Virus record (IMG/VR): IMGVR_UViG_3300027770_000029
Length of the DNA stretch: 64,000 nt
Reading direction: 5' to 3' (one strand)
Source of the DNA: a virus
The notes under the pieces are model-generated. The model was given only the letters and a program-made list of their open reading frames with translations. It was not told where the DNA came from and made no database searches. Below are positions 1 to 64,000 of this stretch, piece after piece. The position numbers and the translations under genes were made by a program. Positions within the stretch are counted from its first letter, which is position 1. Every line of letters begins with the position of its first letter.

Positions 1-4
1 CGCG

Positions 5-229
5 ATGGTGGCGATCTGGGAGCGCCAGACCCAGGACGAGCAGGTGACCCAGACGGTCCGCCACCACAACAACAAGGGGTTCACCGGCTGGTCGGCCAAG
101 TCGGGAACCTACTTCGCTGAGTGGGTCCAGTCCGGGCGCCGGCTCACCGGGAAGCACCTCGACAAGGCCCGCCGGATCGCCCTCCACCATGCCGGCCAGC
201 TCACGGACTTCGCCAACGGGGTCCGGTGA
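5..229 (+). CDS. Hypothetical phage early protein (probably 5'-truncated by the window edge)
   Basis: ORF ends 4 nt before the first promoter cassette; GC-rich codon usage like neighbours. Confidence 0.7.
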   Translation: MVAIWERQTQDEQVTQTVRHHNNKGFTGWSAKSGTYFAEWVQSGRRLTGKHLDKARRIALHHAGQLTDFANGVR

Positions 230-281
230 ACGGTGCAAAGGTGACCGGACCGTGGTATAACTGAATCATCAAGGAGGCCAA

Positions 282-500
282 ATGAGCAATCTCGAGTTCA
301 CCGCCCGCGCCAACACCACCTGCGACTCCTGCGGTCGGCACACCAAGGTGGGGTTCTACCACCTCCACAACGGGACCCCGGTCCTGTTCGACTGCCCGCC
401 CTGCGCGGAGCGGATCGTCGGCACCAAGGCCGTCGCGGAGGCGGTGGAGGAGCACAGGGGTCACGCCTTCCGGTGGATGGAGGCCCAGCCGGCGGGCTGA
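282..500 (+). CDS. Small Cys-rich (CxxC...CxxC zinc ribbon) hypothetical protein
   Basis: Own promoter and AAGGAGG RBS; CDSC and CPPC motifs. Confidence 0.8.
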   Translation: MSNLEFTARANTTCDSCGRHTKVGFYHLHNGTPVLFDCPPCAERIVGTKAVAEAVEEHRGHAFRWMEAQPAG

Positions 501-555
501 GCTCCGTGCAAGGTGACGGCAGCCATGGTATATTCTAATCACAACGGAGGCAATC

Positions 556-816
556 ATGGACTTCTTCAAGCTGCTCGTCACCCTGCCCGACCACTCCGAG
601 ATGGGGATGGGGGGCCTCATCACCTCGGTCCCGACCTGGGAGGCGAAGTACGGTCCGGACTGGTCCACGGTCGAGCTCCTGTCCTGCGCCGATGGCCTCG
701 AGGCCCGGGCCGAGGCGAACACCGGTGTGGAGTGGGGTGACATCCGGTCCCGTCACCAGAACTTCGAGAAGGCCCACTTCCTCCGGCGGGTGGCGTCGGA
801 ACGGTTCGGTGGGTAG
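556..816 (+). CDS. Hypothetical early protein
   Basis: Own promoter and GGAGG RBS. Confidence 0.8.
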   Translation: MDFFKLLVTLPDHSEMGMGGLITSVPTWEAKYGPDWSTVELLSCADGLEARAEANTGVEWGDIRSRHQNFEKAHFLRRVASERFGG

Positions 817-881
817 AGGACCCAGGGGTCCGTGCAACGGTCGGTCGGCCATGGTATAGTTCTTTCATCAAGGAGGCAATC

Positions 882-1169
882 ATGAACGGTTTCATCATCA
901 CGCTCCCTTCCTCCCGCGGCGAGTCCATCTACCTGGTGGATCCGGCCCGGGTCGGTCACCCGGTCACCACCCACTACCCCTGGGCCCGGGCCGACTTCGT
1001 GGCCACCGTCTTCCCCACCCAGGAGTCTGCGCAGGCTGCCCTGGACAAGATGAAGGGGATCCACCACTACATCGCCCCCGAGGTCAACGGTGGTCTCACC
1101 AAGCGGCTCGATCAGGCCCGGGTGGTATCCACTGCTCAGGTTCGAGGGGTCATGCTCGAGGCCCTCTGA
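882..1169 (+). CDS. Hypothetical early protein
   Basis: Own promoter and AAGGAGG RBS. Confidence 0.8.
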   Translation: MNGFIITLPSSRGESIYLVDPARVGHPVTTHYPWARADFVATVFPTQESAQAALDKMKGIHHYIAPEVNGGLTKRLDQARVVSTAQVRGVMLEAL

Positions 1170-1222
1170 GGCCCGTGCAAACCTGGTGGCGGTGGGGTAT
1201 ACTGATCTAGCAAGGAGCAAAC

Positions 1223-1456
1223 ATGGACCTCTTCATCAACGCCTTCTCGTTCACCTTCGGCATCCTGGCGGCCCTCGCCTGCGTCCCGGTCCTCTTCATC
1301 TTCGTGATGGTCCTCCTCCCCAACCTGCTCGGGGCCGCCGTCACCCTGCACTCCTCGAAGGAGCACAAGGCCAAGAAGTGGAACCGGGCGGTCGAGCTCG
1401 GGGACGAGAGCCAGATGAAGTTCATGCGCAAGTGGGGTTGGGACAAGGCCGCCTGA
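1223..1456 (+). CDS. Small membrane protein
   Basis: Own promoter and RBS; long hydrophobic N-terminal segment. Confidence 0.8.
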   Translation: MDLFINAFSFTFGILAALACVPVLFIFVMVLLPNLLGAAVTLHSSKEHKAKKWNRAVELGDESQMKFMRKWGWDKAA

Positions 1457-1543
1457 TTCCGTGCAACCCTCCTCCCACCGTGGTATATTCTTCTTGTTGG
1501 TGGGGAACACCAACGGCAACAACAAACGGCCAAGGAGCCAATC

Positions 1544-1966
1544 ATGAGCACCGACCTCCTCTCCCTCCTCTCCACCACCCCGGTCACCTTCAACGCCCTC
1601 CAGAAGGCCTCCGGCCTCTCGGCCACCAACCTGGCCCTCGGCCTGGTCGGCCTGGGTGGCAAGGTGACGGTCCAGGACGGTGGTCTGGTCCTCGCCCCGG
1701 AACCCCAGGTCCAGGCCAAGGAGAAGGCCCCCACCGGCCCCCGTGGACCCACGGCCAAGGTCCAGCCCCGTCTGGATGCCTGCCGGTCCCTCCTCCTGAC
1801 CATGGTCGGTGGGGCGGAGGGGGTCACGGCGAAGGCCCTCCTGGAGGCCGGTGGTGGGGCCTTCGTCTACACGGACATCCTCCTGGTGGCCCGTGAGGAG
1901 CTGGCCAAGGGGACCATCCAGGAGAGCCGGAAGGGCCGGAAGGCCACCTGGGTGGCCGGTTCCTAA
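1544..1966 (+). CDS. Hypothetical protein, possibly two small winged-helix-like domains
   Basis: Own promoter, longer leader with a hairpin (1493-1523), AAGGAG RBS. Confidence 0.75.
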   Translation: MSTDLLSLLSTTPVTFNALQKASGLSATNLALGLVGLGGKVTVQDGGLVLAPEPQVQAKEKAPTGPRGPTAKVQPRLDACRSLLLTMVGGAEGVTAKALLEAGGGAFVYTDILLVAREELAKGTIQESRKGRKATWVAGS

Positions 1967-2076
1967 CCCGGTCGGACCGGTGGGACCTGGGGGTGCTGGT
2001 GGCCCTCCGGACCCTTCGCCGTTTCGGTGCAACCCCGCCGGCGGCATGGTATAGTTCTTTCATCAAGGAGGAAGGA

Positions 2077-2241
2077 ATGAGTCTCAAGCAATGGTACAAG
2101 CGGCGCGCGGATCGTGACTCGGGTGCCGAGGATCTGGCCCCTCCCCGTGAGCAGGTGTGTTACACCGCGGCCGCGCCCCGCCACCCGGTCCCCCTGACCG
2201 TGACGCCTCCGCCCCCGAGGAAGCTCACCGCCCCGGACTGA
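2077..2241 (+). CDS. Small Pro-rich hypothetical protein (MSLKQWYKRR...)
   Basis: ATG at 2077 after promoter and AAGGAGG; in frame with track ORF 1993..2241. Confidence 0.7.
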   Translation: MSLKQWYKRRADRDSGAEDLAPPREQVCYTAAAPRHPVPLTVTPPPPRKLTAPD

Positions 2242-2294
2242 TCCTGTGCAAGCCCGATGACGGCATGGTATATTGTTCTTACAAGGAGGCAATC

Positions 2295-2549
2295 ATGACG
2301 CACTTCATCACCGACGAGCACGGCAACCGGACCTTCGAGCACGCCGGATGGCGGGTCAGGATCTGGAGTGGACGGGGTGATGTCCCGACCGTGACCGCCC
2401 CGGGGAGCAGCGAGGACGTGGAGATCTGGCCCGAGGGCATCCGCGTGTACGGGGAGTCCCATGTGGGGCGGGAGACCAGCCCCCGCGCCGTCATCCTCCC
2501 CTGGCCCGTGGTCGAGGCGATTGTTGCCGCCCGTGCAATCGTCGGCTGA
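2295..2549 (+). CDS. Hypothetical early protein (MTHFITDEH...)
   Basis: ATG at 2295 after promoter and AAGGAGG; in frame with track ORF 2157..2549. Confidence 0.8.
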   Translation: MTHFITDEHGNRTFEHAGWRVRIWSGRGDVPTVTAPGSSEDVEIWPEGIRVYGESHVGRETSPRAVILPWPVVEAIVAARAIVG

Positions 2550-2584
2550 ACCTGGTATAACCTTCTTACCAAGGAGAGAGCAAC

Positions 2585-2782
2585 ATGAACAAGCCCGAAA
2601 CCAACGGTTACCTCGCCGCCGTCACGGCCCAGCTTCGCGCGGTGGAGGCCGCGCTCAACGAGATCAACAGGACCGGTGACCTCACCGGCGTCGCGTTCGA
2701 CGTCTTCCGGGAGGTCCGGATGGATGTCATCAACGCCGGGGCGAAGCTCGACACCGTCCGCAGCTGGAACCTCCGCGACTGA
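2585..2782 (+). CDS. Small helical hypothetical protein
   Basis: Own promoter and AAGGAG RBS. Confidence 0.8.
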   Translation: MNKPETNGYLAAVTAQLRAVEAALNEINRTGDLTGVAFDVFREVRMDVINAGAKLDTVRSWNLRD

Positions 2783-2835
2783 TCCTGTGCAACCCGGGCG
2801 GCGGCGTGGTATAACCTTCTTACAAGGAGCCAATC

Positions 2836-2988
2836 ATGAACGCCAACATCACCAACAACGACCTCGAGATCATCGCCCTGGGCCTGGACGGGAGCCTCCG
2901 GCGCGCGAAGGACCAGTTGATCCACGGTGTCCAGACCCTCCTGGTCGGACGGTCGAGCACACCCACCACACGACGACCCGGTACCTGA
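2836..2988 (+). CDS. 50-aa hypothetical protein (MNANITNNDLEIIALG...), not in the ORF track
   Basis: ATG at 2836 after promoter and AAGGAG; TGA at 2986-2988. Confidence 0.7.
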   Translation: MNANITNNDLEIIALGLDGSLRRAKDQLIHGVQTLLVGRSSTPTTRRPGT

Positions 2989-3052
2989 TGACGTGAGGGA
3001 TCCGTGCAAGGCGGTCGGCTCCATGGTATAACTGTATCATCAAGGAGGCAAG

Positions 3053-3247
3053 ATGCAGAAGGAAGGAACCACGACCTACGGCTCGAACGGCGCTCACACC
3101 TGGACGGTCTGGGTCGCCCGGTACGGTGGGTGGCGCTGGGAGGTCTCGGGTCCCCTCGGCTGGATGGAGAGTGGCGGGGCAGCGAGCAAGGGGGATGCCT
3201 TCATCGCCCTCCGGCAGGTCCTCCTCCGGCGGGGGGAAACGGTGTAA
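3053..3247 (+). CDS. Small Trp/Gly-rich hypothetical protein
   Basis: Own promoter and RBS; its TAA stop forms part of the next -35 (GTGTAA). Confidence 0.8.
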   Translation: MQKEGTTTYGSNGAHTWTVWVARYGGWRWEVSGPLGWMESGGAASKGDAFIALRQVLLRRGETV

Positions 3248-3296
3248 CGGTCCTGACCCCGTGGTATAACTGAATCATCAAGGAGGAAGGAACAAC

Positions 3297-3560
3297 ATGA
3301 ACGCCACCGACATCCAGATCGAGCTCCACGGTTTCCACTCGGACGTCTACAAGGAGGTCCACAACATCCGCCCCCGTTGGCTCCGCCCGGAGGACCGGAC
3401 GGCCGAGGAGTGGCAGGCGATGATCTCCCGCCTGATCGAGGAGGGTCAGGAGCTCGCCCGCAGGGAGCAGGAGGAGGCCGAGGCCCACGCGCGGTGGCAG
3501 GCCGAGGTGACGGCGTGCAAGCCCCTTCGGGTGCCCCTGGCGGCCTTCCTCCGGCTCTAG
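3297..3560 (+). CDS. Hypothetical phage protein (SDVYKEVHNIRPR motif)
   Basis: Own promoter and RBS; motif resembles a small protein I recall from large phages (not verified). Confidence 0.8.
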   Translation: MNATDIQIELHGFHSDVYKEVHNIRPRWLRPEDRTAEEWQAMISRLIEEGQELARREQEEAEAHARWQAEVTACKPLRVPLAAFLRL

Positions 3561-3615
3561 GAGCCCGTGCAACGCCGGCGACAGCCTGGTATAACTGAAT
3601 CATCAAGGAGGCAGC

Positions 3616-3804
3616 ATGCAGACGGAACGCATCGGCATCACCGAGCTCTTCGAGCGGGTCGAGGCCTTCAAGGCGGCGGACCCCCGCAACGGTGGAAGCA
3701 CCGACGAGATGGTCTCCCTCTACGTCGACGTCAGTGCAATCATCCGCGCGGCTGGCTGGGGGATCTGGGAGTACGAGGCTGCCCTCAGCTACGTGCCCGC
3801 GTAA
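3616..3804 (+). CDS. Small hypothetical early protein
   Basis: Own promoter and RBS; last cassette of the array. Confidence 0.8.
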   Translation: MQTERIGITELFERVEAFKAADPRNGGSTDEMVSLYVDVSAIIRAAGWGIWEYEAALSYVPA

Positions 3805-3809
3805 CCCCG

Positions 3810-4200
3810 GCAGGGGGCGGGGCCCCAAGGTTACAGTTACAGGTTACAGGGGCCCCAAATTGTCAGTGGGGGGCGGGCCCCATTGATATGTGACAGGGCC
3901 CCCCTAAATTAATGGGGCCCCCGCCCCCGGGGCCCCGGCCTACTCTGTGGGGGGTCCCCCGGCAGCGGCCGCCAAGCCCCTTCTCACAAAATTTTTCCGG
4001 AGAGTTTTTCCAAACAACCTATTCCCCCTGAGCGCTCGTGGCATGGAATCGCCGCCCCATTTTCCTGCGGAACTCACATTTCCCGAGGGCCCCGCCCACC
4101 CGAAAATTTTTCGGGAGATTTTTCGAGGATTTCGGGTCCCCCTGAGCGCCCGTAGCAGAGTTTTCCTCCAGAACCCCCGCGCGAAGCGCGGGGGCGTATA
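3810..4200. repeat. Non-coding junction: six GGGCCC palindromes, GTTACA x3, A/T tracts, CCCCTGAGCGC direct repeat
   Basis: GGGCCC cores near 3820, 3850, 3875, 3896, 3915, 3930; GTTACA at 3830, 3836, 3843; CCCCTGAGCGC at 4025 and 4139. Confidence 0.85.
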
Positions 4201-4204
4201 CTTA
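4198..4204 (+). promoter_or_regulatory. ATANTTA motif (putative phage late promoter), representative copy
   Basis: Exact copies shortly upstream of starts at 4198, 5720, 6252, 12241, 14686, 16125, 19602, 22547, 24594, 25501, 28179, 34061, 37760, 38700; on the - strand at 10914-10920 and 22207-22213. Confidence 0.6.
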
Positions 4205-4236
4205 ACCCCAGCTGGATGCAGCGAGGAGATTTTAGC

Positions 4237-5100
4237 ATGGCAATCACGGAAAGCAGGATCCGTCGGATCATCAGGGAAGAGGTTGAGCAGGCTGTCGATG
4301 AGATGGCATACGCGGGTGACCTCGGGGTGCGGAGGAGCGCAGATCAGGAGACTGACAGCTTCATCTCCTCCAACCTCTCGGACATGGGCGTCAATCGCTC
4401 GGGCGCTGAGAAGTACGCCCGCTCGGGTCGCTTCAAGACCCTCGCGAAGCGGCACTTCGACAACATTCCTTACAACGTCTGGGTCGCCCCGCTCATTGGG
4501 ATCGGCGCCGAGGCGGGTGTCGGAGACGATCCTGAGTATGGGAATCGTGGCAGGGTCCTCGATCTCGTTCCTAAGGGTATCGAGATGCTCGAGCGTCTCG
4601 GTTTTGAGGCACCCGCCCGGGTGGGCAGGGGCGATCTCGTCATCCTCTACTCGGCGATGGGGGTCGACCCCAATTTCCTCGCGACGCCCTGGATGGTGAT
4701 GCACTCGATCTTCGATACGAACTCGATGACCGAAAAGCTCATCCCGGGTTTCAGTGAGCTCAACACCCACCTTGTCTACGGTGATGCGGAGCTCGAGGAT
4801 GATGCGCTGCTGCCCCTCGTGAACCTGACCGATAACGCCGAGGCGACGGAGGATGTCACCCAGACCCTCACGATGGCCTCGGCCCGGAATGGGCAGCTCT
4901 CAAGTGGAGGCGATATCCTCGCCGAGATGATGTGCCAGGAGCTCCTCACGAAGGGCGGGCTCCGGATCGACTTCAACACCGTGCAGGAGAAGCCGGAGAT
5001 GGCGCGGGCGATCCGCGCGCTCGCCCGCCACGTGAAGCGGATGGCCGCCGATTTCCGTCGGAACGCGCAGGGCAAGCTCATCGTGACAGCAACGAACTGA
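4237..5100 (+). CDS. Hypothetical protein with N-terminal ITESRIRRIIREE motif
   Basis: ATG at 4237 after GGAG RBS and ATACTTA. Confidence 0.85.
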   Translation: MAITESRIRRIIREEVEQAVDEMAYAGDLGVRRSADQETDSFISSNLSDMGVNRSGAEKYARSGRFKTLAKRHFDNIPYNVWVAPLIGIGAEAGVGDDPEYGNRGRVLDLVPKGIEMLERLGFEAPARVGRGDLVILYSAMGVDPNFLATPWMVMHSIFDTNSMTEKLIPGFSELNTHLVYGDAELEDDALLPLVNLTDNAEATEDVTQTLTMASARNGQLSSGGDILAEMMCQELLTKGGLRIDFNTVQEKPEMARAIRALARHVKRMAADFRRNAQGKLIVTATN

Positions 5101-5112
5101 GGGGACAGCATC

Positions 5113-5727
5113 ATGGGAATCAGTGGAAGCAGGATCCGTCGGATCATCAGGGAGGAGCTCCTTGAAGGAATCCTCGACGCAACTTCCGGCTCGACCCGAC
5201 CGGCGCCAGCCAGTGCAGACACCCGGGCTGTGAACCGGACGCAGGATCTCGCGAACGCAAAGAAAACTGCGGATGCTGCTGCGAAGAAGATCTCCTCTGC
5301 TGTCGGATCAAAGAAGCCCGAAGTTTCAAAGATGAGTGTTTCCGATCTCAAGGGTTGGGTCAAAGATTACGGAAAGAACGGTGAGGAGGGAAAGAAGAAA
5401 GCAGCCGATCCCGACGAGATGAAAAAAGCTTCCGCGGCGGTGCTTAACCTCTCGAAACGTGACGCGCAGGGCTCGACCGATATGCTCTCGAATCTCAAGG
5501 ATAACCCTCAGCTGCGGAGTGCGGTGCTTGCTACGCCGGGAATGACGGATATGCAGTCGGCGGTCGACATGAATCTCAGGGCTGCTGGACGTGATCCAAA
5601 GACAGCGGTCGCCGACAGCTGGCGTGAGCTCGGGAAGATGTCGAGCAAGTACAATCTTGCCGAGGAAAGGATTCTACGAATCATCAAGGAAAAAATCCTG
5701 CTGATGTCCAGCAACACGTATAATTAA
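5113..5727 (+). CDS. Lys/Ala-rich protein with IRRIIREE-type motifs at both ends; paralog of 7108..7827
   Basis: MGISGSRIRRIIREE...EERILRIIKEK. Confidence 0.85.
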   Translation: MGISGSRIRRIIREELLEGILDATSGSTRPAPASADTRAVNRTQDLANAKKTADAAAKKISSAVGSKKPEVSKMSVSDLKGWVKDYGKNGEEGKKKAADPDEMKKASAAVLNLSKRDAQGSTDMLSNLKDNPQLRSAVLATPGMTDMQSAVDMNLRAAGRDPKTAVADSWRELGKMSSKYNLAEERILRIIKEKILLMSSNTYN

Positions 5728-5747
5728 GCAACGGAGGTTTTAAAGTT

Positions 5748-6170
5748 ATGAGAATTAAAGAGAGCAGAATACGTCAGATCATCAAGGAAGAAGCGTCCAG
5801 GGTAATTCGCGAGGCGAGCGACGACCTCCCGGGACCCAAGTTCCCCCCGGGCAGCGTGAAGCGTCCGGGCCTCGGCGCTTTCGGCAACTTTGAGCCCCCC
5901 GAGGGCTGGGATGACGAGGAGGATTACGAGGATGAGGAGGGCGGTGAGGGCCCTCGTGGATGGCACGGTAGAGGACTCTTCGGCGAGGAGGACTTCCTCG
6001 ACAGCGGAAACCCGGAGCTTGATTCCGCCTGGGGTGAGTGGGTCTCATGCACCGATCGTGTGTTGGGCATGCTCGACAGCATGGGCACCCACGAGTTCCC
6101 GCAGGAGGATGACCCGCGCTCCAAGATCAGCGTCTCGCGTATGATGCGTGATTACATCGAAAATCGCTGA
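5748..6170 (+). CDS. Acidic hypothetical protein with N-terminal IKESRIRQIIKEE motif
   Basis: GGAGG RBS, ATAATTA upstream. Confidence 0.85.
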   Translation: MRIKESRIRQIIKEEASRVIREASDDLPGPKFPPGSVKRPGLGAFGNFEPPEGWDDEEDYEDEEGGEGPRGWHGRGLFGEEDFLDSGNPELDSAWGEWVSCTDRVLGMLDSMGTHEFPQEDDPRSKISVSRMMRDYIENR

Positions 6171-6277
6171 TTCCCCGCGGACGCGCAGAGCGCCCAAAAG
6201 TGCCCCGGGCCGGAAGCTTATCCGCCGGGGCGCTTCTTTGCTCGGATCACCATACTTATCGACCAGGAGATTGGGAA

Positions 6278-7084
6278 ATGAGGGTCACGGAAAGCGCGCT
6301 GCGCCAGATCATCCAGGAGGAGCTCACGCTGCTCTCCGAGGTTGTGAAGAACACGCACGGTTACAGCGTGAGATCGGTGGGTGATGTGACGTGGACACCC
6401 GATAAGCGGCGAATCCCGGCTGATCGAAATCCGTTCGTCGGGAGCTCGCCCGCTTTCGATAGCTGGTACAACGATGGTCAGATGTCCCGTCGCTGGAGCA
6501 AGGAGTTCGAGAGGCCGAACGGGGACGTCACGACGCTCCGTGGAGCGAACGACATCTACTTCAACGATGGTGATCACGTCATCGTCCCGACCCTGGACAA
6601 GATCGATGGCATGTACACCCTCCCAGGCGTCGTGATGAACATCCACCACAAGGATCCCGAGGCTCTCGGAGTTCCTGGAGCAGCGCGTGGCGCCACAATC
6701 CCGCTTGTCGATGTCAGGTGGCAGCTGGCGGGAACGAACAGGACAACCTGGCTCCGTGATGTTGGTCTCGCCTTCCTCATCAAGCTCGGCGGTGAGAGAA
6801 TGTTCGATCCTGTCGCTGCAGCAAGCACGGCGATGAGGTATCACAATAAGGGTCGTGAGGAGCAGGACGAGAAGGATTCCCGCGCGGCTGAACGGGCTGC
6901 GCGCCGGGCTGCGCGTGAGGACGAGGATATACCGCTTCCCAGGCGTGAGCCTGAAGCTCCAAGCTCATCACCTGCCCGTGCGATCAGGAGGGTCGGTGGC
7001 GTCGCTGCACCGCCTCCAGAGAGAAAGCCACAGAAGATGTCGGATGCTGAGATCAGGCAGATGCTGGGTCTTCGTAAACGCTGA
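6278..7084 (+). CDS. Hypothetical protein with N-terminal VTESALRQIIQEE motif
   Basis: ATG at 6278 after AGGAG and ATACTTA. Confidence 0.85.
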   Translation: MRVTESALRQIIQEELTLLSEVVKNTHGYSVRSVGDVTWTPDKRRIPADRNPFVGSSPAFDSWYNDGQMSRRWSKEFERPNGDVTTLRGANDIYFNDGDHVIVPTLDKIDGMYTLPGVVMNIHHKDPEALGVPGAARGATIPLVDVRWQLAGTNRTTWLRDVGLAFLIKLGGERMFDPVAAASTAMRYHNKGREEQDEKDSRAAERAARRAAREDEDIPLPRREPEAPSSSPARAIRRVGGVAAPPPERKPQKMSDAEIRQMLGLRKR

Positions 7085-7107
7085 GGTCGAAACCGGAGAT
7101 TCTTGGG

Positions 7108-7827
7108 ATGCGTATCACAGAAAGTCAGCTGCGCCAGATCATTTGGGAAGAGATCACCGAAAGTAAACTTCCGGGACTCTGGAAGAATATCGAAAGGAGA
7201 CGTAAGGCTGGAAAGAGAAAGCTTCGTCCCGGGGAAAAGAATTACCCAAAGACGCTCAAGATCGATGAGATCGAATCTGTTGTTGAGGGAATTCTTGACG
7301 GAATCTCTGGCGCGACAAAACCGACCCCCGTGCCACCGGACGTGAAAGCAGCCAACAGGCAACGAGATATCGAGAACTCGAAAAAAGTGAGCGATGCTGC
7401 GGCCAAGAAGCTCAGCCCATCCATAACTCCGAAAAAGTCAGAGATCGAGAAGATGCCTGTCGCTGACGTGAAGAAGATGGTAAAGGATTTCGGAAAAGAC
7501 AAGGAAATTCCCGATAAAGAGGATTCAAAGAAAGCCGCGGCGGCCGTTCTCAACCTTTCGAAACGAGACGCCCAGGGAGCCAACGACATGCTTTCGATCA
7601 TGAAGTCAAACCCGAAGCTCCGTGCGGCGGTCGTCAGCACCCCGGGCATGATGGACATGCAGTCTGCCGTTGACGCGAACCTGAAGGTTAACGGAAGGGA
7701 CCCGAGCACCGCGGTCTCGGATGGGTGGAGAGAGCTCGGCAGGCTATCGAGTAAGTACAATCTCTCCGAATCCCAGGTGATTCGTATCATACGGGAAGAG
7801 CTTGAAGCTTTCGACGAGATGTACTGA
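7108..7827 (+). CDS. Lys-rich protein with motifs at both ends; paralog of 5113..5727
   Basis: MRITESQLRQIIWEE...SESQVIRIIREEL; shared core AAKK...AAAVLNLSKRDAQG...LSSKYNL. Confidence 0.85.
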   Translation: MRITESQLRQIIWEEITESKLPGLWKNIERRRKAGKRKLRPGEKNYPKTLKIDEIESVVEGILDGISGATKPTPVPPDVKAANRQRDIENSKKVSDAAAKKLSPSITPKKSEIEKMPVADVKKMVKDFGKDKEIPDKEDSKKAAAAVLNLSKRDAQGANDMLSIMKSNPKLRAAVVSTPGMMDMQSAVDANLKVNGRDPSTAVSDGWRELGRLSSKYNLSESQVIRIIREELEAFDEMY

Positions 7828-7860
7828 TAAACGAAGCTTTAAGGCTGGTATAATGCCACG

Positions 7861-8094
7861 ATGAAACGTCTCTACTGTCTCTTCACCATCACCCACAACA
7901 CGCATTACACGACAATCCAAGGCTGCGAGCCGACGGAAGATTACGAGCTGCTGGAAAATATTCGTGGGCTGGTCTCGGTCGTCAAGAAGCCCAGCAGATC
8001 AGCTATAACGGAAATCCTTGAGACTGATGAAAGATGCGTCCTGACCGAGGCTGGGCAATCCGAGCTCCAGGAGATACGAAAGCAGCTCTCCTGA
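7861..8094 (+). CDS. Hypothetical protein
   Basis: ORF downstream of TGGTATAAT. Confidence 0.6.
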   Translation: MKRLYCLFTITHNTHYTTIQGCEPTEDYELLENIRGLVSVVKKPSRSAITEILETDERCVLTEAGQSELQEIRKQLS

Positions 8095-8098
8095 AATC

Positions 8099-8127
8099 AT
8101 GCAACCGCCTTCGTACCGTGGTAGTAT
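8099..8127 (+). promoter_or_regulatory. Early-type promoter ATGCAA-N17-TAGTAT
   Basis: Same geometry as the 1-3.6 kb array; AAGGAGG follows. Confidence 0.7.
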
Positions 8128-8146
8128 GGTTACATAAGGAGGCGGT

Positions 8147-8890
8147 ATGGAAATCACGATGGATCAAATCCGGGAGCTCCACGGTCAATATGTCGAGGCT
8201 GGGCTCGGTGAGACAAGCTCGGGACGATTCCTTCGAAGCATCACTGTCGAGGGTCGCATGCCTCGTGGGCGTGGTGAGAGCTGGCTTCGGGATCTCATCA
8301 CGAAGGGTAACCCGCAGAGTGTCTCCCCTCTCGTAGCTGAGATCGAGGACCTGATGCTTCGTTCCAAGCGTCAGGACACGATCCTGATCCTCTCCAACAT
8401 TCTAAACCGCGTGAAGTCCGGTTGGATGCTCACTGATCACAAGAAGTCTGAGCTTGAGCGCCTGAGGAAGCAGGTGAATGATGCTCTTCCCGACCTCGAG
8501 CTCACTTCGCGTCAGGTGGAGCTGCTCTTCGGTCTTGGGGTTCGAAAGCATCGCTCCTCCTACAACTACTGGGCAAGTCGTCCCGTCATTTCAGGACGAC
8601 TCGACGATATCTTCAGGCGTTGGGGGTCAGATCTGAAGATCTCCCCGGATGACTGGCAGTTCGTTCGCGATAACTTCAAGAGCGTTGTCGAGGAGTTTGA
8701 GGGAGAGCGGCACCCTGTCGGCGCTCTGCGCTGGTCTCGTGGTTCCCTAACAGCCTACACGATCATGGGACTGCCACAGTTCAATGAATACGGGGTCGTT
8801 GTGATCGAGACTCTTCAGGCTGGGCGAGGAGTTGTCGCTGTACCAGCAGCGGGTCTCCTGATTCGTCCGCCCAAGCTTGTGCAACGGTAG
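8147..8890 (+). CDS. Hypothetical protein
   Basis: Promoter and AAGGAGG RBS; 247 aa. Confidence 0.85.
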   Translation: MEITMDQIRELHGQYVEAGLGETSSGRFLRSITVEGRMPRGRGESWLRDLITKGNPQSVSPLVAEIEDLMLRSKRQDTILILSNILNRVKSGWMLTDHKKSELERLRKQVNDALPDLELTSRQVELLFGLGVRKHRSSYNYWASRPVISGRLDDIFRRWGSDLKISPDDWQFVRDNFKSVVEEFEGERHPVGALRWSRGSLTAYTIMGLPQFNEYGVVVIETLQAGRGVVAVPAAGLLIRPPKLVQR

Positions 8891-8907
8891 ACGGGACCTG
8901 GTATACT
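8879..8907 (+). promoter_or_regulatory. Early-type promoter GTGCAA-N17-TATACT
   Basis: Exact array consensus. Confidence 0.8.
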
Positions 8908-8927
8908 AGTAACATAAGGAGTGAATC

Positions 8928-9017
8928 ATGGCAAGTCTCTGGCGTAACTTCTGGCTCTTCACCTTCGTCCTCGCGATCTTCGGTCTCATCATGACCGCCC
9001 TTCGGGGTCGGAAGTGA
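8928..9017 (+). CDS. 29-aa single-pass membrane peptide (MASLWRNFWLFTFVLAIFGLIMTALRGRK)
   Basis: Directly after promoter and AAGGAG; hydrophobic core with basic tail. Confidence 0.55.
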   Translation: MASLWRNFWLFTFVLAIFGLIMTALRGRK

Positions 9018-9019
9018 TC

Positions 9020-9823
9020 ATGCGATTCAAAACCTTCTCCCTCGAGGAAGCACTCACGCCCGGAGCGCGAGCTGACCTCAATCATATTCTCGCGGATGTC
9101 CCCTGCGTCGGAACTGCCCTGGACATGGGTGGGTGGATTTGTGGCGGGTTCGCTCGGCACCTGCTTCTCGATCGTGCGAGTCGCACATACTTCAGGTCCA
9201 TCTCTGGTGAGACTCCGCTCGGTGACATCGATCTGTTCTTCAACTCTCACGCGGACGTTCTCGCTGCAACGCCCAAAGGGGTCCGAAAAAGTCTCGCGGG
9301 ATTCGCGAAGGAGCTCAACGACCTTGTGAAGGTCCAGTTCGTTGATGACCCAGATCTCATCAAGCCGACGATCAGGGAGACACTCTCAAGCTTCGACATC
9401 GTGAACTGCCAGGTTGCGATCAACAATCGATGCGTTGTCATGCCCGAAGGATGGCGAGAGCTCGAGGCGAGTAAGCTTCTTCAGATCGCACGAAACGACA
9501 CACCCTTCCTCGGAAGCCGCCTCCTGAAGTACCTGAACCATCGCGGCCTCGAGGGTCTCACGGATGACTCCTACGAGGCTCTCACGGGCTGGCTCGCTCA
9601 CGCCGCGAATGACTTCAAGGAGGGTGGATGGAACGATCAACACATCAACGGCGTGAAGGGACACGTCAAGAAGCTTCGTGAGCGTGGTCTCGTCCGTCGT
9701 GAGGATCTCATCTTCTTCATCAACAAGTGGAAGGAGATTGTCCTCGAGGGTCGGTACGGGTCCTCCCACGCGTACGAGGTCGATTGGGCGCTGAATGAGC
9801 TCTCAACCGAATCTAGCCCTTAA
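9020..9823 (+). CDS. Nucleotidyltransferase-fold protein (polyA polymerase/CCA-enzyme head-like)
   Basis: GGFAR...GDIDLFF signature; FDIVNC motif. Confidence 0.6.
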   Translation: MRFKTFSLEEALTPGARADLNHILADVPCVGTALDMGGWICGGFARHLLLDRASRTYFRSISGETPLGDIDLFFNSHADVLAATPKGVRKSLAGFAKELNDLVKVQFVDDPDLIKPTIRETLSSFDIVNCQVAINNRCVVMPEGWRELEASKLLQIARNDTPFLGSRLLKYLNHRGLEGLTDDSYEALTGWLAHAANDFKEGGWNDQHINGVKGHVKKLRERGLVRREDLIFFINKWKEIVLEGRYGSSHAYEVDWALNELSTESSP

Positions 9824-10514
9824 TGATCTCAGAGACAATCTCACGAATTAATTTCTCCGAAAGAGGTCCGAACTTAACGTCGAATCTGACGCTGTTAACG
9901 TTCACTCCGCTTCTAAGGCTCATGTGATTTCTCTCATCAGCCTGTGACCTGCTGACCCCAGTAGCTTTGTTGAAGATGGTTCGTGCTAGATCACTTTTGA
10001 TTAGATCGATCTCTTGCTCGATCGCTGTGATCGCCGCGTCTCTTGTCATTGTGGACGTGTTTATTGATTTTGCTGGGGTGAAACCCATAGACTGCTGTTT
10101 GTTCGCTAAATTATACAGCTCGTCGTAAAGAAAATCAGAACGTATTGTCCAAATCTTGTATTCCTTTTTCTTTTTAAGATCTAATGATCCCTCAGTGAAA
10201 AAGTACCATTTGTCAGTTACCCTTCGGACTCCGACAGAGTCGTTCGGAAATTGTCTGTGCTCGGTGCTTGAGTGCTTGATCTCGATCTCAACATTTCGGA
10301 ATACGGCATCTGGATGCGTCTCTTGTCTTCTGTCACCCAGAGCATCGCGAATAGCTCCCTCCATGACGTGGTCGACCCACGGCGTCAAATGAACTTTGAG
10401 AACTACTTTGTGGTTCGCTACATTCATTTGACCCTGCATCTCTGCGTAGAGAGGATCAGAGCTTGATTTTTGATCCGCGTCGTTTAGAGCTTGTCTAAAA
10501 TCATTCTTGTACAC
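9813..10514 (-). CDS. Hypothetical protein, possible PD-(D/E)XK fold; C-terminal EKLIREIVSE motif
   Basis: HPDAVF...EIEIK; motif at C-terminus. Confidence 0.7.
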   Translation of the reverse strand: MYKNDFRQALNDADQKSSSDPLYAEMQGQMNVANHKVVLKVHLTPWVDHVMEGAIRDALGDRRQETHPDAVFRNVEIEIKHSSTEHRQFPNDSVGVRRVTDKWYFFTEGSLDLKKKKEYKIWTIRSDFLYDELYNLANKQQSMGFTPAKSINTSTMTRDAAITAIEQEIDLIKSDLARTIFNKATGVSRSQADERNHMSLRSGVNVNSVRFDVKFGPLSEKLIREIVSEIIKG

Positions 10515-10527
10515 GGGTCAGCCTCGC

Positions 10528-10902
10528 TCAATAATCACGATCGCGATCACGATCACGCATGAATGACTTGAATCGATCAAGCTCGCTCCTCTCGCGATCG
10601 GTCGCCGCCCCACCGAAGGGCTTTTCATCCTGCTCGTCTGGGTCGCCCGCAGCTTTATCGTGAAGCTCTTCAACGTGATCAAGAAGTCCAGCGAGAGTGA
10701 CGACTGCATCATCATCCATCTCGGACCCTTCGTCATTGATCATATCTTCGATCATGCTCTTGATCTTTCCAAGCGCTCTCTGAAGATCCGACTGCTCGCG
10801 AGGTTTCGGGCCGCCGCCGAACTGGGTGTGAATGACCTCGCCCTCCGAGATTCGAGCGAGCTCCTCGCGAATAATCCTCTTGATGTTGATTGACACACGC
10901 AC
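10528..10902 (-). CDS. Acidic protein with N-terminal INIKRIIREE motif
   Basis: GTG start at 10902 after AAGAGG and ATATTTA. Confidence 0.8.
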   Translation of the reverse strand: MRVSINIKRIIREELARISEGEVIHTQFGGGPKPREQSDLQRALGKIKSMIEDMINDEGSEMDDDAVVTLAGLLDHVEELHDKAAGDPDEQDEKPFGGAATDRERSELDRFKSFMRDRDRDRDY

Positions 10903-10960
10903 CTCTTGAGATCTAAATATTCGGCTCACGTGTTAAACTTCACGGTGATCCCTTAAAGTT

Positions 10961-11917
10961 GTGAAAGCTTTAGGAGAGATCGTGGCTTTATTCAGATCTG
11001 CTTCGGCGATCTACCGTGAAATTGAATCTTCGCAGGGTCTTTTCAAGTACAACAAAATCAGGTTAACGCTCCGAGATCCCAAGGCCAAGCCTTTTTCGGG
11101 CATGAGCGATGATGAGATCAAGCACTTTCTGTCATCGATGATTGAACGTGTTGGACTGGTCGTTCATCAGATTCTCGTTCCTGGTTCTCCCGGCTCGAGA
11201 TCGAGTAAATTCCCGACTTTCGTAGTCGGTGAACCTCGAAGCTCACGCAAGTTCACGATAGTGTTCGGATACGCCCATTCTGCCGCTGAGGAGATTCAGG
11301 TAACCGAGCTTTCACGAGCGTTGCAACGAATCATTGACGAAAACGGTTTCGCCAAAGTGTGGAACGGTCGAGGATTTGTCATCGTCAACGGAATCATACG
11401 AAAGGGCGGAAGCCGAGTGAAAGCTGACGCGATTATGCACCTTGACGGCAATCCACAAATTTCGATCTCACTCAAGAACCTGGCGACCGGAAAGGCGAGC
11501 GAGATGCAGGGATGGTCAGGAGTTGTGGGTGTGCGCGGAGATCGACAAATCGTTGATTTTGCCGATTCTACGCACATGTCTGGATCATCGAGAACTTGGC
11601 GCCGTCTAAGCGATGATTCTTTGAAGCAAAATGCGTGCTGGGGATCCGGCTCCGACCGGGTCGACGTCATCGTGGCTGGGTCGCGACTTGATCTTGTTCC
11701 AGACGGAGAGGGCTACAGGATCAGCGCGGCGCGACTCGGTGGAATCTGGTATGAATGCGATGGGAAAATTCCTGACGGCGATTTTGAGCCCGTTCTCTTC
11801 TGCCGTCCGAGCGGGGATCATTCGATCATAACAAGCTCAGGGATTGTTCAGGGGACGAGGATGATGATCGCTCCTGTCGCTCATGCAAGGGCGAGCAGTC
11901 GATCGATCGAGATCTAG
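10961..11917 (+). CDS. Putative restriction-endonuclease-like (PD-(D/E)XK) protein
   Basis: KADAIM...ISISLK motif. Confidence 0.55.
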   Translation: MKALGEIVALFRSASAIYREIESSQGLFKYNKIRLTLRDPKAKPFSGMSDDEIKHFLSSMIERVGLVVHQILVPGSPGSRSSKFPTFVVGEPRSSRKFTIVFGYAHSAAEEIQVTELSRALQRIIDENGFAKVWNGRGFVIVNGIIRKGGSRVKADAIMHLDGNPQISISLKNLATGKASEMQGWSGVVGVRGDRQIVDFADSTHMSGSSRTWRRLSDDSLKQNACWGSGSDRVDVIVAGSRLDLVPDGEGYRISAARLGGIWYECDGKIPDGDFEPVLFCRPSGDHSIITSSGIVQGTRMMIAPVAHARASSRSIEI

Positions 11918-11933
11918 AAAAATTGCAAAACTT

Positions 11934-11962
11934 GTGCAAACGTGACGCGAGTGTGGTATATT
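11934..11962 (+). promoter_or_regulatory. Early-type promoter GTGCAA-N17-TATATT
   Basis: Exact array consensus. Confidence 0.8.
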
Positions 11963-11985
11963 ATGTTCATAAGGAAAAGATTGGC

Positions 11986-12198
11986 ATGCTTACCACGGAT
12001 CAAGTCTCTGCTCGGCAGTCCACCATCGGACATTACGGATTTCACTATCCTGATTTTAGCGTTGCGGAGGTTGAGATCCCAACGGGCACTCGTCTTGAAG
12101 CCTTCAGCTGGTCTCCCCAGCTCGGTCATCAAGCTTTCAAGTGGGAGAGAGATTCTGGATCGATCGTCATTTGGATCGAATCTGAAAAGCTTAAGTAA
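11986..12198 (+). CDS. Small hypothetical protein (MLTTDQVSAR...)
   Basis: ATG at 11986 after promoter and AAGGA. Confidence 0.7.
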   Translation: MLTTDQVSARQSTIGHYGFHYPDFSVAEVEIPTGTRLEAFSWSPQLGHQAFKWERDSGSIVIWIESEKLK

Positions 12199-12266
12199 TC
12201 TCCTTCGGACCATGGTGAAACAGGATATCGCAGAACTTGAATACTTAGTCAAGGTAAGGAGTTCAA

Positions 12267-13022
12267 GTGATTTGTGAGAACTGTTCAGCAGAACACTCGG
12301 GAAGCTATGGGAGTGGAAGATTTTGCAATTCCAAGTGTGCAAGAGGTTATTCTACAAAGACAAAGCGAGCTGAGATCAGCAAGAAAGTCTCAGCATCCAT
12401 TAGACGTGCCCATGGAACGGACTTGCTGACATGTCCGTCCTGTCAGTCCCAGTTCTCATGGGATCATTTTGCGACTGCAGCTGAAAAACTTGGCACAAAG
12501 GAAACTAAGTTTTGCAGCAAGACTTGCAAACGAGCAGCGAAAGATTCTCAAAATTGTTCTCCTGTTTTTCGACAGAAAATGTCAGATGCCGCGGTCAGGA
12601 GACTAGAGATGGGAGACGTTTGGTTTGGGAAGCAGAATCACATTGAAGCTTTCGGAAAGTCGATAAGGTGTGACTCTCTTCTTGAGAGAAGCTTTGTTCT
12701 AATGATGTCAAGAAACTCACTCATCAAAGATGTAAGAAGATCTGGCGTTTGGATTCCCTACGCGGATGACGAAATCAAGCGACAATACAATCCTGACTTT
12801 GTTGTTGAGTTTTCTGACGGGACTCTTGCAGTCGCTGAAGTCAAATCTGAAAGAATAGGAAAACGCGACGTCTGGGAAGATTACAGAAAGAAGTCAGAGA
12901 TCAAGCGCAGACTCCTTGAGGATTACGCAGCTTCCAACGACATGAAATTGATCTGGTACACTCAGAAAACTTCTCCACAAACTTATAAAGAAGTTTGTAA
13001 ATGCATTTCACCTGTAGTATAG
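12267..13022 (+). mobile_element. Free-standing endonuclease: Zn-ribbon N-terminus plus TnsA-N-like PD-(D/E)XK domain
   Basis: CENC...GSGRFCNSKC; YNPDFVV...AEVKSE; AAGGAG RBS inside a hairpin. Confidence 0.75.
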
Positions 13023-13061
13023 TATCAATGTGGTTGGAACAAACCAAGCACTCTTCGGAAC

Positions 13062-13138
13062 GTCCTCATACCGGCTTCGTTTCCTAAACGAAGTACCGTA
13101 ACTGGATTATGCTGGTTCGAGTCCAGCTGAGGACGCCA
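13062..13138 (+). tRNA. Atypical tRNA-Arg(CCT)-like RNA with no canonical D arm
   Basis: Acceptor GTCCTCA/TGAGGAC, G73, CCA; T arm GCTGG-TTCGAGT-CCAGC; stem CTTCGT/ACGAAG with loop TTCCTAA. Confidence 0.6.
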
Positions 13139-13142
13139 CTTT

Positions 13143-13237
13143 GAACATGGACGGCGGGTGTACAGTATCCCATGCAAATGGGGAGCACAGCTGGACCGGG
13201 ACTGATGACGCTGTACGGGCTCCGGGTCTCCATGTTC
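13143..13237 (+). ncRNA. Unidentified structured RNA
   Basis: Closing stem GAACATGGA/TCCATGTTC, inner GTACAG/CTGTAC, hairpin CCCAT-GCAA-ATGGG; lies between tRNAs. Confidence 0.5.
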
Positions 13238-13247
13238 TTTCTTCAAT

Positions 13248-13321
13248 GCTTCGCTGGCCTAGCGGTCGGGCAACTGCCTTCCAAGCAGTCTAGACCAGTT
13301 CAACTCTGGTGCGAAGCTCCA
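13248..13321 (+). tRNA. tRNA-Gly(TCC)
   Basis: Full cloverleaf, loop CTTCCAA, encoded CCA. Confidence 0.9.
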
Positions 13322-13337
13322 CTTCAAAACTCAATAT

Positions 13338-13609
13338 GCCCGATTAGCTCAGTTGGTTAGAGCAACGGACTGTCAAATGGCAGCTTTGGTGGGTAACCAC
13401 CATCGAAAAGATCGTAAATTCGGTGAACTCCCTGTCGAAAGACGAGACAACGCCGAGCCAAGCCCGAAAGGGAAGGTGTAGAGACTGTAATCGATCCATC
13501 CCACCGGGATGATGGCACAGTCCAGACCACGAACGGTGAGAACCGGCGATGAAAATCGAAGTGGCACGTAATCCGTGGGTCCCCTGTTCAAGTCAGGGAT
13601 CGGGCGCCA
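13338..13609 (+). tRNA. tRNA-Asn(GTT) split by a group I intron (exons 13338-13373 and 13569-13609)
   Basis: Joining exons gives ACGGA-CTGTTAA-TCCGT, G73, CCA. Confidence 0.9.
13374..13568 (+). mobile_element. ORF-less group I intron (195 nt) at anticodon position 35/36
   Basis: P AAATTCGGTGAA, Q AACGCCGAGC, R GTGTAGAGACT, S GCACAGTCC; terminal G; 5' exon ends in U. Confidence 0.88.
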
Positions 13610-13615
13610 TATCAA

Positions 13616-13707
13616 TGAGACCGAGCCTGGCGGGCACACCCGACGGGGTGCAGGTTGGTTCAATTCCAACGGGGTCAAACGTGGTTCGAATCCACGCGGT
13701 CTCATCA
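13616..13707 (+). ncRNA. tRNA-like RNA with two T-arm-like hairpins
   Basis: Outer stem TGAGACCG/CGGTCTCA; GTTGG-TTCAATT-CCAAC and CGTGG-TTCGAAT-CCACG. Confidence 0.55.
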
Positions 13708-13709
13708 CT

Positions 13710-13823
13710 TTCCCACCCCAGACCGCCGGATAACCGGCACCACTCGCAACCAGTGGTATCTGCGTTAGCACGGTCAGAAAGTTTGAGGCTTCAGTCTCAT
13801 TCGCGCAGATTAAGGGGTGGGAA
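13710..13823 (+). ncRNA. Unidentified multibranch structured RNA
   Basis: 10-bp closing stem TTCCCACCCC/GGGGTGGGAA; hairpins GCCGG-ATAA-CCGGC and ACCACT..AGTGGT; ATCTGCG/CGCAGAT. Confidence 0.55.
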
Positions 13824-13847
13824 TTAACAAACAACAGCGGAGACAAA

Positions 13848-14153
13848 ATGATTTACGAAATCGTGATCGTTGCCGACACAAACGATGCTGACTACGTCAC
13901 AAAGATAAGTGACATTACTCCTGGCGAACTCGAACGATTTACACCTCTGATTGCAGAGATTGCAAAAGTCAAGCACTACAATTGGGACACTTCGGCGTAT
14001 GGAGATGATGAAGACAAGCCAGAGATCATGTATTCTCAGTTTGCCGAGCTGGTGGAGGAATTTGGGGAGTTTGTCCCGCACGGCGAACACGGTGTTCACA
14101 CCATCAAGTCTATTGTTTATTACGAAAAGCCCACAAAGATTGTTCTTCTTTAA
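13848..14153 (+). CDS. Hypothetical protein
   Basis: GGAGA RBS, 101 aa. Confidence 0.8.
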   Translation: MIYEIVIVADTNDADYVTKISDITPGELERFTPLIAEIAKVKHYNWDTSAYGDDEDKPEIMYSQFAELVEEFGEFVPHGEHGVHTIKSIVYYEKPTKIVLL

Positions 14154-14162
14154 ATAAAAACC

Positions 14163-14191
14163 ATGCAAACCGCCCGCGGGCATGTTATAAT
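14163..14191 (+). promoter_or_regulatory. Promoter ATGCAA-N17-TATAAT upstream of tRNA-Ile
   Basis: Extended TG, 17-nt spacer. Confidence 0.75.
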
Positions 14192-14258
14192 AAGAACATA
14201 AGCTGGATCGGATCGGACGCCACTAAGAATCTGCTCATTAGATGACCACTACCATTAT

Positions 14259-14334
14259 AGGCGGGTAGCTCAGCGGTCAGAGCAGGTGGCTTATATCCAC
14301 CCGGTCGTGGGTTCAATCCCCACCCCGCCTACCA
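14259..14334 (+). tRNA. tRNA-Ile(TAT)
   Basis: Cloverleaf, GGTGG-CTTATAT-CCACC, A73, CCA. Confidence 0.9.
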
Positions 14335-14342
14335 ATGCCAAT

Positions 14343-14443
14343 GATCGTAAGGCCTGATTCCATTAGATGGGTTCTCCTGAATTAACAGGGCAATACTATG
14401 ATCCAGCTAATGGAATCCGATCTGACACTCTGGAAAGACAGAG
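14343..14443 (+). ncRNA. Unidentified structured RNA
   Basis: GATCG/CGATC, 11-bp GATTCCATTAG/CTAATGGAATC, CCTG-AATTAA-CAGG, then CTCTG-GAAAGA-CAGAG. Confidence 0.45.
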
Positions 14444-14451
14444 AACTTCTT

Positions 14452-14528
14452 CTCACCATAGCTCAGCTGGATAGAGCAGCAGCCTTCTAAGCTGCGGGTC
14501 ATTGGTTCGAATCCAATTGGTGAGGCCA
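14452..14528 (+). tRNA. tRNA-Arg(TCT)
   Basis: Full cloverleaf, CCA. Confidence 0.93.
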
Positions 14529-14625
14529 TTTCGTTGAAGGTTTACGATGAAACTTCTATCAGTAATTTACCAGCTTGTGAGAGCGATTCACCGCGCTCTG
14601 AGGTGCTTCGGAAAGTCAAAGTAGA

Positions 14626-14646
14626 GGGGGCGTAGCTCAGCTGGGA
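14626..14646 (+). pseudogene. 5' fragment of a canonical tRNA-Ala
   Basis: GGGGGCGTAGCTCAGCTGGGA stops abruptly at the end of the D loop, followed by the AT-rich HNH leader. Confidence 0.7.
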
Positions 14647-14697
14647 AAACTTCAAATTTGATTGCAATTTATTTGCTCTCCCAGAATAATTAGGTTT

Positions 14698-15273
14698 ATG
14701 TGGACATGCAAACATTGCAAGAATAATTTTGAGTTTGATTCTTTGTCTGATAAAGCTAATCACTCTAGATGGTGCGAAAAAAATCCAAAAAAAGAAAACA
14801 CTGAGAGCTTAAAACTCGCGCAGTCACTTTCAGTAGAAAAAAGACTTGGGCCGATTCAAGAATTTGAAGTCTTTTGCGAGACTTGCTCCAAACTCTTTAT
14901 GATTAAAGAGAGAGCAAAGAAATTTCCGTCTAAAGAAAAATACTTTTGCTCAAGAAGCTGCGCAAATTCTTTAGGCGGAAAAGCAAAATCAGAAAAATAC
15001 AGGATCAATGAACCGAAGCATTACGTAGCTATTGCGTGGAAATACCATGATAAAGTTTGCTGCGTTTGCGACGAAAATAAGATTGTAGCTGTTCATCATT
15101 GTGATGAGAATCACGACAATAATGATCCAAAAAATCTAGTTCCTCTTTGTCCAACTCATCATCAGTACATGCATAGCAGATACAAAATCGAAATACAAGA
15201 TAAAGTTCAGAAATACATCAATGATAAATGGGCTGTAAGTGTTGTCGGGGGCACACGGGCTTTGCAAGCCTGA
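14698..15273 (+). mobile_element. HNH homing endonuclease (free-standing)
   Basis: Zn ribbons; CCVC...VHH...NHDNN...LVPLCPTHH; AT-rich. Confidence 0.85.
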
Positions 15274-15304
15274 AGGACCGGTTCGATTCCGGTACGGTCC
15301 ACCA
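15230..15304 (+). tRNA. tRNA-Ala(TGC), divergent, overlapping the HNH 3' end
   Basis: GGGCTGT/ACGGTCC with G3:U70, loop TTTGCAA, CCA. Confidence 0.88.
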
Positions 15305-15342
15305 TTCAACAATCGCACGAGAGTGCACAATCAAGGAGAAAA

Positions 15343-15651
15343 ATGCGTAACTTCACGATCTCTGCTTTTGCAGTCGCAGCTCTGGCCCTTGCTGGCTGCC
15401 ATCATGACGATGACAAGGACGACGACACTGTTACCTGCCCTCAGGATACTGCTGGTCAGGACACTGCCGTGACCGATCCGGTTGACACCGCGGACACCAG
15501 CGGTGGCGATACTGCCGATACTTCGACTCCGCAGGATACGGCGTCCCAGGATACCGGGGCTGACACTGGTGCTGGTAGCGACACCGGCGCAACTGATACT
15601 GGCGCTTCCAGCGACACTGGTTCCGGCGGCACCGACACCTCGGCTCCCTAA
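15343..15651 (+). CDS. Lipoprotein with Asp/Thr/Gly-rich low-complexity tail
   Basis: Signal peptide with LAGC lipobox; DTG/DTA repeats. Confidence 0.85.
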   Translation: MRNFTISAFAVAALALAGCHHDDDKDDDTVTCPQDTAGQDTAVTDPVDTADTSGGDTADTSTPQDTASQDTGADTGAGSDTGATDTGASSDTGSGGTDTSAP

Positions 15652-15659
15652 CAGATTTT

Positions 15660-15751
15660 GGGAGAGCTGCTAGGGCGGTGGTCTAGCGACGAGCTGTAAA
15701 CCCGTTCCCTCAGGGCAAACACTGTCAGTTCGAATCTGACCTCTCCCACCA
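15660..15751 (+). tRNA. tRNA-Tyr(GTA)
   Basis: Long variable arm, loop CTGTAAA, CCA; one A.C mismatch in the anticodon stem. Confidence 0.85.
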
Positions 15752-15755
15752 TCGA

Positions 15756-15832
15756 AGGACTATAGCTCAGTTGGTTAGAGCTAGCGTTTCATACACACTC
15801 GGTCACTTGTTCGAATCAAGTTAGTGCCACCA
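15756..15832 (+). tRNA. tRNA with CAT anticodon (Met or Ile2), degenerate
   Basis: Canonical D and T arms and CCA; mismatches at 1:72 and 3:70 and one in the anticodon stem. Confidence 0.6.
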
Positions 15833-15833
15833 T

Positions 15834-15908
<75 letters not shown>

Positions 15909-15912
15909 CATT

Positions 15913-15989
<77 letters not shown>

Positions 15990-15995
15990 CATGAC

Positions 15996-16079
15996 GCGCG
16001 GATGGTGGAATGGTATACACGCAGGTCTTAGAAGCCTGTGCCTGACGGCTTGAGGGTTCAAGTCCCTCTTCGCGCACCA
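15996..16079 (+). tRNA. tRNA-Leu(TAG)
   Basis: Type II cloverleaf, CCA. Confidence 0.93.
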
Positions 16080-16146
16080 CCTATAAAATTAGAAAGTTGA
16101 TTAACCTGAATCAATCGTATGAGTATATTTAGAACCGAGGGTTCGA

Positions 16147-16929
16147 ATGTTTTCATGCGACTGTGAGTTTTTGACAGATTCTCTTAGAACTTTAAGGAGT
16201 CATTACGCAGCAAATCACGGCAGCGGAATCTCTTTCTTTGAAAAGTTCGATGACGTAATCACTTCCAATTGGGAAGATTTCCCACAAAGAGCGATTCGCT
16301 CGTTCTTACTTTGGAAGTCAAATTACAAATGCACGTCATGTGGATACGAAAAAACACGAGAGTGCGGTGCTTCGATACTTGAAGTTGATCACATCGATGG
16401 AAATCATGATAATAACTCTTTAAGTAACCTTCGCATTCTTTGCCCAAACTGTCACGCTCTAACTCCAAAATATCGAAATTGGTCGAACAAAGGAAACGAA
16501 AAGCATGCTTCATCACTAAGACCGGGTAATGCTGGTTATAATGAAAGGCACAAGACCCAAGAAGCGAAGAGATTTGAACGACAACTCAAAATTGAAACGA
16601 AGAAAGCTCAGACGACTGAGATAAAACGTGATAAGAAGAAAGTTTTTCGAGAGTTTGAAAAAACTAAGATTAACTTTCAGGAAAGGTTTATTCAAAAAGT
16701 GAATGAGCTTCATCAATCTAAAGAGATTGACTTTTCAAAGTATGGATGGGTTCAGTTATTAGCTGAACGTTGTAATGAACATCCACAAGTCGTCGGTCGT
16801 AGAGTTCGCTCACTAATGCCTGATTTTTATCTTGAACATTGCTTCAGCAGAAGATATAATCATTACATCAAGAATATGGAGAGCATCCGGCCAGATGAGG
16901 AAACAGCCTTGAAAACTGTCGCGGGTTAA
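16147..16929 (+). mobile_element. HNH homing endonuclease (free-standing)
   Basis: CTSCG...LEVDHIDGNHDNN...LRILCPNCH. Confidence 0.88.
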
Positions 16930-16966
16930 GAGCCCGTTGTGGGTGCGAGTCCCACGCTCTCCGCCA
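16878..16966 (+). tRNA. tRNA-Ser(TGA), overlapping the last 52 nt of the HNH ORF
   Basis: GGAGAGC/GCTCTCC, G73, long variable arm, CCA. Confidence 0.88.
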
Positions 16967-16970
16967 TCTT

Positions 16971-17044
16971 GCCCCCTTAATTTAATGGTAAAATACCTGT
17001 TTTGTAATCAGGCTTTGTTGGTTCGATTCCGACAGGGGGCACCA
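16971..17044 (+). tRNA. tRNA-Thr(TGT)
   Basis: Cloverleaf, CCA. Confidence 0.9.
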
Positions 17045-17048
17045 CACG

Positions 17049-17080
17049 GCCGGCATCTAATAATAGATGCCGGCTTTTTT
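17049..17080 (+). terminator. Rho-independent terminator
   Basis: GCCGGCATCTA-ATAA-TAGATGCCGGC followed by T6. Confidence 0.85.
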
Positions 17081-17114
17081 GATGATAGCAATCAACAACA
17101 AAGGAACAATCAAC

Positions 17115-17462
17115 ATGAAGCTCGCTAATGTCCTACTTCTTCTTCCTCTCCTCACCCTTGCAGCATGCGGCGGAGATGATGACAAGACCAGCACCGTTGA
17201 TACCGCAGCTTGCGGTGAGGGTGATACCAGCTCGGTCGATACTGCTGTGACTGTCACCTGCACCGACGCCACGGGCACCTACGACGTCGGCGCCACGTGG
17301 ACCTGCGAGGATGGCTGCAACTCCTGCTCTTGCCAGGAGGATGGAACGGTCGCTCAGACCGAGATGGCGTGCCCTGATACCGGTGACACGGGCGGTGAGG
17401 TTCCCCCTGACACTGGCTCCTCTGATACGGGTTCCTCTACCGACACCTCCACCGAGGGTTGA
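17115..17462 (+). CDS. Lipoprotein with pacifastin/VWC-like Cys module and DTG repeats
   Basis: LAAC lipobox; CEDGCNSCSC...ACP. Confidence 0.85.
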   Translation: MKLANVLLLLPLLTLAACGGDDDKTSTVDTAACGEGDTSSVDTAVTVTCTDATGTYDVGATWTCEDGCNSCSCQEDGTVAQTEMACPDTGDTGGEVPPDTGSSDTGSSTDTSTEG

Positions 17463-17466
17463 TAAA

Positions 17467-18456
17467 ATGATCGCGATTCTTTCCCTGCTCATCGCATGCT
17501 CCGATGCCAGCAACGTTGCGGAGCCCGTAAATCCGCAGATCACGGATGCTGTCACGGTTGATCGTACTAAGCTTGGAGCGTTCCAGCCGCTCCCGGAAAA
17601 CTTCTTCATTGCGGGAGCGGAGCCTTCTCCTGATCTGATCTTTCTCGGTCGCCGTCTCTTCTTTGAGACCCAGCTCTCGGCCGACGCCAACATGTCATGC
17701 TCCACCTGTCATAATGTTGCGAAGGACGGCGCTGATGAGCATAAGTTCTCCCCGGGTCACAAGATGACGCCGGCAGGTCGTAACTCTCCGACGGTCTTCA
17801 ACGCAGCAGGACAGGCTTCCCAGTTTTGGGACGGTCGAGCAAAGACGGTCGAGGAGCAGGCACTCGGTCCTATCCTCGCTGCGGGTGAGATGGCGATGCC
17901 GGATGCCGAGACCGTTGCCCGCGTCCTCAAGGAGGATCCCACCTACGTTGTTGAGTTCGCGAAGGCATTCCCGGGTGAGAAGGATCCCCTCACTTTTGAG
18001 AACGTCGGTGTCGCCATCGGTGCCTACGAGCGAACGCTGGTCACACCCTCCAGGTGGGACGCTTTCCTCCAGGGTGACGATGCCGCTCTCACCAACGACG
18101 AGAAGCGGGGCCTCAATACCTTCATGGAGGTCGGTTGCACGGCATGTCATAACGGCACTCTTCTCGGTGGTGCGTCTTTCATGAAGCTCGGTGCTGTGGA
18201 GCCTTGGCCCAACCAGGCAGACCAGGGGCGATTCGGAGTGACGGGACAGGAAACCGATCGGATGGTCTTCAAGGTGTCTTCCCTTCGCAATTCCACTGAG
18301 ACGGCACCCTACTTCCACGATGCATCTTCCGAGAGCCTGGGCGCAGCCGTCTACATGATGGGAAAGCACCAGCTTGGTAAGTCTCTCACCCCTGAGCAGG
18401 TGACTGATATTGTGAGCTTTCTCGGGTCCACAAAGGGAAATCCAGCTTCCTTCTGA
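17467..18456 (+). CDS. ccp: Di-haem cytochrome c peroxidase (CCP/MauG family), probably a lipoprotein
   Basis: CSTCH and CTACH haem motifs, RNSPTVFNA, QFWDGRA, FKVSSLRN. Confidence 0.93.
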   Translation: MIAILSLLIACSDASNVAEPVNPQITDAVTVDRTKLGAFQPLPENFFIAGAEPSPDLIFLGRRLFFETQLSADANMSCSTCHNVAKDGADEHKFSPGHKMTPAGRNSPTVFNAAGQASQFWDGRAKTVEEQALGPILAAGEMAMPDAETVARVLKEDPTYVVEFAKAFPGEKDPLTFENVGVAIGAYERTLVTPSRWDAFLQGDDAALTNDEKRGLNTFMEVGCTACHNGTLLGGASFMKLGAVEPWPNQADQGRFGVTGQETDRMVFKVSSLRNSTETAPYFHDASSESLGAAVYMMGKHQLGKSLTPEQVTDIVSFLGSTKGNPASF

Positions 18457-18461
18457 ACTTT

Positions 18462-18548
18462 GGAGACGTGGGTGAGTGGCTCAAACCAGTCCCTTGCTAA
18501 GGGACCACCGGCGAAAGTTGGTCGCAGGTTCGAATCCTGCCGTCTCCG
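18462..18548 (+). tRNA. tRNA-Ser(GCT), CCA not encoded
   Basis: Type II cloverleaf, loop TTGCTAA, G73. Confidence 0.92.
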
Positions 18549-18708
18549 TACTAACGGCTCCTGATCAGAGATCGTATACACGGGACCATGCTCGCATGGC
18601 GAAATCCCGTCCAAATCGTAGGTTGGCACAGTTCGCGGCTCTGGAGGTATTCCAAAAGCCGCTTTTCTTTTATCTGATACAGACTTAACGGCATCAGGAC
18701 AAGAACAA

Positions 18709-19008
18709 ATGGCAATTCACATATCAGAAATCAAGCTCCGCCAGATCATCAAAGAAGAATTGTTTCGTGAGTCGAAGGATAACGACCCTCCGGCTGAAAT
18801 TTCTTACGAAGTTGAGGTCCCGCACCGGCCGCATGATCATGATGAGGAGATCGCTGATGCTATCCAGAAAGCTCAGACGAAAGCTATCGACGATCACAGC
18901 GCGAGATATGATATAAGCGATGATCACGGTGATGGATATAAGAAACTTGGGAAGACAAAGGGCGGAAAAATTCGATACAAGGTCTACTTGTCCCATATCA
19001 AGAGGTAG
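18709..19008 (+). CDS. Acidic protein with N-terminal ISEIKLRQIIKEE motif
   Basis: Motif present; RBS upstream. Confidence 0.85.
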   Translation: MAIHISEIKLRQIIKEELFRESKDNDPPAEISYEVEVPHRPHDHDEEIADAIQKAQTKAIDDHSARYDISDDHGDGYKKLGKTKGGKIRYKVYLSHIKR

Positions 19009-19020
19009 CAGGAGAAAATT

Positions 19021-19593
19021 ATGAGCTCTACACCGACTCTCCTTCGCCAGCTTATTCGTGAGAGCATCTCTCGACCCAAAATTTACGTTCTTGTCGGACC
19101 TCCCGGAGTCGGAAAGTCGCACTGGGTTCGACAGAACGTGCGTGACGCTTATATCATCAGCAGGGATGACATTGTTGATGCAGTTCGAGCTCCTCACGGA
19201 ATCAAATACAATGACACGTTTGGCCCAGCGGGTCGTCACATCTCAAAGGAAGTTGATAGAGAATTTCGTAATCGTGTCGCGGGAGCAGCCCAGTCGGGTC
19301 AGGATATAGTCGTTGACATGACAAATATGGGGGTCGGTTCCAGAAAGAGCGCTCTGAAAGCCATTGCGGGACGTGAGAGAGAATATGAGAAGATTGCTGT
19401 CTTCTTTGACTATCGCGGGATGGAGAGCAAAGTGCAACGATCGGTCGATCTCCGTGCTGCAGAGCTCCAGGACAAAAACTTGAGCCCTGCAATCATGCAA
19501 AGCATGTTTAATCGTCTGGAACTACCGACACGAGAAGAGGGTTTCGATGATATTATTGTCGTTGACCCGTCAGAGACATTAAATCGTCCCTAG
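19021..19593 (+). CDS. P-loop kinase (AAA_33/polynucleotide-kinase-like) with N-terminal LLRQLIRES motif
   Basis: GPPGVGKS Walker A; IISRDD; IVVDMTN. Confidence 0.85.
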   Translation: MSSTPTLLRQLIRESISRPKIYVLVGPPGVGKSHWVRQNVRDAYIISRDDIVDAVRAPHGIKYNDTFGPAGRHISKEVDREFRNRVAGAAQSGQDIVVDMTNMGVGSRKSALKAIAGREREYEKIAVFFDYRGMESKVQRSVDLRAAELQDKNLSPAIMQSMFNRLELPTREEGFDDIIVVDPSETLNRP

Positions 19594-19622
19594 CTCCTCC
19601 TATAGTTAGAAGAGGAGCGACA

Positions 19623-20804
19623 ATGAACAGAATCCCACGTTTACTACTTTTCGCCCTTCTGCTGCCACTCGAGAACGGCTGCATGGATTCTGAGCTTCAT
19701 CCGGTTAAAGATCCGCCTCCGGATGGGACGCCTGCGATCCAGGTCGACCCGGAGTCAATTGACTTTGGGATCGTTCCAGCGGGTGAGAGCTCAGCTAGCA
19801 TCATAACGATGTCATCGGTGGGTTCTGTCGCTCTCAATGTGACAGCGATGCAGATAGGAGAGGGACGAGAGACGTTCACGCTCCTTGAGCCATTGACGGG
19901 AACATATGAGCCTGATGATTCTGTTGAGCTAACGATCACTTACAATTCAGATGGGAGTGAAACAAGCGGTGTCCTTCAAATCCTTTCTAACGATCCTAGC
20001 CATCCTAATACTAGTGTGCCTCTGCTAGCTCACGCAGAGATCAATGTCGATACGGGAGAGACAGGCGATACTGCACCGCCACTTTCGCAACCCGTTGCAG
20101 TCTGCTCCGTTGATCCGATTGAGGTGGAGGCGATTCACGGATCAGCCGATTGGGTCGGAAATTCTTCATACGATTCAGATGGTTCAATCGTTGATTATCG
20201 CTGGACGTTGATCTCGTCACCAGCGGGTGCAACAGCAACAACGCCAGCTGGAACTGCGAATCGTCGTAACTTTGTTCCTGATGTCGCTGGAGAATACATC
20301 GGAGAGCTTGTAGTGGTCGACAACGATGGCCTAGAGTCGGAGCCGTGTCAGGCGACCTTGAACGCCACCGCTGGTAGCGGTCTCTGGATCGAGATGTTCT
20401 GGACCTACTCGGGAGATGACATGGACCTTCACCTCCTGGATGACGGTGGGGTCCTGACGGGAACATCCGACTGCTATTACGCGAACTGCACCTGGGGCGG
20501 ACTTAACTGGGGCGCCGCAGGCACTGCTGACAACCCCGTTCTCGATCTCGATGACATCATGGGAACTGGTCCCGAGAACATCAACATCGACTCACCGGCA
20601 CGAGGGACCTACACGGTCTACGTGCACGACTACCCAGGTTCCGTCTACATGGGTCAGAACGACGTTACGGTGAGTGTGTATCTTGGAGGCTCTCTCATCT
20701 GGACTGACACTAGAAACGTCAACTCGGAAGGTTGCTATGAGCCGTTTGTTGAAGTCAACGTTCCTGGAGGGGCTACGACCGATCTTTACGGCAGCTGTAG
20801 ATGA
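19623..20804 (+). CDS. Secreted or lipoprotein with Ig-like (choice-of-anchor D and PKD-like) and YfaP/DUF2135-like domains
   Basis: Signal peptide; IDFG; SYDSDGSIVDYRW; DMDLHL...DDIMGTGPENI. Confidence 0.75.
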   Translation: MNRIPRLLLFALLLPLENGCMDSELHPVKDPPPDGTPAIQVDPESIDFGIVPAGESSASIITMSSVGSVALNVTAMQIGEGRETFTLLEPLTGTYEPDDSVELTITYNSDGSETSGVLQILSNDPSHPNTSVPLLAHAEINVDTGETGDTAPPLSQPVAVCSVDPIEVEAIHGSADWVGNSSYDSDGSIVDYRWTLISSPAGATATTPAGTANRRNFVPDVAGEYIGELVVVDNDGLESEPCQATLNATAGSGLWIEMFWTYSGDDMDLHLLDDGGVLTGTSDCYYANCTWGGLNWGAAGTADNPVLDLDDIMGTGPENINIDSPARGTYTVYVHDYPGSVYMGQNDVTVSVYLGGSLIWTDTRNVNSEGCYEPFVEVNVPGGATTDLYGSCR

Positions 20805-20946
20805 TTTTTAAGATTGTCGACTACTGGTTCAGGCTCTTCATGTGGATGCTGCTTGATCCGATGGGTCGAACATTTTTCTGGATCTCAGATGTCACGTTGC
20901 TAATTGCGTGCGCATCATTTCTGTGGTACACAAAGGATGAAAAGAA

Positions 20947-21174
20947 ATGAGATGGAGAACGTCAGGTGAGTCACCAGCCGGGAGGCATAAACTCTCGGAG
21001 CCGCGCGCGAAGACAAAGGCACCACATGACCCGACTTATGGTCACGAGCCTGACATGCTTGACGCGCCGGGTCTCATGGTGGAACCTGACGTTCGTCGTA
21101 AGATCGCAAAATACTTCAAGCAGATGAGGCTTCGCGAGATGATAGAGGAAATTATCGATGAGATGATTAGGTGA
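20947..21174 (+). CDS. Small hypothetical protein with C-terminal LREMIEEII motif
   Basis: ORF 75 aa; start uncertain. Confidence 0.55.
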   Translation: MRWRTSGESPAGRHKLSEPRAKTKAPHDPTYGHEPDMLDAPGLMVEPDVRRKIAKYFKQMRLREMIEEIIDEMIR

Positions 21175-22201
21175 AGTGACCTAGATCAGCCAGAACAAGC
21201 TCACCTGTCTCCGGCCTTAGCATGATGTTGTTTCCGTGAACGTCAGACGGATTGATGTTCATTGACTTTAGATCCTCAAGTGCGCTCACGAGTTCCCGGA
21301 CTCCCTTGATTCTTCCAAGCGGTCCAGGGACTTCTTTCGTCGGCTCTTTCGGAACCGCTCGACGTCCGAGCAAGCTCGTTATTGAGCTCATTATCATCTG
21401 ATTCAACGACTGTATTGAACCAGGTCTGGTGATTCCAAGCGCGCGGCACCAGAGCTCAACTTTCTTTCCAATCGCCGATCTTAGTCCGTCAATGGCCGAG
21501 AGCATTATTCCACTACCTTGATCTGTTACCTCAGGGTCATAAGATGCGGAGACCAGCATTTTCTTAAGTCTGCTGAATTCTTCGGCTGGGTCTGATTTTC
21601 TTGGAGCACCGGCAATCGCTGCGTCGACCGCGCGCTTCGATCTGCTCATTGCCTCATCAACGACTGCTGAGAAAGCTTCACGATCGCTAACAAGAGAGCC
21701 TAAAGAGTGGATGGATCGAGTCGCTGGCTGGGTAATGAGATCGAACATATTTCCCGGTAGCTCCTCGAGTCTCTCCATGACAATGACACCCAGATTCTCT
21801 GGACTTCCAAAGTCATCAGTTGGAAGCGGAACTCCCAGGTCCTCTAGCGTTCTGATCTTATAGATCACTGGCATATGGCGAGCAACCCGGTCTGGTAGTC
21901 TGACAATCGCTTGCTGGGCGCGTTTGTAGCTCTCGATCTCATTCAGGGGCTGAATCTTAAGAATTACGTTTTCATTTCTCTCGTCGACGGCTGAGAATGT
22001 GTAAGCTCCGTACAGCCTCTTGGATCTTGACAGGTATCGAACGTCGGCCAATCCCATCTCTTCTGCGACATCTTTGGCCACACTTTCCATCTTCGCTCGT
22101 CTCTGCACAAACGGATCTGCTGGGACATGGTGGGCTGGTAGTGGCGCGGTGGCGTCCGATTCCAGCATCAAGCGTATCAGCTTTCTTAGGTTTCCGTTCA
22201 T
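21167..22201 (-). CDS. Protein-kinase-like protein with N-terminal LRKLIRLMLE motif
   Basis: VILKI, IVMERL, DVHGNNIM, ADLG motifs; ATG at 22201 after ATATTTA. Confidence 0.8.
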   Translation of the reverse strand: MNGNLRKLIRLMLESDATAPLPAHHVPADPFVQRRAKMESVAKDVAEEMGLADVRYLSRSKRLYGAYTFSAVDERNENVILKIQPLNEIESYKRAQQAIVRLPDRVARHMPVIYKIRTLEDLGVPLPTDDFGSPENLGVIVMERLEELPGNMFDLITQPATRSIHSLGSLVSDREAFSAVVDEAMSRSKRAVDAAIAGAPRKSDPAEEFSRLKKMLVSASYDPEVTDQGSGIMLSAIDGLRSAIGKKVELWCRALGITRPGSIQSLNQMIMSSITSLLGRRAVPKEPTKEVPGPLGRIKGVRELVSALEDLKSMNINPSDVHGNNIMLRPETGELVLADLGHFT

Positions 22202-22255
22202 CTTGTTAAATATTCGTTGCAAATTGAACTCGTCACCAGTATAGTCTTTCTGTTG

Positions 22256-22331
22256 GCCCCGGTAGACCAGCGGCAGAGTCAGGAGACTTAAAATCTCTGT
22301 AGGGCGGGTTCGAATCCCGCCCGGGGCACCA
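22256..22331 (+). tRNA. tRNA-Leu(TAA) with a short variable loop
   Basis: GCCCCGG/CCGGGGC, loop CTTAAAA, 5-nt variable region, CCA. Confidence 0.85.
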
Positions 22332-22387
22332 CTCTGTTTATAGTCTCAGTAAAAGAGTTAAAATTAACGTCTCAAAGGAGAAGCACA

Positions 22388-22495
22388 ATGAAGTTCGTCA
22401 TTCTTGCAGTTCTCGGTTCTCTCTTCCTCGGTGGTTGCACCGGTGGTAAGGACGATACCGGCACTGATACGAGCTCTGCCACTACGGCCGAGTGA
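22388..22495 (+). CDS. 35-aa lipoprotein (MKFVILAVLGSLFLGGCTGGKDDTGTDTSSATTAE), not in the ORF track
   Basis: AAGGAG RBS, LGGC lipobox, DTG tail, terminator follows. Confidence 0.75.
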   Translation: MKFVILAVLGSLFLGGCTGGKDDTGTDTSSATTAE

Positions 22496-22517
22496 TCCTA
22501 AAGCTCAAAATAGAGCG

Positions 22518-22545
22518 ACGGCTGGCACTGGTTGCCAGCCGTTTT
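22518..22545 (+). terminator. Rho-independent terminator
   Basis: ACGGCTGGCA-CTGGT-TGCCAGCCGT followed by TTT. Confidence 0.7.
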
Positions 22546-22571
22546 CATATTTACGAGCGGAGAAAATTAGC

Positions 22572-23168
22572 ATGCTAACTGCAATTGGCGACGTGATGAG
22601 GAAGTGCTACGATCGTGGATGGATCACAAATCGTGACGGAAATATCTCACTGTGTCGTAATAACTCGAAGACTCTGTACATCACGCCTTCAGGCTGGAGG
22701 AAGACTATCATCCACCCAGAGCATATCGTGAAGTGCAAGCTTGTCGATGACGGCGTAATCGCTCCTTCCGGACAAACCGCAAGCGGTGAGCTTCATATGC
22801 ACTGGCTCATTCAGAAGGATTTCACAAAAACCCGCGCCGTCGTTCATGTTCACGCGACCCATGTGGTTGCAGCAATGTTTGCAGGTTGGGACCTTCAGGA
22901 GCTCGCCAGACAGTTTCCAGAAGTGAACCGGTACACCCGAGTAGGGCCTAACGTACCTGCCCTGCCGGCAACATCACGTGAACTGGGCGATATGACTGGG
23001 GTGCATCTGGGGTGCCTACCGGACGGGTCGCTCCAGTATGATATCGTAGGGCAAGCGAATCACGGGGTCTGCGCAGTCGCTGGTGATCCGTGGTCAGCTT
23101 TTGAGCACGTTGAGCGTCTCGATCACATCTGCGAGATTGTGCTAAAAAGTGGCGTGAAGCCGAAATAA
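22572..23168 (+). CDS. Class II aldolase/adducin family protein
   Basis: DGNIS, ITPSG, SGELHMH, VVHVHATH, NHGV. Confidence 0.88.
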   Translation: MLTAIGDVMRKCYDRGWITNRDGNISLCRNNSKTLYITPSGWRKTIIHPEHIVKCKLVDDGVIAPSGQTASGELHMHWLIQKDFTKTRAVVHVHATHVVAAMFAGWDLQELARQFPEVNRYTRVGPNVPALPATSRELGDMTGVHLGCLPDGSLQYDIVGQANHGVCAVAGDPWSAFEHVERLDHICEIVLKSGVKPK

Positions 23169-23218
23169 AGATCACAAATTCGAACTCAGGTTAATATCTA
23201 AAACAAGAGGATTAACTT

Positions 23219-23899
23219 ATGTTCGAATGCGAAAATTGCTCAATCTCTCATGATGCCTCGTATGGAAGCGGAAGATTCTGCAGCGCAAAATGTTCGAGGT
23301 CATTTTCGACTAGATCGAAGAGAAAAGAGATAAATGAAAAAGTCTCAAAGTCTTTGTCTGGTAGAGAATGTCCCAAAGATTTTGAGTGTGATGGGTGCGG
23401 TAAAAAATTCGGTTCGAAGATGGCTCTGATAGGGCACAAGTCAAATTGCGATAAAAATGATGCAAAGCTTGAACGCGAAAGATATAATCAAAACAGATTG
23501 GAAGTCAAGCTAAATGCTTCATTTGAAGAACTTTCAATCATCTTGAAAAGAGAAAAAATTTTCCGTGAACAATCTGGTAAATGTAACCATTGCGGATTAG
23601 AAAACTGGCTCGGACAAAAAATAACTCTAGAGCTTGAACATCGCGATGGAAACACAAATAATAATGACAGATCGAACCTAGAGCTTCTTTGCCCAAATTG
23701 CCATTCTCTAACTCACACGTGGAGAGGCAGAAATAAAAGCAAAAGTAACTCTAGAAAAAGAGTGAGTGATGAAGATCTTTCAGAAGCACTAAAAAGCAGC
23801 TTGTCAATTCGTCAGGCGCTGATTAAAGTTGGTTTAGCTCCTAAAGGTGCAAACTACTTCAGAGCGAAAAAGTTAAAAGAAAATTTAACGGGCCTTTAG
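23219..23899 (+). mobile_element. HNH homing endonuclease with N-terminal Zn ribbon
   Basis: CENC..GSGRFCSAKC; LELEHRDGN..NN..LELLCPNCH; stop codon lies inside tRNA-Lys. Confidence 0.88.
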
Positions 23900-24168
23900 C
23901 TCAACTGGCAGAGCAAGGGACTTTCAATGGAAGCTTCAGGGAGAAATCTCTGTCGAACACAGCCCAAATTCGGGGAACTCTTAACAGGTAATGCTGATGA
24001 CAATCCCGAGCGAAGCCCGAAAGGGAACGTGTAGAGACTAGAGGGGCTGCACCCTAACGAGAAAGACGAGGGTGATGGTATAGTCCAGACCACGAACTGC
24101 AAAGGCGACGAAAGTCGAAGTGGTATGTAATCCCAAGGTTGTGGGTTCGATTCCCACAGGGCCCACCA
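23890..24168 (+). tRNA. tRNA-Lys(TTT) split by a group I intron (exons 23890-23924 and 24128-24168)
   Basis: Joined loop CTTTTAA, A73, CCA. Confidence 0.9.
23925..24127 (+). mobile_element. ORF-less group I intron (203 nt) at anticodon position 35/36
   Basis: AAATTCGGGGAA, AATCCCGAGC, GTGTAGAGACT, GGTATAGTCC; terminal G. Confidence 0.88.
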
Positions 24169-24210
24169 TCTGAAGGTTTCAGGAAACCCTTCCAAAAAAC
24201 GGAACCATGT

Positions 24211-24283
24211 TGGGGCGTCGTTCAACGGTAGGACAGCGGGCTTTGACCCCGCGAATTAAGGTTCGAATCCTTGCGCCCCAACC
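24211..24283 (+). tRNA. tRNA-Gln(TTG)
   Basis: Cloverleaf, U1:A72, CCA. Confidence 0.92.
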
Positions 24284-24287
24284 ACAT

Positions 24288-24363
24288 CGATCCCATCGTC
24301 TATCGGTTAGGACTCGAGACTTTCAATCTCGTAAGCTGGATTCAACTCCCAGTGGGATCACCA
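24288..24363 (+). tRNA. tRNA-Glu(TTC)
   Basis: Cloverleaf, CCA; one T-stem mismatch. Confidence 0.88.
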
Positions 24364-24578
24364 GATGCTGTTGATTCGTCAACTGCAGTAGCGTGCAAAA
24401 TCATGGGGTTGCGCGCTCGAGAGGCACAAACTTATTGCAATCCACGGGTCTGAGCGCTCGAGATTGGGACCGAGGTCTCTCCGGTCTTATAACACGCAGG
24501 TCGTACCGATCAGCTTCAGTGACCAGACCGTTGTTTGACCAGTTGAACGTCCTCACGGTACTGGGGGTCAGTAAACAT

Positions 24579-24620
24579 CCGCCGGGTCGCCGAATATTTA
24601 TCGGGGCCCGGCGGTTTTTT
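24579..24620 (+). terminator. Rho-independent terminator closing the tRNA island
   Basis: CCGCCGGG...CCCGGCGG followed by T6. Confidence 0.8.
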
Positions 24621-24633
24621 CTAGGAGGTAAAC

Positions 24634-24945
24634 ATGTACAGGCAAATCGAAATTTTCAGCGATCTGGTCGCCCTGCAGCTTGGGATTGTCCACCCGACAG
24701 TCGCATGCGCATCGAAGGACGATCGTCCGAAGAGCATCGACGAGGCACTCGCCTCCATGTCAGAGAGAGAAGCACGCGTCTGCAAGCGCAAGTTTCGCAA
24801 GCTCCTTCGTCAGCGCAGCAATCCCAAGTTTCGTAATCGGTGGAATCCGCGTCGGCGTCGCAGCGAGGTGATGCTCGACATTCGAGCCCGCGCGTGGTCT
24901 ATCGCTCAGGCCACGGGGAATCAGCTCACGGATAATGATGAGTAG
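24634..24945 (+). CDS. Arg-rich hypothetical protein
   Basis: AGGAGG RBS. Confidence 0.8.
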   Translation: MYRQIEIFSDLVALQLGIVHPTVACASKDDRPKSIDEALASMSEREARVCKRKFRKLLRQRSNPKFRNRWNPRRRRSEVMLDIRARAWSIAQATGNQLTDNDE

Positions 24946-25453
24946 GGCCCTTCTGCTGGCCTGTTGTTTAGGAGTTTTTCTTTGGCCATCTAAGGTTGCG
25001 GTCCCACCGCAGCCTGCTCCTAATCCATTCCCTGTAACTTCATTGTTCATTCTTGACTCAGATCAAGAAGCTGTAGCTCATCAAGTTGAGGAGCGTTTGA
25101 GAGAGCATGGATTCTCAAATGAGCTCATTATCGGAGCACTTGTCAACGCTTATGCCGAGAGTGGTCTTGATGTTTCTGTTGTTGGCAAAGCTGGTGAGCG
25201 TGGCATCTTTCAGCTCAACCCGAAAGGTCTTGGCCACAACATGACGAAGGAAGAGATGAGAGATGTGGTCACATCGGTAGATCGTATCGCAAAAGCTGTT
25301 CGAAAGAACGAGCGTGTGATGGCTCTCGAAGAAAGTGAAGGAACTGCTACTCAGCACGCTCTCGCTTTCTGCAAGGAGATCGAACGCCCGAAACACAAGG
25401 AGCGAAAAGCACGTGAGCGTGTCAAGCTCATGGAAAAAATTATGATCGATTGA
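24935..25453 (+). CDS. Secreted lysozyme-like/lytic transglycosylase (phage tail lysozyme-like)
   Basis: Signal peptide; LVNAYAESG...GIFQL; IERP. Confidence 0.7.
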   Translation: MMSRALLLACCLGVFLWPSKVAVPPQPAPNPFPVTSLFILDSDQEAVAHQVEERLREHGFSNELIIGALVNAYAESGLDVSVVGKAGERGIFQLNPKGLGHNMTKEEMRDVVTSVDRIAKAVRKNERVMALEESEGTATQHALAFCKEIERPKHKERKARERVKLMEKIMID

Positions 25454-25460
25454 TGATAGT

Positions 25461-25493
25461 GTTTGGGCTCGCTTCGGCGAGCCCAAACTGTTT
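25461..25493. terminator. Hairpin with UUCG loop (terminator-like)
   Basis: GTTTGGGCTCGC-TTCG-GCGAGCCCAAAC. Confidence 0.7.
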
Positions 25494-25524
25494 CTGGGGC
25501 ATACTTAAGGATGGAGACGAAACC

Positions 25525-25689
25525 TTGGCAACGGATGACCAAAAAATAAGGGCGCAACAGCTACTCCGGAGGGCGCTAAAGGATCTGGAGCAGGCAGCCA
25601 GGTTACTGGACCTACAGGATGCCGCGGTGCTCCAGAGGCTCCGGAGTGCATCCCGTGAGGTTAAGATTGCGGAGTCCCAGCTGCGATGA
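25525..25689 (+). CDS. Small helical hypothetical protein
   Basis: TTG start after GGAGA and ATACTTA. Confidence 0.6.
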   Translation: MATDDQKIRAQQLLRRALKDLEQAARLLDLQDAAVLQRLRSASREVKIAESQLR

Positions 25690-25988
25690 TTGAGCTTCTC
25701 AGAAAATTGATACGTGAGGAGCTTGGGCGTGACCTGAAGTCTCCTCGACCCGACCCGCTCACATGGAAAGATTACCCTGGTGTCCACGTTATGATCACTG
25801 CTGATCCGGTCGGCGGGGTCTACATCGCCCAGGTTAAAGTTGATGATGATGATTCGCTCTCGACACCATCGCGTCGTTTCAAGTCGGAGAATGATGCGAT
25901 GTTTTGGGCACGTGACAAAGCTGATCGAGCCTACAAGAGTCTGCTAAACTCTCCGGGTTTCGATCCGAACAAGCCAAAATTCAAGTAA
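25686..25988 (+). CDS. Protein with N-terminal LLRKLIREEL motif
   Basis: Motif; overlaps the upstream stop codon. Confidence 0.8.
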   Translation: MIELLRKLIREELGRDLKSPRPDPLTWKDYPGVHVMITADPVGGVYIAQVKVDDDDSLSTPSRRFKSENDAMFWARDKADRAYKSLLNSPGFDPNKPKFK

Positions 25989-26050
25989 ATCTTTCTGTTC
26001 ATACCTGCTGTGCAGTTTACAATTGACTACACACCCATGAGGACATCAGA

Positions 26051-27679
26051 ATGATTTCGTACGAGAGCTTCTTCCCGTTTGGCGCAATCCGTGACCAGCA
26101 GCGTGAGGCGATCGAGTTCGCTCTCAGCGAGTTTGAGAGCGGAAAGAGGTTCGTTATTGTCGAGGCAGGGACCGGTGTCGGCAAATCCGCCATCGGTGTC
26201 TGCATCTCTCGAGCTCTTTCGAACTGGCTTCCCCATCAGGAGGACTACAAGCGAGGGTCTTACTTCCTCACGACCCAGAAGATCCTGCAGGAGCAGTACC
26301 TTGATGACTTCGGCGGTTGCAAGGGCCCGATGACCTCGATTAAGTCGAGTTCGAACTACCAGTGCAAGTACCACAAGAAGCAGTCTTGTGGTGAGTCGCA
26401 GCGGCTTCTCAAGCTCGAGCAGGACAAGACCTCCAAGTTTTTCCGTACCTGCTCGTTCAGCTGCAATTACAAGGAAGCAAAGGGAAAGTTCATGGAATCT
26501 CCGGAGTCCATCACTAACTTCTCCTACTTCATGGCTGAAACGACCTACGCGGGCAAGCTTCTTCCCCGTGATGTTCTTGTTATCGATGAGGCTCACAACT
26601 CAGATTCCGAGCTCAGCAAGTTTATCGAGGTCTCAGTTTCTGAGAAGTTTGCCCAGACTGTTCTGAACCTCCAGATGCCGAAGACTCTCAACAGCGAGCG
26701 AGCTGCATTCGACTGGATCAAAAACGTCTACATCACGAAGCTCACCTCTCATCTAAAGCATATCGAGGCGATGTTCGAGCAGCATGCTGGTCTTCGTGAG
26801 AAGGTGAAGGAGTTCGACGCTCTATCGCGTCAGATTGAGATGCTTGACAAGCACATGTGCAAGGTGAATCGATTCATCGATCTTTTCGATGAGGACAACT
26901 GGGTCTTTAACATCACCGAGACTGAAGATCGAAAGACCCGTCGGCTCGAGTTCAAGCCCATCGATATCTCTCCGTACTCGGAGCAGTCGCTGTTCAAGTT
27001 CGGTCGAAAGGTTCTCATGCTCTCCGCCACGATCCTCAATCAGCGTGCATTCTGTGAAAGTCTCGGCATTCCACTCGAGCAGACGGCTTTCATCAGCCTT
27101 CCGTCTCCCTTCCCGGTTGAGAATCGACCCGTTCTCGTGAGCTCGATCGGTAAGATGAGTGCTGCGGAGATTGACAACACTCTTCCGAAGCTTGCCGAGG
27201 CGGTCCGGCAGATCCTCGCCGCTCACCCGAACGAGAAGGGCATCATCCACTGCCATTCTTACAAGGTGTCCAGCTACATCATGAAGAACATCAGGAGTAA
27301 GCGTCTCTTGACTCACAAGTCCGAGGATCGTGAGGATGTTCTCAACCAGCACATCAGCAGCAAGGAGCCGACGGTTCTCGTAACCCCATCGATGACTGAA
27401 GGAGTTGACCTCAAGGGAGACCTAAGTCGATTCCAGATCATCTGTAAGGTGCCGTATCCTTACCTTGGTGACAAGCTGGTCCAGAAGCGCATGCGAAAGT
27501 GGAGCTGGTGGTACCCTCTTCAGACTGCAAAGACCATCATCCAATCACTCGGTCGTTCAATCCGCTCTGCAGATGATCATGCAATCTCCTATATCTTGGA
27601 CTCTGATTGGGATAGATTTTACGGACAGCAGCGGGACATGTTTCCTGAGTCGTTCCGCGAGTCTATTCACAAAACTTAG
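26051..27679 (+). CDS. DinG/Rad3-family SF2 helicase
   Basis: EAGTGVGKS, IDEAH, MLSAT, EGVDL, QSLGRSIR; Cys cluster. Confidence 0.92.
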   Translation: MISYESFFPFGAIRDQQREAIEFALSEFESGKRFVIVEAGTGVGKSAIGVCISRALSNWLPHQEDYKRGSYFLTTQKILQEQYLDDFGGCKGPMTSIKSSSNYQCKYHKKQSCGESQRLLKLEQDKTSKFFRTCSFSCNYKEAKGKFMESPESITNFSYFMAETTYAGKLLPRDVLVIDEAHNSDSELSKFIEVSVSEKFAQTVLNLQMPKTLNSERAAFDWIKNVYITKLTSHLKHIEAMFEQHAGLREKVKEFDALSRQIEMLDKHMCKVNRFIDLFDEDNWVFNITETEDRKTRRLEFKPIDISPYSEQSLFKFGRKVLMLSATILNQRAFCESLGIPLEQTAFISLPSPFPVENRPVLVSSIGKMSAAEIDNTLPKLAEAVRQILAAHPNEKGIIHCHSYKVSSYIMKNIRSKRLLTHKSEDREDVLNQHISSKEPTVLVTPSMTEGVDLKGDLSRFQIICKVPYPYLGDKLVQKRMRKWSWWYPLQTAKTIIQSLGRSIRSADDHAISYILDSDWDRFYGQQRDMFPESFRESIHKT

Positions 27680-27687
27680 GAGATACT

Positions 27688-28179
27688 TTGTCAGAGATTC
27701 TTGATTCAGTCGATGATCTTCGCATTCTTGCAGACATAAAGAGCGAGCGACTCATCGTCACATCAGGTGGATTTGATCCGATGCACGTCGGTCATTTACG
27801 TTGCTTAATAGAGTCTGCTAGTCTTGCGCAGAAGATCGGTGGAAGGACCAAACTAGCCGTCATCGTCAATGGTGACGGCTTTCTTCTGCGCAAGAAAGGA
27901 TACGCATTCATGCCAGCATCCGAAAGGATGGAGATCATCGCAGGTGTGAAGGGGGTCGATTACGTTGTTCCATGGGACGATGGAAGTCAGACTGTCACGG
28001 GTGCCCTGGCTATTTTGAAACCCTTCGCATTCACAAAAGGGGGAGACAGGGACGCAGCCTCGAACGTTCCCGAGTTTGACCTTTGCGAGCAAATGGGAAC
28101 TCAAGTGATTTTCAATGTTGGAGGAGGAAAAGTTCAATCGTCTTCCACACTCGTTGATGCGCTTAAGTCCAAGTCGTGA
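27688..28179 (+). CDS. Cytidylyltransferase-like (HIGH-motif) protein
   Basis: GGFDPMHVGH, RKKG, KGGDR, SSS. Confidence 0.88.
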   Translation: MSEILDSVDDLRILADIKSERLIVTSGGFDPMHVGHLRCLIESASLAQKIGGRTKLAVIVNGDGFLLRKKGYAFMPASERMEIIAGVKGVDYVVPWDDGSQTVTGALAILKPFAFTKGGDRDAASNVPEFDLCEQMGTQVIFNVGGGKVQSSSTLVDALKSKS

Positions 28180-28191
28180 TATTTAAGATGC

Positions 28192-28665
28192 ATGAAAACA
28201 TCGCAGCTTGTCAAAAGCCTAATGTCCAAACTGGAAGACGGGGTTGAGATCAATAAGACCTCGAATTTTTCTATTTTTATTGACAAGGGCCTTAAGATTG
28301 AAAAGAAGGACCAGAAAATCATTAGAGATTTTCTGTCTCTTTGCGTCGACTCTTTAGAACTTGAGGGAGAGTATAAATGCTTTCTCAGCGCAAATAGGAA
28401 GAGATCGCACATCGTAACAACTGCAATTTGCTCATTCAGCGAAAATAGAATCAAGATCTACTGTCATGGGAGATCTTTGGCTGATATGCTAAGATCTATC
28501 GCTCATGAGGTTTTTCATCTCAGACAGCACGAATTAGGTCTTGTCCCTGAAAAAATAACGAAACCTCACCACCTTAGTCCGATAGAATGGCAAGCTAACA
28601 TTGCCGGTGGTTCATTGCTCAGCTACTTTGCGCAGAAAGTTGGTAAGGATAAAATTTACCGTTAA
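28192..28665 (+). CDS. HExxH metallopeptidase-like protein
   Basis: RSIAHEVFH...EWQAN. Confidence 0.75.
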   Translation: MKTSQLVKSLMSKLEDGVEINKTSNFSIFIDKGLKIEKKDQKIIRDFLSLCVDSLELEGEYKCFLSANRKRSHIVTTAICSFSENRIKIYCHGRSLADMLRSIAHEVFHLRQHELGLVPEKITKPHHLSPIEWQANIAGGSLLSYFAQKVGKDKIYR

Positions 28666-28726
28666 GTTCCCTGCATCTGAACTTGTTCGGAAGTTGTTTA
28701 TAAGATCTATTTAACTTTAGGTCATT

Positions 28727-29158
28727 ATGAAAGCGAAAAAACAAAAAGAAAGATCAGCTGGTTTCGTAATTGTTCGAAGAAACGGTACAACGTGGGAAGT
28801 ACTCGGTCTCAGAGTGTGGGGAAAGATTGATATCCCAAAAGGACACGTTGAGGTTGGAGAAAGTGATATTGATGCTGCAGTGAGAGAGTGCAGAGAAGAA
28901 GCTGGTATCAATGTTTCTTCATCTGACATGCTGTGGGGGAACCATTATTTCGTTTCCGAACGCCCTCACAAAGATGTTATCGTCTACATCGCATCTACGG
29001 ATCAGGAGCCGGAGATACTCATGAATCCCGAAACAAAGCAGTACGAGCACGATGGCTATCATTGGCTCACTTGGGACGAAATGAGAAGAAGATGCTATCC
29101 TTATCTTCTGGGAGCTATCGACTGGGCAGAGTCGACCGTTAAGAATAGATCAACATAA
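28727..29158 (+). CDS. NUDIX hydrolase (Ap4A-hydrolase-like)
   Basis: PKGHVEVGESDIDAAVRECREEAG Nudix box. Confidence 0.92.
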   Translation: MKAKKQKERSAGFVIVRRNGTTWEVLGLRVWGKIDIPKGHVEVGESDIDAAVRECREEAGINVSSSDMLWGNHYFVSERPHKDVIVYIASTDQEPEILMNPETKQYEHDGYHWLTWDEMRRRCYPYLLGAIDWAESTVKNRST

Positions 29159-29189
29159 CGTTCACCATCGTTTATCTCTTAACCATCGA

Positions 29190-30422
29190 ATGAGTACAAT
29201 TCAAACGATGAAGCGCAGACTCACAAAAAATCCCGAAAACAGCCAAAAGCTCTGGAGATCTTTTGCTTCTGATCTTCTTAGAAAGTTAAAAGAAAGAAGT
29301 ATTTTCGTAAATCTTGGAGATTCTTCAATCTCTCTTTGCGAATGTGAGAGTATTAGAGCTATTTCAGAAACTGTTCCTGAGTCTCCCACCAGGAACCTCC
29401 TTCTAAAATGCTTGCTTGACGCTGAGCAGCAAAGCGCTGGTGGTTCTTTTGTTGCTCTTTCTGAGATCGCTAGATCAAAAAACTTAGATCTGGACTTTGG
29501 TCATAGGTTCAGTGTGGATGATCTTAGGAAGAGTCTGCTGTCTCTATCTGACCAAATAGTCTCTGACATTGTGGTTGATTCAATTTCGATAGCTGGGAGA
29601 AACGGAAAGATCGTCTTAGACTCTAGTGACGTTCAAAAGACAGAGATCACCTACGGAACGCAATCATGTCGATGGCATCCACCGTCAGATTTTTTTGCAG
29701 CTGCGGGTCAATCTAAAATTGCAGTCCAGAATTGCAAAATAGTCTTTATCGATGGAATCATTGAAAGCGTCTCAGAGTGTCATAGGATATTTCAAGACTC
29801 TTACGACAAAAAAATTCCCGTTGTTATCTTCGCAAGAGGATTTAACGAAGAGGTCATCGCGACCTCAGCCGTCAACATCAAGAGACAGACGGCACGAGTG
29901 GTTCCTGTGGTGATTCCATTCGATGAAGTTGGAGTGAATGGGATGGCAGATCTTGCGAATTGCTTTGGCGCGGAACCTGTATCGGCGGACAAAGGACAGC
30001 TTATCTCATCGGTTGATCTAGATTCCTGCGTTGCTGCTGATCAAATTGTCTGTAACTTGTCATCTACTGAGATTGAGTTTAAAGAGAATAGAGTTTCTAA
30101 CGTTGTTTCTAGATTAGCATCAAAATTATCAAGCTGCGATCAAGATCAGTCAGATCTCATCCGGCGTCGTCTTGGCGCACTTGGTTCTGGTCTCGTAACA
30201 ATAAAGATCGGTGCTGACAAGAAGTCACTTTCCGGTATTCAAAGAGATCGTGTTGATTTTGGACTTCGATACGCAAAATCGTGCATGTCTTCCGGCGTAG
30301 TTAATTACTCCGGCACGCTTCTTCCATTCTCAGCTTTAAAAGCTGGAACATCGAGCTCTAAATCTTTCATTTCTATTCTGACCAAGTGTAGCACCATTTT
30401 GGAGGTTGACAAATGTGGTTAG
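29190..30422 (+). CDS. Divergent, shortened cpn60/GroEL-like chaperonin
   Basis: IAGRNGKIV, IVFIDG, VIFARGF, ADLA, RRRLGALGSGLVTIKIGA. Confidence 0.65.
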   Translation: MSTIQTMKRRLTKNPENSQKLWRSFASDLLRKLKERSIFVNLGDSSISLCECESIRAISETVPESPTRNLLLKCLLDAEQQSAGGSFVALSEIARSKNLDLDFGHRFSVDDLRKSLLSLSDQIVSDIVVDSISIAGRNGKIVLDSSDVQKTEITYGTQSCRWHPPSDFFAAAGQSKIAVQNCKIVFIDGIIESVSECHRIFQDSYDKKIPVVIFARGFNEEVIATSAVNIKRQTARVVPVVIPFDEVGVNGMADLANCFGAEPVSADKGQLISSVDLDSCVAADQIVCNLSSTEIEFKENRVSNVVSRLASKLSSCDQDQSDLIRRRLGALGSGLVTIKIGADKKSLSGIQRDRVDFGLRYAKSCMSSGVVNYSGTLLPFSALKAGTSSSKSFISILTKCSTILEVDKCG

Positions 30423-30856
30423 ACCCGAGCGGAAATCAAAACGATTTCTCACAGATAATTTCTCAAATTGACAACGAGTGCCAGGTGTTTGTGGGATCGG
30501 ATTCCCAGCTTTCGTCAGGTTCTTGGGTCTTTGCCTCGGTCATTTGTCTCTACTGGCCCGGACGGGGCGGTAAGTATTTCTTCAAAAGAGACAAAAGAGT
30601 TAGATCAACTTACGCGTGTCTTGAGGACAGGCTCCTGTCTGAAGTTCACAGCTCAGTTACTGTAGCCGATCAGATAAGAAAGATGAATCCTAATCTTCAA
30701 ATACACGTTCACGCTGATATCGCGTCGAATCCCAAGAACAAGTCTAATCGGGTCGCAAAAATAGCTCAGAATTACATTTCTGGTATGGGATTCTCTCCGA
30801 CAATCAAGCCAGACGCTTGGGCTGCTGCAACAATAGCTGACAGACTCACAAAATAA
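30413..30856 (+). CDS. RNase H-like protein (YkuK/DUF458 type)
   Basis: VFVGSDSQ, IHVHADI, PDAWAAATIAD. Confidence 0.85.
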   Translation: MWLDPSGNQNDFSQIISQIDNECQVFVGSDSQLSSGSWVFASVICLYWPGRGGKYFFKRDKRVRSTYACLEDRLLSEVHSSVTVADQIRKMNPNLQIHVHADIASNPKNKSNRVAKIAQNYISGMGFSPTIKPDAWAAATIADRLTK

Positions 30857-30903
30857 CCTTTACTTTTTTGAGCTTTATTGTGAATTTTAATGGAGAGGAA
30901 AAA

Positions 30904-31158
30904 ATGAGTCTTGAATCTGATGTCGGTAGAGTAACGCATGACGTTCTCGGTGCAATTTCTGATAACGTAACGGCTAACTTGACCTTGGTCCTAAAGAACG
31001 AGATGAAGCTTTCGGACGATCAGGTTGTTCGTGCGACAAGCATCGTAAAGTCAACGATTGAGAGTGTGGGGTACAACGGCGTTAATCAGTACATCTCGCT
31101 TTTCAAAGAAATTCAGAAAGAGTCTGATGCTCCCAAGAAGAACAAGCTCTTCGGGTGA
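30904..31158 (+). CDS. Hypothetical protein
   Basis: ATG after GAGG. Confidence 0.75.
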   Translation: MSLESDVGRVTHDVLGAISDNVTANLTLVLKNEMKLSDDQVVRATSIVKSTIESVGYNGVNQYISLFKEIQKESDAPKKNKLFG

Positions 31159-31161
31159 AAC

Positions 31162-31605
31162 TTGCAAGGGATCAAGCACTTAATTCAATGTCATTGCATT
31201 CTTCCACAGTTTAAGAATGCTGCTGATCCCGTATTTCATAAGTTTGCAGTTTTTTCTGTGATTGATGATTCTGACACTGTCCAACCGAAATTTGCTCAAT
31301 GCAATAACTGTGGTGTCATTCATAAAATCACAGATATCTGTAAATCAGAGTTGACCTCAAAAGAAGATGCAAAATCTCTTCCGAATATTGAAGACATAAA
31401 ATTTTCAATATCTCAAGATCTTATCAGAGTCTTAGAATCTTACCAATGTGACATTGCTACATGGGAGCAGGCCGAGTGGATTTATCTCACTAAATCTTGG
31501 GATCAGTGGATAACACTAGCTAAAGAGGAAGACGAGGTGGGTGACCTGCACGGTAAGAGATTAATTTTTGTAGATGACGGAAAGTTCAGGATAGAGGCGT
31601 TCTAA
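31162..31605 (+). CDS. Hypothetical protein with CHC and CNNC motifs
   Basis: ORF in operon context. Confidence 0.8.
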   Translation: MQGIKHLIQCHCILPQFKNAADPVFHKFAVFSVIDDSDTVQPKFAQCNNCGVIHKITDICKSELTSKEDAKSLPNIEDIKFSISQDLIRVLESYQCDIATWEQAEWIYLTKSWDQWITLAKEEDEVGDLHGKRLIFVDDGKFRIEAF

Positions 31606-31841
31606 TGACTGAGAAAGTTGGACAAACAGAGACTGAGAAGTGGGCGCAGGAAACTCTAAAATCAAGACAAATTGTCTCTGAAATATTGAAGTTTGGCGTA
31701 AATCAGCGTCAAATTCTAAATATCATTAAGCTTTTGGCAATGGAGCTGGAAGACAGAGAAGCCCTAATGGTCATCTCTACAGTTGCCAAAGAAGCGCTCG
31801 AAGGAGCGCAAGTTTCTTCAAACATCATAACAACGGAGTAA
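31605..31841 (+). CDS. Hypothetical protein
   Basis: Stop/start overlap with the upstream gene. Confidence 0.8.
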   Translation: MTEKVGQTETEKWAQETLKSRQIVSEILKFGVNQRQILNIIKLLAMELEDREALMVISTVAKEALEGAQVSSNIITTE

Positions 31842-31844
31842 AAA

Positions 31845-32048
31845 ATGGCAAATGAAGCAATCGCTGAGACTTGGAATCGTGTTAAGACCCTAATCGAGTC
31901 GATGGATCTTGACATCCAGAAGAATGCAGGCGGAAACGCGTCTGCTGGTGTTCGTGCTCGTCGTGGACTCAGACTTCTGAAGAAAGAAGCTGCGACTCTT
32001 ATCAAGTCCATGGTCGAGGTTGAGAAGAGCAGGAAGGCTGCAGAGTAA
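31845..32048 (+). CDS. Histone H1-like protein, Hc1 N-terminal type
   Basis: GNASAGVRARRGLRLLKK motif. Confidence 0.8.
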   Translation: MANEAIAETWNRVKTLIESMDLDIQKNAGGNASAGVRARRGLRLLKKEAATLIKSMVEVEKSRKAAE

Positions 32049-32049
32049 C

Positions 32050-32397
32050 ATGCCAGCATCTCTCTATCGACTTGCTGGAAAGCCGCATTTTGCTGAGGTT
32101 TCGACCGACGACCAGGCAACTCAAGAAATTGTTGAAGCCCCCGTGGAGCAAGCTCCTATAGAGATCAAAGAGCTTGTAACCGAGGTGGTAGAAAGCGTTC
32201 CGGTTCAGACCGATACGACCCCCGCACCTGAGCCGATCGACGCAAACGTTGTTGAGACTGCTCCTGTTGTGTCTTGGGATCCGACTTGGACCAAAGCGCA
32301 GTTGACCGAAGCGGCAGTTTCGATGGGTCTTACCGTCTCTCCCACAAGCACAAAGGCTGATATCATCGCTCTTTTGACAGCTGCAAGCAAGTCTTAA
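32050..32397 (+). CDS. Acidic protein with C-terminal HeH/Rho-N-like motif
   Basis: WTKAQLTEAA...STKADIIALL. Confidence 0.75.
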   Translation: MPASLYRLAGKPHFAEVSTDDQATQEIVEAPVEQAPIEIKELVTEVVESVPVQTDTTPAPEPIDANVVETAPVVSWDPTWTKAQLTEAAVSMGLTVSPTSTKADIIALLTAASKS

Positions 32398-32414
32398 TCG
32401 CGAAATTATAGGCG

Positions 32415-32454
32415 AGGCCTCACTCCACAGATATCTTCTGGAGTGAGGCCTTTT
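32415..32454. terminator. Hairpin between convergent genes
   Basis: AGGCCTCACTCCA/TGGAGTGAGGCCT followed by TTT. Confidence 0.75.
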
Positions 32455-32674
32455 CTAGTTGACAGACTCTCATTCTCGTGATGTTGAATATATCTCCAAT
32501 CTGCTGAAGAGTCATACCTTCATCATTCTGGGATGCAGCGATGATCGCGCAGTTCATGTGACAGGATGAATTCATCCACTGCCTGCATCCCTTCTTCTGA
32601 CATTGCGCTCCACGCTTTTCATGCTCAGCAAAGCAAGTGGTGCCAATCACGGTATCTGTCAATTTGTTCTCCAT
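32420..32674 (-). CDS. Small Cys-rich protein with sigma-70 region 4 HTH
   Basis: MTLQQIGDIFNITRMRVCQLEKASLQKI. Confidence 0.85.
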   Translation of the reverse strand: MENKLTDTVIGTTCFAEHEKRGAQCQKKGCRQWMNSSCHMNCAIIAASQNDEGMTLQQIGDIFNITRMRVCQLEKASLQKISVE

Positions 32675-32746
32675 TTGATGTTACCTTTGTCTCTTAGATG
32701 ATATCTTTACTTGAGAGGCGAGTATTTTCAACCTCGATAGGAAAAG

Positions 32747-34054
32747 TTGAGTACCAGAAAGATTCTTGTAGTTGATACGTCGGTTCTCCTTCATGACATG
32801 CAGAGCATTCACTCATTTCCCGGAAATGATGTGATTCTTCCGTTAGTGGTGCTTGAGGAGTTGGATCGATTCAAGGAGCGTCAAGACCTACTCGGATCGT
32901 CAGCTCGATACGTGAACAGGTACCTCGATCAGCTCCGTCAGCAGGGAGGTCACCTTCACGATGGTGTCCAGGTGCCGGGGGACCAGACCATTCGGGTTGA
33001 GAATGAGATGAGCCCTATGGGCATCCAGATGCCCTCTGGCCTCGATTCATCCAAAGGTGATAACCAACTTGTTATCGTGGCCCTGGGCCTAAAGCAGAGA
33101 CACCCAGGGGTGCCTGTGAAGGTCGTAACGAAGGACATTAACCTTAGAGTGAAGTGCGACGCGCTGGGTCTTATCGCGGAGGATTACTTCCGCGATCACA
33201 TCAGGAGTGTGAAGGAAGGTCGCCAGATGTACTCAGGTCAGGAGACGATTGAGCTCGCTGATCGTGACATTGATACCTTCTACTCCAGGAAGGAGCTTGA
33301 GGTCGAGGAATGGATGCCTGAGCTCTTTCCGAATCAGTTTGTGTACGCTGTCTCCGATCTTGATCCAAAGAAGTCTTTTCTTGCAATCCATAAGAACGGA
33401 AAGCTTCTGCCCTTAAACTACAAGTGCAACAGCATCAATGCTAGGAGCAAAGAGCAAAAGTTTGCTCTTCACGCTCTGCTTGATCCAGAGATTCCCCTCG
33501 TCTCTCTTTCAGGTCTTGCTGGATCCGGTAAGACTTTCCTTACTCTCGCAGCTGGAATGCAGGGTTTCAGTGAGAAGACGTACAAGCGTATCATCATCAC
33601 AAGATCAATTGAGCCCGTCGGTAAGGAGCTTGGCTTCCTACCCGGTGATATCAACGACAAGATGGCTCCGTGGCTATCTCCGATTGTCGACAACTTCAGG
33701 CAAGCGTTTGGAGAATCAACATTCTTTGAGATGATGAGAGCCCGAGGTGATATTGACGTTGCTCCGCTCTCTTTCATTCGTGGTCGAACATTCGCTGATG
33801 CTTTCATCATTGTTGATGAGGCTCAGAACACGACAATTCATGAGTTGAAGACGATCATCACGAGAACTGGTAAGAACAGCAAGATCGTTCTCCTTGGAGA
33901 CACTGATCAGATTGACACTCCTTACATTGACAGCTACTCTAACGGTTTGACTATTTCTGTTGAAAAGCTAAAGACTTCTCATCTCACAAGTCATATTACT
34001 CTTGAGAGAGGAGAACGGTCGGAACTCGCGACTCTCGCAGGTCAGATGCTCTAG
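32747..34054 (+). CDS. phoH: PhoH-family ATPase with N-terminal PIN domain
   Basis: VVDTSV PIN; GLAGSGKT; RGRT; DEAQN; GDTDQ. Confidence 0.95.
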   Translation: MSTRKILVVDTSVLLHDMQSIHSFPGNDVILPLVVLEELDRFKERQDLLGSSARYVNRYLDQLRQQGGHLHDGVQVPGDQTIRVENEMSPMGIQMPSGLDSSKGDNQLVIVALGLKQRHPGVPVKVVTKDINLRVKCDALGLIAEDYFRDHIRSVKEGRQMYSGQETIELADRDIDTFYSRKELEVEEWMPELFPNQFVYAVSDLDPKKSFLAIHKNGKLLPLNYKCNSINARSKEQKFALHALLDPEIPLVSLSGLAGSGKTFLTLAAGMQGFSEKTYKRIIITRSIEPVGKELGFLPGDINDKMAPWLSPIVDNFRQAFGESTFFEMMRARGDIDVAPLSFIRGRTFADAFIIVDEAQNTTIHELKTIITRTGKNSKIVLLGDTDQIDTPYIDSYSNGLTISVEKLKTSHLTSHITLERGERSELATLAGQML

Positions 34055-34083
34055 CTCAGAATACTTAGTGCTGGAGGCGGGCT

Positions 34084-34410
34084 GTGCCGACGAGGATCGA
34101 TCTACAACGCTACAAAAAGACGTATCCATTCCTGCGTCGTGAACCCAGAAATTACTTCCTGACGGAGTCTGACTTGGCTAATGTGAATATAGACGCTGCA
34201 ATCGCTACTTTTGGCGGTAGCGATGAGCTTACGTATAGCTTTCCTACTGGCAAGTTTTCTCTTCCACCGAAAGTTACTGTTACTCCAAAAGGAGCAACTG
34301 CGAACTTCAGCGTGTATATCGTAAGTATTTCGGCTTCAAGCGTCACTTTAAAAGCTTCCACTCCGACTAGCGATTCTGTCCATATCCATGCGATTGAGGT
34401 TCTAAGTTAA
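34084..34410 (+). CDS. Small virion-type beta protein (gp53/H-lectin-like)
   Basis: ATACTTA and GGAGG upstream; PKVTVT..SVYIVS pattern. Confidence 0.7.
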   Translation: MPTRIDLQRYKKTYPFLRREPRNYFLTESDLANVNIDAAIATFGGSDELTYSFPTGKFSLPPKVTVTPKGATANFSVYIVSISASSVTLKASTPTSDSVHIHAIEVLS

Positions 34411-37400
34411 TGTCAGCAGATTTTCGCGCAAGACAGATACGCGTTAACCAGATCATCAACTCTGGAAGCACTGCATCTTCACCGCTTCTGATCTATGGGC
34501 TTGGTTCTGCAACGGATCAGTCAGGTGGGTTCTTCGCATCACATTTCACGACCGGATCTGATACCTGGCTTTTCATTTCAGGAACTGCAGGTTCTAAAAA
34601 TTCATCATCTCGTGGAGTTGTCACTTTCAAGGGTGACGTCGTCATTTCAGGTACAATCTACAACTCAGCGGGCGCGTCATATTCTGTCGGAGGAGGGGGC
34701 GGAGGCACAAGCAACTGGAATGAGCTTTCCCCATCCCCACGTCTCAACTCAACCGCTTCAGTATCCATTGCGGGAGCTCTGGGGTCAAGTTACGCAGCCC
34801 AGAACGCCGGTTCCGATGTATTCTTCTTTGTCAGCGGAACATCTGGCATTACTGATGCTACTGCTAGAAAGTCTGTGTTCGGTGGCGATGTCGTCATCTC
34901 TGGATCACATTACGTAATTGGTAACGTAACGGGAACAAACGCTCAATTTTCGGGTGACGTTGCGGTCGACGGTGGAGATATTACCACAACTGCGTCAACG
35001 TTTAACCTTGCAACTTCAGCAACAACTCTCAACCTCGGATCAAGCACAAGCAGGGTCGTAGTTCCGGGCGATCTTGAAGTCCAGGGAACGACTGTAACTG
35101 TTGACGCTTCCAATATCACGGTTGAAGATCCGCTCATAGGTCTTGGTTTCACCACCGGATCGGTGGCTGGATCAGCTGGAGATCGTGGATTCATCGGTGG
35201 TATCACGGGAGCTGGTAACAATGTCGCTTTTGCATGGTCGAACAACAGCGGGTCATTTGTCGCCACAAAGACAACATCCACTCCCGGCGCAACTGCAATT
35301 GCTGTTAGCAGCTTGCAGCCGATCAGAGCTTCATCTCTTCAAGTCAACGGAACAACAGCTTTTATTACGTCTTCAGACGGTTCGACGCTAGTTGCCAGCG
35401 GAACTGCAGTCCAGCTGAAAGCTGCTTCTGGAAATACGGTTAAATTCTTTGAAGCTGAGTCTGAGTACATCTCTTTTTCAAGATCTGGTGGTTCATCAGC
35501 TCTCATTCGATCGACAGAAGCTGCTTTTCCGTCGTTGTATCTCTCTGGCAGCTCAGTCCACATTGATTCGTACTCTGGTCTTACATGGTTTGATTCGAAT
35601 TCCAACGGCGGACTTGCGGTTGATAGCTCCAACTTATTCAGCCCAAAGATACTTGGAAGATTACAGTCAGGAACACCGGTAAATCTCACGATTAGTGGAT
35701 CTACCCTAACGCTTGGATCTAACGACGGTCAAATCTTACTTTATCGCGGAGCTTCAGAGTTTCTTCGAGCGACCTACGACGGCGCAAGTGACTCTGTCAT
35801 CTCAGCTCAATCCCTAAACTTAAGCGTTGGCGGAACAGCTTCGACTCAGCTAAGCGGTTCAACAGTCTCTATTAATCACGGCGCTGGTGTTATCAACTTC
35901 CAGCGTCATGGAACTAATTTCGCAACAATTAGCAGCGGATCGGGAGATCTTACATCACTCGCAGCTGCAGCCGGTAAGACGTTTCAGATCGGCGGAACGG
36001 GTTTAACCAAGCTAACCGGTAGCTTGCTATCAATCACTGCAGGCTCTCAGGGAATTGGATTTGAGAAAGACAACTCTCAGTTTTTGAGTGTTGTTAGCGG
36101 CTCAGGACAGAACGCTACCATCAGCGCTTACACTGGTAAGAGCCTCTCTATCAATAGCGACTCTGCTGTAACGATCAGCGGTTCAAGCGTTCAGGTAACA
36201 GGCTCACTTATTGCGCAGAATATAACTGGGTCTCTTAGAAAGACTACTGGCGGTCTTGATTTCATCACCGGAAGCGGTGTAACCGTCAACTACAATTCTT
36301 CCGGACAGTGGGAACTCACTGCTTCAGGCGGTGGCGGTGGGTCTCCGGGTGGATCCGACACTTACGTTCAATTTAATGATGGTGGAACAACATTCGGTGG
36401 TGACAGCGGTCTAACTTACAATAAGACGACTGATACTCTGACTGGTGTCACGATCAAAGCAACTGGTGGATTGAGCGGATCACTCAGAAGCTTAACGGAC
36501 GGTACACCTTACCTTGTTGCAAGCTCATCCAGCGCCATGGCACAGACAGGAAGCATCTCGATTACTTCGGGATCCGCCAACGGTCAGGTCACTGTTAACT
36601 CTTACGTTTTCCCGAGTGATCTTTCAGTTTCTTTGACTGGTGGAAGAACTTTTGGAAGATACGCAACCGGTACCACGATCCCAGCAACTGGAAAGACACC
36701 TGCGGAAGTCATCCTCCTTGCAATTGCAGAGCCTATCAATCCGACCGTGAATCTTACTCCAACAAACCCGATCACTTCCACATTCGGTATCTCCGGGTCA
36801 ATCACAACATCCATCACTGGAAGTTATACGATCAACACTCTCGGCGCAACAGTCTCGACAGCAGCGCTTCAGTTCAGAAGCGGCTCAACAGGGGCTTGGA
36901 CGACTCTGACAAGCGCAACGACAAATCCTCTGTACTACGATCACACTTTCACGGTTGGTTCTTTCTTCACCACAATTCTCAACTACCAGTACATCATAAC
37001 TGACAGCGCGGGAGCTACGCTCACAACTGCCGTGAACTTGACTCCACAAGCTTATGCCGCTCCGACAATGGCGCTCACTGTCACGACCACGACAGGTGGT
37101 GGGTTCTCAAACGAGACAAACACGCTTCGAGAGCGTGGAAATGTCGGTTCAACAATCACCGGCACCATTACCAGGAACAGGTCGAACGCGCCAATTTCAA
37201 GTTACTCTGTTCAGTATCAGGTCAATGGAACGGGAGGTTGGACAGACGTTCCAGGTTTGAGCGCAGTTCCTGTCTCGGGTAACCCATCCTCAATCTCAAT
37301 TCCTTCGACAAGCCACAACGACTCTTCTCTCAACACGTCCACGTCGTTGCTCTACAGAGTCCAAGTTGTTGATGCTTACCAGACTTCAACATCAGGAAGC

Positions 37401-37763
37401 ACAACAATCACGTTCCAGTACGGAATCTTCTACGGTCCTTCCGCTTCCGCCCCAGTGAACTCTGCAAACGTCAGAGCACTTGGAACAAAGACGCTGGTGA
37501 GCGCCGGTGGCACCACGCAGCTTGATACTGGAAATACCCAAGTCAACTTCACCATGGCGCTGCCAACCACGGTTGCGGCATCAGACACCATCTCTTCCGT
37601 AACCGATCTGGACGCCTTGAACGCTGACATCACATCGAGCTACGTGCTCTCCACGTTCAACGTGAATGATGGTGGTGGTACTGCTGTTTCGTACAAGGTC
37701 TACACTATGACAATCGCTTCCCCGTACGCCTCGAGTCACCGTCACTCGATCGTAAGGGCATAA
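34410..37763 (+). CDS. Large Ser/Thr/Gly-rich tail-fibre-like structural protein
   Basis: 1117 aa; repeated SGS units; QFNDGGTTFGG; C-terminal Ig-like repeats. Confidence 0.75.
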   Translation: MSADFRARQIRVNQIINSGSTASSPLLIYGLGSATDQSGGFFASHFTTGSDTWLFISGTAGSKNSSSRGVVTFKGDVVISGTIYNSAGASYSVGGGGGGTSNWNELSPSPRLNSTASVSIAGALGSSYAAQNAGSDVFFFVSGTSGITDATARKSVFGGDVVISGSHYVIGNVTGTNAQFSGDVAVDGGDITTTASTFNLATSATTLNLGSSTSRVVVPGDLEVQGTTVTVDASNITVEDPLIGLGFTTGSVAGSAGDRGFIGGITGAGNNVAFAWSNNSGSFVATKTTSTPGATAIAVSSLQPIRASSLQVNGTTAFITSSDGSTLVASGTAVQLKAASGNTVKFFEAESEYISFSRSGGSSALIRSTEAAFPSLYLSGSSVHIDSYSGLTWFDSNSNGGLAVDSSNLFSPKILGRLQSGTPVNLTISGSTLTLGSNDGQILLYRGASEFLRATYDGASDSVISAQSLNLSVGGTASTQLSGSTVSINHGAGVINFQRHGTNFATISSGSGDLTSLAAAAGKTFQIGGTGLTKLTGSLLSITAGSQGIGFEKDNSQFLSVVSGSGQNATISAYTGKSLSINSDSAVTISGSSVQVTGSLIAQNITGSLRKTTGGLDFITGSGVTVNYNSSGQWELTASGGGGGSPGGSDTYVQFNDGGTTFGGDSGLTYNKTTDTLTGVTIKATGGLSGSLRSLTDGTPYLVASSSSAMAQTGSISITSGSANGQVTVNSYVFPSDLSVSLTGGRTFGRYATGTTIPATGKTPAEVILLAIAEPINPTVNLTPTNPITSTFGISGSITTSITGSYTINTLGATVSTAALQFRSGSTGAWTTLTSATTNPLYYDHTFTVGSFFTTILNYQYIITDSAGATLTTAVNLTPQAYAAPTMALTVTTTTGGGFSNETNTLRERGNVGSTITGTITRNRSNAPISSYSVQYQVNGTGGWTDVPGLSAVPVSGNPSSISIPSTSHNDSSLNTSTSLLYRVQVVDAYQTSTSGSTTITFQYGIFYGPSASAPVNSANVRALGTKTLVSAGGTTQLDTGNTQVNFTMALPTTVAASDTISSVTDLDALNADITSSYVLSTFNVNDGGGTAVSYKVYTMTIASPYASSHRHSIVRA

Positions 37764-37775
37764 TTAGAGAGCAGC

Positions 37776-38687
37776 ATGCCAGTAACTCCCGGACTTCAGC
37801 TACCATATGGAATCCAGCCAGTCAATGCTGTTCCAGTTGACTCGTACTCGGGACCATTCACTGGTTCCGCCGACACCGTTCCATCTGCTCTCACCGCAGC
37901 AAACGCTGGCATTCCATCCGCTCTTAGATTTAAGTCGATGGAAGTTCGACTCATCGTCAGCGGATCCTCAAAAAAGTACTGGTATCGTGATGGTGTAGCT
38001 GACGCCAACTTAATCGAGTTTGTTTCCCCTCCAACGGGATCAAACACACAGATACAGTTTAATGACAATGGAGTTCTTGGAGCTTCTTCTGGTCTTGTAT
38101 TCGCAACGGGATCAAACTCATTAACAATCTCGGGAGATCTTGCAGTTGACGGCGGCGACATCACGAGCTCAGCATCATCAACCACAATATTTGCGACAGG
38201 AGTGAGCTCGGTTGCGATCGGTGGGGCTGCTTCAACAATATCGTTCGGAAATTCCAGCAACGCTAACGGATTCACGCTCAACGTTGCAGCAAGCAGGACT
38301 GGCTCGATTGGTATTAATCTGGCTACTGGGGCGACGGTCTCAGGTCTCATAAAGAACATTAACATCGGTCAGGGCGGAGATCAAGGGTCGACAACAAATA
38401 TCAGGATCGGGACGACTGACACAGCTGGGACTTCCAACATTTATATGTCGGGTTCCTTGTACATCACCGGTTCAGTCGGAATGAAAGGATCCATCGTTCC
38501 TGACGCTCACAACACATACACTCTTGGAACTGATGCGATACGTTGGGCTCACATATACACAGGCGACCTTCACCTTCGAAACGAGCGCGGCGACTGGACT
38601 GTGATCGAGGAAAACGACTTCCTCAGAATTGTAAACAACAAGACTGGAAAAAACTACAAGATGTTGATGCAATTAATCGACGAATAA
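37776..38687 (+). CDS. Tail-fibre-like protein with C-terminal WAHIYTGDLHLRNE module
   Basis: Shares modules with 34410 and 38734. Confidence 0.75.
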   Translation: MPVTPGLQLPYGIQPVNAVPVDSYSGPFTGSADTVPSALTAANAGIPSALRFKSMEVRLIVSGSSKKYWYRDGVADANLIEFVSPPTGSNTQIQFNDNGVLGASSGLVFATGSNSLTISGDLAVDGGDITSSASSTTIFATGVSSVAIGGAASTISFGNSSNANGFTLNVAASRTGSIGINLATGATVSGLIKNINIGQGGDQGSTTNIRIGTTDTAGTSNIYMSGSLYITGSVGMKGSIVPDAHNTYTLGTDAIRWAHIYTGDLHLRNERGDWTVIEENDFLRIVNNKTGKNYKMLMQLIDE

Positions 38688-38733
38688 CCGTATTCGTTGA
38701 TAGTTAGAGATGAACTGAAATTGGAGTGATATC

Positions 38734-40842
38734 ATGGCTTTCGTAGGTAGTTTATCTGGTTCGCTGGGAACCATCGCAGTAACTGGTTCACTGATTCCTG
38801 TGTCTGCAACGAATGACATCGGCTCTTCGGCGAATAAGTGGCAAACCGTTTACGCAACGAATATAACGGGCTCGCTTACAAGACTTGCGGGTGGGGGAGA
38901 GTACCTCAAGCCGGGCAGCAACATCACGCTCACAACGGGCTCGGACGGCTCGGTCACCATCGCATCGACAGGCGGCGGTGGCGGCGGTGCACCTACAGTC
39001 TTCAGCGAAGCTAGCGCAGCTGCAGCTTACACGACGTCGTCCATCGCGATCGGTTTCAGCTCTGCGGCTAACTCCAAAGGATCAGACGTATTCTTTGCAG
39101 TTTCAAGCAGCAACCCAGCCGTCAACACGTCCGTGTTCTCCGGTCCGATCGTAGGCTCTGGGTCGTTCACTCTCAAAGATATTTTTTCGGGTCTTCCTGT
39201 AGCTAGTATCGACGGTTTGGGTGTCATCAGCGGCTCTGGCCTTCAGTCCGCCGGAAACCTGTCCGTCCAGGGAACAAGCGCTCTGATTGGAAATGTCACA
39301 GTCACGGGAGACGTTGCCGTCAACGGTGGAGACATAACAACCACCGCTGGAACGTTCAACGTAGCTTCTTCCGCTACAACAGTTAACCTCGGTTCAAGCA
39401 CCGGTAGGGTTGTAATCCCTGGTGATCTCGAAGTCCAGGGAGTGACAACAACCGTATCTTCCAGTAACCTAATCATCAAAGACCCTCTCGTTGGATTTGG
39501 ATTTGCTTCCGGAGCTTTTCCGGCAAGCAGCACTGGAGACCGCGGGTTCATCGGCGGGTACACCGGATCTGGTAACAGCAACGTTGCTTTCGGATACTCT
39601 CTTTCGAACACGGCGTTCGTAGCTACTAAGACAAATTCTGACTCTACGTCAACCACGTTTAACGTAGCCGACCTCCAGCCGATCAGGGCTTCTAGGTTCC
39701 AGGTCAGCGGTTCGACTGCAGAGCTGAAGGGTAACGGCACTTCGATCCAGCTAAGCGGCTCGCAGGTTGAACTCTTTGCGGATGTTGCGGGTACGAACCA
39801 CTACAGCAATGGCACCAACTTCCTCAATGTCGGTCTTGCAGGAAGCAATGTCAATATAACTGGACAGAGCACATACGATCTCACCCTGAGAGCGGCAGGC
39901 AACGTCAACCTCAGCGGTAGCACCGCGGTCGTTCAGCACGATGCTGGAAACAACTTCACCATCAAGACAATACAGGGTGGAAACTACGTTCGACTGCTCT
40001 CGGGTTCTATCACTGCAGGAACCGGCGGTTCGGCGGCTGGTGAAGGAAACACCGCAATCCTACGTGGTCTCAGCGCAACCTCCTTGGTTCTTGAAGCGGC
40101 AAGTGCAAAGAATACGATCGTCAGCGGCTCGACCGTCTACGCCAATACTGTCGGATCCAACGGCTTCGTTGTTCAGAGTGCCGGGTCCGATTTGTTCAAG
40201 ACGTGGTCTCCGTCATCGAACGTTGTCTCGCTTGACTCGCAGGGTTCAAACACAACGTTAAACCTTGGGCCCACGATTCCGACCACGATCAACATCGGTA
40301 CTGGAAGCGCAACCACGGTCAGCATCGGAGCTCTTACCGGAAGAACAACGATCAACAATGATCTTTTCCTGGGAACTGGTAACCTCGCAGTTCAAGGAAA
40401 TGGCACTCCGATCACTCTCATCTCAAGCGGAAACATTGTTTCGAAGCTTGACATCAACAATGATGGTACAGGTCATTACTTTGATATCGCGAACTGGAAC
40501 AACGTCAGCCAGTTCAGAGTTTACGAGGACTCAGGAGCTCACGTTTCCGGAACTCTTACGGTCTCTGGATCGACGACTCTGGGACGTTCTGCAAGCGATC
40601 GAGTTACTTTCAACGCAACTGTTAACTCCAATATCCTCCCTGCGGCTGATGTCACCCACACACTGGGTTCTTCAGACTTCCGCTGGGCTCACATATACAC
40701 CGGAGACTTGCACCTTCGCAATGAGCGTGGTGACTACACCCTAATCGAGGAACCTGACTTCCTCTCCATCCGCTTCAACAAGAACGGTAAGAGATACAAG
40801 TTCCTCCTTGAGAGAGTTCCGGAGCTTGATGAGAGCAGGTGA
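38734..40842 (+). CDS. Tail-fibre-like protein with C-terminal WAHIYTGDLHLRNE module
   Basis: 702 aa; shares modules with 34410 and 37776. Confidence 0.75.
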   Translation: MAFVGSLSGSLGTIAVTGSLIPVSATNDIGSSANKWQTVYATNITGSLTRLAGGGEYLKPGSNITLTTGSDGSVTIASTGGGGGGAPTVFSEASAAAAYTTSSIAIGFSSAANSKGSDVFFAVSSSNPAVNTSVFSGPIVGSGSFTLKDIFSGLPVASIDGLGVISGSGLQSAGNLSVQGTSALIGNVTVTGDVAVNGGDITTTAGTFNVASSATTVNLGSSTGRVVIPGDLEVQGVTTTVSSSNLIIKDPLVGFGFASGAFPASSTGDRGFIGGYTGSGNSNVAFGYSLSNTAFVATKTNSDSTSTTFNVADLQPIRASRFQVSGSTAELKGNGTSIQLSGSQVELFADVAGTNHYSNGTNFLNVGLAGSNVNITGQSTYDLTLRAAGNVNLSGSTAVVQHDAGNNFTIKTIQGGNYVRLLSGSITAGTGGSAAGEGNTAILRGLSATSLVLEAASAKNTIVSGSTVYANTVGSNGFVVQSAGSDLFKTWSPSSNVVSLDSQGSNTTLNLGPTIPTTINIGTGSATTVSIGALTGRTTINNDLFLGTGNLAVQGNGTPITLISSGNIVSKLDINNDGTGHYFDIANWNNVSQFRVYEDSGAHVSGTLTVSGSTTLGRSASDRVTFNATVNSNILPAADVTHTLGSSDFRWAHIYTGDLHLRNERGDYTLIEEPDFLSIRFNKNGKRYKFLLERVPELDESR

Positions 40843-40861
40843 TCGAAACCTGATATGATCT

Positions 40862-40886
40862 CGGCCGGCTAACCACCGGCCGTTTT
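40862..40886 (+). terminator. Rho-independent terminator
   Basis: CGGCCGG...CCGGCCG followed by TTTT. Confidence 0.7.
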
Positions 40887-40916
40887 CATTTGTGAAGAGG
40901 CTTGCTATAATTGTTC

Positions 40917-41828
40917 ATGTTCAGCAGCCCATTTACAGAGCCGAAGAAGCCTGAGTTTAAGATAGTATTTGTCCAAGACTTTTTTCTCTCTGATCTTGTC
41001 GGAGGAGCTGAGTTGTCGATGGACGCTCTTCATAGATCAGCTCCAGTCCCATTTGCTGGGATCAGGTCAGGTCAGGTCACCCTGGAGATGATAGAGACTC
41101 ACCGGGACTGTCACTGGGTTTTTGGGAATTTTGCTCAACTGAATCCAGCACTTATCCAGTACTTTTCAGTGTCTAAAATTAGCTACTCCGTATTCGAGCA
41201 TGACTATAAGTTTTGTAGATGGAGATCGGTAGAGAGGCATCTGACCGAGGGAGGAGAGGAATGTCACTGTGAGTCTGAGATCTGGGGCAAGCTCATTGAG
41301 AGATTCTACATTAACGCGAAGCAAGTCTGGTTCTGTTCCCAGCGTCATATGCAGCGGTATTTTGACAGATTTCCAAGTCTAAAAACAGCTAACTGTGAAG
41401 TTCTATCTGCAGTATTTGGAGAGGACTTTTTTCTCAAGATTGTTCCTCTTATCGAGTCGATACCTTCCAGAAAGAAAGCTGGGTGGTTGACTCTCGACTC
41501 TGATTCTTGGATCAAGGGAACTGATGATGCTAAGAAGTGGCTGGTAGAAAACAATAAAGAACACACTCTGATCAAGAACCTATCACCTGATCAAGTCCTT
41601 GAGCTGATGGCAAACTCTGAAGGTTTTGTTTGCCTTCCTCGTGGTGCTGACGTTTCAAATCGAATGGTAACCGAAGCGCGTCTTCTTGGATGTCAGATCG
41701 TTACTAACGAGAACGTCCAACATGTCGGAGAGGAGTGGCTTGAGAATCCTGATGTGAACTTCACTCTTCAGTGGCTCTATAATAGAAGAGAAGTTTTTTG
41801 GAAGAGAACTTTGGAGTTTGTATCTTGA
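40917..41828 (+). CDS. Putative glycosyltransferase (GT-B-like)
   Basis: GGAELS N-terminus; FVCLP...RMVTEARLLGC. Confidence 0.7.
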   Translation: MFSSPFTEPKKPEFKIVFVQDFFLSDLVGGAELSMDALHRSAPVPFAGIRSGQVTLEMIETHRDCHWVFGNFAQLNPALIQYFSVSKISYSVFEHDYKFCRWRSVERHLTEGGEECHCESEIWGKLIERFYINAKQVWFCSQRHMQRYFDRFPSLKTANCEVLSAVFGEDFFLKIVPLIESIPSRKKAGWLTLDSDSWIKGTDDAKKWLVENNKEHTLIKNLSPDQVLELMANSEGFVCLPRGADVSNRMVTEARLLGCQIVTNENVQHVGEEWLENPDVNFTLQWLYNRREVFWKRTLEFVS

Positions 41829-42583
41829 CTCGGTTCATGATAACTGTCCCGGTGAGAAATGCAGGTCCCTGGATACAGAGATGCCTTGACTCGGTTGCAA
41901 GTCAGCAGTATGAAGGAGACTGGACCTGCGCTGTGATCGATGATGCATCGACCGATGACACATGGGAAAAAATAGTTTCCTACATCAATCTTCTTGGACC
42001 TGATCTCTCGAAAAAGTTTCTTATGAAAAGAAACAGCTCACGTCTTGGAATAATGAGAAACTTTATCGAAGGATACAAGATGCAATCTTGTGAAAGCTTT
42101 CCTGAAGCTGTTCTCATCAACCTGGACGGAGATGACTGGCTCTATAGCCCCGCAGTCCTTCACATCTTAGATTATGCTTACAGATCAACTGGATGTCTGG
42201 TTACGTGGGGAAGTTACGTTGAGTGGCCCTTTGGAGAGGTTGGAAAGTTTAGCACACCAATCGACCCTAGCCTTCATCTCAGCGGCAATTACAGAAAGGC
42301 TCAGTGGAGCACGTCGCATCTAAGGACGTACAAGTCCCATCTGTGGTCAAAGATTAGAGATGAGGATTTCAAAGACAACAACGGCAATTACTTTATGGCA
42401 AGCTGCGATCTAGCGATCATGTTTCCTCTGATCGAGATGGCAAGGGAGAGATCTTGCTTCATACCGAACATTCTTCTTTGCTACAATCGCATGAATCCCG
42501 CAGCCGAGCATCTGAGCTCAAGAAATGAGCAGCTCTCGAATGAGGCTCTGATCAGATCAAGGAAGCCGTACGATAAGATCTGA
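41825..42583 (+). CDS. GT2 glycosyltransferase
   Basis: VPVRN, IDDAST, NLDGDD. Confidence 0.9.
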   Translation: MTRFMITVPVRNAGPWIQRCLDSVASQQYEGDWTCAVIDDASTDDTWEKIVSYINLLGPDLSKKFLMKRNSSRLGIMRNFIEGYKMQSCESFPEAVLINLDGDDWLYSPAVLHILDYAYRSTGCLVTWGSYVEWPFGEVGKFSTPIDPSLHLSGNYRKAQWSTSHLRTYKSHLWSKIRDEDFKDNNGNYFMASCDLAIMFPLIEMARERSCFIPNILLCYNRMNPAAEHLSSRNEQLSNEALIRSRKPYDKI

Positions 42584-42661
42584 GAGATAATCAGCAAAAC
42601 AACGGAACAACCAGCTTTGTCGTTGTAGAGTTGAATGAAAATATCCAAACAAAGGAGAAGC

Positions 42662-43516
42662 ATGCAAAAAGACCAGAAGCTTATTTTAGTCACTGGCGGA
42701 ACCGGTTTTCTTGGCGAAAAGTTAGTTGAGAAGCTCCTTTCTCAAGGAGATAGAGTGAGAATTATCTCAAGAAACGAGGGAAAGCTCATTATGCTCAAGG
42801 AGCGATTCCCAAGCATCGAAATTTTTACCGGTGATATCGCGAATGAATTTGACTCGCATCAAGCGTGCAAGGGAGTCAACGCGGTTTACCATTTAGCTGC
42901 TTACAAGCATGTTGGGATGGCTGAGAAGCACGGTCTTGAGTGCACTAGAAGCAATGTTGTCGGAACTATCAACATTCTCAATGAGTCTTTGCGGAATAAG
43001 TTTGATTTTGTGATTGGAATTAGCACTGATAAGGCGGCCCAAGTCTCTGGAACCTACGGAGCTACAAAGCTTCTCATGGAAAGACTTTTCCTTCAGTTTG
43101 AAGAGCTAAATCCTGACACTAAGTACCGAATCGTCCGGTATGGAAACGTCCTCTACTCTACTGGTTCGGTGCTTTGTAAGTGGAAGGATAAGATCCAGAA
43201 TGGTGAACAGGTAATAGTAACGGAGCCCACTGCAACTCGTTTTTTCTGGACTCGAGAGCAAGCCATCGATCTGATCTTTCAGTGCTTAAGAGAGGCCAAG
43301 AATTCCAGTCCTTGGGTTCCTGAGATGAAAGCGATGAGTGTTGGAGATCTTCTTGATGCGATGATCAAGAAGTACGCTAAAGCTGGTACTACGATAGACG
43401 TCAAGACGATCGGTCTCCAGCAAGGAGAGAATCTTCACGAGAAGATACTCGAGCAGGGTCCAAGCTCAAACGATGTTGAGAGATTCACTTTGCAAGAAAT
43501 CATGGAACTGATCTAA
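42662..43516 (+). CDS. UDP-GlcNAc 4,6-dehydratase-like (CapD/PseB family)
   Basis: GGTGFLG, ISTDKA, YGATK, VRYGNV. Confidence 0.9.
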   Translation: MQKDQKLILVTGGTGFLGEKLVEKLLSQGDRVRIISRNEGKLIMLKERFPSIEIFTGDIANEFDSHQACKGVNAVYHLAAYKHVGMAEKHGLECTRSNVVGTINILNESLRNKFDFVIGISTDKAAQVSGTYGATKLLMERLFLQFEELNPDTKYRIVRYGNVLYSTGSVLCKWKDKIQNGEQVIVTEPTATRFFWTREQAIDLIFQCLREAKNSSPWVPEMKAMSVGDLLDAMIKKYAKAGTTIDVKTIGLQQGENLHEKILEQGPSSNDVERFTLQEIMELI

Positions 43517-45285
43517 TGACAAAAATCAGGCACATTATACCGCTATGCGATGAAACTCTAGACGCCGTAAGGGTCACCTCTTATCTGTTCGAGAAGTACT
43601 GGCCTGGTCATGAGATCGATTTTATCGGGTTCTCTCATCCAAGCTACACTCTTCCAGAAAATCACAGGTTCATCTCGATTGCTCCGAAGCAAGAGGGAGG
43701 ATCTAAGAAGTGGACGAGATATATCGCTGAGTACGTCAATAGTGTGACTGACGAATTTTTGATCTTCTCGCTGGATGATTTTTTCCCATGCTGCTCGCTT
43801 GATGAGCAGATGTTCTCTGTTATCGTAGAAAAGATGAAAGATAACAGTAACATCGGAAGATTTTGCCTTAGCTACGATGCATTTAATTACTGCTCCCATA
43901 AGCTCGTTGAGATGAGGGACGGATACGGTATAATCTCAATAGACAAGGGAGCTCTCTACAGAATCAGCACTCAACCAGCTCTGTGGAGAAAAGATTACCT
44001 GCTCAAGTTCCTTGAGCATGATTGGTCTCCATGGAACTTTGAGATTGACGGCAGCTACCTTTCGTCAACTTTCAAAGAAGAAGTTTATGGAACCGCTGAC
44101 CCGACTTTCGAAAAAGTTCCCTCGAGATGGGTCAATAAGGGTTCGGTCTCGAGGCAGTGCCCAGGCAGAGTGAACGTTCTTGGACTGTCATTTGAGGCAA
44201 TAATTGACCTGCTAATGAAGGGATTTTACACAGAAAGTCAGCTTCAGTGGGGAATGTGGGGAGGGCCTCAACCTGTTCCTCATTTCTATGATTTAGGTGG
44301 ATTCAGCTTTCATCCGAAATACATGCCGCCGCATGAGGCTTCTCCCTCAAACTGGCGAGAGTTTTATAGGATGTACGAGAAGCCTGATCCTGCTTACGCG
44401 GGGGTAGAGCAACCGATGATTGTCAATCTTTTTGACAAGCATTTTATCCATACGGTAAACTTGCCGGACTACGGGTTTGTCTCTGCGAATGGAGAACCTA
44501 TCCCTCGTACAAAGAAGATCATATATCAACCGTATCATCAAAGCTTTAGAGACTATTCTGGAATTACAATTTTCACAGATCACTTCATTAACAAAGAATT
44601 TGTAAATTCTATCGATTGTAAGACCAAGATAGCCTGGATCATGGAGCCTCCTGAAATTCATGGTTTCGCTTACCAGAATCTGATCGGAATGATTGAAGAC
44701 TTTGATTATGTCTTCACGTTCGATCAGAGGTTGATCGACAAGTACAAAAATTGCCGTCTCATGCCCCTCTCTCACGTTAGAATTAAAGAAGAAGAGTGGA
44801 AAATTCATAATAAGAGCAAGAGAGTTTCTATGATAGCAAGCAACAAGATCATAACGGAGGGTCACGCTCTTCGTCATGAGATCGCAAAAAAGCTATCTGA
44901 AAAGCACGGGATAGATCTTTGGGGAAGCGGTTATAACCCATTCCCAGTTCATGGTGCTGTTAATGCTCTAAAAGATTACATGTTCTCCATTGTGATTGAG
45001 AACGTAAAGATGGATACTTGGTTCGCAAAAATAGCGGATTCTATGATAACTGGGACAGTTCCAATTTTCTGGGGCAGCCAGAAAGTGAATGAACATTTCA
45101 ATGAAAGAGGAATCATTCACTTTAATTCTTTAGAAGAACTTGACAGTATCCTCGAAAATCTGACGGAAGATGATTACTATTCTCGTATGGATTACATCAA
45201 AGAAAATTTTGAGATTGTCAAGAAGAGCTTCTGGAACACTGACGAACAGATCTATAACACAATCAAGAGCGTGATGAATGAGTAA
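43516..45285 (+). CDS. Two-domain glycosyltransferase (N-terminal GT-A-like, C-terminal GT10-like)
   Basis: FSLDDF...STQPALW..WNFE; YMFSIVIEN...KI.D. Confidence 0.75.
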   Translation: MTKIRHIIPLCDETLDAVRVTSYLFEKYWPGHEIDFIGFSHPSYTLPENHRFISIAPKQEGGSKKWTRYIAEYVNSVTDEFLIFSLDDFFPCCSLDEQMFSVIVEKMKDNSNIGRFCLSYDAFNYCSHKLVEMRDGYGIISIDKGALYRISTQPALWRKDYLLKFLEHDWSPWNFEIDGSYLSSTFKEEVYGTADPTFEKVPSRWVNKGSVSRQCPGRVNVLGLSFEAIIDLLMKGFYTESQLQWGMWGGPQPVPHFYDLGGFSFHPKYMPPHEASPSNWREFYRMYEKPDPAYAGVEQPMIVNLFDKHFIHTVNLPDYGFVSANGEPIPRTKKIIYQPYHQSFRDYSGITIFTDHFINKEFVNSIDCKTKIAWIMEPPEIHGFAYQNLIGMIEDFDYVFTFDQRLIDKYKNCRLMPLSHVRIKEEEWKIHNKSKRVSMIASNKIITEGHALRHEIAKKLSEKHGIDLWGSGYNPFPVHGAVNALKDYMFSIVIENVKMDTWFAKIADSMITGTVPIFWGSQKVNEHFNERGIIHFNSLEELDSILENLTEDDYYSRMDYIKENFEIVKKSFWNTDEQIYNTIKSVMNE

Positions 45286-46012
45286 AGAGTTTATTAGTGT
45301 TCTTTGTCCGACCCACAAGAGACCAGAGCTGCAGAGACGTTTTGCAGAGTTTGTTTTCAAGAATTGCTCTGATCCGTCAATGATGGAAATTGTTTTTGGA
45401 ATCGACAACAACGACACAGCTGCGCTTGAAGTTGCTGACGAACTCAAGCTTCGATTTGGAGACGAAAGAATAGCAGTGAAGCTATTTGAGCCCGGCGAGA
45501 AGATGAGCAATTTTGCAAATCTTTGCTTCTCCATCGCAAAGGGTGATATCGTTGCGAACGTTGCCGATGACGTTGTTTTCAGATCCCAGAACTGGGATGT
45601 TGTCGCTCGTGAAGCTTTTGGTCTTTTCAAAGATAAGATAATTCTTCTTTGGTCAGATGATGGTCTGTGGAACGGAGAGCTTGCTTCTCACACTTTTGTC
45701 CACAGAAACTGGGTCAAAGCTCTTGGGTACGTTAATCCTCCCTACTTTGTTGCCGACTGGACCGACAAGTGGAATCAGGAAATCGCTGTTTCGATAGGAC
45801 GAGGAATTTTCGTACCTAATAGAGAGCATCTTTTCCTAGAGCACATGCACGTTGAAGCTGGTAAAATGGAGAAGGATGAGACTCATTTGAAGACTAGAGC
45901 TTTGGCTGATAAACAAAATGGGCACTTTCTTTACAATACTCCTGAGCTTGTTGCAAAACGCAATGAAGATCGTCTAAAATTGATCAAATTCATAGAGGAA
46001 AACAATGAGTAG
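45278..46012 (+). CDS. GT2-like glycosyltransferase
   Basis: VLCPT, IDNND, VADD. Confidence 0.8.
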   Translation: MSKEFISVLCPTHKRPELQRRFAEFVFKNCSDPSMMEIVFGIDNNDTAALEVADELKLRFGDERIAVKLFEPGEKMSNFANLCFSIAKGDIVANVADDVVFRSQNWDVVAREAFGLFKDKIILLWSDDGLWNGELASHTFVHRNWVKALGYVNPPYFVADWTDKWNQEIAVSIGRGIFVPNREHLFLEHMHVEAGKMEKDETHLKTRALADKQNGHFLYNTPELVAKRNEDRLKLIKFIEENNE

Positions 46013-46406
46013 AAAGTATTTGCCAACTTTCGCTGAGCTGATAGATCGTCTTTCTATCACACAGCTGAAAGAGGTTTTCATCACGGATCATAAGGACGAA
46101 TACTCTCAGGAGATCAGAGACATCTGTCATGATATCCAAGAGTGCCTTGACAGCAACGATGGTAAGATCACCGCCGACACGGTAAGAGCCATTGTGGTTC
46201 TTTCTCAGATGAATCTTCACATCTGGCATAACGAGTCTAACTATCGAAAGGGCATCAAGGATGGCAATAACCTTGAGCTGACCCATGGACTGAATGGGAT
46301 CAGAAACACAGCGAAGAACAAGATACAGGAAGCTGTGGGTGGTCGAAAGGATTACAAGATTGATTGTCTTGCTGCAGATTTCAAAGATTGGGAGGTAAGT
46401 TGGTAA
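46005..46406 (+). CDS. Conserved helical hypothetical protein of sugar clusters
   Basis: ELIDRLSI...IWHNE...RNTAK. Confidence 0.8.
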   Translation: MSRKYLPTFAELIDRLSITQLKEVFITDHKDEYSQEIRDICHDIQECLDSNDGKITADTVRAIVVLSQMNLHIWHNESNYRKGIKDGNNLELTHGLNGIRNTAKNKIQEAVGGRKDYKIDCLAADFKDWEVSW

Positions 46407-46936
46407 TGTCAAAGAAAGCTATTCTTCTAACTCACGAAGGTTATCAGGACCATGAGGTCATCTACCCTTATTATCGTTTGACTGAGGACGATTATGAGGT
46501 TGAGATTATGTCAAACAAGAGGGGTCGTTTCTACGGAATCCTCGGGACCTACATGAACGGAACTCATCTAACGACGGATCTCGATAATCCAGAGATCCAT
46601 GATCGGTTGCTCGAGTACGATATGCTCGTTATTCCAGGCGGTGTCAAGGCACTTGAGTATCTTCGTCAGGAGAAGAATGTCCTCGATTTCATTGCTGAGT
46701 GGAATCGTCGTGGCAAGGTCATTGCCTGCATTTGTCACGGTGCTCAGCTGTTGATTTCTGCAAAGATCGTTAAGGGCCGCGACATCTCTGGTTACTACAG
46801 CATCAAGGATGATATTGAGAATGCTGGCGCTCGTTATGTCGATGCTGCAGCCGTAGTTTCCGATAACATCGTAACTTCGCCTCATTACAAGCACATGGGA
46901 CCTTGGATGAAGCGAGCGATTGATCTAGTCAAATGA
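46406..46936 (+). CDS. DJ-1/PfpI family protein
   Basis: E nucleophile region, IPGG, ACICHG. Confidence 0.92.
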   Translation: MSKKAILLTHEGYQDHEVIYPYYRLTEDDYEVEIMSNKRGRFYGILGTYMNGTHLTTDLDNPEIHDRLLEYDMLVIPGGVKALEYLRQEKNVLDFIAEWNRRGKVIACICHGAQLLISAKIVKGRDISGYYSIKDDIENAGARYVDAAAVVSDNIVTSPHYKHMGPWMKRAIDLVK

Positions 46937-47598
46937 ATTACAAGAGTAACGTAGTTAAGAAGCCATGGGGCTACGAGTATCTCGCATATGAGAACGATAA
47001 AGTAGCTCTATGGTTTTTAAAGATTCTTCGTGACCAGCAAACTTCCATGCACTGTCATCCGAACAAGACGACGGGGCTGATGGTCGTCGCTGGTCAAGCC
47101 GAAGTATCATTTTTAGCTGACTCCGTTAAACTCTCAAATTCTGAAAAGATCATGATTCGCAAGGGTCTTTTCCACTCGACAAGAGCTCATCATGGACATC
47201 TATCTCTCTTTGAGATTGAGACACCTGTTGACAAGCATGATCTCGTAAGGCTCCGTGACAGTTACGGCAGAACCGGCCAGCCTTACGAGGACGAGTCATA
47301 CGAGTACCCCAAAGAGTCAGAGTGTCTTTGGATAAAAGAGCCAGAACCAGGAAAAAGCGAAATCTATAACTTTGATGGGCAAGTGATCAAAGTTCTTGGA
47401 ATAAAAACAATTGATGATCTTAAAGAAGCCTCAAGTTCGTCAAATGTAATGTTCTTGAAGGGTGGTCTTTTGACCGAGTACGGAGTCGCAGTGGCCAGTC
47501 CTGGTGACATTGTCTCGAGCAATGTGCTTCATCGTTTGCTTGAAGTGTTTGATAAAATCGAAGAAGGAACAATAGTATTGACTCACGAAGGTGAGTAA
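46933..47598 (+). CDS. Cupin-domain protein (mannose-6-P isomerase-like)
   Basis: KKPWGYE, SMHCH, FHST, EIETP..RLRD. Confidence 0.85.
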   Translation: MNYKSNVVKKPWGYEYLAYENDKVALWFLKILRDQQTSMHCHPNKTTGLMVVAGQAEVSFLADSVKLSNSEKIMIRKGLFHSTRAHHGHLSLFEIETPVDKHDLVRLRDSYGRTGQPYEDESYEYPKESECLWIKEPEPGKSEIYNFDGQVIKVLGIKTIDDLKEASSSSNVMFLKGGLLTEYGVAVASPGDIVSSNVLHRLLEVFDKIEEGTIVLTHEGE

Positions 47599-47990
47599 TG
47601 AAAGAGAAGGAAGTTCCTCCTGGGTTTGAGAGTGAAGTAGATAACATCGCTATTGATTTTGATGGTGTGATTCACGATTTTAGTAAAGGGTGGCATGATG
47701 GAACATGCTACGGAGATCCTTTACCAGGTTCTCTTGACGCTTTGAGAAGTCTCTCAAAGAGATTCAATATCGTAATCTTCACCGCAAAAGCGAAGCCGAA
47801 TAGACCGCTTGTCGACGGAAAGACAGGACATCAGCTTGTTTCAGAGTGGCTTGACAAGCATGGTGTCCTGTCTTGCATTCGTGAGATAACGAGCGAGAAG
47901 CCACGTGCCCAGCTGTACATTGACGATAAAGGTTATAGATTTGAAAGCTGGGAGAGCACAATGAGATACATCGAGGAAAATCATGAGTGA
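47598..47990 (+). CDS. HAD-family phosphatase
   Basis: IAIDFDGVI, YIDDKG. Confidence 0.88.
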   Translation: MKEKEVPPGFESEVDNIAIDFDGVIHDFSKGWHDGTCYGDPLPGSLDALRSLSKRFNIVIFTAKAKPNRPLVDGKTGHQLVSEWLDKHGVLSCIREITSEKPRAQLYIDDKGYRFESWESTMRYIEENHE

Positions 47991-48816
47991 TTTTAGACTG
48001 AACGTATTTAGAAGAGCTTCTCTCTGCAGAAATTTTGAGAAGAAAGTTTTTGACTTAATCCGAGCAGGGACTTTCAAATTTCCAATTTATCTGTCAGCTG
48101 GGCAGGAATACACTGCTTCAACATTGTCCGAGGTTCTCTCTCAAAAGAGAATCGAACCCAACATATTCATACAGCACCGTGGTCATTCAACGTATCTGTC
48201 TTTTGACGCTCCAATTGAGCAACTGGCGGATGAGCTCTTGGGTCTTAAGACTGGTTGTTCTAATGGGATGGGAGGCTCAGCCTCCATACAATCCAGAGAA
48301 AAGAAGATATTCGGACATGACGGTCTGATGGGAAGCCAGGTTCCAATAGCGGTGGGTCACTGCTATTCAACGAAGAACCCCACCGTTGTTTTCATGGGAG
48401 ATGCATCTGCCGAGGAAGACTACGCTCTTGGAGCTCTTGGCTGGGCTGCAACTAAGAAGCTTCCAATTCTTTTCATCGTTGAAGACAACAATCTCTCAAT
48501 TCTCACTGAGAAAAAGATTAGAAGGTCATGGGAAATGCACGATGTTGCCATGTCTTTTGGCATGAAAGGCATGAACATTGACGATGATCCGATGACAATT
48601 AAAGATGCATTGGAAGGAGCGTTTGATGGTCCAATGCTTTTAAACGTGAATACTCACAGAAAGTTCTGGCATGCTGGCGCTGGAATTGACGATGATAGCA
48701 TTTTCGATAGATACGAAAATGAAATGTCAATTATCGGTGACTCTGCAAGAGAGATTGATCAACAGACCAAGCAAAGGGTTGAAAAAATATGGCAAGAACG
48801 GTTAGAGAGACGATAA
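47983..48816 (+). CDS. TPP-dependent dehydrogenase E1 alpha-like subunit
   Basis: SAGQE, HRGH, GDAS...EDNN. Confidence 0.88.
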   Translation: MSDFRLNVFRRASLCRNFEKKVFDLIRAGTFKFPIYLSAGQEYTASTLSEVLSQKRIEPNIFIQHRGHSTYLSFDAPIEQLADELLGLKTGCSNGMGGSASIQSREKKIFGHDGLMGSQVPIAVGHCYSTKNPTVVFMGDASAEEDYALGALGWAATKKLPILFIVEDNNLSILTEKKIRRSWEMHDVAMSFGMKGMNIDDDPMTIKDALEGAFDGPMLLNVNTHRKFWHAGAGIDDDSIFDRYENEMSIIGDSAREIDQQTKQRVEKIWQERLERR

Positions 48817-49694
48817 AGAGCTTGACTCGTTCACACCTTGAGAAGGGTGGTAGATGCTTCGGGCAGTGCCTCACTGCAGTTGGTTGGGTGGGTGGAACTT
48901 TGCCTGAGCTTTATGAAGAAGACGGAATGGTCGAGTTTTCTATGGCCGATGTTGCTGGCGGAGCGATAGCCACAGGAATCGCATTAGCTGGAGAAAGACC
49001 GATCTACGTTGTTCGATATCAAGGCTTTCAGTGGTACAACGCTCCGTCTATTATCAACTACGCTGCAAAGTCAAACGATATTTGGGGAATTCCTTGCCCA
49101 ATCTTCGTAAGAAGCATCGCCATGGAAGGTGGAGTCGGACCCGTAGCTGGTTCTTCCCATCATTCTCTGTATGATAGGATGCCTGGTCTTAAGATCGCTG
49201 CTCCTATGACTCCGAATGAGTACGAGAGCGTGTATGAGAGCTTCATGAATGATGATGTTCCTTATTACGTTTCCGAGCATAGAAAGAGTTATGACAACAC
49301 TCGAGAGCTGGAAGATTTCATTCATGAGGATGCAGACATTACGCTTCTCCCAATTTCAGTCACTCGATTCGCAGCTGAAGAAGCTAGAGCTGCTCTTGAG
49401 AAATTGGGCTACAAAGTGAATATTGTCCACCAGATGTGGATTAAGCCCTTTTCCTCAAAGGAAAAGTCAATTGAAGCTTTGCTACGATCAAAGTATGGTG
49501 GGATAGTTCTTGATGATGACTATGAGCAGGGGGTGGCTTCAAGCCTCGCGCATCAGCTAATGTTAAGCTCAAAGAAAGATGTTCACACTCTTTGCATTGA
49601 GAACAGAACAGCAGGTTTCCACCCGGACGTTGACGTATTTCCTCCGAATTGTGAAAGAATTGTTGAGAAGTCTCTTTCGGTTCTGAGATCATGA
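48789..49694 (+). CDS. TPP-dependent E1 beta / transketolase C-terminal-like subunit
   Basis: Pyr-binding-like region, SHHS, VSEH. Confidence 0.85.
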   Translation: MARTVRETIKSLTRSHLEKGGRCFGQCLTAVGWVGGTLPELYEEDGMVEFSMADVAGGAIATGIALAGERPIYVVRYQGFQWYNAPSIINYAAKSNDIWGIPCPIFVRSIAMEGGVGPVAGSSHHSLYDRMPGLKIAAPMTPNEYESVYESFMNDDVPYYVSEHRKSYDNTRELEDFIHEDADITLLPISVTRFAAEEARAALEKLGYKVNIVHQMWIKPFSSKEKSIEALLRSKYGGIVLDDDYEQGVASSLAHQLMLSSKKDVHTLCIENRTAGFHPDVDVFPPNCERIVEKSLSVLRS

Positions 49695-50173
49695 AGTTCA
49701 AAGAAGTCAAGGTAATAAATCCTGATTTTCATTCTGATTACAGAGGCGATTTGTGGACACTGTGGAAGCAAGGAGAGACTTGTCCTGGGGTTAACTTCAA
49801 TCATGACAAAGTCTCTTCTTCTAGAAAGAATGTTCTTCGTGGAATTCATGGAGACAATAAATCAACGAAGCTGATAACTTGTCTTCACGGAGAAGTCTAT
49901 TTTGTGGTTGTTGACAATCGACCCGAATCAGAAACATATTTGCAATGGGATTGGACAATACTTTCTGAGCACAACAAGAGAATGGTTCTCGTTCCTCCCA
50001 GATTCGGAAACGGCTTCTACACTCTAAGCGAGCAATCTGTTTTCTATTACAAGTGGTCATATGAAGGAAAGTACCCTGACGTTGCAGATCAATTCACTTT
50101 AAGATGGAACGACAGTAGAATAGCGATAGATTGGCCTAGCGAAAATCCAATACTACAGTTGAGGGACAAATAA
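49691..50173 (+). CDS. rfbC: dTDP-4-dehydrorhamnose 3,5-epimerase family
   Basis: DYRG, LRGIH, VVVDNR, GNGF. Confidence 0.88.
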   Translation: MKFKEVKVINPDFHSDYRGDLWTLWKQGETCPGVNFNHDKVSSSRKNVLRGIHGDNKSTKLITCLHGEVYFVVVDNRPESETYLQWDWTILSEHNKRMVLVPPRFGNGFYTLSEQSVFYYKWSYEGKYPDVADQFTLRWNDSRIAIDWPSENPILQLRDK

Positions 50174-51351
50174 TGAATTACTCTTGGCCGTTGATCAACG
50201 ATAACGTGACTGAAGCTGACAAGCTCGCATTGATCAAGTTTCTTTCAGAGCCAAATGTTCGCCTTACCCAGGGAGCAAAAGTAGAAGAGTTCGAGATCAA
50301 GTGGTCGAAGTGGCTCGGCGTGAAGCATAGCGTTTTTGTTAACTCAGGAGCTTCTGCCAACTACATCATGACTGCCATCATTCGAGATAAGTGCGGTAAC
50401 GGAGAAATTATCGTTCCGCCTCTTGGATGGGTCTCTGACATTGCGCCGGTTGTTAATTTCGGAATGACTCCTGTTTTTGTCGATGTCTCTATGGAGAATA
50501 TGGCAATTACTGAGGATGGAATAAGAGCTGCAATAACTGACAAGACACGCGCGATTGTTCTCGTTCACACCCTTGGTTTCAACGGCATCAATGAAAAGAT
50601 CGTAGAAATTGCTAAAGAGCATAACTTGATGCTTATCGAGGATTGCTGTGAGTCACACGGCGCGACTTTTAATGAAAGAAAGGTCGGAACAATTGGTGAT
50701 ATGTCAAACTTCTCTTTCTATTTTGGTCATCACATGACTACGATAGAGGGAGGAATGATTTGCACGGACAACACTGAGCTCTATCATCTGGCCAAGCTTT
50801 ATCGATCCCACGGGATGATAAGAGATTCTAGTGAGGAGATAAAGTCTCATTTTTCCCAGAAGTACCCCAGCTTAAATCCACTCTTCACCTTTGCAGTTCC
50901 AGGATTCAACATGAGAGGAACTGAGATCAATGCAGTAATCGGTCTCGAGCAGCTGGAGAGACTGGATGATGCGATTCAAGCAAGGACAGAGAACTTAAAT
51001 GCTTGGCTTGACAATCTGGATTCGGATCATTTCTTCACAGATTTTGATAGATCCGGCAGCAGCAATTTTTCTCTTCCTTTGATTCTTAGAGAAAAAAGCA
51101 GCGAAAAATTCCACGCTATCTGCAGAACTCTAGAGTCTCTTGGAGTAGAATATCGAAAAGGAACGGCAGGCGGCGGTAATCAAGCTCGTCAACCGTATCT
51201 TGAGAATTATTCTCATAGGATCGAAGGACCCATGGAAAATGTTGATCACATCCATGATTTCGGTTTATACATCGGAAATCACTGTGAAGTCAACCCAAGC
51301 AGGGTCAAGACGCTTTGTGAAGCTTTAAACAAGAGGATCTCTAATGTTTGA
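50173..51351 (+). CDS. DegT/DnrJ-fold enzyme of the 3-dehydratase subtype (ColD/RfbH-like)
   Basis: VNSGAS, EDCCE, SFYFGHHMTTIEGG (His at the usual Lys site). Confidence 0.85.
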   Translation: MNYSWPLINDNVTEADKLALIKFLSEPNVRLTQGAKVEEFEIKWSKWLGVKHSVFVNSGASANYIMTAIIRDKCGNGEIIVPPLGWVSDIAPVVNFGMTPVFVDVSMENMAITEDGIRAAITDKTRAIVLVHTLGFNGINEKIVEIAKEHNLMLIEDCCESHGATFNERKVGTIGDMSNFSFYFGHHMTTIEGGMICTDNTELYHLAKLYRSHGMIRDSSEEIKSHFSQKYPSLNPLFTFAVPGFNMRGTEINAVIGLEQLERLDDAIQARTENLNAWLDNLDSDHFFTDFDRSGSSNFSLPLILREKSSEKFHAICRTLESLGVEYRKGTAGGGNQARQPYLENYSHRIEGPMENVDHIHDFGLYIGNHCEVNPSRVKTLCEALNKRISNV

Positions 51352-52312
51352 GAACAAGAATGTACTGGTGACTGGTGGTAGCGGCATGATTGGGAGAGAG
51401 CTTGTCTCACTCCTTCAGAAGCGTGGTGCGAAAGTAAGGGTTGCTGATATCAAGGACCCGGTCGATATGAGCAACATCGAGTTTGTTAGAGCGGATCTTC
51501 GAGATTTTTCTGATTGCAAGAAAATCGTTAAGGGCATGAACTACGTCTTCAATCTTGTTGGTATCAAGTGCTCTCCAAAAGTTTGTTTAGAGAGACCTGC
51601 TGATATCATGGGCCCTATGATGCAGTTCAACACGAATATGCTTGAAGCTGCGATGAATGAAGGAGTTGACTGGTACCTGTACACTAGCACCGTCGGCGTG
51701 TATCAGCCCGCAGAGGTACTTCGTGAGGACGACGTTTGGCAGACTCAACCGTCTAGAAATGATTGGTTCGGCGGTTGGGCAAAGAGGATGGGAGAGCTTC
51801 AGTGTCAGGCTTACGAGAAGCAGTACGGAGCAGGAAAGTGCAGCATCGTTCGTCCTGCTAACGTCTACGGTCCTTACGACAACTTTGACCCTGACAGCTC
51901 GATGGTTGTTCCTTCGCTGATCAGGAAGGCATTTTCGGGTGACAAGATGGAAGTGTGGGGAGACGGTTCGGCCGTTAGAGACTTCATTCACGCTCGAGAC
52001 GTTGCAGAGGGAATGCTTTTTGTTGTCGAGAATAAGATAACTCAGCCTGTCAACCTTGGGTCTGGCGACGGAGTGACAATAAAGCAGGTTGCTGATGCTG
52101 TCGCTAATATCGCTGGCGTTGAAGTTGTCTGGGACACAACAAAGCCGACCGGTGATGCTCGTCGAGTTTTTGACATGACTAGAGCTCATTCTCTTGGATT
52201 CTTTCCAAAGATCTCAATCGAAGATGGAATTAAAGAAACGGTCGAATGGTACGTCAAGAATCAGAATGTTGCCAATAGCAGCGTTGACGCTTTCAAGTCA
52301 ATGAGAAAGTGA
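51344..52312 (+). CDS. NAD-dependent epimerase/reductase (GDP-fucose-synthase-like)
   Basis: GGSGMIG, RPANVYGP, WGDGS.RDF. Confidence 0.9.
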   Translation: MFENKNVLVTGGSGMIGRELVSLLQKRGAKVRVADIKDPVDMSNIEFVRADLRDFSDCKKIVKGMNYVFNLVGIKCSPKVCLERPADIMGPMMQFNTNMLEAAMNEGVDWYLYTSTVGVYQPAEVLREDDVWQTQPSRNDWFGGWAKRMGELQCQAYEKQYGAGKCSIVRPANVYGPYDNFDPDSSMVVPSLIRKAFSGDKMEVWGDGSAVRDFIHARDVAEGMLFVVENKITQPVNLGSGDGVTIKQVADAVANIAGVEVVWDTTKPTGDARRVFDMTRAHSLGFFPKISIEDGIKETVEWYVKNQNVANSSVDAFKSMRK

Positions 52313-52316
52313 CTTT

Positions 52317-53180
52317 ATGTCAAAGGATATAGCTGTTTATATTCCGACCAGGAGCAACCCTGAATCTTTCGGTAAAACAGTTGATATGTTGATAGAGACT
52401 TGCAGCTCTATCAACAACTTTGACATTTTCGCTTTAATTGATGATGATCAGATAGATCTCTATTCATCGGTAGTCTCAAGATATTCGAACGTGGTCTGCG
52501 TGAATCCACCACACGCAGGACCGAACTCTCCGTTCATGATGAGAGCTTTCTTTGACTTCATCGAGTCAAATGATTACTACTTTGTCTGGGCGGTCACTGA
52601 CGATTTTTGGGGACTTTCAAGAAATTGGGACTCTGAAATTCTAAAAAAGAAAGATGCGTTTGACGATGCAATCTTCATGTTGCACACCACAAACCCGCTC
52701 GGAAGAAATCTTAATGCTTTGACATCACAGTTCAGGACCGCTTGGGACCCGTTCAACGGCGCAAACAAGCCAATTTTGAGAGATCCAGCTCGTCTCATTT
52801 ATCATTATCATGAAATGCTGCCCATCTGCACTAAGAAATGGTGGATGGCAATCCGAGATTTTTTTGATGATGATTACAAGGGCGCAGATATTGTTTTCCT
52901 TTGCGCTGCTCTTGCCCATATCCTTAGCGTGAGATTTGGGTACTCTAGACTTCTTCAAGCAAAAGTTAGATACGAAGACCTAATTGACAACAAGAACGCT
53001 CTGAAAGTTACTGTCAACGGTCTCAATCGTGACCAGTTCTTTAAGAAATGGGCAGTTGATGAGAACTTTTCTATGATTGAACCTGTCGCGAAGAAAGTAG
53101 CTGACGATATTTTCTATCATTACTCTGACATCATGTGCGAAGTTAGAGAAATCGAAAAAGTTCGATGGAAGAATGAGTAA
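52317..53180 (+). CDS. GT-A-like hypothetical glycosyltransferase
   Basis: IPTR, IDDD, VTDD. Confidence 0.6.
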   Translation: MSKDIAVYIPTRSNPESFGKTVDMLIETCSSINNFDIFALIDDDQIDLYSSVVSRYSNVVCVNPPHAGPNSPFMMRAFFDFIESNDYYFVWAVTDDFWGLSRNWDSEILKKKDAFDDAIFMLHTTNPLGRNLNALTSQFRTAWDPFNGANKPILRDPARLIYHYHEMLPICTKKWWMAIRDFFDDDYKGADIVFLCAALAHILSVRFGYSRLLQAKVRYEDLIDNKNALKVTVNGLNRDQFFKKWAVDENFSMIEPVAKKVADDIFYHYSDIMCEVREIEKVRWKNE

Positions 53181-54086
53181 ATGGAAAGCTCAACAAGTCT
53201 TAAGCTAAGAGAGTTTTTAGAGAGCGAGTACGACAAGACAAGCAGCTTTCAAAAGACTTTCGGAAGTGACATAGCTTACGTTCAAACTTCTAAAAGCAAG
53301 CACTGGAACAAGATATTCCACGATGAACTTGCTAAATTTCTTGTTAGCAAAGGAATCTGCGAGTCATCTGATTCTGATCTCAGGCAATTACATTCTACGA
53401 TTGAACAAAAGTATCTTGAATATCAGACCGTGGGGCAAAACAACAACTCACGTCCTATAATCGCCGACATCGTGTTCGATTTTATTGCAGAGCAAGAGAA
53501 CCTATATCATCAGTTCATGAAGTGGATTCATGATGAAGTGATAAAAGAAGATTTCTTCTTTCAGAAGATACCAACGGTCAGATTTCACGCTCCCGGTGCG
53601 GAAGGTAATCTTAGTTTACCAGCCTGGCACTCAGATTGCTTCCTGGGTCACAACCCCAGAGAGTATAATATCTGGTTCGGCATTACTGACAATGATCGTT
53701 CAGATTTCTGGGTTCAGAATTTTGAGTCATCAAAAAGATGGTTTTCGGAGCTTGAGTTTGACAGAGAGATCTGGAAGTCGATCTGCTTTAGTGGAGATAA
53801 GAACTTCATGTCTCTTGGATACAAGAACGCATCCGAAGCTTCCGATATCTACAACTCGATTCTGATGTTCGATTCGAGATGCATACACGCTGCAGCTCAC
53901 AGATCACAACGAGATCTAACAACTAAGATATCGATAGATGTCAGGTTAATTCTTGTTAGAGATTTTGAGTGGAAGTTGATCGATGGGGTTCCAGTTTTTC
54001 GGGGTGATGGAATCAGAAAAGCTGAATTTAGACCGGGTTCAGATTTTGGATATCACGAAAAAACAATAAGAGAGTTGATGAGATGA
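53181..54086 (+). CDS. Fe(II)/2OG-dioxygenase-like protein (StrG-like)
   Basis: PTVRF, WHSD, CIH, SIDVR. Confidence 0.7.
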   Translation: MESSTSLKLREFLESEYDKTSSFQKTFGSDIAYVQTSKSKHWNKIFHDELAKFLVSKGICESSDSDLRQLHSTIEQKYLEYQTVGQNNNSRPIIADIVFDFIAEQENLYHQFMKWIHDEVIKEDFFFQKIPTVRFHAPGAEGNLSLPAWHSDCFLGHNPREYNIWFGITDNDRSDFWVQNFESSKRWFSELEFDREIWKSICFSGDKNFMSLGYKNASEASDIYNSILMFDSRCIHAAAHRSQRDLTTKISIDVRLILVRDFEWKLIDGVPVFRGDGIRKAEFRPGSDFGYHEKTIRELMR

Positions 54087-54661
54087 AATCAAAAGTTTTT
54101 ATAACCGGAGCTAGCTCAGGTCTTGGAGTTTACCTTTCTTCAAAATTCGAAAGAGAGGGTCATGAAGTTTTTCGTCATGAAGGACGGAAGCATTTCGATC
54201 TCTCCAAAATAGAAGAGGTCGAGTCTTTAGCACGTGAAGCTCGTTCGCAGGGAGTCAAAATTCTTGTAAACAACGCTGCAATCACATGCCCAGGAAAGAA
54301 ATTAGAAGATTACAATCTCTCAGAGATTCAGAGCATGATTGCCGTTAATCTTACGGCTCCGGTAGTCTTGACATATGAGCTTCTTCCAAACCTATCGGAC
54401 GTGATTAACATCAACTCTATGGTCGGGCTTGAGATCAAAGCTAATAGGACCCTGTACTCAGCTACCAAGTGGGGTTTAAGAGGATTTTCGCAAAGCTTAA
54501 AGTCAGAGAACAACAATTTGAACGTTCTCGATGTCTACCCTACAAACATAAAAACTACTCCCGACAGACAAAACGCAATGGACATAAACTTCGTGATAGA
54601 CAGAGTGTATGATTCATTCGTAAAAAGAGATCGGGAGCTCATTCTAGATGGTAGAAAATAA
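54083..54661 (+). CDS. Short-chain dehydrogenase/reductase
   Basis: TGASSGLG, NNAA, YSATK. Confidence 0.92.
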   Translation: MKSKVFITGASSGLGVYLSSKFEREGHEVFRHEGRKHFDLSKIEEVESLAREARSQGVKILVNNAAITCPGKKLEDYNLSEIQSMIAVNLTAPVVLTYELLPNLSDVININSMVGLEIKANRTLYSATKWGLRGFSQSLKSENNNLNVLDVYPTNIKTTPDRQNAMDINFVIDRVYDSFVKRDRELILDGRK

Positions 54662-55613
54662 GAAGAAGATACTGATTTGCGGCGCGACTGGGTTTATTGG
54701 AAGAAATCTGCTTGATTTCTATTATAAGCAGGGAAAGTACAACATAAGAGCCACTCACTTTCGCAGACCTGCAGTTGAAGGTTACGATGGGGTCGAGTGG
54801 ATCAACTGCGATCTAAGAAATCCTGAACACGTTTCAAGCGCTCTGTCTGGAGTTGATATTGTTCTGCAGTTTGCAGCTACCACAACGGGAGCGAGGGACA
54901 TCGTCTCAAAGCCCTACATACACGTAACAGACAACGCTGTTATGAACTCTCTTCTTCTTAGGGAAGCATTCGAGAAGAAGATCGAGCATTTTGTGTTCCC
55001 TAGCTGCACTATCATGTATCAGAAGTCTGAAACTGCGATAAAGGAAGATGACTTCAATCCTTCCGACGAAATTCTTCCGTTCTATTTCGGAGCAGGAAAC
55101 ACGAAAGTTTATCTTGAGAAGATGTGCGAGTTTTACTCACGAATTGGGTCGACAAAGCACACCGTCATTCGTCACTCCAACATGTACGGTCCTCATGACA
55201 AGTATGATCTTGAGAAGTCACATGTGTTTGGAGCAACGGTGACCAAGGTCATGACGTCTGCGGATGGCAAGATTAACGTTTGGGGGACTGGCGAGGAAGC
55301 TCGGGATCTTCTTTTTGTTGAAGATCTTGTTGGATTTGTCAATGATGCAATTGACAAGCAGGAGAGCAAGTTCGAGCTGTTTAACGTTGGCTTGGGAGAA
55401 GGGATCAAGATAAAGGATCTCGTTCGAAAGATTGTCGATCACTCAGGCCGAGACCTTCAGATTGTTCACGATCTGTCACAGCCCACGATACCTACCTCTC
55501 TTTTCCTCGATTGCTCTAAAGCTAAGAGAGTACTTGGCTGGTCTCCGTCTCATTCTCTTGATGAGGGTATCATCAAAACGTTGCTGTGGTATAGGAAGAA
55601 TGTGGCACGCTGA
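54648..55613 (+). CDS. NAD-dependent epimerase/reductase
   Basis: GATGFIG, RHSNMYGP, WGTG..RD. Confidence 0.9.
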   Translation: MVENKKKILICGATGFIGRNLLDFYYKQGKYNIRATHFRRPAVEGYDGVEWINCDLRNPEHVSSALSGVDIVLQFAATTTGARDIVSKPYIHVTDNAVMNSLLLREAFEKKIEHFVFPSCTIMYQKSETAIKEDDFNPSDEILPFYFGAGNTKVYLEKMCEFYSRIGSTKHTVIRHSNMYGPHDKYDLEKSHVFGATVTKVMTSADGKINVWGTGEEARDLLFVEDLVGFVNDAIDKQESKFELFNVGLGEGIKIKDLVRKIVDHSGRDLQIVHDLSQPTIPTSLFLDCSKAKRVLGWSPSHSLDEGIIKTLLWYRKNVAR

Positions 55614-56344
55614 TGCAGCTCACTGATTCACAGATCAGCTTCTTTAAAGAAAACGGTTACCTTCATTTGAAGAAGGTCTTTTCAGATGAAGAGTGTCAGG
55701 AAGCCATCGATGCGTCAGAAAAACACGCAAATGGTTTCTACACGAACTATCTTGATATGCACAAGAATGAAGTCTTTAGCAAGATTCATACCGGTAAGAA
55801 GATGTGTGATATCGGAGATAGCATCTTAAAGAATCGAGCGATTCCAATAGGAAGCATCTTTTTCTTCTGCAAGCCTAACAACTCTTTGGAAAACGGTTCA
55901 ACCTGGCATCAGGACAATTACGCCGGTAAAGCTCCGTTCGGATCTTACCTTAATTTAACGCTTTCTCTTGACGACGCTGACGAAGAGAACGGTTCTCTTA
56001 TGATCATACCTGGAAGTCACAAGCTGGGCGATCTGCCGTGTAATCCGAAAGCCAACTTTTCTGTTGACGAATCAGGAAGGCTGTATAATTCAGCTCCGAT
56101 CGGAAACAACTGTGAAATTCCAAAGGATCTCCCCGTTCTTCAGCTAAAATACGAGAAAGGAGACGTTCTCTGCGTGCACGGTCATCTTATCCACAAAGCG
56201 AATAAGAATCAGCATCCGACCCGCTGGCGTCGAACGATGTATTTCGTTTATATCAACGAAGGAGATCCATTCTGGCCTGGATGGACTGCCAAGAGAGAGT
56301 TGCTCGATCGTTACGATTCACCAAATTCATCTAAAATTGTCTGA
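55613..56344 (+). CDS. PhyH-family Fe(II)/2OG dioxygenase
   Basis: WHQD, PGSH, HG.LIH...N..R. Confidence 0.88.
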   Translation: MQLTDSQISFFKENGYLHLKKVFSDEECQEAIDASEKHANGFYTNYLDMHKNEVFSKIHTGKKMCDIGDSILKNRAIPIGSIFFFCKPNNSLENGSTWHQDNYAGKAPFGSYLNLTLSLDDADEENGSLMIIPGSHKLGDLPCNPKANFSVDESGRLYNSAPIGNNCEIPKDLPVLQLKYEKGDVLCVHGHLIHKANKNQHPTRWRRTMYFVYINEGDPFWPGWTAKRELLDRYDSPNSSKIV

Positions 56345-56356
56345 ACTGGAGACAAC

Positions 56357-57373
56357 GTGAAAAGAGCATTGATTACAGGAATAACGGGCATGGTCGGTTC
56401 TCATCTGGCAGATCATCTTCTCGAGAACACCGACTGGGATGTTCATGGAATGACGAGATGGGCTGATAGCACGAAAAACATCGATCATCTTGCAAGTAGG
56501 ATCAACGAGAGAGATCGTGTCTTTCTTCATAACGCCGACCTGAATGATTTCGCAAGCTTGATCTCGCTTGTGAATAAGGTTCAACCTGACTTTATCTTTC
56601 ACCTGGCAGCCCAGAGTTATCCGAAGACGAGTTTCGATTCTCCGCTGGAGACGCTTCAGACTAACATCATGGGAACTTGCGCGTTGCTTGAAGCTGTGAG
56701 AGTTTCAAAGACAAATCTCGAAAATACCGTGATTCATGTTTGCGCAAGCTCCGAGGTGTTTGGAAGAGTTCCTGCTGAGAAGCTACCGATTCACGAGGAT
56801 GTTAATTTTCATCCTGCTTCTCCCTACGCGATATCCAAAGTTGGGACTGATCTTATCGGTAGATTCTACGCTGAAGCCTACGGTATGAAGGTTATGACAA
56901 CAAGGATGTTCACTCATACTGGTCCTCGTCGTGGTGACGTTTTTGCAGAGTCATCATTTGCGAAGCAGATCGCTCTTATTGAGGCAGGTAAGATTCCACC
57001 TGTTCTAAAAGTTGGTAACCTTGATTCTCTTAGAACATGGTCAGACGTAAGAGACGCTGTTAGGGCTTATCATACTCTTGTGACTAAGGATCCGATCGCT
57101 GGTGAGTACTATAATATTGGTGGTTCTTACACTTGCACGGTAAGGCAGACGCTTGATTATCTTCTTAGCATCTCAACGCGAAAGGATATCAAAGTTGAAG
57201 TTGATCCTGAGAGGCTACGACCCATTGACGCCGATCTCCAGATACCTGACACACGTAAGTTCAAGAGCCATACTGGATGGGAGCCGCAGATCAGTTTTGA
57301 GAAAACTATGAATGATCTGCTCAACTATTGGAGAGATAGAGTATCCTCCGAAGAAAATTTCATTGTGAGGTAA
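56357..57373 (+). CDS. gmd: GDP-mannose 4,6-dehydratase family
   Basis: LITGITG, HLAAQS, ASSEVFG, SPYAISK, GNLDS.R.W. Confidence 0.88.
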   Translation: MKRALITGITGMVGSHLADHLLENTDWDVHGMTRWADSTKNIDHLASRINERDRVFLHNADLNDFASLISLVNKVQPDFIFHLAAQSYPKTSFDSPLETLQTNIMGTCALLEAVRVSKTNLENTVIHVCASSEVFGRVPAEKLPIHEDVNFHPASPYAISKVGTDLIGRFYAEAYGMKVMTTRMFTHTGPRRGDVFAESSFAKQIALIEAGKIPPVLKVGNLDSLRTWSDVRDAVRAYHTLVTKDPIAGEYYNIGGSYTCTVRQTLDYLLSISTRKDIKVEVDPERLRPIDADLQIPDTRKFKSHTGWEPQISFEKTMNDLLNYWRDRVSSEENFIVR

Positions 57374-57376
57374 CTG

Positions 57377-58141
57377 ATGTCTAATCGTAAAGTTCTGGTT
57401 GTCGGTGAATCTTGCCAGGACATTTTTGTCTATGGAGTCTCGAACAGGTTAGCACCTGAAGCGCCTGCTCCTGTGTTCCTTGAAGTTTCAAGGACGGAGA
57501 ATCCAGGGATGGCTATGAATGTTAAGCGCAATGTGAACTCTCTTGGAGTGGATTGCGATATCTGGACCAATGAAAATTGGGAAAGCATCACAAAGACCAG
57601 ATACATTGATGATAGAACCAATCATATGTTTCTTAGAGTCGATTGCAATGATAAAGCATTCAGTCGGATTGCAATCACGGATGAGATGCTAGAGAAAGTC
57701 TCAGAATATGACGTTGTAATTCTGTCAGATTACAATAAGGGCTTTTTATTGGAAAGCGATATCATCAAGATATCGTCCAGGAATAATGTCGTGCTCCTCG
57801 ATAGCAAAAAGATTCTTGGTGACTGGTGCGAGTACGTCAAATACGTTAAGATAAACGGAGACGAGTACTCTAAGACAAAGTCAGTTATCAGCGAAAGACT
57901 TTCGAAAAAGCTTATTGTCACCCTTGGGAAAGACGGATGCATTTTTCAATGTCAGAAATTCAGCGTTGATAGCGTAAGCGTTAAGGACGTTGCGGGCGCG
58001 GGTGACACGTTTATCTCAGCTCTTGCAGTTCAAATTTTGGCAGGAAAAGATCTTCCAGAATGCTTAAAGTTTGCTAATGATTGCGCAACAAAAGTCGTTC
58101 AGAAGCGAGGAGTCTCAACGCCAAATGACCGTCTGGACTAA
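57377..58141 (+). CDS. PfkB-family sugar kinase (HldE kinase-like)
   Basis: RLAPEAP, SDYNKG, DVAGAGDTF. Confidence 0.9.
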   Translation: MSNRKVLVVGESCQDIFVYGVSNRLAPEAPAPVFLEVSRTENPGMAMNVKRNVNSLGVDCDIWTNENWESITKTRYIDDRTNHMFLRVDCNDKAFSRIAITDEMLEKVSEYDVVILSDYNKGFLLESDIIKISSRNNVVLLDSKKILGDWCEYVKYVKINGDEYSKTKSVISERLSKKLIVTLGKDGCIFQCQKFSVDSVSVKDVAGAGDTFISALAVQILAGKDLPECLKFANDCATKVVQKRGVSTPNDRLD

Positions 58142-58514
58142 CGGATGCTTTGATTTCATACACGCTGGTCATGTTGAAATGCTGCAATACGCTCGCAGCC
58201 TGGGCGACAGACTTGTTGTAGGTCTTGACACTGACGAACGTGTGAAAAAGTCAAAAGGAGAAAACAGACCCATTCATTGCTTGCAGCAGAGGATGAAAGT
58301 TATCTCCTCGTTGAAGTTTGTTGATGAGGTCGTTCGCTTCTCAAGCGATGAAGAGTTGATCCAGAGGATCAAAGAGTCAGGAGCTAAATTGATAGTGGTG
58401 GGTTCGGACTATCAAAATAAGAGAGTGATTGGAAGCGAAATTGTTGACGTAAAATTCTTTGATAGGATCAAAGATCTTTCAAGTACGAGGATAATTGATG
58501 AGAATTGTCTTTGA
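58125..58514 (+). CDS. Cytidylyl/adenylyltransferase (HldE C-terminal-like)
   Basis: NGCFDFIHAGH, KG..RP, GSDY, SST. Confidence 0.9.
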   Translation: MTVWTNGCFDFIHAGHVEMLQYARSLGDRLVVGLDTDERVKKSKGENRPIHCLQQRMKVISSLKFVDEVVRFSSDEELIQRIKESGAKLIVVGSDYQNKRVIGSEIVDVKFFDRIKDLSSTRIIDENCL

Positions 58515-58818
58515 TTTAGATGGAACTCTTTGTAACAACACTGAGGGTAACTACGCTCTGGCAGTTCCAAATCTTAAGAGAATATCAAAAGTGAATGAGC
58601 TTTTCGAATCCGGAAATCACATTACAATATTCACTGCTAGAGGTATGGGAAGAACTGGCGGCGACGTTTCGAAAGTTAAAAGCATGTTTGAAGATTTGAC
58701 AAGAAAGCAATTGAGCGACTGGGGCGTGAAATTTCATGATCTAATTCTTGGCAAGCCTTCCGCTGACATTTACATTGACGACAAAGGAGAATCAGATGTT
58801 AACTTTTTCAAAGAGTAA
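58495..58818 (+). CDS. Capsule-biosynthesis HAD phosphatase
   Basis: FDLDGTL, TARG, GKP.ADIYIDDK. Confidence 0.88.
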   Translation: MMRIVFDLDGTLCNNTEGNYALAVPNLKRISKVNELFESGNHITIFTARGMGRTGGDVSKVKSMFEDLTRKQLSDWGVKFHDLILGKPSADIYIDDKGESDVNFFKE

Positions 58819-59161
58819 GGGCGAATTTCACAAGAAGGGCTGGGGACACGAAGAGTGGGTCGCTAACTCTGAAAAGTACTGCGGGAAAATTCTTCGCTTT
58901 GAGGCTGGTAAGAGGTGCAGCTGGCACTATCACAACATCAAAGATGAAGTTTTCTATCTTCTTAGCGGAAAGTTAGAGCTTAAAGTTTCTCATGGCGATG
59001 ACCTTCAGGAAGCTCAAACTCTAATGCTTGAGAAGGGTGACGTTTTTCATGTCACAACTGGAATGAGACACCAGATGATAGCAATTGAAGACTCAGAGCT
59101 GCTAGAGGTTTCAACTCAGCACTTTGAAGAAGATTCTATTCGTCTGAAAAAGGGAGATTGA
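58796..59161 (+). CDS. Cupin-domain protein
   Basis: KGWGHE, SWHYH, DEVF, RHQM. Confidence 0.88.
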   Translation: MLTFSKSKGEFHKKGWGHEEWVANSEKYCGKILRFEAGKRCSWHYHNIKDEVFYLLSGKLELKVSHGDDLQEAQTLMLEKGDVFHVTTGMRHQMIAIEDSELLEVSTQHFEEDSIRLKKGD

Positions 59162-59203
59162 AAAAGCTCATTTTCTGATCTAGTATTTGAGCATGGAGTC
59201 AAA

Positions 59204-60175
59204 ATGAGCATTGGCGTAATTGGTCAAGGATTTGTCGGTGGAAGTCTTACGACCGTTTTTTCCGAACGTGGTGAGACAGTTTTCGTGTATGACAAGGCTG
59301 GGAAGCTTGCAACCGGCGGAATCAACGGATTTAAGCAGAGCAACTCGACCAAAGTTCTTTACCCTGGATCTATCGCTGAGTTTGTTCAGCAGTGTGAAGG
59401 AAAGTCTGGATTCTCGGGGGTGTTTTTCTTATGCGTCCCAACTCCTATGTATGAGGACGGTTCTCCCGACGTCTCAATTGTAGAGGACGTTCTTGAGCTT
59501 GTTTGCGAGGCTCCGTACTCCTCTGACTCTCCTCAGCGAATTGCAGTTATCAAGTCAACTGTTCCACCGGGTTCGACTGAGTGTTGGAACAAGATGTTCA
59601 ACGATCGTGGTCTCCACGTCGTGTTCAATCCCGAGTTTCTGACTGAGGCAAACGCTGTGAATGACATGCGCGAGCAGAATCGAATTGTTCTCGGTGGACC
59701 TCGTCCGCATATCAATACCGTCCGAAACGTATTCCAGCGTGCGTTTCCGAAGATTCCCATCATCAAGACGAGCTCCACCACTGCGGAGATGGTGAAGTAC
59801 GTGACAAACTGCATGCTTGCAGTGAAGGTCTCGTTTGCGAATGAGATCGCGCAGGTTTGCGAGGCTCTTGATGCTGATGGTCTCAACATCGATTACGACA
59901 AGGTGGTCGAGTATGCCAAGGTTGATCGTCGTCTCGGTGAGACGCACTGGTCCGTTCCTGGTCCCGTCCCGACGCATGATGGTCGTTACGTCCGAGGTTT
60001 TGGTGGTCACTGCTTCCCGAAAGACATCAACGCGCTCATGAGCGTTGCTCGTAAGTACGACATTGATCCGACTGTTATGCAGGCTGCATGGGATAAGAAT
60101 CTCGAGGTTCGTGGTCCTGATGATCGCGACTGGGAGAAGCAGGTCGGTCGCGCAGTCAGCAAGCGGAGGCAGTGA
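59204..60175 (+). CDS. ugd: UDP-glucose/GDP-mannose dehydrogenase family (lacks the usual C-terminal domain)
   Basis: GQGFVG, CVPTP, KSTVPPG, NPEFL, GFGGHCFPKD. Confidence 0.85.
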   Translation: MSIGVIGQGFVGGSLTTVFSERGETVFVYDKAGKLATGGINGFKQSNSTKVLYPGSIAEFVQQCEGKSGFSGVFFLCVPTPMYEDGSPDVSIVEDVLELVCEAPYSSDSPQRIAVIKSTVPPGSTECWNKMFNDRGLHVVFNPEFLTEANAVNDMREQNRIVLGGPRPHINTVRNVFQRAFPKIPIIKTSSTTAEMVKYVTNCMLAVKVSFANEIAQVCEALDADGLNIDYDKVVEYAKVDRRLGETHWSVPGPVPTHDGRYVRGFGGHCFPKDINALMSVARKYDIDPTVMQAAWDKNLEVRGPDDRDWEKQVGRAVSKRRQ

Positions 60176-61050
60176 TGAAAGCGCTTGTAACGGGTGGAGC
60201 TGGATTCATCGGCTCCCATGTGGTTGATGCTCTAATCGCACGCGGTGATGAGGTCATTTGCGTTGACGATAAGTCTGCTCCTCAGAATCAGATATTCTAC
60301 TGGAATGATGCAGCGACAAATATCAACGCTGATATTCGCAATCTTGACGAGAGCGTTTATCATGGCGTTGACGTTGTGTTTCATCTTGCTGCTCGATCCA
60401 GGATCCAACCGACCGTTAACAATCCTTCGGAATGTTTCTCTGTCAATGTTCTTGGAACACAGCGCGTGCTGGAGCTCAGCAGGTTAGCAGGCGTGAAGAG
60501 AGTTGTTTACTCAGCTTCATCTTCCTACTACGGTCATGCATCGCTGCCACCGTTTCTTGAGTATGCTCCAAAGGGTTGCGCTACCCCGTATTCTCTTTCC
60601 AAATGGCAGGGTGAAGAAGTCTGCGATCTTTACACCAAGTTGTACGGTCTTTCGACTGTGTCTCTGCGATACTTCAATGTCTACGGTCCTCGTGAACCTC
60701 TGAAGGGTGAGTACGCACCAGTTATGGGCCTGTTCAAACGACAGAAGGAAGCTGGACAACCGATGACGATCGTGGGTGACGGGAAGCAGCGTCGGGATTT
60801 CACACACATCAGCGATGCTGTTGAGGCGAACTTGTTAGCAGCAGAGAAGCTGAATGTAACTGGTCCAGTGAACATCGGAACGGGTCGAAACTACTCTATC
60901 AATGATCTCGCCGTTATGATCGGAGGAGACCGTATCTACGTTGCTGAGAGAGTCGGAGAGACTCGTGAGACCCTAGCAAACAACATGCGAGCTCGTGAGG
61001 AGCTCGGCTGGACTCCGAAGGTTGTGCTAGAGGACTATCTTAAGCAGTAG
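60172..61050 (+). CDS. NAD-dependent epimerase (UDP-glucose 4-epimerase-like)
   Basis: GGAGFIG, PYSLSK, LRYFNVYGP. Confidence 0.9.
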   Translation: MMKALVTGGAGFIGSHVVDALIARGDEVICVDDKSAPQNQIFYWNDAATNINADIRNLDESVYHGVDVVFHLAARSRIQPTVNNPSECFSVNVLGTQRVLELSRLAGVKRVVYSASSSYYGHASLPPFLEYAPKGCATPYSLSKWQGEEVCDLYTKLYGLSTVSLRYFNVYGPREPLKGEYAPVMGLFKRQKEAGQPMTIVGDGKQRRDFTHISDAVEANLLAAEKLNVTGPVNIGTGRNYSINDLAVMIGGDRIYVAERVGETRETLANNMRAREELGWTPKVVLEDYLKQ

Positions 61051-61096
61051 CTGATCTGGAGCTTAAAAAGTGGTCGTACGTGGTTTAATATAAGCC

Positions 61097-62194
61097 ATGT
61101 ACGACTATCTCATTATTGGCGCCGGTCTTTTCGGAAGTGTTTTTGCTCATGAAGCTCGTCGTAAGGGCAAGCAGGTTCTTCTGATAGACAAACGCGAGCA
61201 CATCGGCGGAAACTGCTACAGCGAGCGTCGTGAAGGAATTGACGTTCACAAGTACGGCCCACACATCTTCCATACATCCGATGACCGGATCTGGAAGTTC
61301 ATGAATCAATTCACTGAGTTCAACAATTTCACGTTGCGACCGAAGGTCAAGCACGGGGACAAGCTGTACTCGTTCCCGATCAACCTGATGACCCTGCATC
61401 AGGTGTGGGGAGTGACCAGCCCGGATGAGGCAGTCAAAAAGCTGAATGAGGTTCGTGTTCCATGCGAGAACCCTCGTAATCTTGAGGAGTGGATCCTCTC
61501 CCAAGTTGGTCCTGAAATTTACGAGATCTTCATTCGAGGCTACACGATGAAGCAGTGGATGCGCGATCCTAAAGATCTACCTGCATCGATCATCAAGCGT
61601 CTTCCGATTAGGATGACTTTTGATGACAACTACTTCAACGATACGTACCAGGGAATTCCAAAGGAGGGATACACCAGTATCTTCAAGTCGATGCTGCAGG
61701 GATGCGATCTCGCTCTTAACGAGGATTACTTTAAGGATAGAGATCGTTGGAACTCGATGGCGAAGCGTATCGTATACACTGGAAAGATTGACGAGTTCTT
61801 CAATTACAAGTTCGGCGATCTCGAGTATCGTTCGCTTCGGTTTGAGGAGGAACGCCGTGATGGTGATTTCCAAGGCAACGCTATCATCAACTACGGTGAA
61901 GCTGGGATCCCATACACACGGATCACTGAGCACAAGCATTTCACCCCAGAACGTCTTGATAAGCTGACAAGCACGATCTATACTAGAGAGTACCCGATCG
62001 CGTGGAGTCGAGACGCGACTCCCTACTATCCAATCGGCGATGAAAAAAACAATGAGGTTTATCGAATGTACAAGGAAGCAGCTGAGAGTGAGTCAAACGT
62101 GATATTCGGTGGTCGTCTTGCCGAGTACAAGTACTACGACATGCATCAGGTTGTTGGATCCGCCCTGCAGAAGTCGCGGAGGGAGCTTGTCTGA
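61097..62194 (+). CDS. glf: UDP-galactopyranose mutase
   Basis: GAGLFG, IGGNCY, HKYGPHIFH, GRLAEYKYYDMHQ. Confidence 0.96.
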   Translation: MYDYLIIGAGLFGSVFAHEARRKGKQVLLIDKREHIGGNCYSERREGIDVHKYGPHIFHTSDDRIWKFMNQFTEFNNFTLRPKVKHGDKLYSFPINLMTLHQVWGVTSPDEAVKKLNEVRVPCENPRNLEEWILSQVGPEIYEIFIRGYTMKQWMRDPKDLPASIIKRLPIRMTFDDNYFNDTYQGIPKEGYTSIFKSMLQGCDLALNEDYFKDRDRWNSMAKRIVYTGKIDEFFNYKFGDLEYRSLRFEEERRDGDFQGNAIINYGEAGIPYTRITEHKHFTPERLDKLTSTIYTREYPIAWSRDATPYYPIGDEKNNEVYRMYKEAAESESNVIFGGRLAEYKYYDMHQVVGSALQKSRRELV

Positions 62195-62981
62195 TACTCT
62201 TCTACCTACTGGTAAAGCTCACGTCTCGTACTCGGAAGTCCGAAATTGGAATGAGTGTCCATTCAGGCACTATCTCCAGCAGATCAAGAAGATCAACCTC
62301 GATAAGCCGAGTGAGCATCTTGATTTTGGAACGTCTGTTCACTCAGCCTGTGAAGGTTACCTGAAGACACGAGTCATGGACGTCGATCGTTGCCTGATGG
62401 ACATCGTTTCAGCTTGGGATTCCAAGGGATTCCCTGAGGTTGAGAAGTGGGCGACATGGGCAAAGAATGCGCTCGAGGAAGTTCCTGCATGGCTTGATGA
62501 GACTTTCCCAGGGTGGGAGACGGTGTCTGCCGAGGAAGCGCTCTACGAGTCGATTGAGGATCGAGATGCTTACTTCAAGGGATTCGTTGACTGCATCATC
62601 AAGGTTCCTCGTGAGAAGGGTGGTTACGATCTCTGGGTTCTAGACTGGAAGACGGCGGGCGCAGGGGGCTGGTCAGCAGACAAGAAGCAGAACCCACTCA
62701 CCCTAGCGCAGGTTGCTCTCTACAAGTCCTACCTGATGAACAAGCATAGGGATCTTTTTGACGGCGCTCGCTATGTTAAGTGTGGATACATCCTTCTGAA
62801 GAAGGGAGCGAAACCCGGAAAGTGCGTTGAACTCTTCACTGTATCTGTCGGACCTGTGGCGATGCAGAAAGCGAACAAACTTGTCTCGAACACTATCGCT
62901 GGGATGCGTAAGGGCGTGAAAGTCAAGAATCGACAGTCATGCTTGTACTGCCCTTACGTGAACACAGAACACTGCACCTAA
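62187..62981 (+). CDS. Cas4/AddB-like PD-(D/E)XK exonuclease
   Basis: CPF, GFVDCII...LDWKT, CLYCP...C. Confidence 0.85.
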   Translation: MSDTLLPTGKAHVSYSEVRNWNECPFRHYLQQIKKINLDKPSEHLDFGTSVHSACEGYLKTRVMDVDRCLMDIVSAWDSKGFPEVEKWATWAKNALEEVPAWLDETFPGWETVSAEEALYESIEDRDAYFKGFVDCIIKVPREKGGYDLWVLDWKTAGAGGWSADKKQNPLTLAQVALYKSYLMNKHRDLFDGARYVKCGYILLKKGAKPGKCVELFTVSVGPVAMQKANKLVSNTIAGMRKGVKVKNRQSCLYCPYVNTEHCT

Positions 62982-63028
62982 TTTACTTATTGCGCAGAAA
63001 TCATAGTTTTCTTCAAGGAGGCAATTTC

Positions 63029-64000
63029 TTGCGTAAGAAGAAGATTTTAGTCCTATCAGATCATGCTCTTTCAACGTCTGGCGTTGGAACTCAAACAAGG
63101 CATCTCATAAATGGACTTCTCCAGAAGGGAGAATGGACATTTAGGCAGTTCGGAGCAGCGATGAAGCACGCTGATTATCGAACCATTGTCGTTAATGAAG
63201 ATTTCATCATCAAACCCATTGACGGATTCGGTACGAAGGAGATGCTCAGGATCACTCTAGCAACAGAGAAGCCCGATCTTATCCTAATATTCACGGACCC
63301 GCGTTTCTTTACGTGGCTTTTTGAGATGGAAGACGAGATACACCAGGTCTGTCCAATAGCATGGTGGCACGTTTGGGACAACTGGCCGAAGCCTTCGTTC
63401 AATGCTCCCTTCTATAAATCGACAGATCTAATCAACTGTCACTCGTACCTTACATACGAAATCTGTAAGCAAGACTTTCCAGAGAAGACAAACTTCGTTC
63501 CGCACGCTCTTCCAGATCAGCTTTTTTACCCGCTTCCAGAATCTCAGATCAAGATAAACAAGCGTGAAATTTTAGGAGAGAGCAAGAAGGACTTCTTCAC
63601 TCTTTTTTGGGTCAACAGAAATGCCCGTCGTAAGAGACCCTCTGATGTGATCGAAGCTTGGTCTATCTTCATTAAGAGAATGATCGCTCAAGGTAAGAAA
63701 GACGCAGTTCTTATCATGCACACAGATCCTTTCGACCAAGAGGGCCCGAATCTTCACGAAGTTGTCAAGATGTTCGGAGTTCAAGATAGCGTTATCTTTT
63801 CAACTGACAGAATAGACTTTGAAAAGATGAATGTCCTGCACAACATCTCAGATGCTTGCATGAACATCTCATACGCAGAGGGATTCGGTCTCCCGACTCT
63901 TGAGGCTATGCAATGTGGAAATCCGATTATCGCTGTTAAAACTGGAGGCCTGACTAGGCAGGTTGTCGATCATCGAGATGGAACTGAGAATGGAATAGCT
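63029..64000 (+). CDS. GT4-type glycosyltransferase (3'-truncated by the window edge)
   Basis: TTG start MRKKKILVLSDH..TSGVG; NRN..RKR; EGFGLPTLEAM. Confidence 0.9.
   Translation, partial: MRKKKILVLSDHALSTSGVGTQTRHLINGLLQKGEWTFRQFGAAMKHADYRTIVVNEDFIIKPIDGFGTKEMLRITLATEKPDLILIFTDPRFFTWLFEMEDEIHQVCPIAWWHVWDNWPKPSFNAPFYKSTDLINCHSYLTYEICKQDFPEKTNFVPHALPDQLFYPLPESQIKINKREILGESKKDFFTLFWVNRNARRKRPSDVIEAWSIFIKRMIAQGKKDAVLIMHTDPFDQEGPNLHEVVKMFGVQDSVIFSTDRIDFEKMNVLHNISDACMNISYAEGFGLPTLEAMQCGNPIIAVKTGGLTRQVVDHRDGTENGIA

Follow-up and report, generated by a model that had tools for sequence, protein, structure and literature searches.

The intron family described here bears on the way in which group I introns come to occupy new sites. 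We confirmed that two tRNA genes of a freshwater jumbo phage (IMG/VR record IMGVR_UViG_3300027770_000029; the 64,000-nucleotide stretch analysed is designated here the window) are each interrupted within the anticodon by a group I intron. A preceding sequence-only reading had proposed that a single intron spread between U35-U36 anticodon loops by adaptation of its internal guide sequence.

Two tRNA Genes Split between Bases 35 and 36

The tRNA-Asn(GUU) and tRNA-Lys(UUU) genes have the following organization (all features are on the + strand):

13338..13373, +, 5′ exon of tRNA-Asn(GUU), last base U35; intron-free allele in phage L376
13374..13568, +, ORF-less group I intron, IC3-type, 195 nt, at tRNA-Asn 35/36; 95% identical orthologue in G006
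13380..13383, +, internal guide sequence of the Asn intron, with pairs G13380:U35 and C13381:G34 (from sequence, fold and covariation)
13481..13523, +, P7 of the Asn intron (13481-13487 with 13518-13523; guanosine-binding site) around P3′ and P8
13569..13609, +, 3′ exon of tRNA-Asn, CCA encoded
23890..23924, +, 5′ exon of tRNA-Lys(UUU), last base U35; identical intron-free gene in phage L262
23925..24127, +, ORF-less group I intron, IC3-type, 203 nt, at tRNA-Lys 35/36; RF00028 56.6 bits; 93% identical orthologues in L275 and L283
23930..23933, +, internal guide sequence of the Lys intron, with pairs G23930:U35 and A23931:U34 (from sequence, fold and covariation)
24034..24086, +, P7 of the Lys intron (24034-24040 with 24081-24086; guanosine-binding site) around P3′ and P8
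24128..24168, +, 3′ exon of tRNA-Lys, CCA encoded

The intron coordinates of the sequence-only reading proved exact. The predicted spliced tRNA-Lys is identical to the intron-free gene of the related phage L262, and the predicted spliced tRNA-Asn differs by one base from the intron-free gene of L376. After in silico removal of the introns ARAGORN calls tRNA-Asn(GTT) (77 nt) and tRNA-Lys(TTT) (76 nt), and contigs from three public runs skip exactly the segment 13374-13568. A 158-nt contig that spans the unspliced Asn 5′ junction may be DNA and was left out of the evidence. Homology, together with the intron-free allele, ruled out a reading of the Lys gene as Ile(TAT), which had used a 3′ G located four bases early. 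Scanning of the window revealed no further split tRNA or intron of the family. Standard tRNA finders do not detect either split gene, while the intron mode of ARAGORN miscalls both (SeC and Asp). Inventories of phage tRNAs consequently under-count Lys and Asn, which bears on work on phage tRNAs versus anticodon nucleases.

Group I Architecture and Subgroup

Both introns have a complete Azoarcus-like (IC3-type) core. Each is preceded by a U that forms the U·G pair of P1, ends with a G, and has a P3-P7 pseudoknot core together with P4-P6 and P8. The core is compact, P3′ follows P7 directly, P7.1 and P7.2 are absent, and the J6/7 and P7 motifs are as in the Azoarcus seed; assignment to IC3 is a by-eye comparison of the alignments with seed rows. 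The last P7 pair is G-C in the Asn intron and A-U in the Lys intron. The Rfam model Intron_gpI (RF00028; cut-off 50 bits) recognized the Lys intron with the score listed above and gave no match for the Asn intron, whose G006 orthologue scores 40.4 bits (E 5e-10). A family HMM gives 145 and 115 bits for the Lys and Asn introns, respectively, both of which were part of its seed. In the structure alignment 96.3% of the cells are paired, with both-sided changes in 25 of the 48 pairs, a level of pairing reached by none of 500 shuffled controls (slid controls, 27-44%). Pairing is 94% in P3, 97% in P4, 100% in P7 and 90% in P8, with compensatory changes in every one of these helices, and the U·G at the 5′ splice site is found in all 12 aligned introns. 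Common family membership, the 35/36 position and the absence of ORFs, as first read from the sequence, were borne out. The core blocks shared by the two introns are also present as described, but they are conserved family-wide and do not mark a special pair. Neither intron has a sense ORF, and they are therefore not endonuclease-bearing mobile introns; relatives of 550-850 nt hold ORFs within the P1 loop. Long antisense ORFs running across both introns were taken as spurious.

The Guide Sequence and Base 34

The P1 covariation noticed in the first reading holds. In the Asn precursor the exon sequence CUGU pairs with GCAG and in the Lys precursor CUUU pairs with GAAG, in each case including the U·G pair and followed by one additional C-G pair; both 5-bp P1 helices are present in the minimum-free-energy folds of the full precursors. 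A survey of 35/36 introns showed that the guide base matches base 34 in 50 of 51: G34 is faced by a guide C in 37 of 38 introns, and U34 or C34 by A or G in 13 of 13. This pairing is, however, obligatory in any group I intron, and the table is partly circular, because the intron caller demanded P1 pairing. Independent support comes therefore from the fixed position of the guide before P2 and from the shuffle control; reading the guide from HMM columns alone was unsuccessful for most Asn rows. The Asn and Lys 35/36 counts are also inflated by a targeted scan, in which the best 80 matches were listed, and do not represent frequencies.

The family is not confined to U35-U36 loops. Its members are also found at sites 33/34, 34/35 and 36/37 and in Leu, Met/Ile, Arg, Thr, Ser, Tyr and Gln tRNAs, the most frequent host in a scan without site bias being tRNA-Leu(UAA) (21 of 44).

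The core anatomy suggests how the introns would be removed. In the precursor the guide would pair with the last four exon bases to form P1, free guanosine would attack 3′ of U35, and the terminal G would fix the 3′ splice site, restoring the anticodon loop. A move between tRNA-Asn and tRNA-Lys genes at 35/36 would need a single guide-base change, to C for G34 and to A or G for U34.

Distribution among Related Phages

The Asn and Lys introns vary independently among relatives. The window carries both, G006 has only the Asn intron, and G001 and G002 have neither; L275 and L283 carry the Lys intron. In the set retrieved, the same tRNA-Lys lacks its intron at 8 of 11 loci, and tRNA-Asn with the common 5′ exon at 13 of 14.

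Protection of precursors from anticodon nucleases, suggested in the sequence-only reading, is not supported. The intron would be retained because it hides the anticodon loop from host tRNases (PrrC-like), or the DNA from rival tRNA-targeting nucleases. PrrC does target tRNA-Lys(UUU) (PMC10264068), and immunity at the DNA level is plausible because the tRNA cluster of the window has four endonuclease-like genes. We nevertheless regard protective retention as very improbable: the mature tRNA is the same as the intron-free tRNA, the precursor is unable to decode, intron-free alleles predominate at both loci, and the tRNA most frequently occupied by the family is tRNA-Leu(UAA).

Relationship between the Two Introns

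The most likely history is that the two introns of the window were gained separately and that neither derives from the other. Their identity is 0.709 against a family background of 0.663±0.049, a value that 18% of random cross-site pairs reach and that lies at the 75th and 85th percentiles. The view of the two as close relatives was not upheld by this alignment. The Asn intron ranks only 22nd of 183 in closeness to the Lys intron and clusters with Asn introns of other phages (support 99/99). The Lys core shares 92-94% identity with Asn introns from other phages (L038, L114, L020 and L056, whose exons were recognized by eye as tRNA-Asn bodies from acceptor stem and discriminator) and 70% with the Asn intron of the window; over the full length, identity to this L038 group is only about 80%. 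The core of the Lys orthologue in L275 is 94-96% identical to the same Asn introns. In AU tests a single Lys-35/36 clade was rejected (p=1.8e-5), as was a single Asn clade (p=0.014), while a sister relation of the two window introns was not (p=0.15 and 0.80). These tests used a 24-row set hand-picked once the identities had been seen. Trees based on ~190 columns are weak and unstable, and in the unstable 176- and 82-row trees the constrained tree scored better than the unconstrained one; L025, L039, L095 and L117 were left out, their long introns being wrongly called automatically or their guide doubtful. The resemblance of the Lys core to Asn introns of other phages, together with the failure of either type to form one clade, indicates that Asn/Lys switching is real and has recurred within the family, whether the guide changed or cores were exchanged. 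Of the proposed spread, retargeting between Asn and Lys genes is supported at the level of the family, and not for these two introns. Remodelling of a whole intron-bearing gene from Asn to Lys by anticodon change was rejected on two grounds: identity between the spliced tRNAs is 62%, and a matching intron-free allele exists for either one.

Direct copying within the lineage from one of these tRNA genes to the other, by reverse splicing (a route without direct experimental evidence according to a 2014 review; PMC3984707) or ectopic repair with later re-tuning of the guide, would account for the shared site and for the near-identical anticodon arms. The Lys intron is the third-closest of 183 to the Asn intron, both lie within one 35/36-rich group (15 rows, support 93/93), and the sister relation survives the AU tests. 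Co-resident pairs in L058 and L027 are closer than nearly all outside partners, and within-genome copying may therefore occur. For the pair studied here we judge it improbable, since identity is at background level, other phages contain introns closer to each of the two, and their presence is independent among relatives.

Switching might also proceed by exchange of cores, the exon and P1 guide remaining as an address behind which cores recombine between intron-bearing tRNA genes of co-resident or co-infecting phages. This would need no mismatched intermediate and would leave splicing and separate gain unchanged, only the route of switching being different. Mosaic segments break the tree model and are another way to the same pattern. 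P4-P5 of the Asn intron is 97% identical to that of the Lys intron of L091 while its flanks match the Asn intron of L079, with clustering of informative sites at p=5e-5 (uncorrected), and the similarity of the Lys intron to the L038 group is likewise concentrated in the core. It is common for a phage to contain two or three introns of the family, and mean identity within co-resident pairs is 0.72 versus 0.67. However, the triplet was picked post hoc among 3,828 possible parent pairs, which brings the corrected p to ~0.19, paired sites are not independent, and the same clustering test yielded p=0.25 and 0.047 for the Lys intron. The divergent 5′ part needs no recombination either, because P2 also diverges fast between orthologues. 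Core exchange is, in our estimate, a rather unlikely route.

A Candidate Mobilising Nuclease and the Proposed Scenario

The tRNA-Lys gene overlaps a nuclease gene:

23219..23899, +, free-standing HNH endonuclease gene, 226 aa; candidate mobilising nuclease

Its stop codon falls on tRNA-Lys positions 8-10. The HNH domain shares 53% identity (E 1e-20) with an ORF that a related tRNA-Leu intron carries in its P1 loop; Pfam gave a weak zinc-finger match and nothing else. Of 80 homologues, 69 are located no more than 900 nt from a tRNA gene. The gene is missing from the intron-free relatives examined: among close relatives HNH and intron occur together in two alleles, the intron without HNH in one, neither in about six, and HNH without intron in none. 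This association (p about 0.08, calculated by hand) comes from alleles that are not independent and include only two with HNH. Distant homologues are found upstream of intron-free tRNAs, tRNA-Lys included (L293, L365), and this usual place of the HNH family is at least equally compatible with intronless homing.

The explanation that we favour, and consider probable, is that the two introns are working ribozymes, with splicing deduced from their anatomy. They would be near-neutral optional passengers acquired separately from a large pool of phage tRNA introns, within which more than one move between tRNA-Asn and tRNA-Lys genes would have taken place. Spread at the DNA level appears the most likely route: nucleases of the cluster, such as the HNH protein encoded beside tRNA-Lys, would cut during co-infection and repair would copy the nearby intron. 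Poorly matched intermediates could persist because phage tRNAs are probably dispensable. A more specific and only tentative version is that phage tRNA clusters are where ORF-less introns change address, through repair between different tRNA genes, driven by free-standing HNH nucleases that target tRNA genes, and later correction of the guide base. The Lys/Asn pair whose cores share 94-96% identity (L275 or the window versus L038-type phages) might then represent a recent ectopic movement.

Comparison with Known Systems

Introns at 35/36 of Asn and Asp tRNAs of Patescibacteria, from work of Nakagawa et al. in 2025, reportedly splice in vitro and belong mostly to subgroup IA. The class of elements and both insertion sites are not new, as they were already catalogued in bacteria as Lys.4Ug and Asn.4Ug (Williams 2020, bioRxiv 10.1101/2020.01.27.920355). 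The Lys intron of the window shares with the Lys.4Ug class (seed Mpe6.Lys.4Ug) the tRNA, loop position 4 (35/36), the U at -1 and the terminal G, as well as common P4/P6/P7 motifs and a P3′ close behind P7. Only assemblies of bacteria and archaea were included in that survey, whereas the window intron resides in a phage. Its identity to the Lys-35/36 introns that we recovered from bacteria (Sphingomonas cremea L144, UUU; Pyrinomonadaceae L168, CUU) is only 64-65%, and it is nearer to phage Asn introns. The Asn intron shares the tRNA, loop position, U at -1 and terminal G with Asn.4Ug; the seed Pam37.Asn.4Ug has, however, an insert between P7 and P3′ and is read as IA-like, while the window intron lacks the insert and is IC3-like.

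The Azoarcus pre-tRNA-Ile(CAU) intron (205 nt; PMC13168695) is similar in size, with a compact core and a short P1 with extension. It is gathered together with the classical IC3 introns (Leu.3Ug, fMet.2Ug, Arg.5Ug) and those of the window by one motif and one HMM, but these introns occupy different tRNAs at sites 33/34, 34/35 and 36/37, and are chromosomal, in genes that the cell needs. The HNH gene recalls SegB of T4 and collaborative homing (Hausner 2014, PMC3984707), the difference being that its family usually adjoins intron-free tRNA genes. In the 2014 review all phage group I introns then known were in protein genes, despite the many phage tRNA genes (PMC3984707), and our literature search brought up no publication that describes group I introns in phage tRNAs. 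In the present data such introns are common in phage tRNA genes, where natural empty alleles exist, and Lys and Asn versions with cores differing by 4-8% provide a ready pair for testing what retargeting requires. The ‘enigmatic’ tRNA introns of Lak megaphages are likewise found in phage anticodon loops (Devoto 2019, PMC6784885); those introns were left unclassified, whereas the introns of the window are, by their core anatomy, full group I ribozymes.

The tRNA gene cluster and its intron junctions

The window can be assigned to a large freshwater phage genome on the basis of phage-family protein matches, a helicase that matches those of jumbo phages at about 30–34%, IMG/VR relatives (68–82% identity over long stretches; estimated complete size about 340 kb) and freshwater source runs. 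ARAGORN called 14 tRNAs in the window, none of them Asn or Lys. The features relevant to the cluster and its introns are the following.

about 13.0–24.4 kb: tRNA cluster
about 13060–13138: tRNA-Arg(CCU), missed by default ARAGORN; syntenic with called genes in relatives
13374–13568: Asn intron, 195 nt, after U35, terminal G
16877–16966: probable tRNA-Ser(UGA), missed by default ARAGORN
23925–24127: Lys intron, 203 nt, after U35, terminal G

The positions of both inserts match those of the sequence-only reading, and their excision yields canonical tRNA-Asn(GUU) and tRNA-Lys(UUU) with encoded CCA. The junctions are established by three independent natural controls: in a phage (L262) that shares the aldolase–tRNA-Lys–Gln–Glu region, tRNA-Lys lacks the intron and matches the spliced sequence exactly, another locus (L376) has an intron-free tRNA-Asn differing by one base, and contigs of three public runs omit precisely the 195-base Asn intron. 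The suggestion that the introns shield precursors from anticodon nucleases found no support: once spliced, the tRNA is the same as that of the intron-free allele, the unspliced precursor is unable to decode, and the introns are absent from most relatives.

A tRNA-shaped element lies immediately 3′ of tRNA-Asn (13617–13707). It has an acceptor-like stem, two tandem T-arm-like hairpins and, where the anticodon loop would be, a 5-bp arm with a 4-nt loop. It matches Rfam mascRNA weakly (E 0.71), is missing from relative G006 and has no relative among the fetched loci.

Group I structure

Both introns belong to the compact Azoarcus type of group I intron. The Lys intron scores above the Rfam cut-off, and a P1–P9 model over a 12-row alignment has 96.3% of cells paired, with two-sided changes in 25 of 48 pairs; no shuffle scored as high and slid controls reached 27–44%. 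The P7 guanosine-binding pair is invariant in this alignment, while the last P7 pair is G-C in the Asn intron and A-U in the Lys intron. As in the Azoarcus seed, P7 leads directly into P3′ in both. The unconstrained fold of each precursor contains P1 and, as already noted from the sequence, neither intron holds an ORF. From the modelled P1–P9 anatomy we infer that both would be spliced.

Survey of the intron family

A core motif search gave 63 viral loci and a scan targeted at Asn/Lys 35/36 at least 80 further rows, to which a genome scan added 120 rows from bacteria; at least 184 distinct tRNA introns were mapped from these three collections. Bacterial members are chiefly classical introns (Leu 34/35, Met/Ile 33/34, Arg 36/37), and single 35/36 cases occur in Lys, Tyr and Gln. 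Phage members occur in Leu, Lys (34/35 and 35/36), Asn (35/36), Met, Arg, Thr and Ser. Because the family spans so many tRNAs in bacteria and phages, the sequence blocks that the sequence-only reading took to unite the two window introns, though present in both, are conserved family-wide and do not mark them as a pair. The covariation of guide and anticodon was borne out: among the matches listed at 35/36, introns in G34 anticodons have C as the guide base opposite position 34 in 37 of 38 cases, and those in U/C34 anticodons have A or G there in all 13. Covariation alone is silent on history, since every group I intron needs P1 pairing.

Four Lys 34/35 introns form a well-supported clade with four Lys 35/36 introns (identity up to 87%), a grouping that points to an insertion site moved by one base within the same tRNA. 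Eight members lack tRNA exons and are apparently in protein genes (capsid-like by eye), so that one intron family would apparently cover both gene types. Family introns were also found in tRNA-Leu(UAA) of two huge-phage genomes of 735 and 595 kb (LR756501, LR756511); in the latter an HNH ORF appears inside the core, immediately before P7. P1-loop ORFs in four 35/36 introns are non-HNH by blastp and, by eye, PD-(D/E)xK-like in Lys and Tyr and LAGLIDADG-like in Asn. Escherichia phage Turkey5 (PQ471516; L403:755–984, a stretch also matched by TH47) carries an unannotated group I intron at 36/37 of tRNA-Met(CAU), with an HNH gene immediately after it, and as a cultured E. coli jumbo phage is a possible laboratory model.

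Relationship of the two introns and retargeting

The two window introns are probably not the close relatives they had been taken for. Their identity is 70.9%; random comparisons between family members at different sites give 66.3 ± 4.9%, and 18% of them reach the same closeness. Among the matches listed, the Lys intron is closest to the Asn introns of four other phages (79–82% overall); from P4 to P7 it is 92–94% identical to these versus 70% to the neighbouring Asn intron, and its orthologue L275 reaches 94–96%. In a 24-row set picked by hand, the Asn intron clusters with Asn introns of other phages (support 99/99). A sister relation of the window introns stays formally compatible in the AU test (p = 0.15), the sequences being short. 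Presence of the two varies independently among relatives: the Asn intron occurs in G006 (95% identical) alongside a Lys gene that lacks its intron, both introns are missing from G001 and G002, and L275 and L283 carry the Lys intron.

AU tests on the same set rejected single clades of Lys 35/36 introns (p = 1.8e-5) and of Asn introns (p = 0.014). The proposed retargeting between Asn and Lys thus holds for the family, whichever way it ran, but probably not for the window pair. Near-identical Lys and Asn cores are housed in tRNAs whose bodies differ in type, which means that either the intron or its core has moved. An intron could be copied into the other tRNA gene and then change one guide base; the intermediate would be mismatched, because G34 and U34 have no pairing base in common, and might be tolerated by a dispensable phage tRNA. 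Exchange of cores behind a fixed exon and guide is a live alternative because the Asn intron appears mosaic, its P4–P5 being 97% identical to a Lys intron (raw p = 5e-5), although correction brings this signal to p of about 0.19. The Lys/Asn pair with 94–96% identical cores, L275 against the Asn introns of other phages, is the most useful product of the analysis, as a test case.

HNH gene and its possible part in mobility

Four free-standing genes may be relevant to mobility.

23219–23899: HNH gene, 3′ end within the first ten bases of tRNA-Lys
12267–13022, 14662–15273 and 16147–16929: three further endonuclease-like genes in the tRNA cluster, one TnsA-like and two HNH-type

The nuclease domain of the HNH protein (23219–23899) shares 53% identity with the P1-loop ORF of a related tRNA-Leu intron. 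Of 80 homologues, 69 are encoded no more than 900 nt from a tRNA. Close alleles comprise two with HNH and intron, one with the intron only, about six with neither and none with HNH alone, a distribution that fits collaborative homing in a tiny sample. Intronless homing by the HNH gene, carrying along the intron 35 bases away, is equally probable, given that distant homologues adjoin intron-free tRNAs. The first 60 residues of the TnsA-like protein are 49% identical to this HNH protein, a common N-terminal part that likely reflects a domain swap. A sigma70-like promoter match (23801–23829; 9/12, consensus match only) in the 3′ end of the HNH gene, 60 nt upstream of tRNA-Lys, may substitute for an intergenic promoter region lost at HNH insertion.

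Comparison with known introns

Protein genes were the sole known location of phage group I introns according to Hausner 2014 (PMC3984707), and Devoto 2019 (PMC6784885) reported phage tRNA introns, unclassified. Our literature search, which covered a minority of subscription journals, found group I introns in phage tRNAs in no paper, and this host setting seems not yet to be in print. Nakagawa 2025 reportedly describes a new insertion site in Patescibacteria. It is well supported that the window introns are real and of a known class at known sites: Williams 2020 lists bacterial tRNAs split by introns in 21 classes, and Lys.4Ug and Asn.4Ug, which match the two window sites, are both present in the seed alignment of that study.

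Follow-up and report, generated by a model that had tools for sequence, protein, structure and literature searches.

To our knowledge, homing endonuclease genes are thought to persist in essential genes only by way of self-splicing introns or inteins, or else beside their targets. Among described systems, the closest to the HNH module reported here is T4 SegB. SegB of T4 and T6 is a free-standing GIY-YIG homing endonuclease encoded in a tRNA cluster, and it cuts the tRNA genes of phages without SegB (PMC2330249; PMC13096335). Another arrangement is that of "fractured genes," in which homing endonuclease genes split a host gene and split inteins restore its function (PMC2677866). Nuclease genes also mark exchange boundaries between phages (PMC10448857), and phage tRNAs have been viewed as countermeasures to host tRNA-cutting defenses (PMC13096335). 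Our literature search retrieved SegB and reviews, and no description of a cassette combining a nuclease with a spare tRNA or of a break-and-replace process.

Here we describe positions 14626 to 15304 of a phage tRNA array. We estimate at roughly 70% the probability that this stretch is a mobile module made of a dead 5' piece of tRNA-Ala, a homing HNH gene, and a spare tRNA-Ala, and that its family breaks and replaces tRNA-Ala genes, as sequence comparison suggests. The copy studied is a worn instance of the module, and the weight of the argument rests on family-level evidence.

Results

Organization of the locus

The window, that is, the whole stretch of 64,000 nucleotides analyzed, belongs to a large freshwater phage (IMG/VR record IMGVR_UViG_3300027770_000029). 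Phage proteins encoded in it include a helicase and PhoH. ARAGORN found 14 tRNAs in an array spanning 13.2 to 24.4 kb, and low-GC nuclease genes are scattered among them. A 101-aa gene neighbors the block of interest, and its product was also found on contigs of up to 181 kb. The block is composed of four features.

14626..14646, + strand: dead 5' stub, positions 1 to 21 of a canonical tRNA-Ala (acceptor 5' strand, D-stem 5' strand, and D loop), unique in the window and matching the tRNA-Ala 5' end when extended to a 25-mer
14647..14697, + strand: leader of 51 nt with a TTGCAAT box, a degenerate counterpart of a late-promoter box, a CTCC element, and a weak ribosome binding site (RBS; TAGG), assigned by comparison with the leaders of relatives
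14698..15273, + strand: free-standing HNH endonuclease gene of 191 aa, the last 14 codons and stop of which are tRNA sequence, assigned from homologues and PHROG 7545
15230..15304, + strand: complete tRNA-Ala(UGC) of type I, with D arm AAGTGTTGTCGGGGGCAC, G3:U70, A73, and encoded CCA (ARAGORN and Rfam)

The original prediction had described a 5' piece of tRNA-Ala, then an HNH gene, then an overlapping complete tRNA-Ala, and all of these were confirmed at 14626 to 15304. The stub GGGGGCGTAGCTCAGCTGGGA occurs once in the window, and a match with up to 3 mismatches was obtained in 0 of 100 shuffles. Its extension to a 25-mer, with R/Y at two places, retrieved 108 IMG/VR loci, about 106 of which correspond to positions 1 to 25 of a tRNA-Ala gene. 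The GAGC expected after A21 of the stub is absent in the window, and a search of the window for a 3' partner of the stub found none.

A search of phage GenBank entries with positions 13800 to 16200 gave generic tRNA matches only. Exact scans found neither the 3' 30-mer of the tRNA-Ala in viral contigs nor a 48-mer of the neighboring tRNA-Val in viral and metagenome contigs. The same arrangement was recovered, in pieces, when the assembled contigs of four freshwater sequencing runs were compared with positions 13000 to 17500; no HNH-free joint across this region was seen among these contigs, and the joints that did appear, with sides of 20 to 24 nt on tRNA sequence, were cross-matches between tRNAs.

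The nuclease appears functional and its gene ends inside the tRNA

The longest open reading frame (ORF) begins with a TTG at 14662, but we took the ATG at 14698 as the true start because all homologues begin with MW.CKHC. The protein harbors an N-terminal CxxC...HxxxC finger, an FCS-like zinc finger in the middle, and a C-terminal HNH domain. Metagenomes yielded more than 500 homologues, 175 to 192 aa long, and residues C121, C124, H133, H134, N142, N146, C151, H154, H155, and H159 were invariant in the 28 sequences aligned. The gene product matched the HNH endonuclease family PHROG 7545 (E value of 1.2e-7), while the Pfam HNH_2 match (E value of 0.0015, 18.7 bits) fell under the 21-bit cutoff. 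A sequence search of the PDB gave no match. The AlphaFold model (pLDDT of 84.5) is confident save for a linker and the disordered, tRNA-coded tail at residues 181 to 191. Its best Foldseek matches were HNH nucleases (McrA, Gme HNH, Cap5, PacI, the Cas9 HNH domain, and T5 SciA), all of them weak, with E values of at least 0.0075. Compared to the 69%-identical homologue at locus L002, the gene has a dN/dS ratio of 0.12. Taken together, this ratio, the invariant catalytic and zinc residues, and the confident model outside the tail indicate that the nuclease looks functional. With a GC content of 36 to 38%, compared to about 50% in its surroundings, the gene has a foreign composition.

The ORF ends in ...KWAVSVVGGTRALQA, followed by the TGA at 15271 to 15273, so that ORF and tRNA share 44 nt and the last 14 codons plus the TGA are tRNA positions 1 to 44. 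Checks with ARAGORN, Rfam, and the ORF thus bore out the predicted overlap, in which a tRNA-Ala(TGC) with G3:U70 starts 44 nt before the HNH stop and shares the last 14 codons. In all aligned relatives, the junction places Lys-Trp codons over tRNA positions 1 and 2. The tail KWAVSVVGGTRALQA is conserved in proteins with only 55 to 60% overall identity because it is tRNA sequence. The 14 tRNA-coded C-terminal residues look like a by-product of fusion at tRNA position 1 and not like a functional domain. One might also speculate that RNase P, by cleaving at the tRNA 5' end, would deprive the nuclease mRNA of its stop codon.

The carried tRNA-Ala is an ordinary phage tRNA

The tRNA at 15230 to 15304 is the only tRNA-Ala within the 64-kb window. 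It scored 46.9 bits against the Rfam tRNA model (gathering score, 29). Its acceptor stem (GGGCTGT/ACGGTCC) is paired at 7 of 7 positions, including G3:U70, and the discriminator is A73; the D arm is unusual, with A8 and U14. Among six type I relatives, 11 of the 24 pairs showed compensatory changes and all six had G3:U70. Such covariation clearly points to selection on the carried gene as a tRNA, and it looks functional.

The original prediction had regarded this tRNA as very divergent and as a cleavage-resistant replacement, but it turned out to be of an ordinary phage type, and any resistance to the enzyme would be conjectural. Indeed, the type I D-arm signature was present in 15 IMG/VR tRNA-Ala loci, none of which has an HNH gene upstream, and the type II signature was present in 43 loci, 34 of which were without HNH. 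Of 69 distinct phage tRNA-Ala genes collected from the fetched loci, only 5 had the canonical TAGCTCA D arm. As for HNH-free loci that would have the same tRNA together with the fragment, the type I tRNA was there in these 15 loci but the stub was in none of them, an outcome that counts in part against the original prediction. The element had also been predicted to be undeletable. This is not supported, as the HNH-free loci show: the part of the HNH gene upstream of tRNA position 1 can go and leave the tRNA untouched. It is the tRNA that the phage cannot spare; the nuclease is dispensable.

HNH relatives recurrently end in a tRNA and are preceded by half of another one

The module family is large and is found in the tRNA gene arrays of aquatic phages. 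We examined 69 distinct relatives in the fetched loci, 34 of them full length and 35 sharing only the middle and HNH parts. The survey of HNH genes overlapping tRNAs that the original prediction had proposed came out in its favor: 25 of the 34 full-length relatives end inside or at a tRNA-Ala (24 UGC and 1 GGC), with 8 to 101 nt of overlap, while 2 end at a tRNA-Pro and 7 end at no tRNA. Similarly, 17 of the 35 relatives with another N terminus sit on tRNA-Pro, -Asn, -Lys, -Val, or -Trp. The N-terminal region thus appears to follow tRNA identity, which would fit a DNA-recognition module aimed at tRNA genes.

Upstream of the nuclease, a 5' tRNA-Ala piece scored far above shuffles in 9 of 31 distinct leaders, and the closer relatives L133/L134 and L136 add more, so that the same upstream position is occupied by a 5' tRNA-Ala half in at least 11 relatives. 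These halves start 68 to 82 nt before the ATG, and most end at positions 35 to 38, in the anticodon loop. No two of them have the same acceptor sequence. Furthermore, stub and carried tRNA are often not of one type: a type I stub stands ahead of a type II tRNA in L036 and L038, and a type II-like stub stands ahead of a type I tRNA in L131. tRNA type clusters on the HNH tree (18 changes, compared to 23.8 in shuffles, with 0 of 200 shuffles as low), on a tree that is poorly resolved and shows several tRNA-type switches.

A filled site and its empty counterpart

At the level of sequence, break and replace in this family is best supported by the comparison of locus L034 with L174 and L180. The L034 nuclease is 46% identical to that of the window over its full length. 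At this locus, a 5' part (positions 1 to 36) and a 3' part (positions 37 to 76) of one tRNA-Ala flank an insert of 621 nt, which consists of a leader, the HNH gene, and a complete tRNA. Directly 3' of the complete tRNA lie AAATTAGGAGTT, a T arm, and AGGGTCC-A-CCA, and this 3' strand pairs at 7 of 7 positions with the acceptor strand of the stub. In silico joining of the two halves gives a sequence that folds as a tRNA and that is identical at positions 1 to 26 and 48 to 76 to the tRNA-Ala of L174/L180. There, the tRNA-Ala is uninterrupted at a site that is syntenic to L034: both have the same downstream tRNA-Gly(gcc), followed by a homologous gene. The halves around the insert, together with the uninterrupted syntenic allele, imply that the L034 insert is located 3' of the anticodon in a resident tRNA-Ala.

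The window copy was inherited as part of a block

The original prediction held that the HNH gene had broken a tRNA-Ala at this very locus and proposed a search for relatives with an intact tRNA-Ala there. The break was not borne out, and the search turned up no allele of the phage's own locus without the HNH gene. Syntenic relatives were located by means of the neighboring 101-aa gene. Four of them (L137, L138, L140, and L143) match the window across the tRNA-Ile, the tRNA-Arg, and 65 nt at the start of the spacer (z scores of 12 to 15), and their spacer then runs straight to the tRNA-Pro, with no tRNA-Ala and no HNH gene. One of the four, L138, does have a canonical tRNA-Ala at another place in the array, and a nuclease ORF of 269 aa overlaps it; the N-terminal half of this nuclease is 36% identical to the HNH protein of the window. 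About 55 nt beyond that tRNA-Ala lies a 3' scrap, TTCGATCCCGTTCGCCTCCACC, whose acceptor strand would pair with the GGGGGCG of the window stub; this short match is suggestive.

A second context for the same block was provided by L002. Blastn and alignment showed that homology between the window and L002 spans 14625 to 15304, exactly from stub position 1 to the CCA of the tRNA. A homologous stub, identical at 19 of 21 bases, occupies the same place in L002 and L003. The flanks of the block are unrelated between the two loci (upstream, z = 1.4; downstream, a score below the shuffled mean), and relative to the shared Val-Pro-Leu genes, the block of L002 is on the other side of the tRNA-Met. Stub, HNH gene, and tRNA thus form one module in two contexts, from which it follows that the window stub was inherited with the module. 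Together with the syntenic relatives that have no tRNA-Ala, this recurrence makes a break at the window locus itself not demonstrable. The window copy is hence an inherited and partly decayed one, with 21 well-kept bases of the 5' half and no 3' half.

Within this block, the parts differ in how far they have diverged. The carried tRNA-Ala is identical at 75 of 75 positions between the window and L002 (and also L003), while the HNH part is only 70% identical (with a dS of about 2) and the other shared tRNAs are 78 to 86% identical. The tRNA segment was therefore exchanged at a later time than the adjoining nuclease. These separate histories of tRNA and HNH, as read from the sequences, weaken a strict picture of one cassette with one history.

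The leader and the probable place of the break

In the relatives, a TTGCAAT-like box comes after the stub; next are the T4 late-promoter box (TATAAATA) and a CTCC...GGAG hairpin that covers the RBS, and then the ATG. T4 endonuclease genes have the same promoter and RBS-hairpin layout (PMC2988022). These boxes are degenerate in the window leader, which has a TTGCAAT box and, as a further element, a degenerate counterpart of the relatives' late-promoter box TATAAATA, with putative functions deduced from theirs; a weak sigma-70-like match covers 14662 to 14690. We also considered GCTCTCCCAG in the leader, which is complementary to the D loop, as a meaningful stem, and dropped it; it aligns with the ACTCC arm of the relatives' RBS hairpin.

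Alignment with the relatives' leaders further suggests that positions 14647 to 14668 (AAACTTCAAATTTGA...) are probably what decay has left of the remaining 5' half, as far as the anticodon loop. Because this segment resembles a decayed 5' half, the break was likely at the anticodon loop and not at the D loop. Hence, the predicted identity of the stub is real, but the cut that had been placed at the D loop probably has to be moved.

Why the stub has been kept is a matter for conjecture. It could be retained because it is functional, as a portable homology arm or as an operator for autorepression, rather than as a mere scar, but we find this doubtful. With the stub as its left arm and the 3' half of the carried tRNA as its right arm, the module might be able to home into any tRNA-Ala gene, and it would, if this were true, be a gene drive on an RNA gene that is independent of genomic context. 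As an operator, the stub might let the nuclease repress its own gene at the anticodon-loop-like TTGCAAT box by the promoter. I-TevI shows such autorepression at a look-alike of its homing site (PMC2988022). If the stub were functional, the differing stub acceptor sequences would constitute a record of successive hosts.

Discussion

A probable break-and-replace module and the alternatives to it

The data are best described by the following scheme. The nuclease would recognize tRNA-Ala DNA and cut or nick it in phages without the module, and repair would copy the module into the break. In the relatives, this break appears to lie in the anticodon loop after position 36, as the comparison with L034 indicates. 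The invaded gene would persist as an upstream 5' half, at times with a downstream 3' half too, and the intact, covarying cloverleaf of the module-borne tRNA-Ala suggests that it keeps the phage supplied. In keeping with a free-standing homing endonuclease, the HNH gene is absent at the syntenic sites of L137, L138, L140, and L143 and lies in neither an intron nor an intein. That the element targets tRNA-Ala and supplies a replacement, as originally predicted, is thus supported at the family level, where it rests on L034, on the 25 of 34 relatives, and on the recurrent halves, but not for this locus.

The strongest competitor, which we nevertheless consider improbable, is that the downstream tRNA-Ala is resident and that the mobile unit comprises only stub, leader, and HNH gene, inserting precisely at the -1/+1 boundary of tRNA-Ala and bringing with it a stub from a previous host, so that nothing is replaced. 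That type I tRNAs occur in 15 loci without HNH, and type II tRNAs likewise in 34 of 43, is what one would expect from a resident gene, and so is a junction that always places K-W codons over tRNA positions 1 and 2. The contrast with L002 (100% identity in the tRNA against 70% in HNH) would fit two HNH alleles beside one resident tRNA. However, the complete tRNA of L034 lies between both halves of the invaded gene and is therefore part of the insert. In addition, the syntenic relatives of the window have no tRNA-Ala at the site, the one in L138 being a different, canonical gene elsewhere, and the window and L002 have unrelated sequences 3' of the tRNA.

It is less probable still that the 21-mer is unrelated recombination debris and that an ordinary SegB-like free-standing endonuclease came to lie beside it by chance. 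Such debris does exist in these arrays: the 3' two-thirds of a tRNA-Met follow the tRNA in L131/L132, L138 has its 3' tRNA-Ala scrap, and L204 has a truncated copy of the stub 25-mer. The window stub, moreover, is short and has no 3' partner. Chance would nevertheless have to account for at least 11 independent relatives whose stubs have the same amino-acid identity and the same spacing to the ATG, for the filled and empty sites of L034 and L174, and for a stub that forms the left edge of the block common to L002.

Finally, a split tRNA-Ala whose intron houses the HNH gene, with the stub as 5' exon, the 3' part of the downstream tRNA as 3' exon, and splicing to restore the tRNA, would agree with two tRNAs of the window (tRNA-Asn and tRNA-Lys) that have a group I intron in the anticodon loop and with the relatives' break in the usual place of tRNA introns, but this idea is refuted at this locus by the sequence: the stub acceptor GGGGGCG pairs at only 3 of 7 positions with the downstream ACGGTCC, the D-stem strands mismatch, the interval is taken up by the ORF, nothing is missing from the downstream tRNA, and Rfam gave no intron match in 14647 to 15229 at E values up to 1, the two RF00028 matches of the window lying elsewhere. 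With no ribozyme match, and with a stub and a downstream tRNA that do not fit together, the element is intron free, as had been predicted.

An integrase-type tRNA island was rejected as well: HNH is the only ORF in the block, and what is left over comes from the 5' rather than the 3' end of the tRNA.

If the break-and-replace reading is right, it would represent a third route by which homing endonuclease genes persist, open to RNA genes: a cassette enters a gene, kills it, and provides a working substitute. Such a route would account for the odd tRNA halves and near-duplicate tRNAs of phage tRNA arrays and for the shuffling and exchange of tRNA genes between unrelated phages. tRNA exchange in turn bears on phage tRNAs as antidefense countermeasures. 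The module would also be a natural "cut and replace" design, testable as a tool.

Comparison with known systems

Integrase islands and prophages resemble the HNH module in that they target a tRNA gene, restore the tRNA, and leave a partial duplicate at the other end. However, they depend on att sites and on an integrase of the tyrosine or serine type, and they duplicate only a 3' segment, whereas the sole gene of the module is an HNH nuclease, the whole tRNA is carried, and a 5' half is left over.

The endonucleases of group I introns share with the HNH family insertion in the anticodon loop, an endonuclease ORF within the insert, and a tRNA function that is kept. Group I introns keep this function by RNA splicing, while the module, which has no ribozyme, keeps it by a second complete gene and leaves the invaded gene dead. 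The fractured genes likewise have a free-standing endonuclease inside an essential gene, the cost being offset without a conventional intron or intein. There, the halves are functional by protein trans-splicing; here, they are abandoned and a spare gene is supplied.

SegB and the HNH module are both free-standing endonuclease genes within a phage tRNA array. SegB recognizes tRNA gene DNA of phages without SegB and drives the preferential inheritance of neighboring tRNAs, which we count as a further likeness, and both segB and the HNH relatives are preceded by a T4-type late promoter and an RBS hairpin (PMC2988022). The two differ in that SegB is a GIY-YIG enzyme and the module nuclease is an HNH enzyme. 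SegB also lies between intact tRNA genes and recognizes a T-loop motif of many tRNAs, whereas the HNH family goes with one tRNA identity and lies inside the invaded gene. Lastly, no split target, stub, or ORF-tRNA overlap has been reported for SegB, while all three occur in the HNH family, along with a spare tRNA.

Filled and empty tRNA-Ala sites in related viral contigs

We compared a relative with a filled tRNA-Ala site, L034, with two viral contigs in which the site is empty. The region 1419-2115 of L034 contains a tRNA-Ala interrupted, 3' of its anticodon, by a 621-nt insert made up of a leader, an HNH gene, and a complete tRNA-Ala. L174 (6267-6342) and L180 have an intact tRNA-Ala at the syntenic site.

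L002, another viral contig, harbors the same tRNA stub, HNH gene, and tRNA-Ala block as the window between different flanks. Its tRNA-Ala (3250-3324) is identical to that of the window (15230-15304) at 75 of 75 positions, while identity is 70% for the neighboring HNH genes and 78 to 86% for the other tRNAs that the two phages share. This difference suggests that the tRNA-Ala segment alone was recently exchanged.

Other nuclease ORFs and tRNA genes of the window's array

Features of the array, by window position
12267-13022, 251-aa ORF, fourth nuclease-like gene of the array, directly 5' of tRNA-Gly
13338-13609, tRNA-Asn(GTT) with a group I intron interrupting the anticodon loop
13618-13706, tRNA-like element with an acceptor-like stem (GAGACCG/CGGTCTC) and a T arm
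16147-16929, third HNH ORF (Pfam HNH, E = 9.5e-5)
16877-16964, tRNA-Ser(UGA)-like gene (Rfam tRNA-Sec model, 35.3 bits)
23219-23899, second HNH ORF, low in GC, its 3' end overlapping tRNA-Lys(UUU)
23890-24168, tRNA-Lys(UUU) with a group I intron (Rfam, 56.6 bits, 23913-24109)

The stop codon (TAG) of the second HNH ORF corresponds to positions 8 to 10 of tRNA-Lys(UUU). An ORF thus runs into a tRNA as at the window tRNA-Ala, but in this region (23219-24168) the tRNA bears an intron. The last 53 nt of the third HNH ORF lie inside the tRNA-Ser(UGA)-like gene, which ARAGORN missed, and a T-loop-like box, GGTTCGAAT, overlaps the ATG of this ORF (region 16133-16964). Besides several zinc ribbons, the 251-aa ORF encodes a TnsA-like endonuclease N-terminal domain, for which the Pfam match (E = 1.3e-4) falls below the cut-off.

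The tRNA-Asn intron is about 195 nt long (roughly 13375-13568) and matches Rfam RF00028 at 13362-13540 with 32.9 bits, which does not reach the gathering score. This intron-split tRNA was not called by ARAGORN. ARAGORN called no tRNA at the element at 13618-13706, whose sole Rfam match is of the mascRNA type and weak (23 bits).

Nuclease ORFs and tRNA remnants in relatives

Features of related viral contigs
L138, 3261-4211, 269-aa nuclease ORF and tRNA region
L131, 2000-2085, and also L132, 3' two-thirds of a tRNA-Met, directly 3' of the HNH-linked tRNA-Ala
L001 (AT-rich), 5988-6694, nuclease-like ORF distinct from the window HNH

The tRNA-Met piece, which retains the anticodon arm, the T arm, the acceptor 3' strand, and CCA, is debris of a tRNA other than tRNA-Ala in an array of this kind. 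In L138, the nuclease ORF shares its N-terminal half with the window HNH, while its C-terminal nuclease part differs. The ORF has a 10-nt overlap with a canonical tRNA-Ala, and a 3' tRNA scrap, TTCGATCCCGTTCGCCTCCACC, about 55 nt downstream, is complementary to the acceptor strand of the window's tRNA-Ala stub. Finally, the L001 ORF runs into a tRNA-Arg(tct) and terminates within the tRNA's 5' end; the N terminus of the ORF carries the finger CKHC...HSRWCEKNPKK, as in the window HNH.
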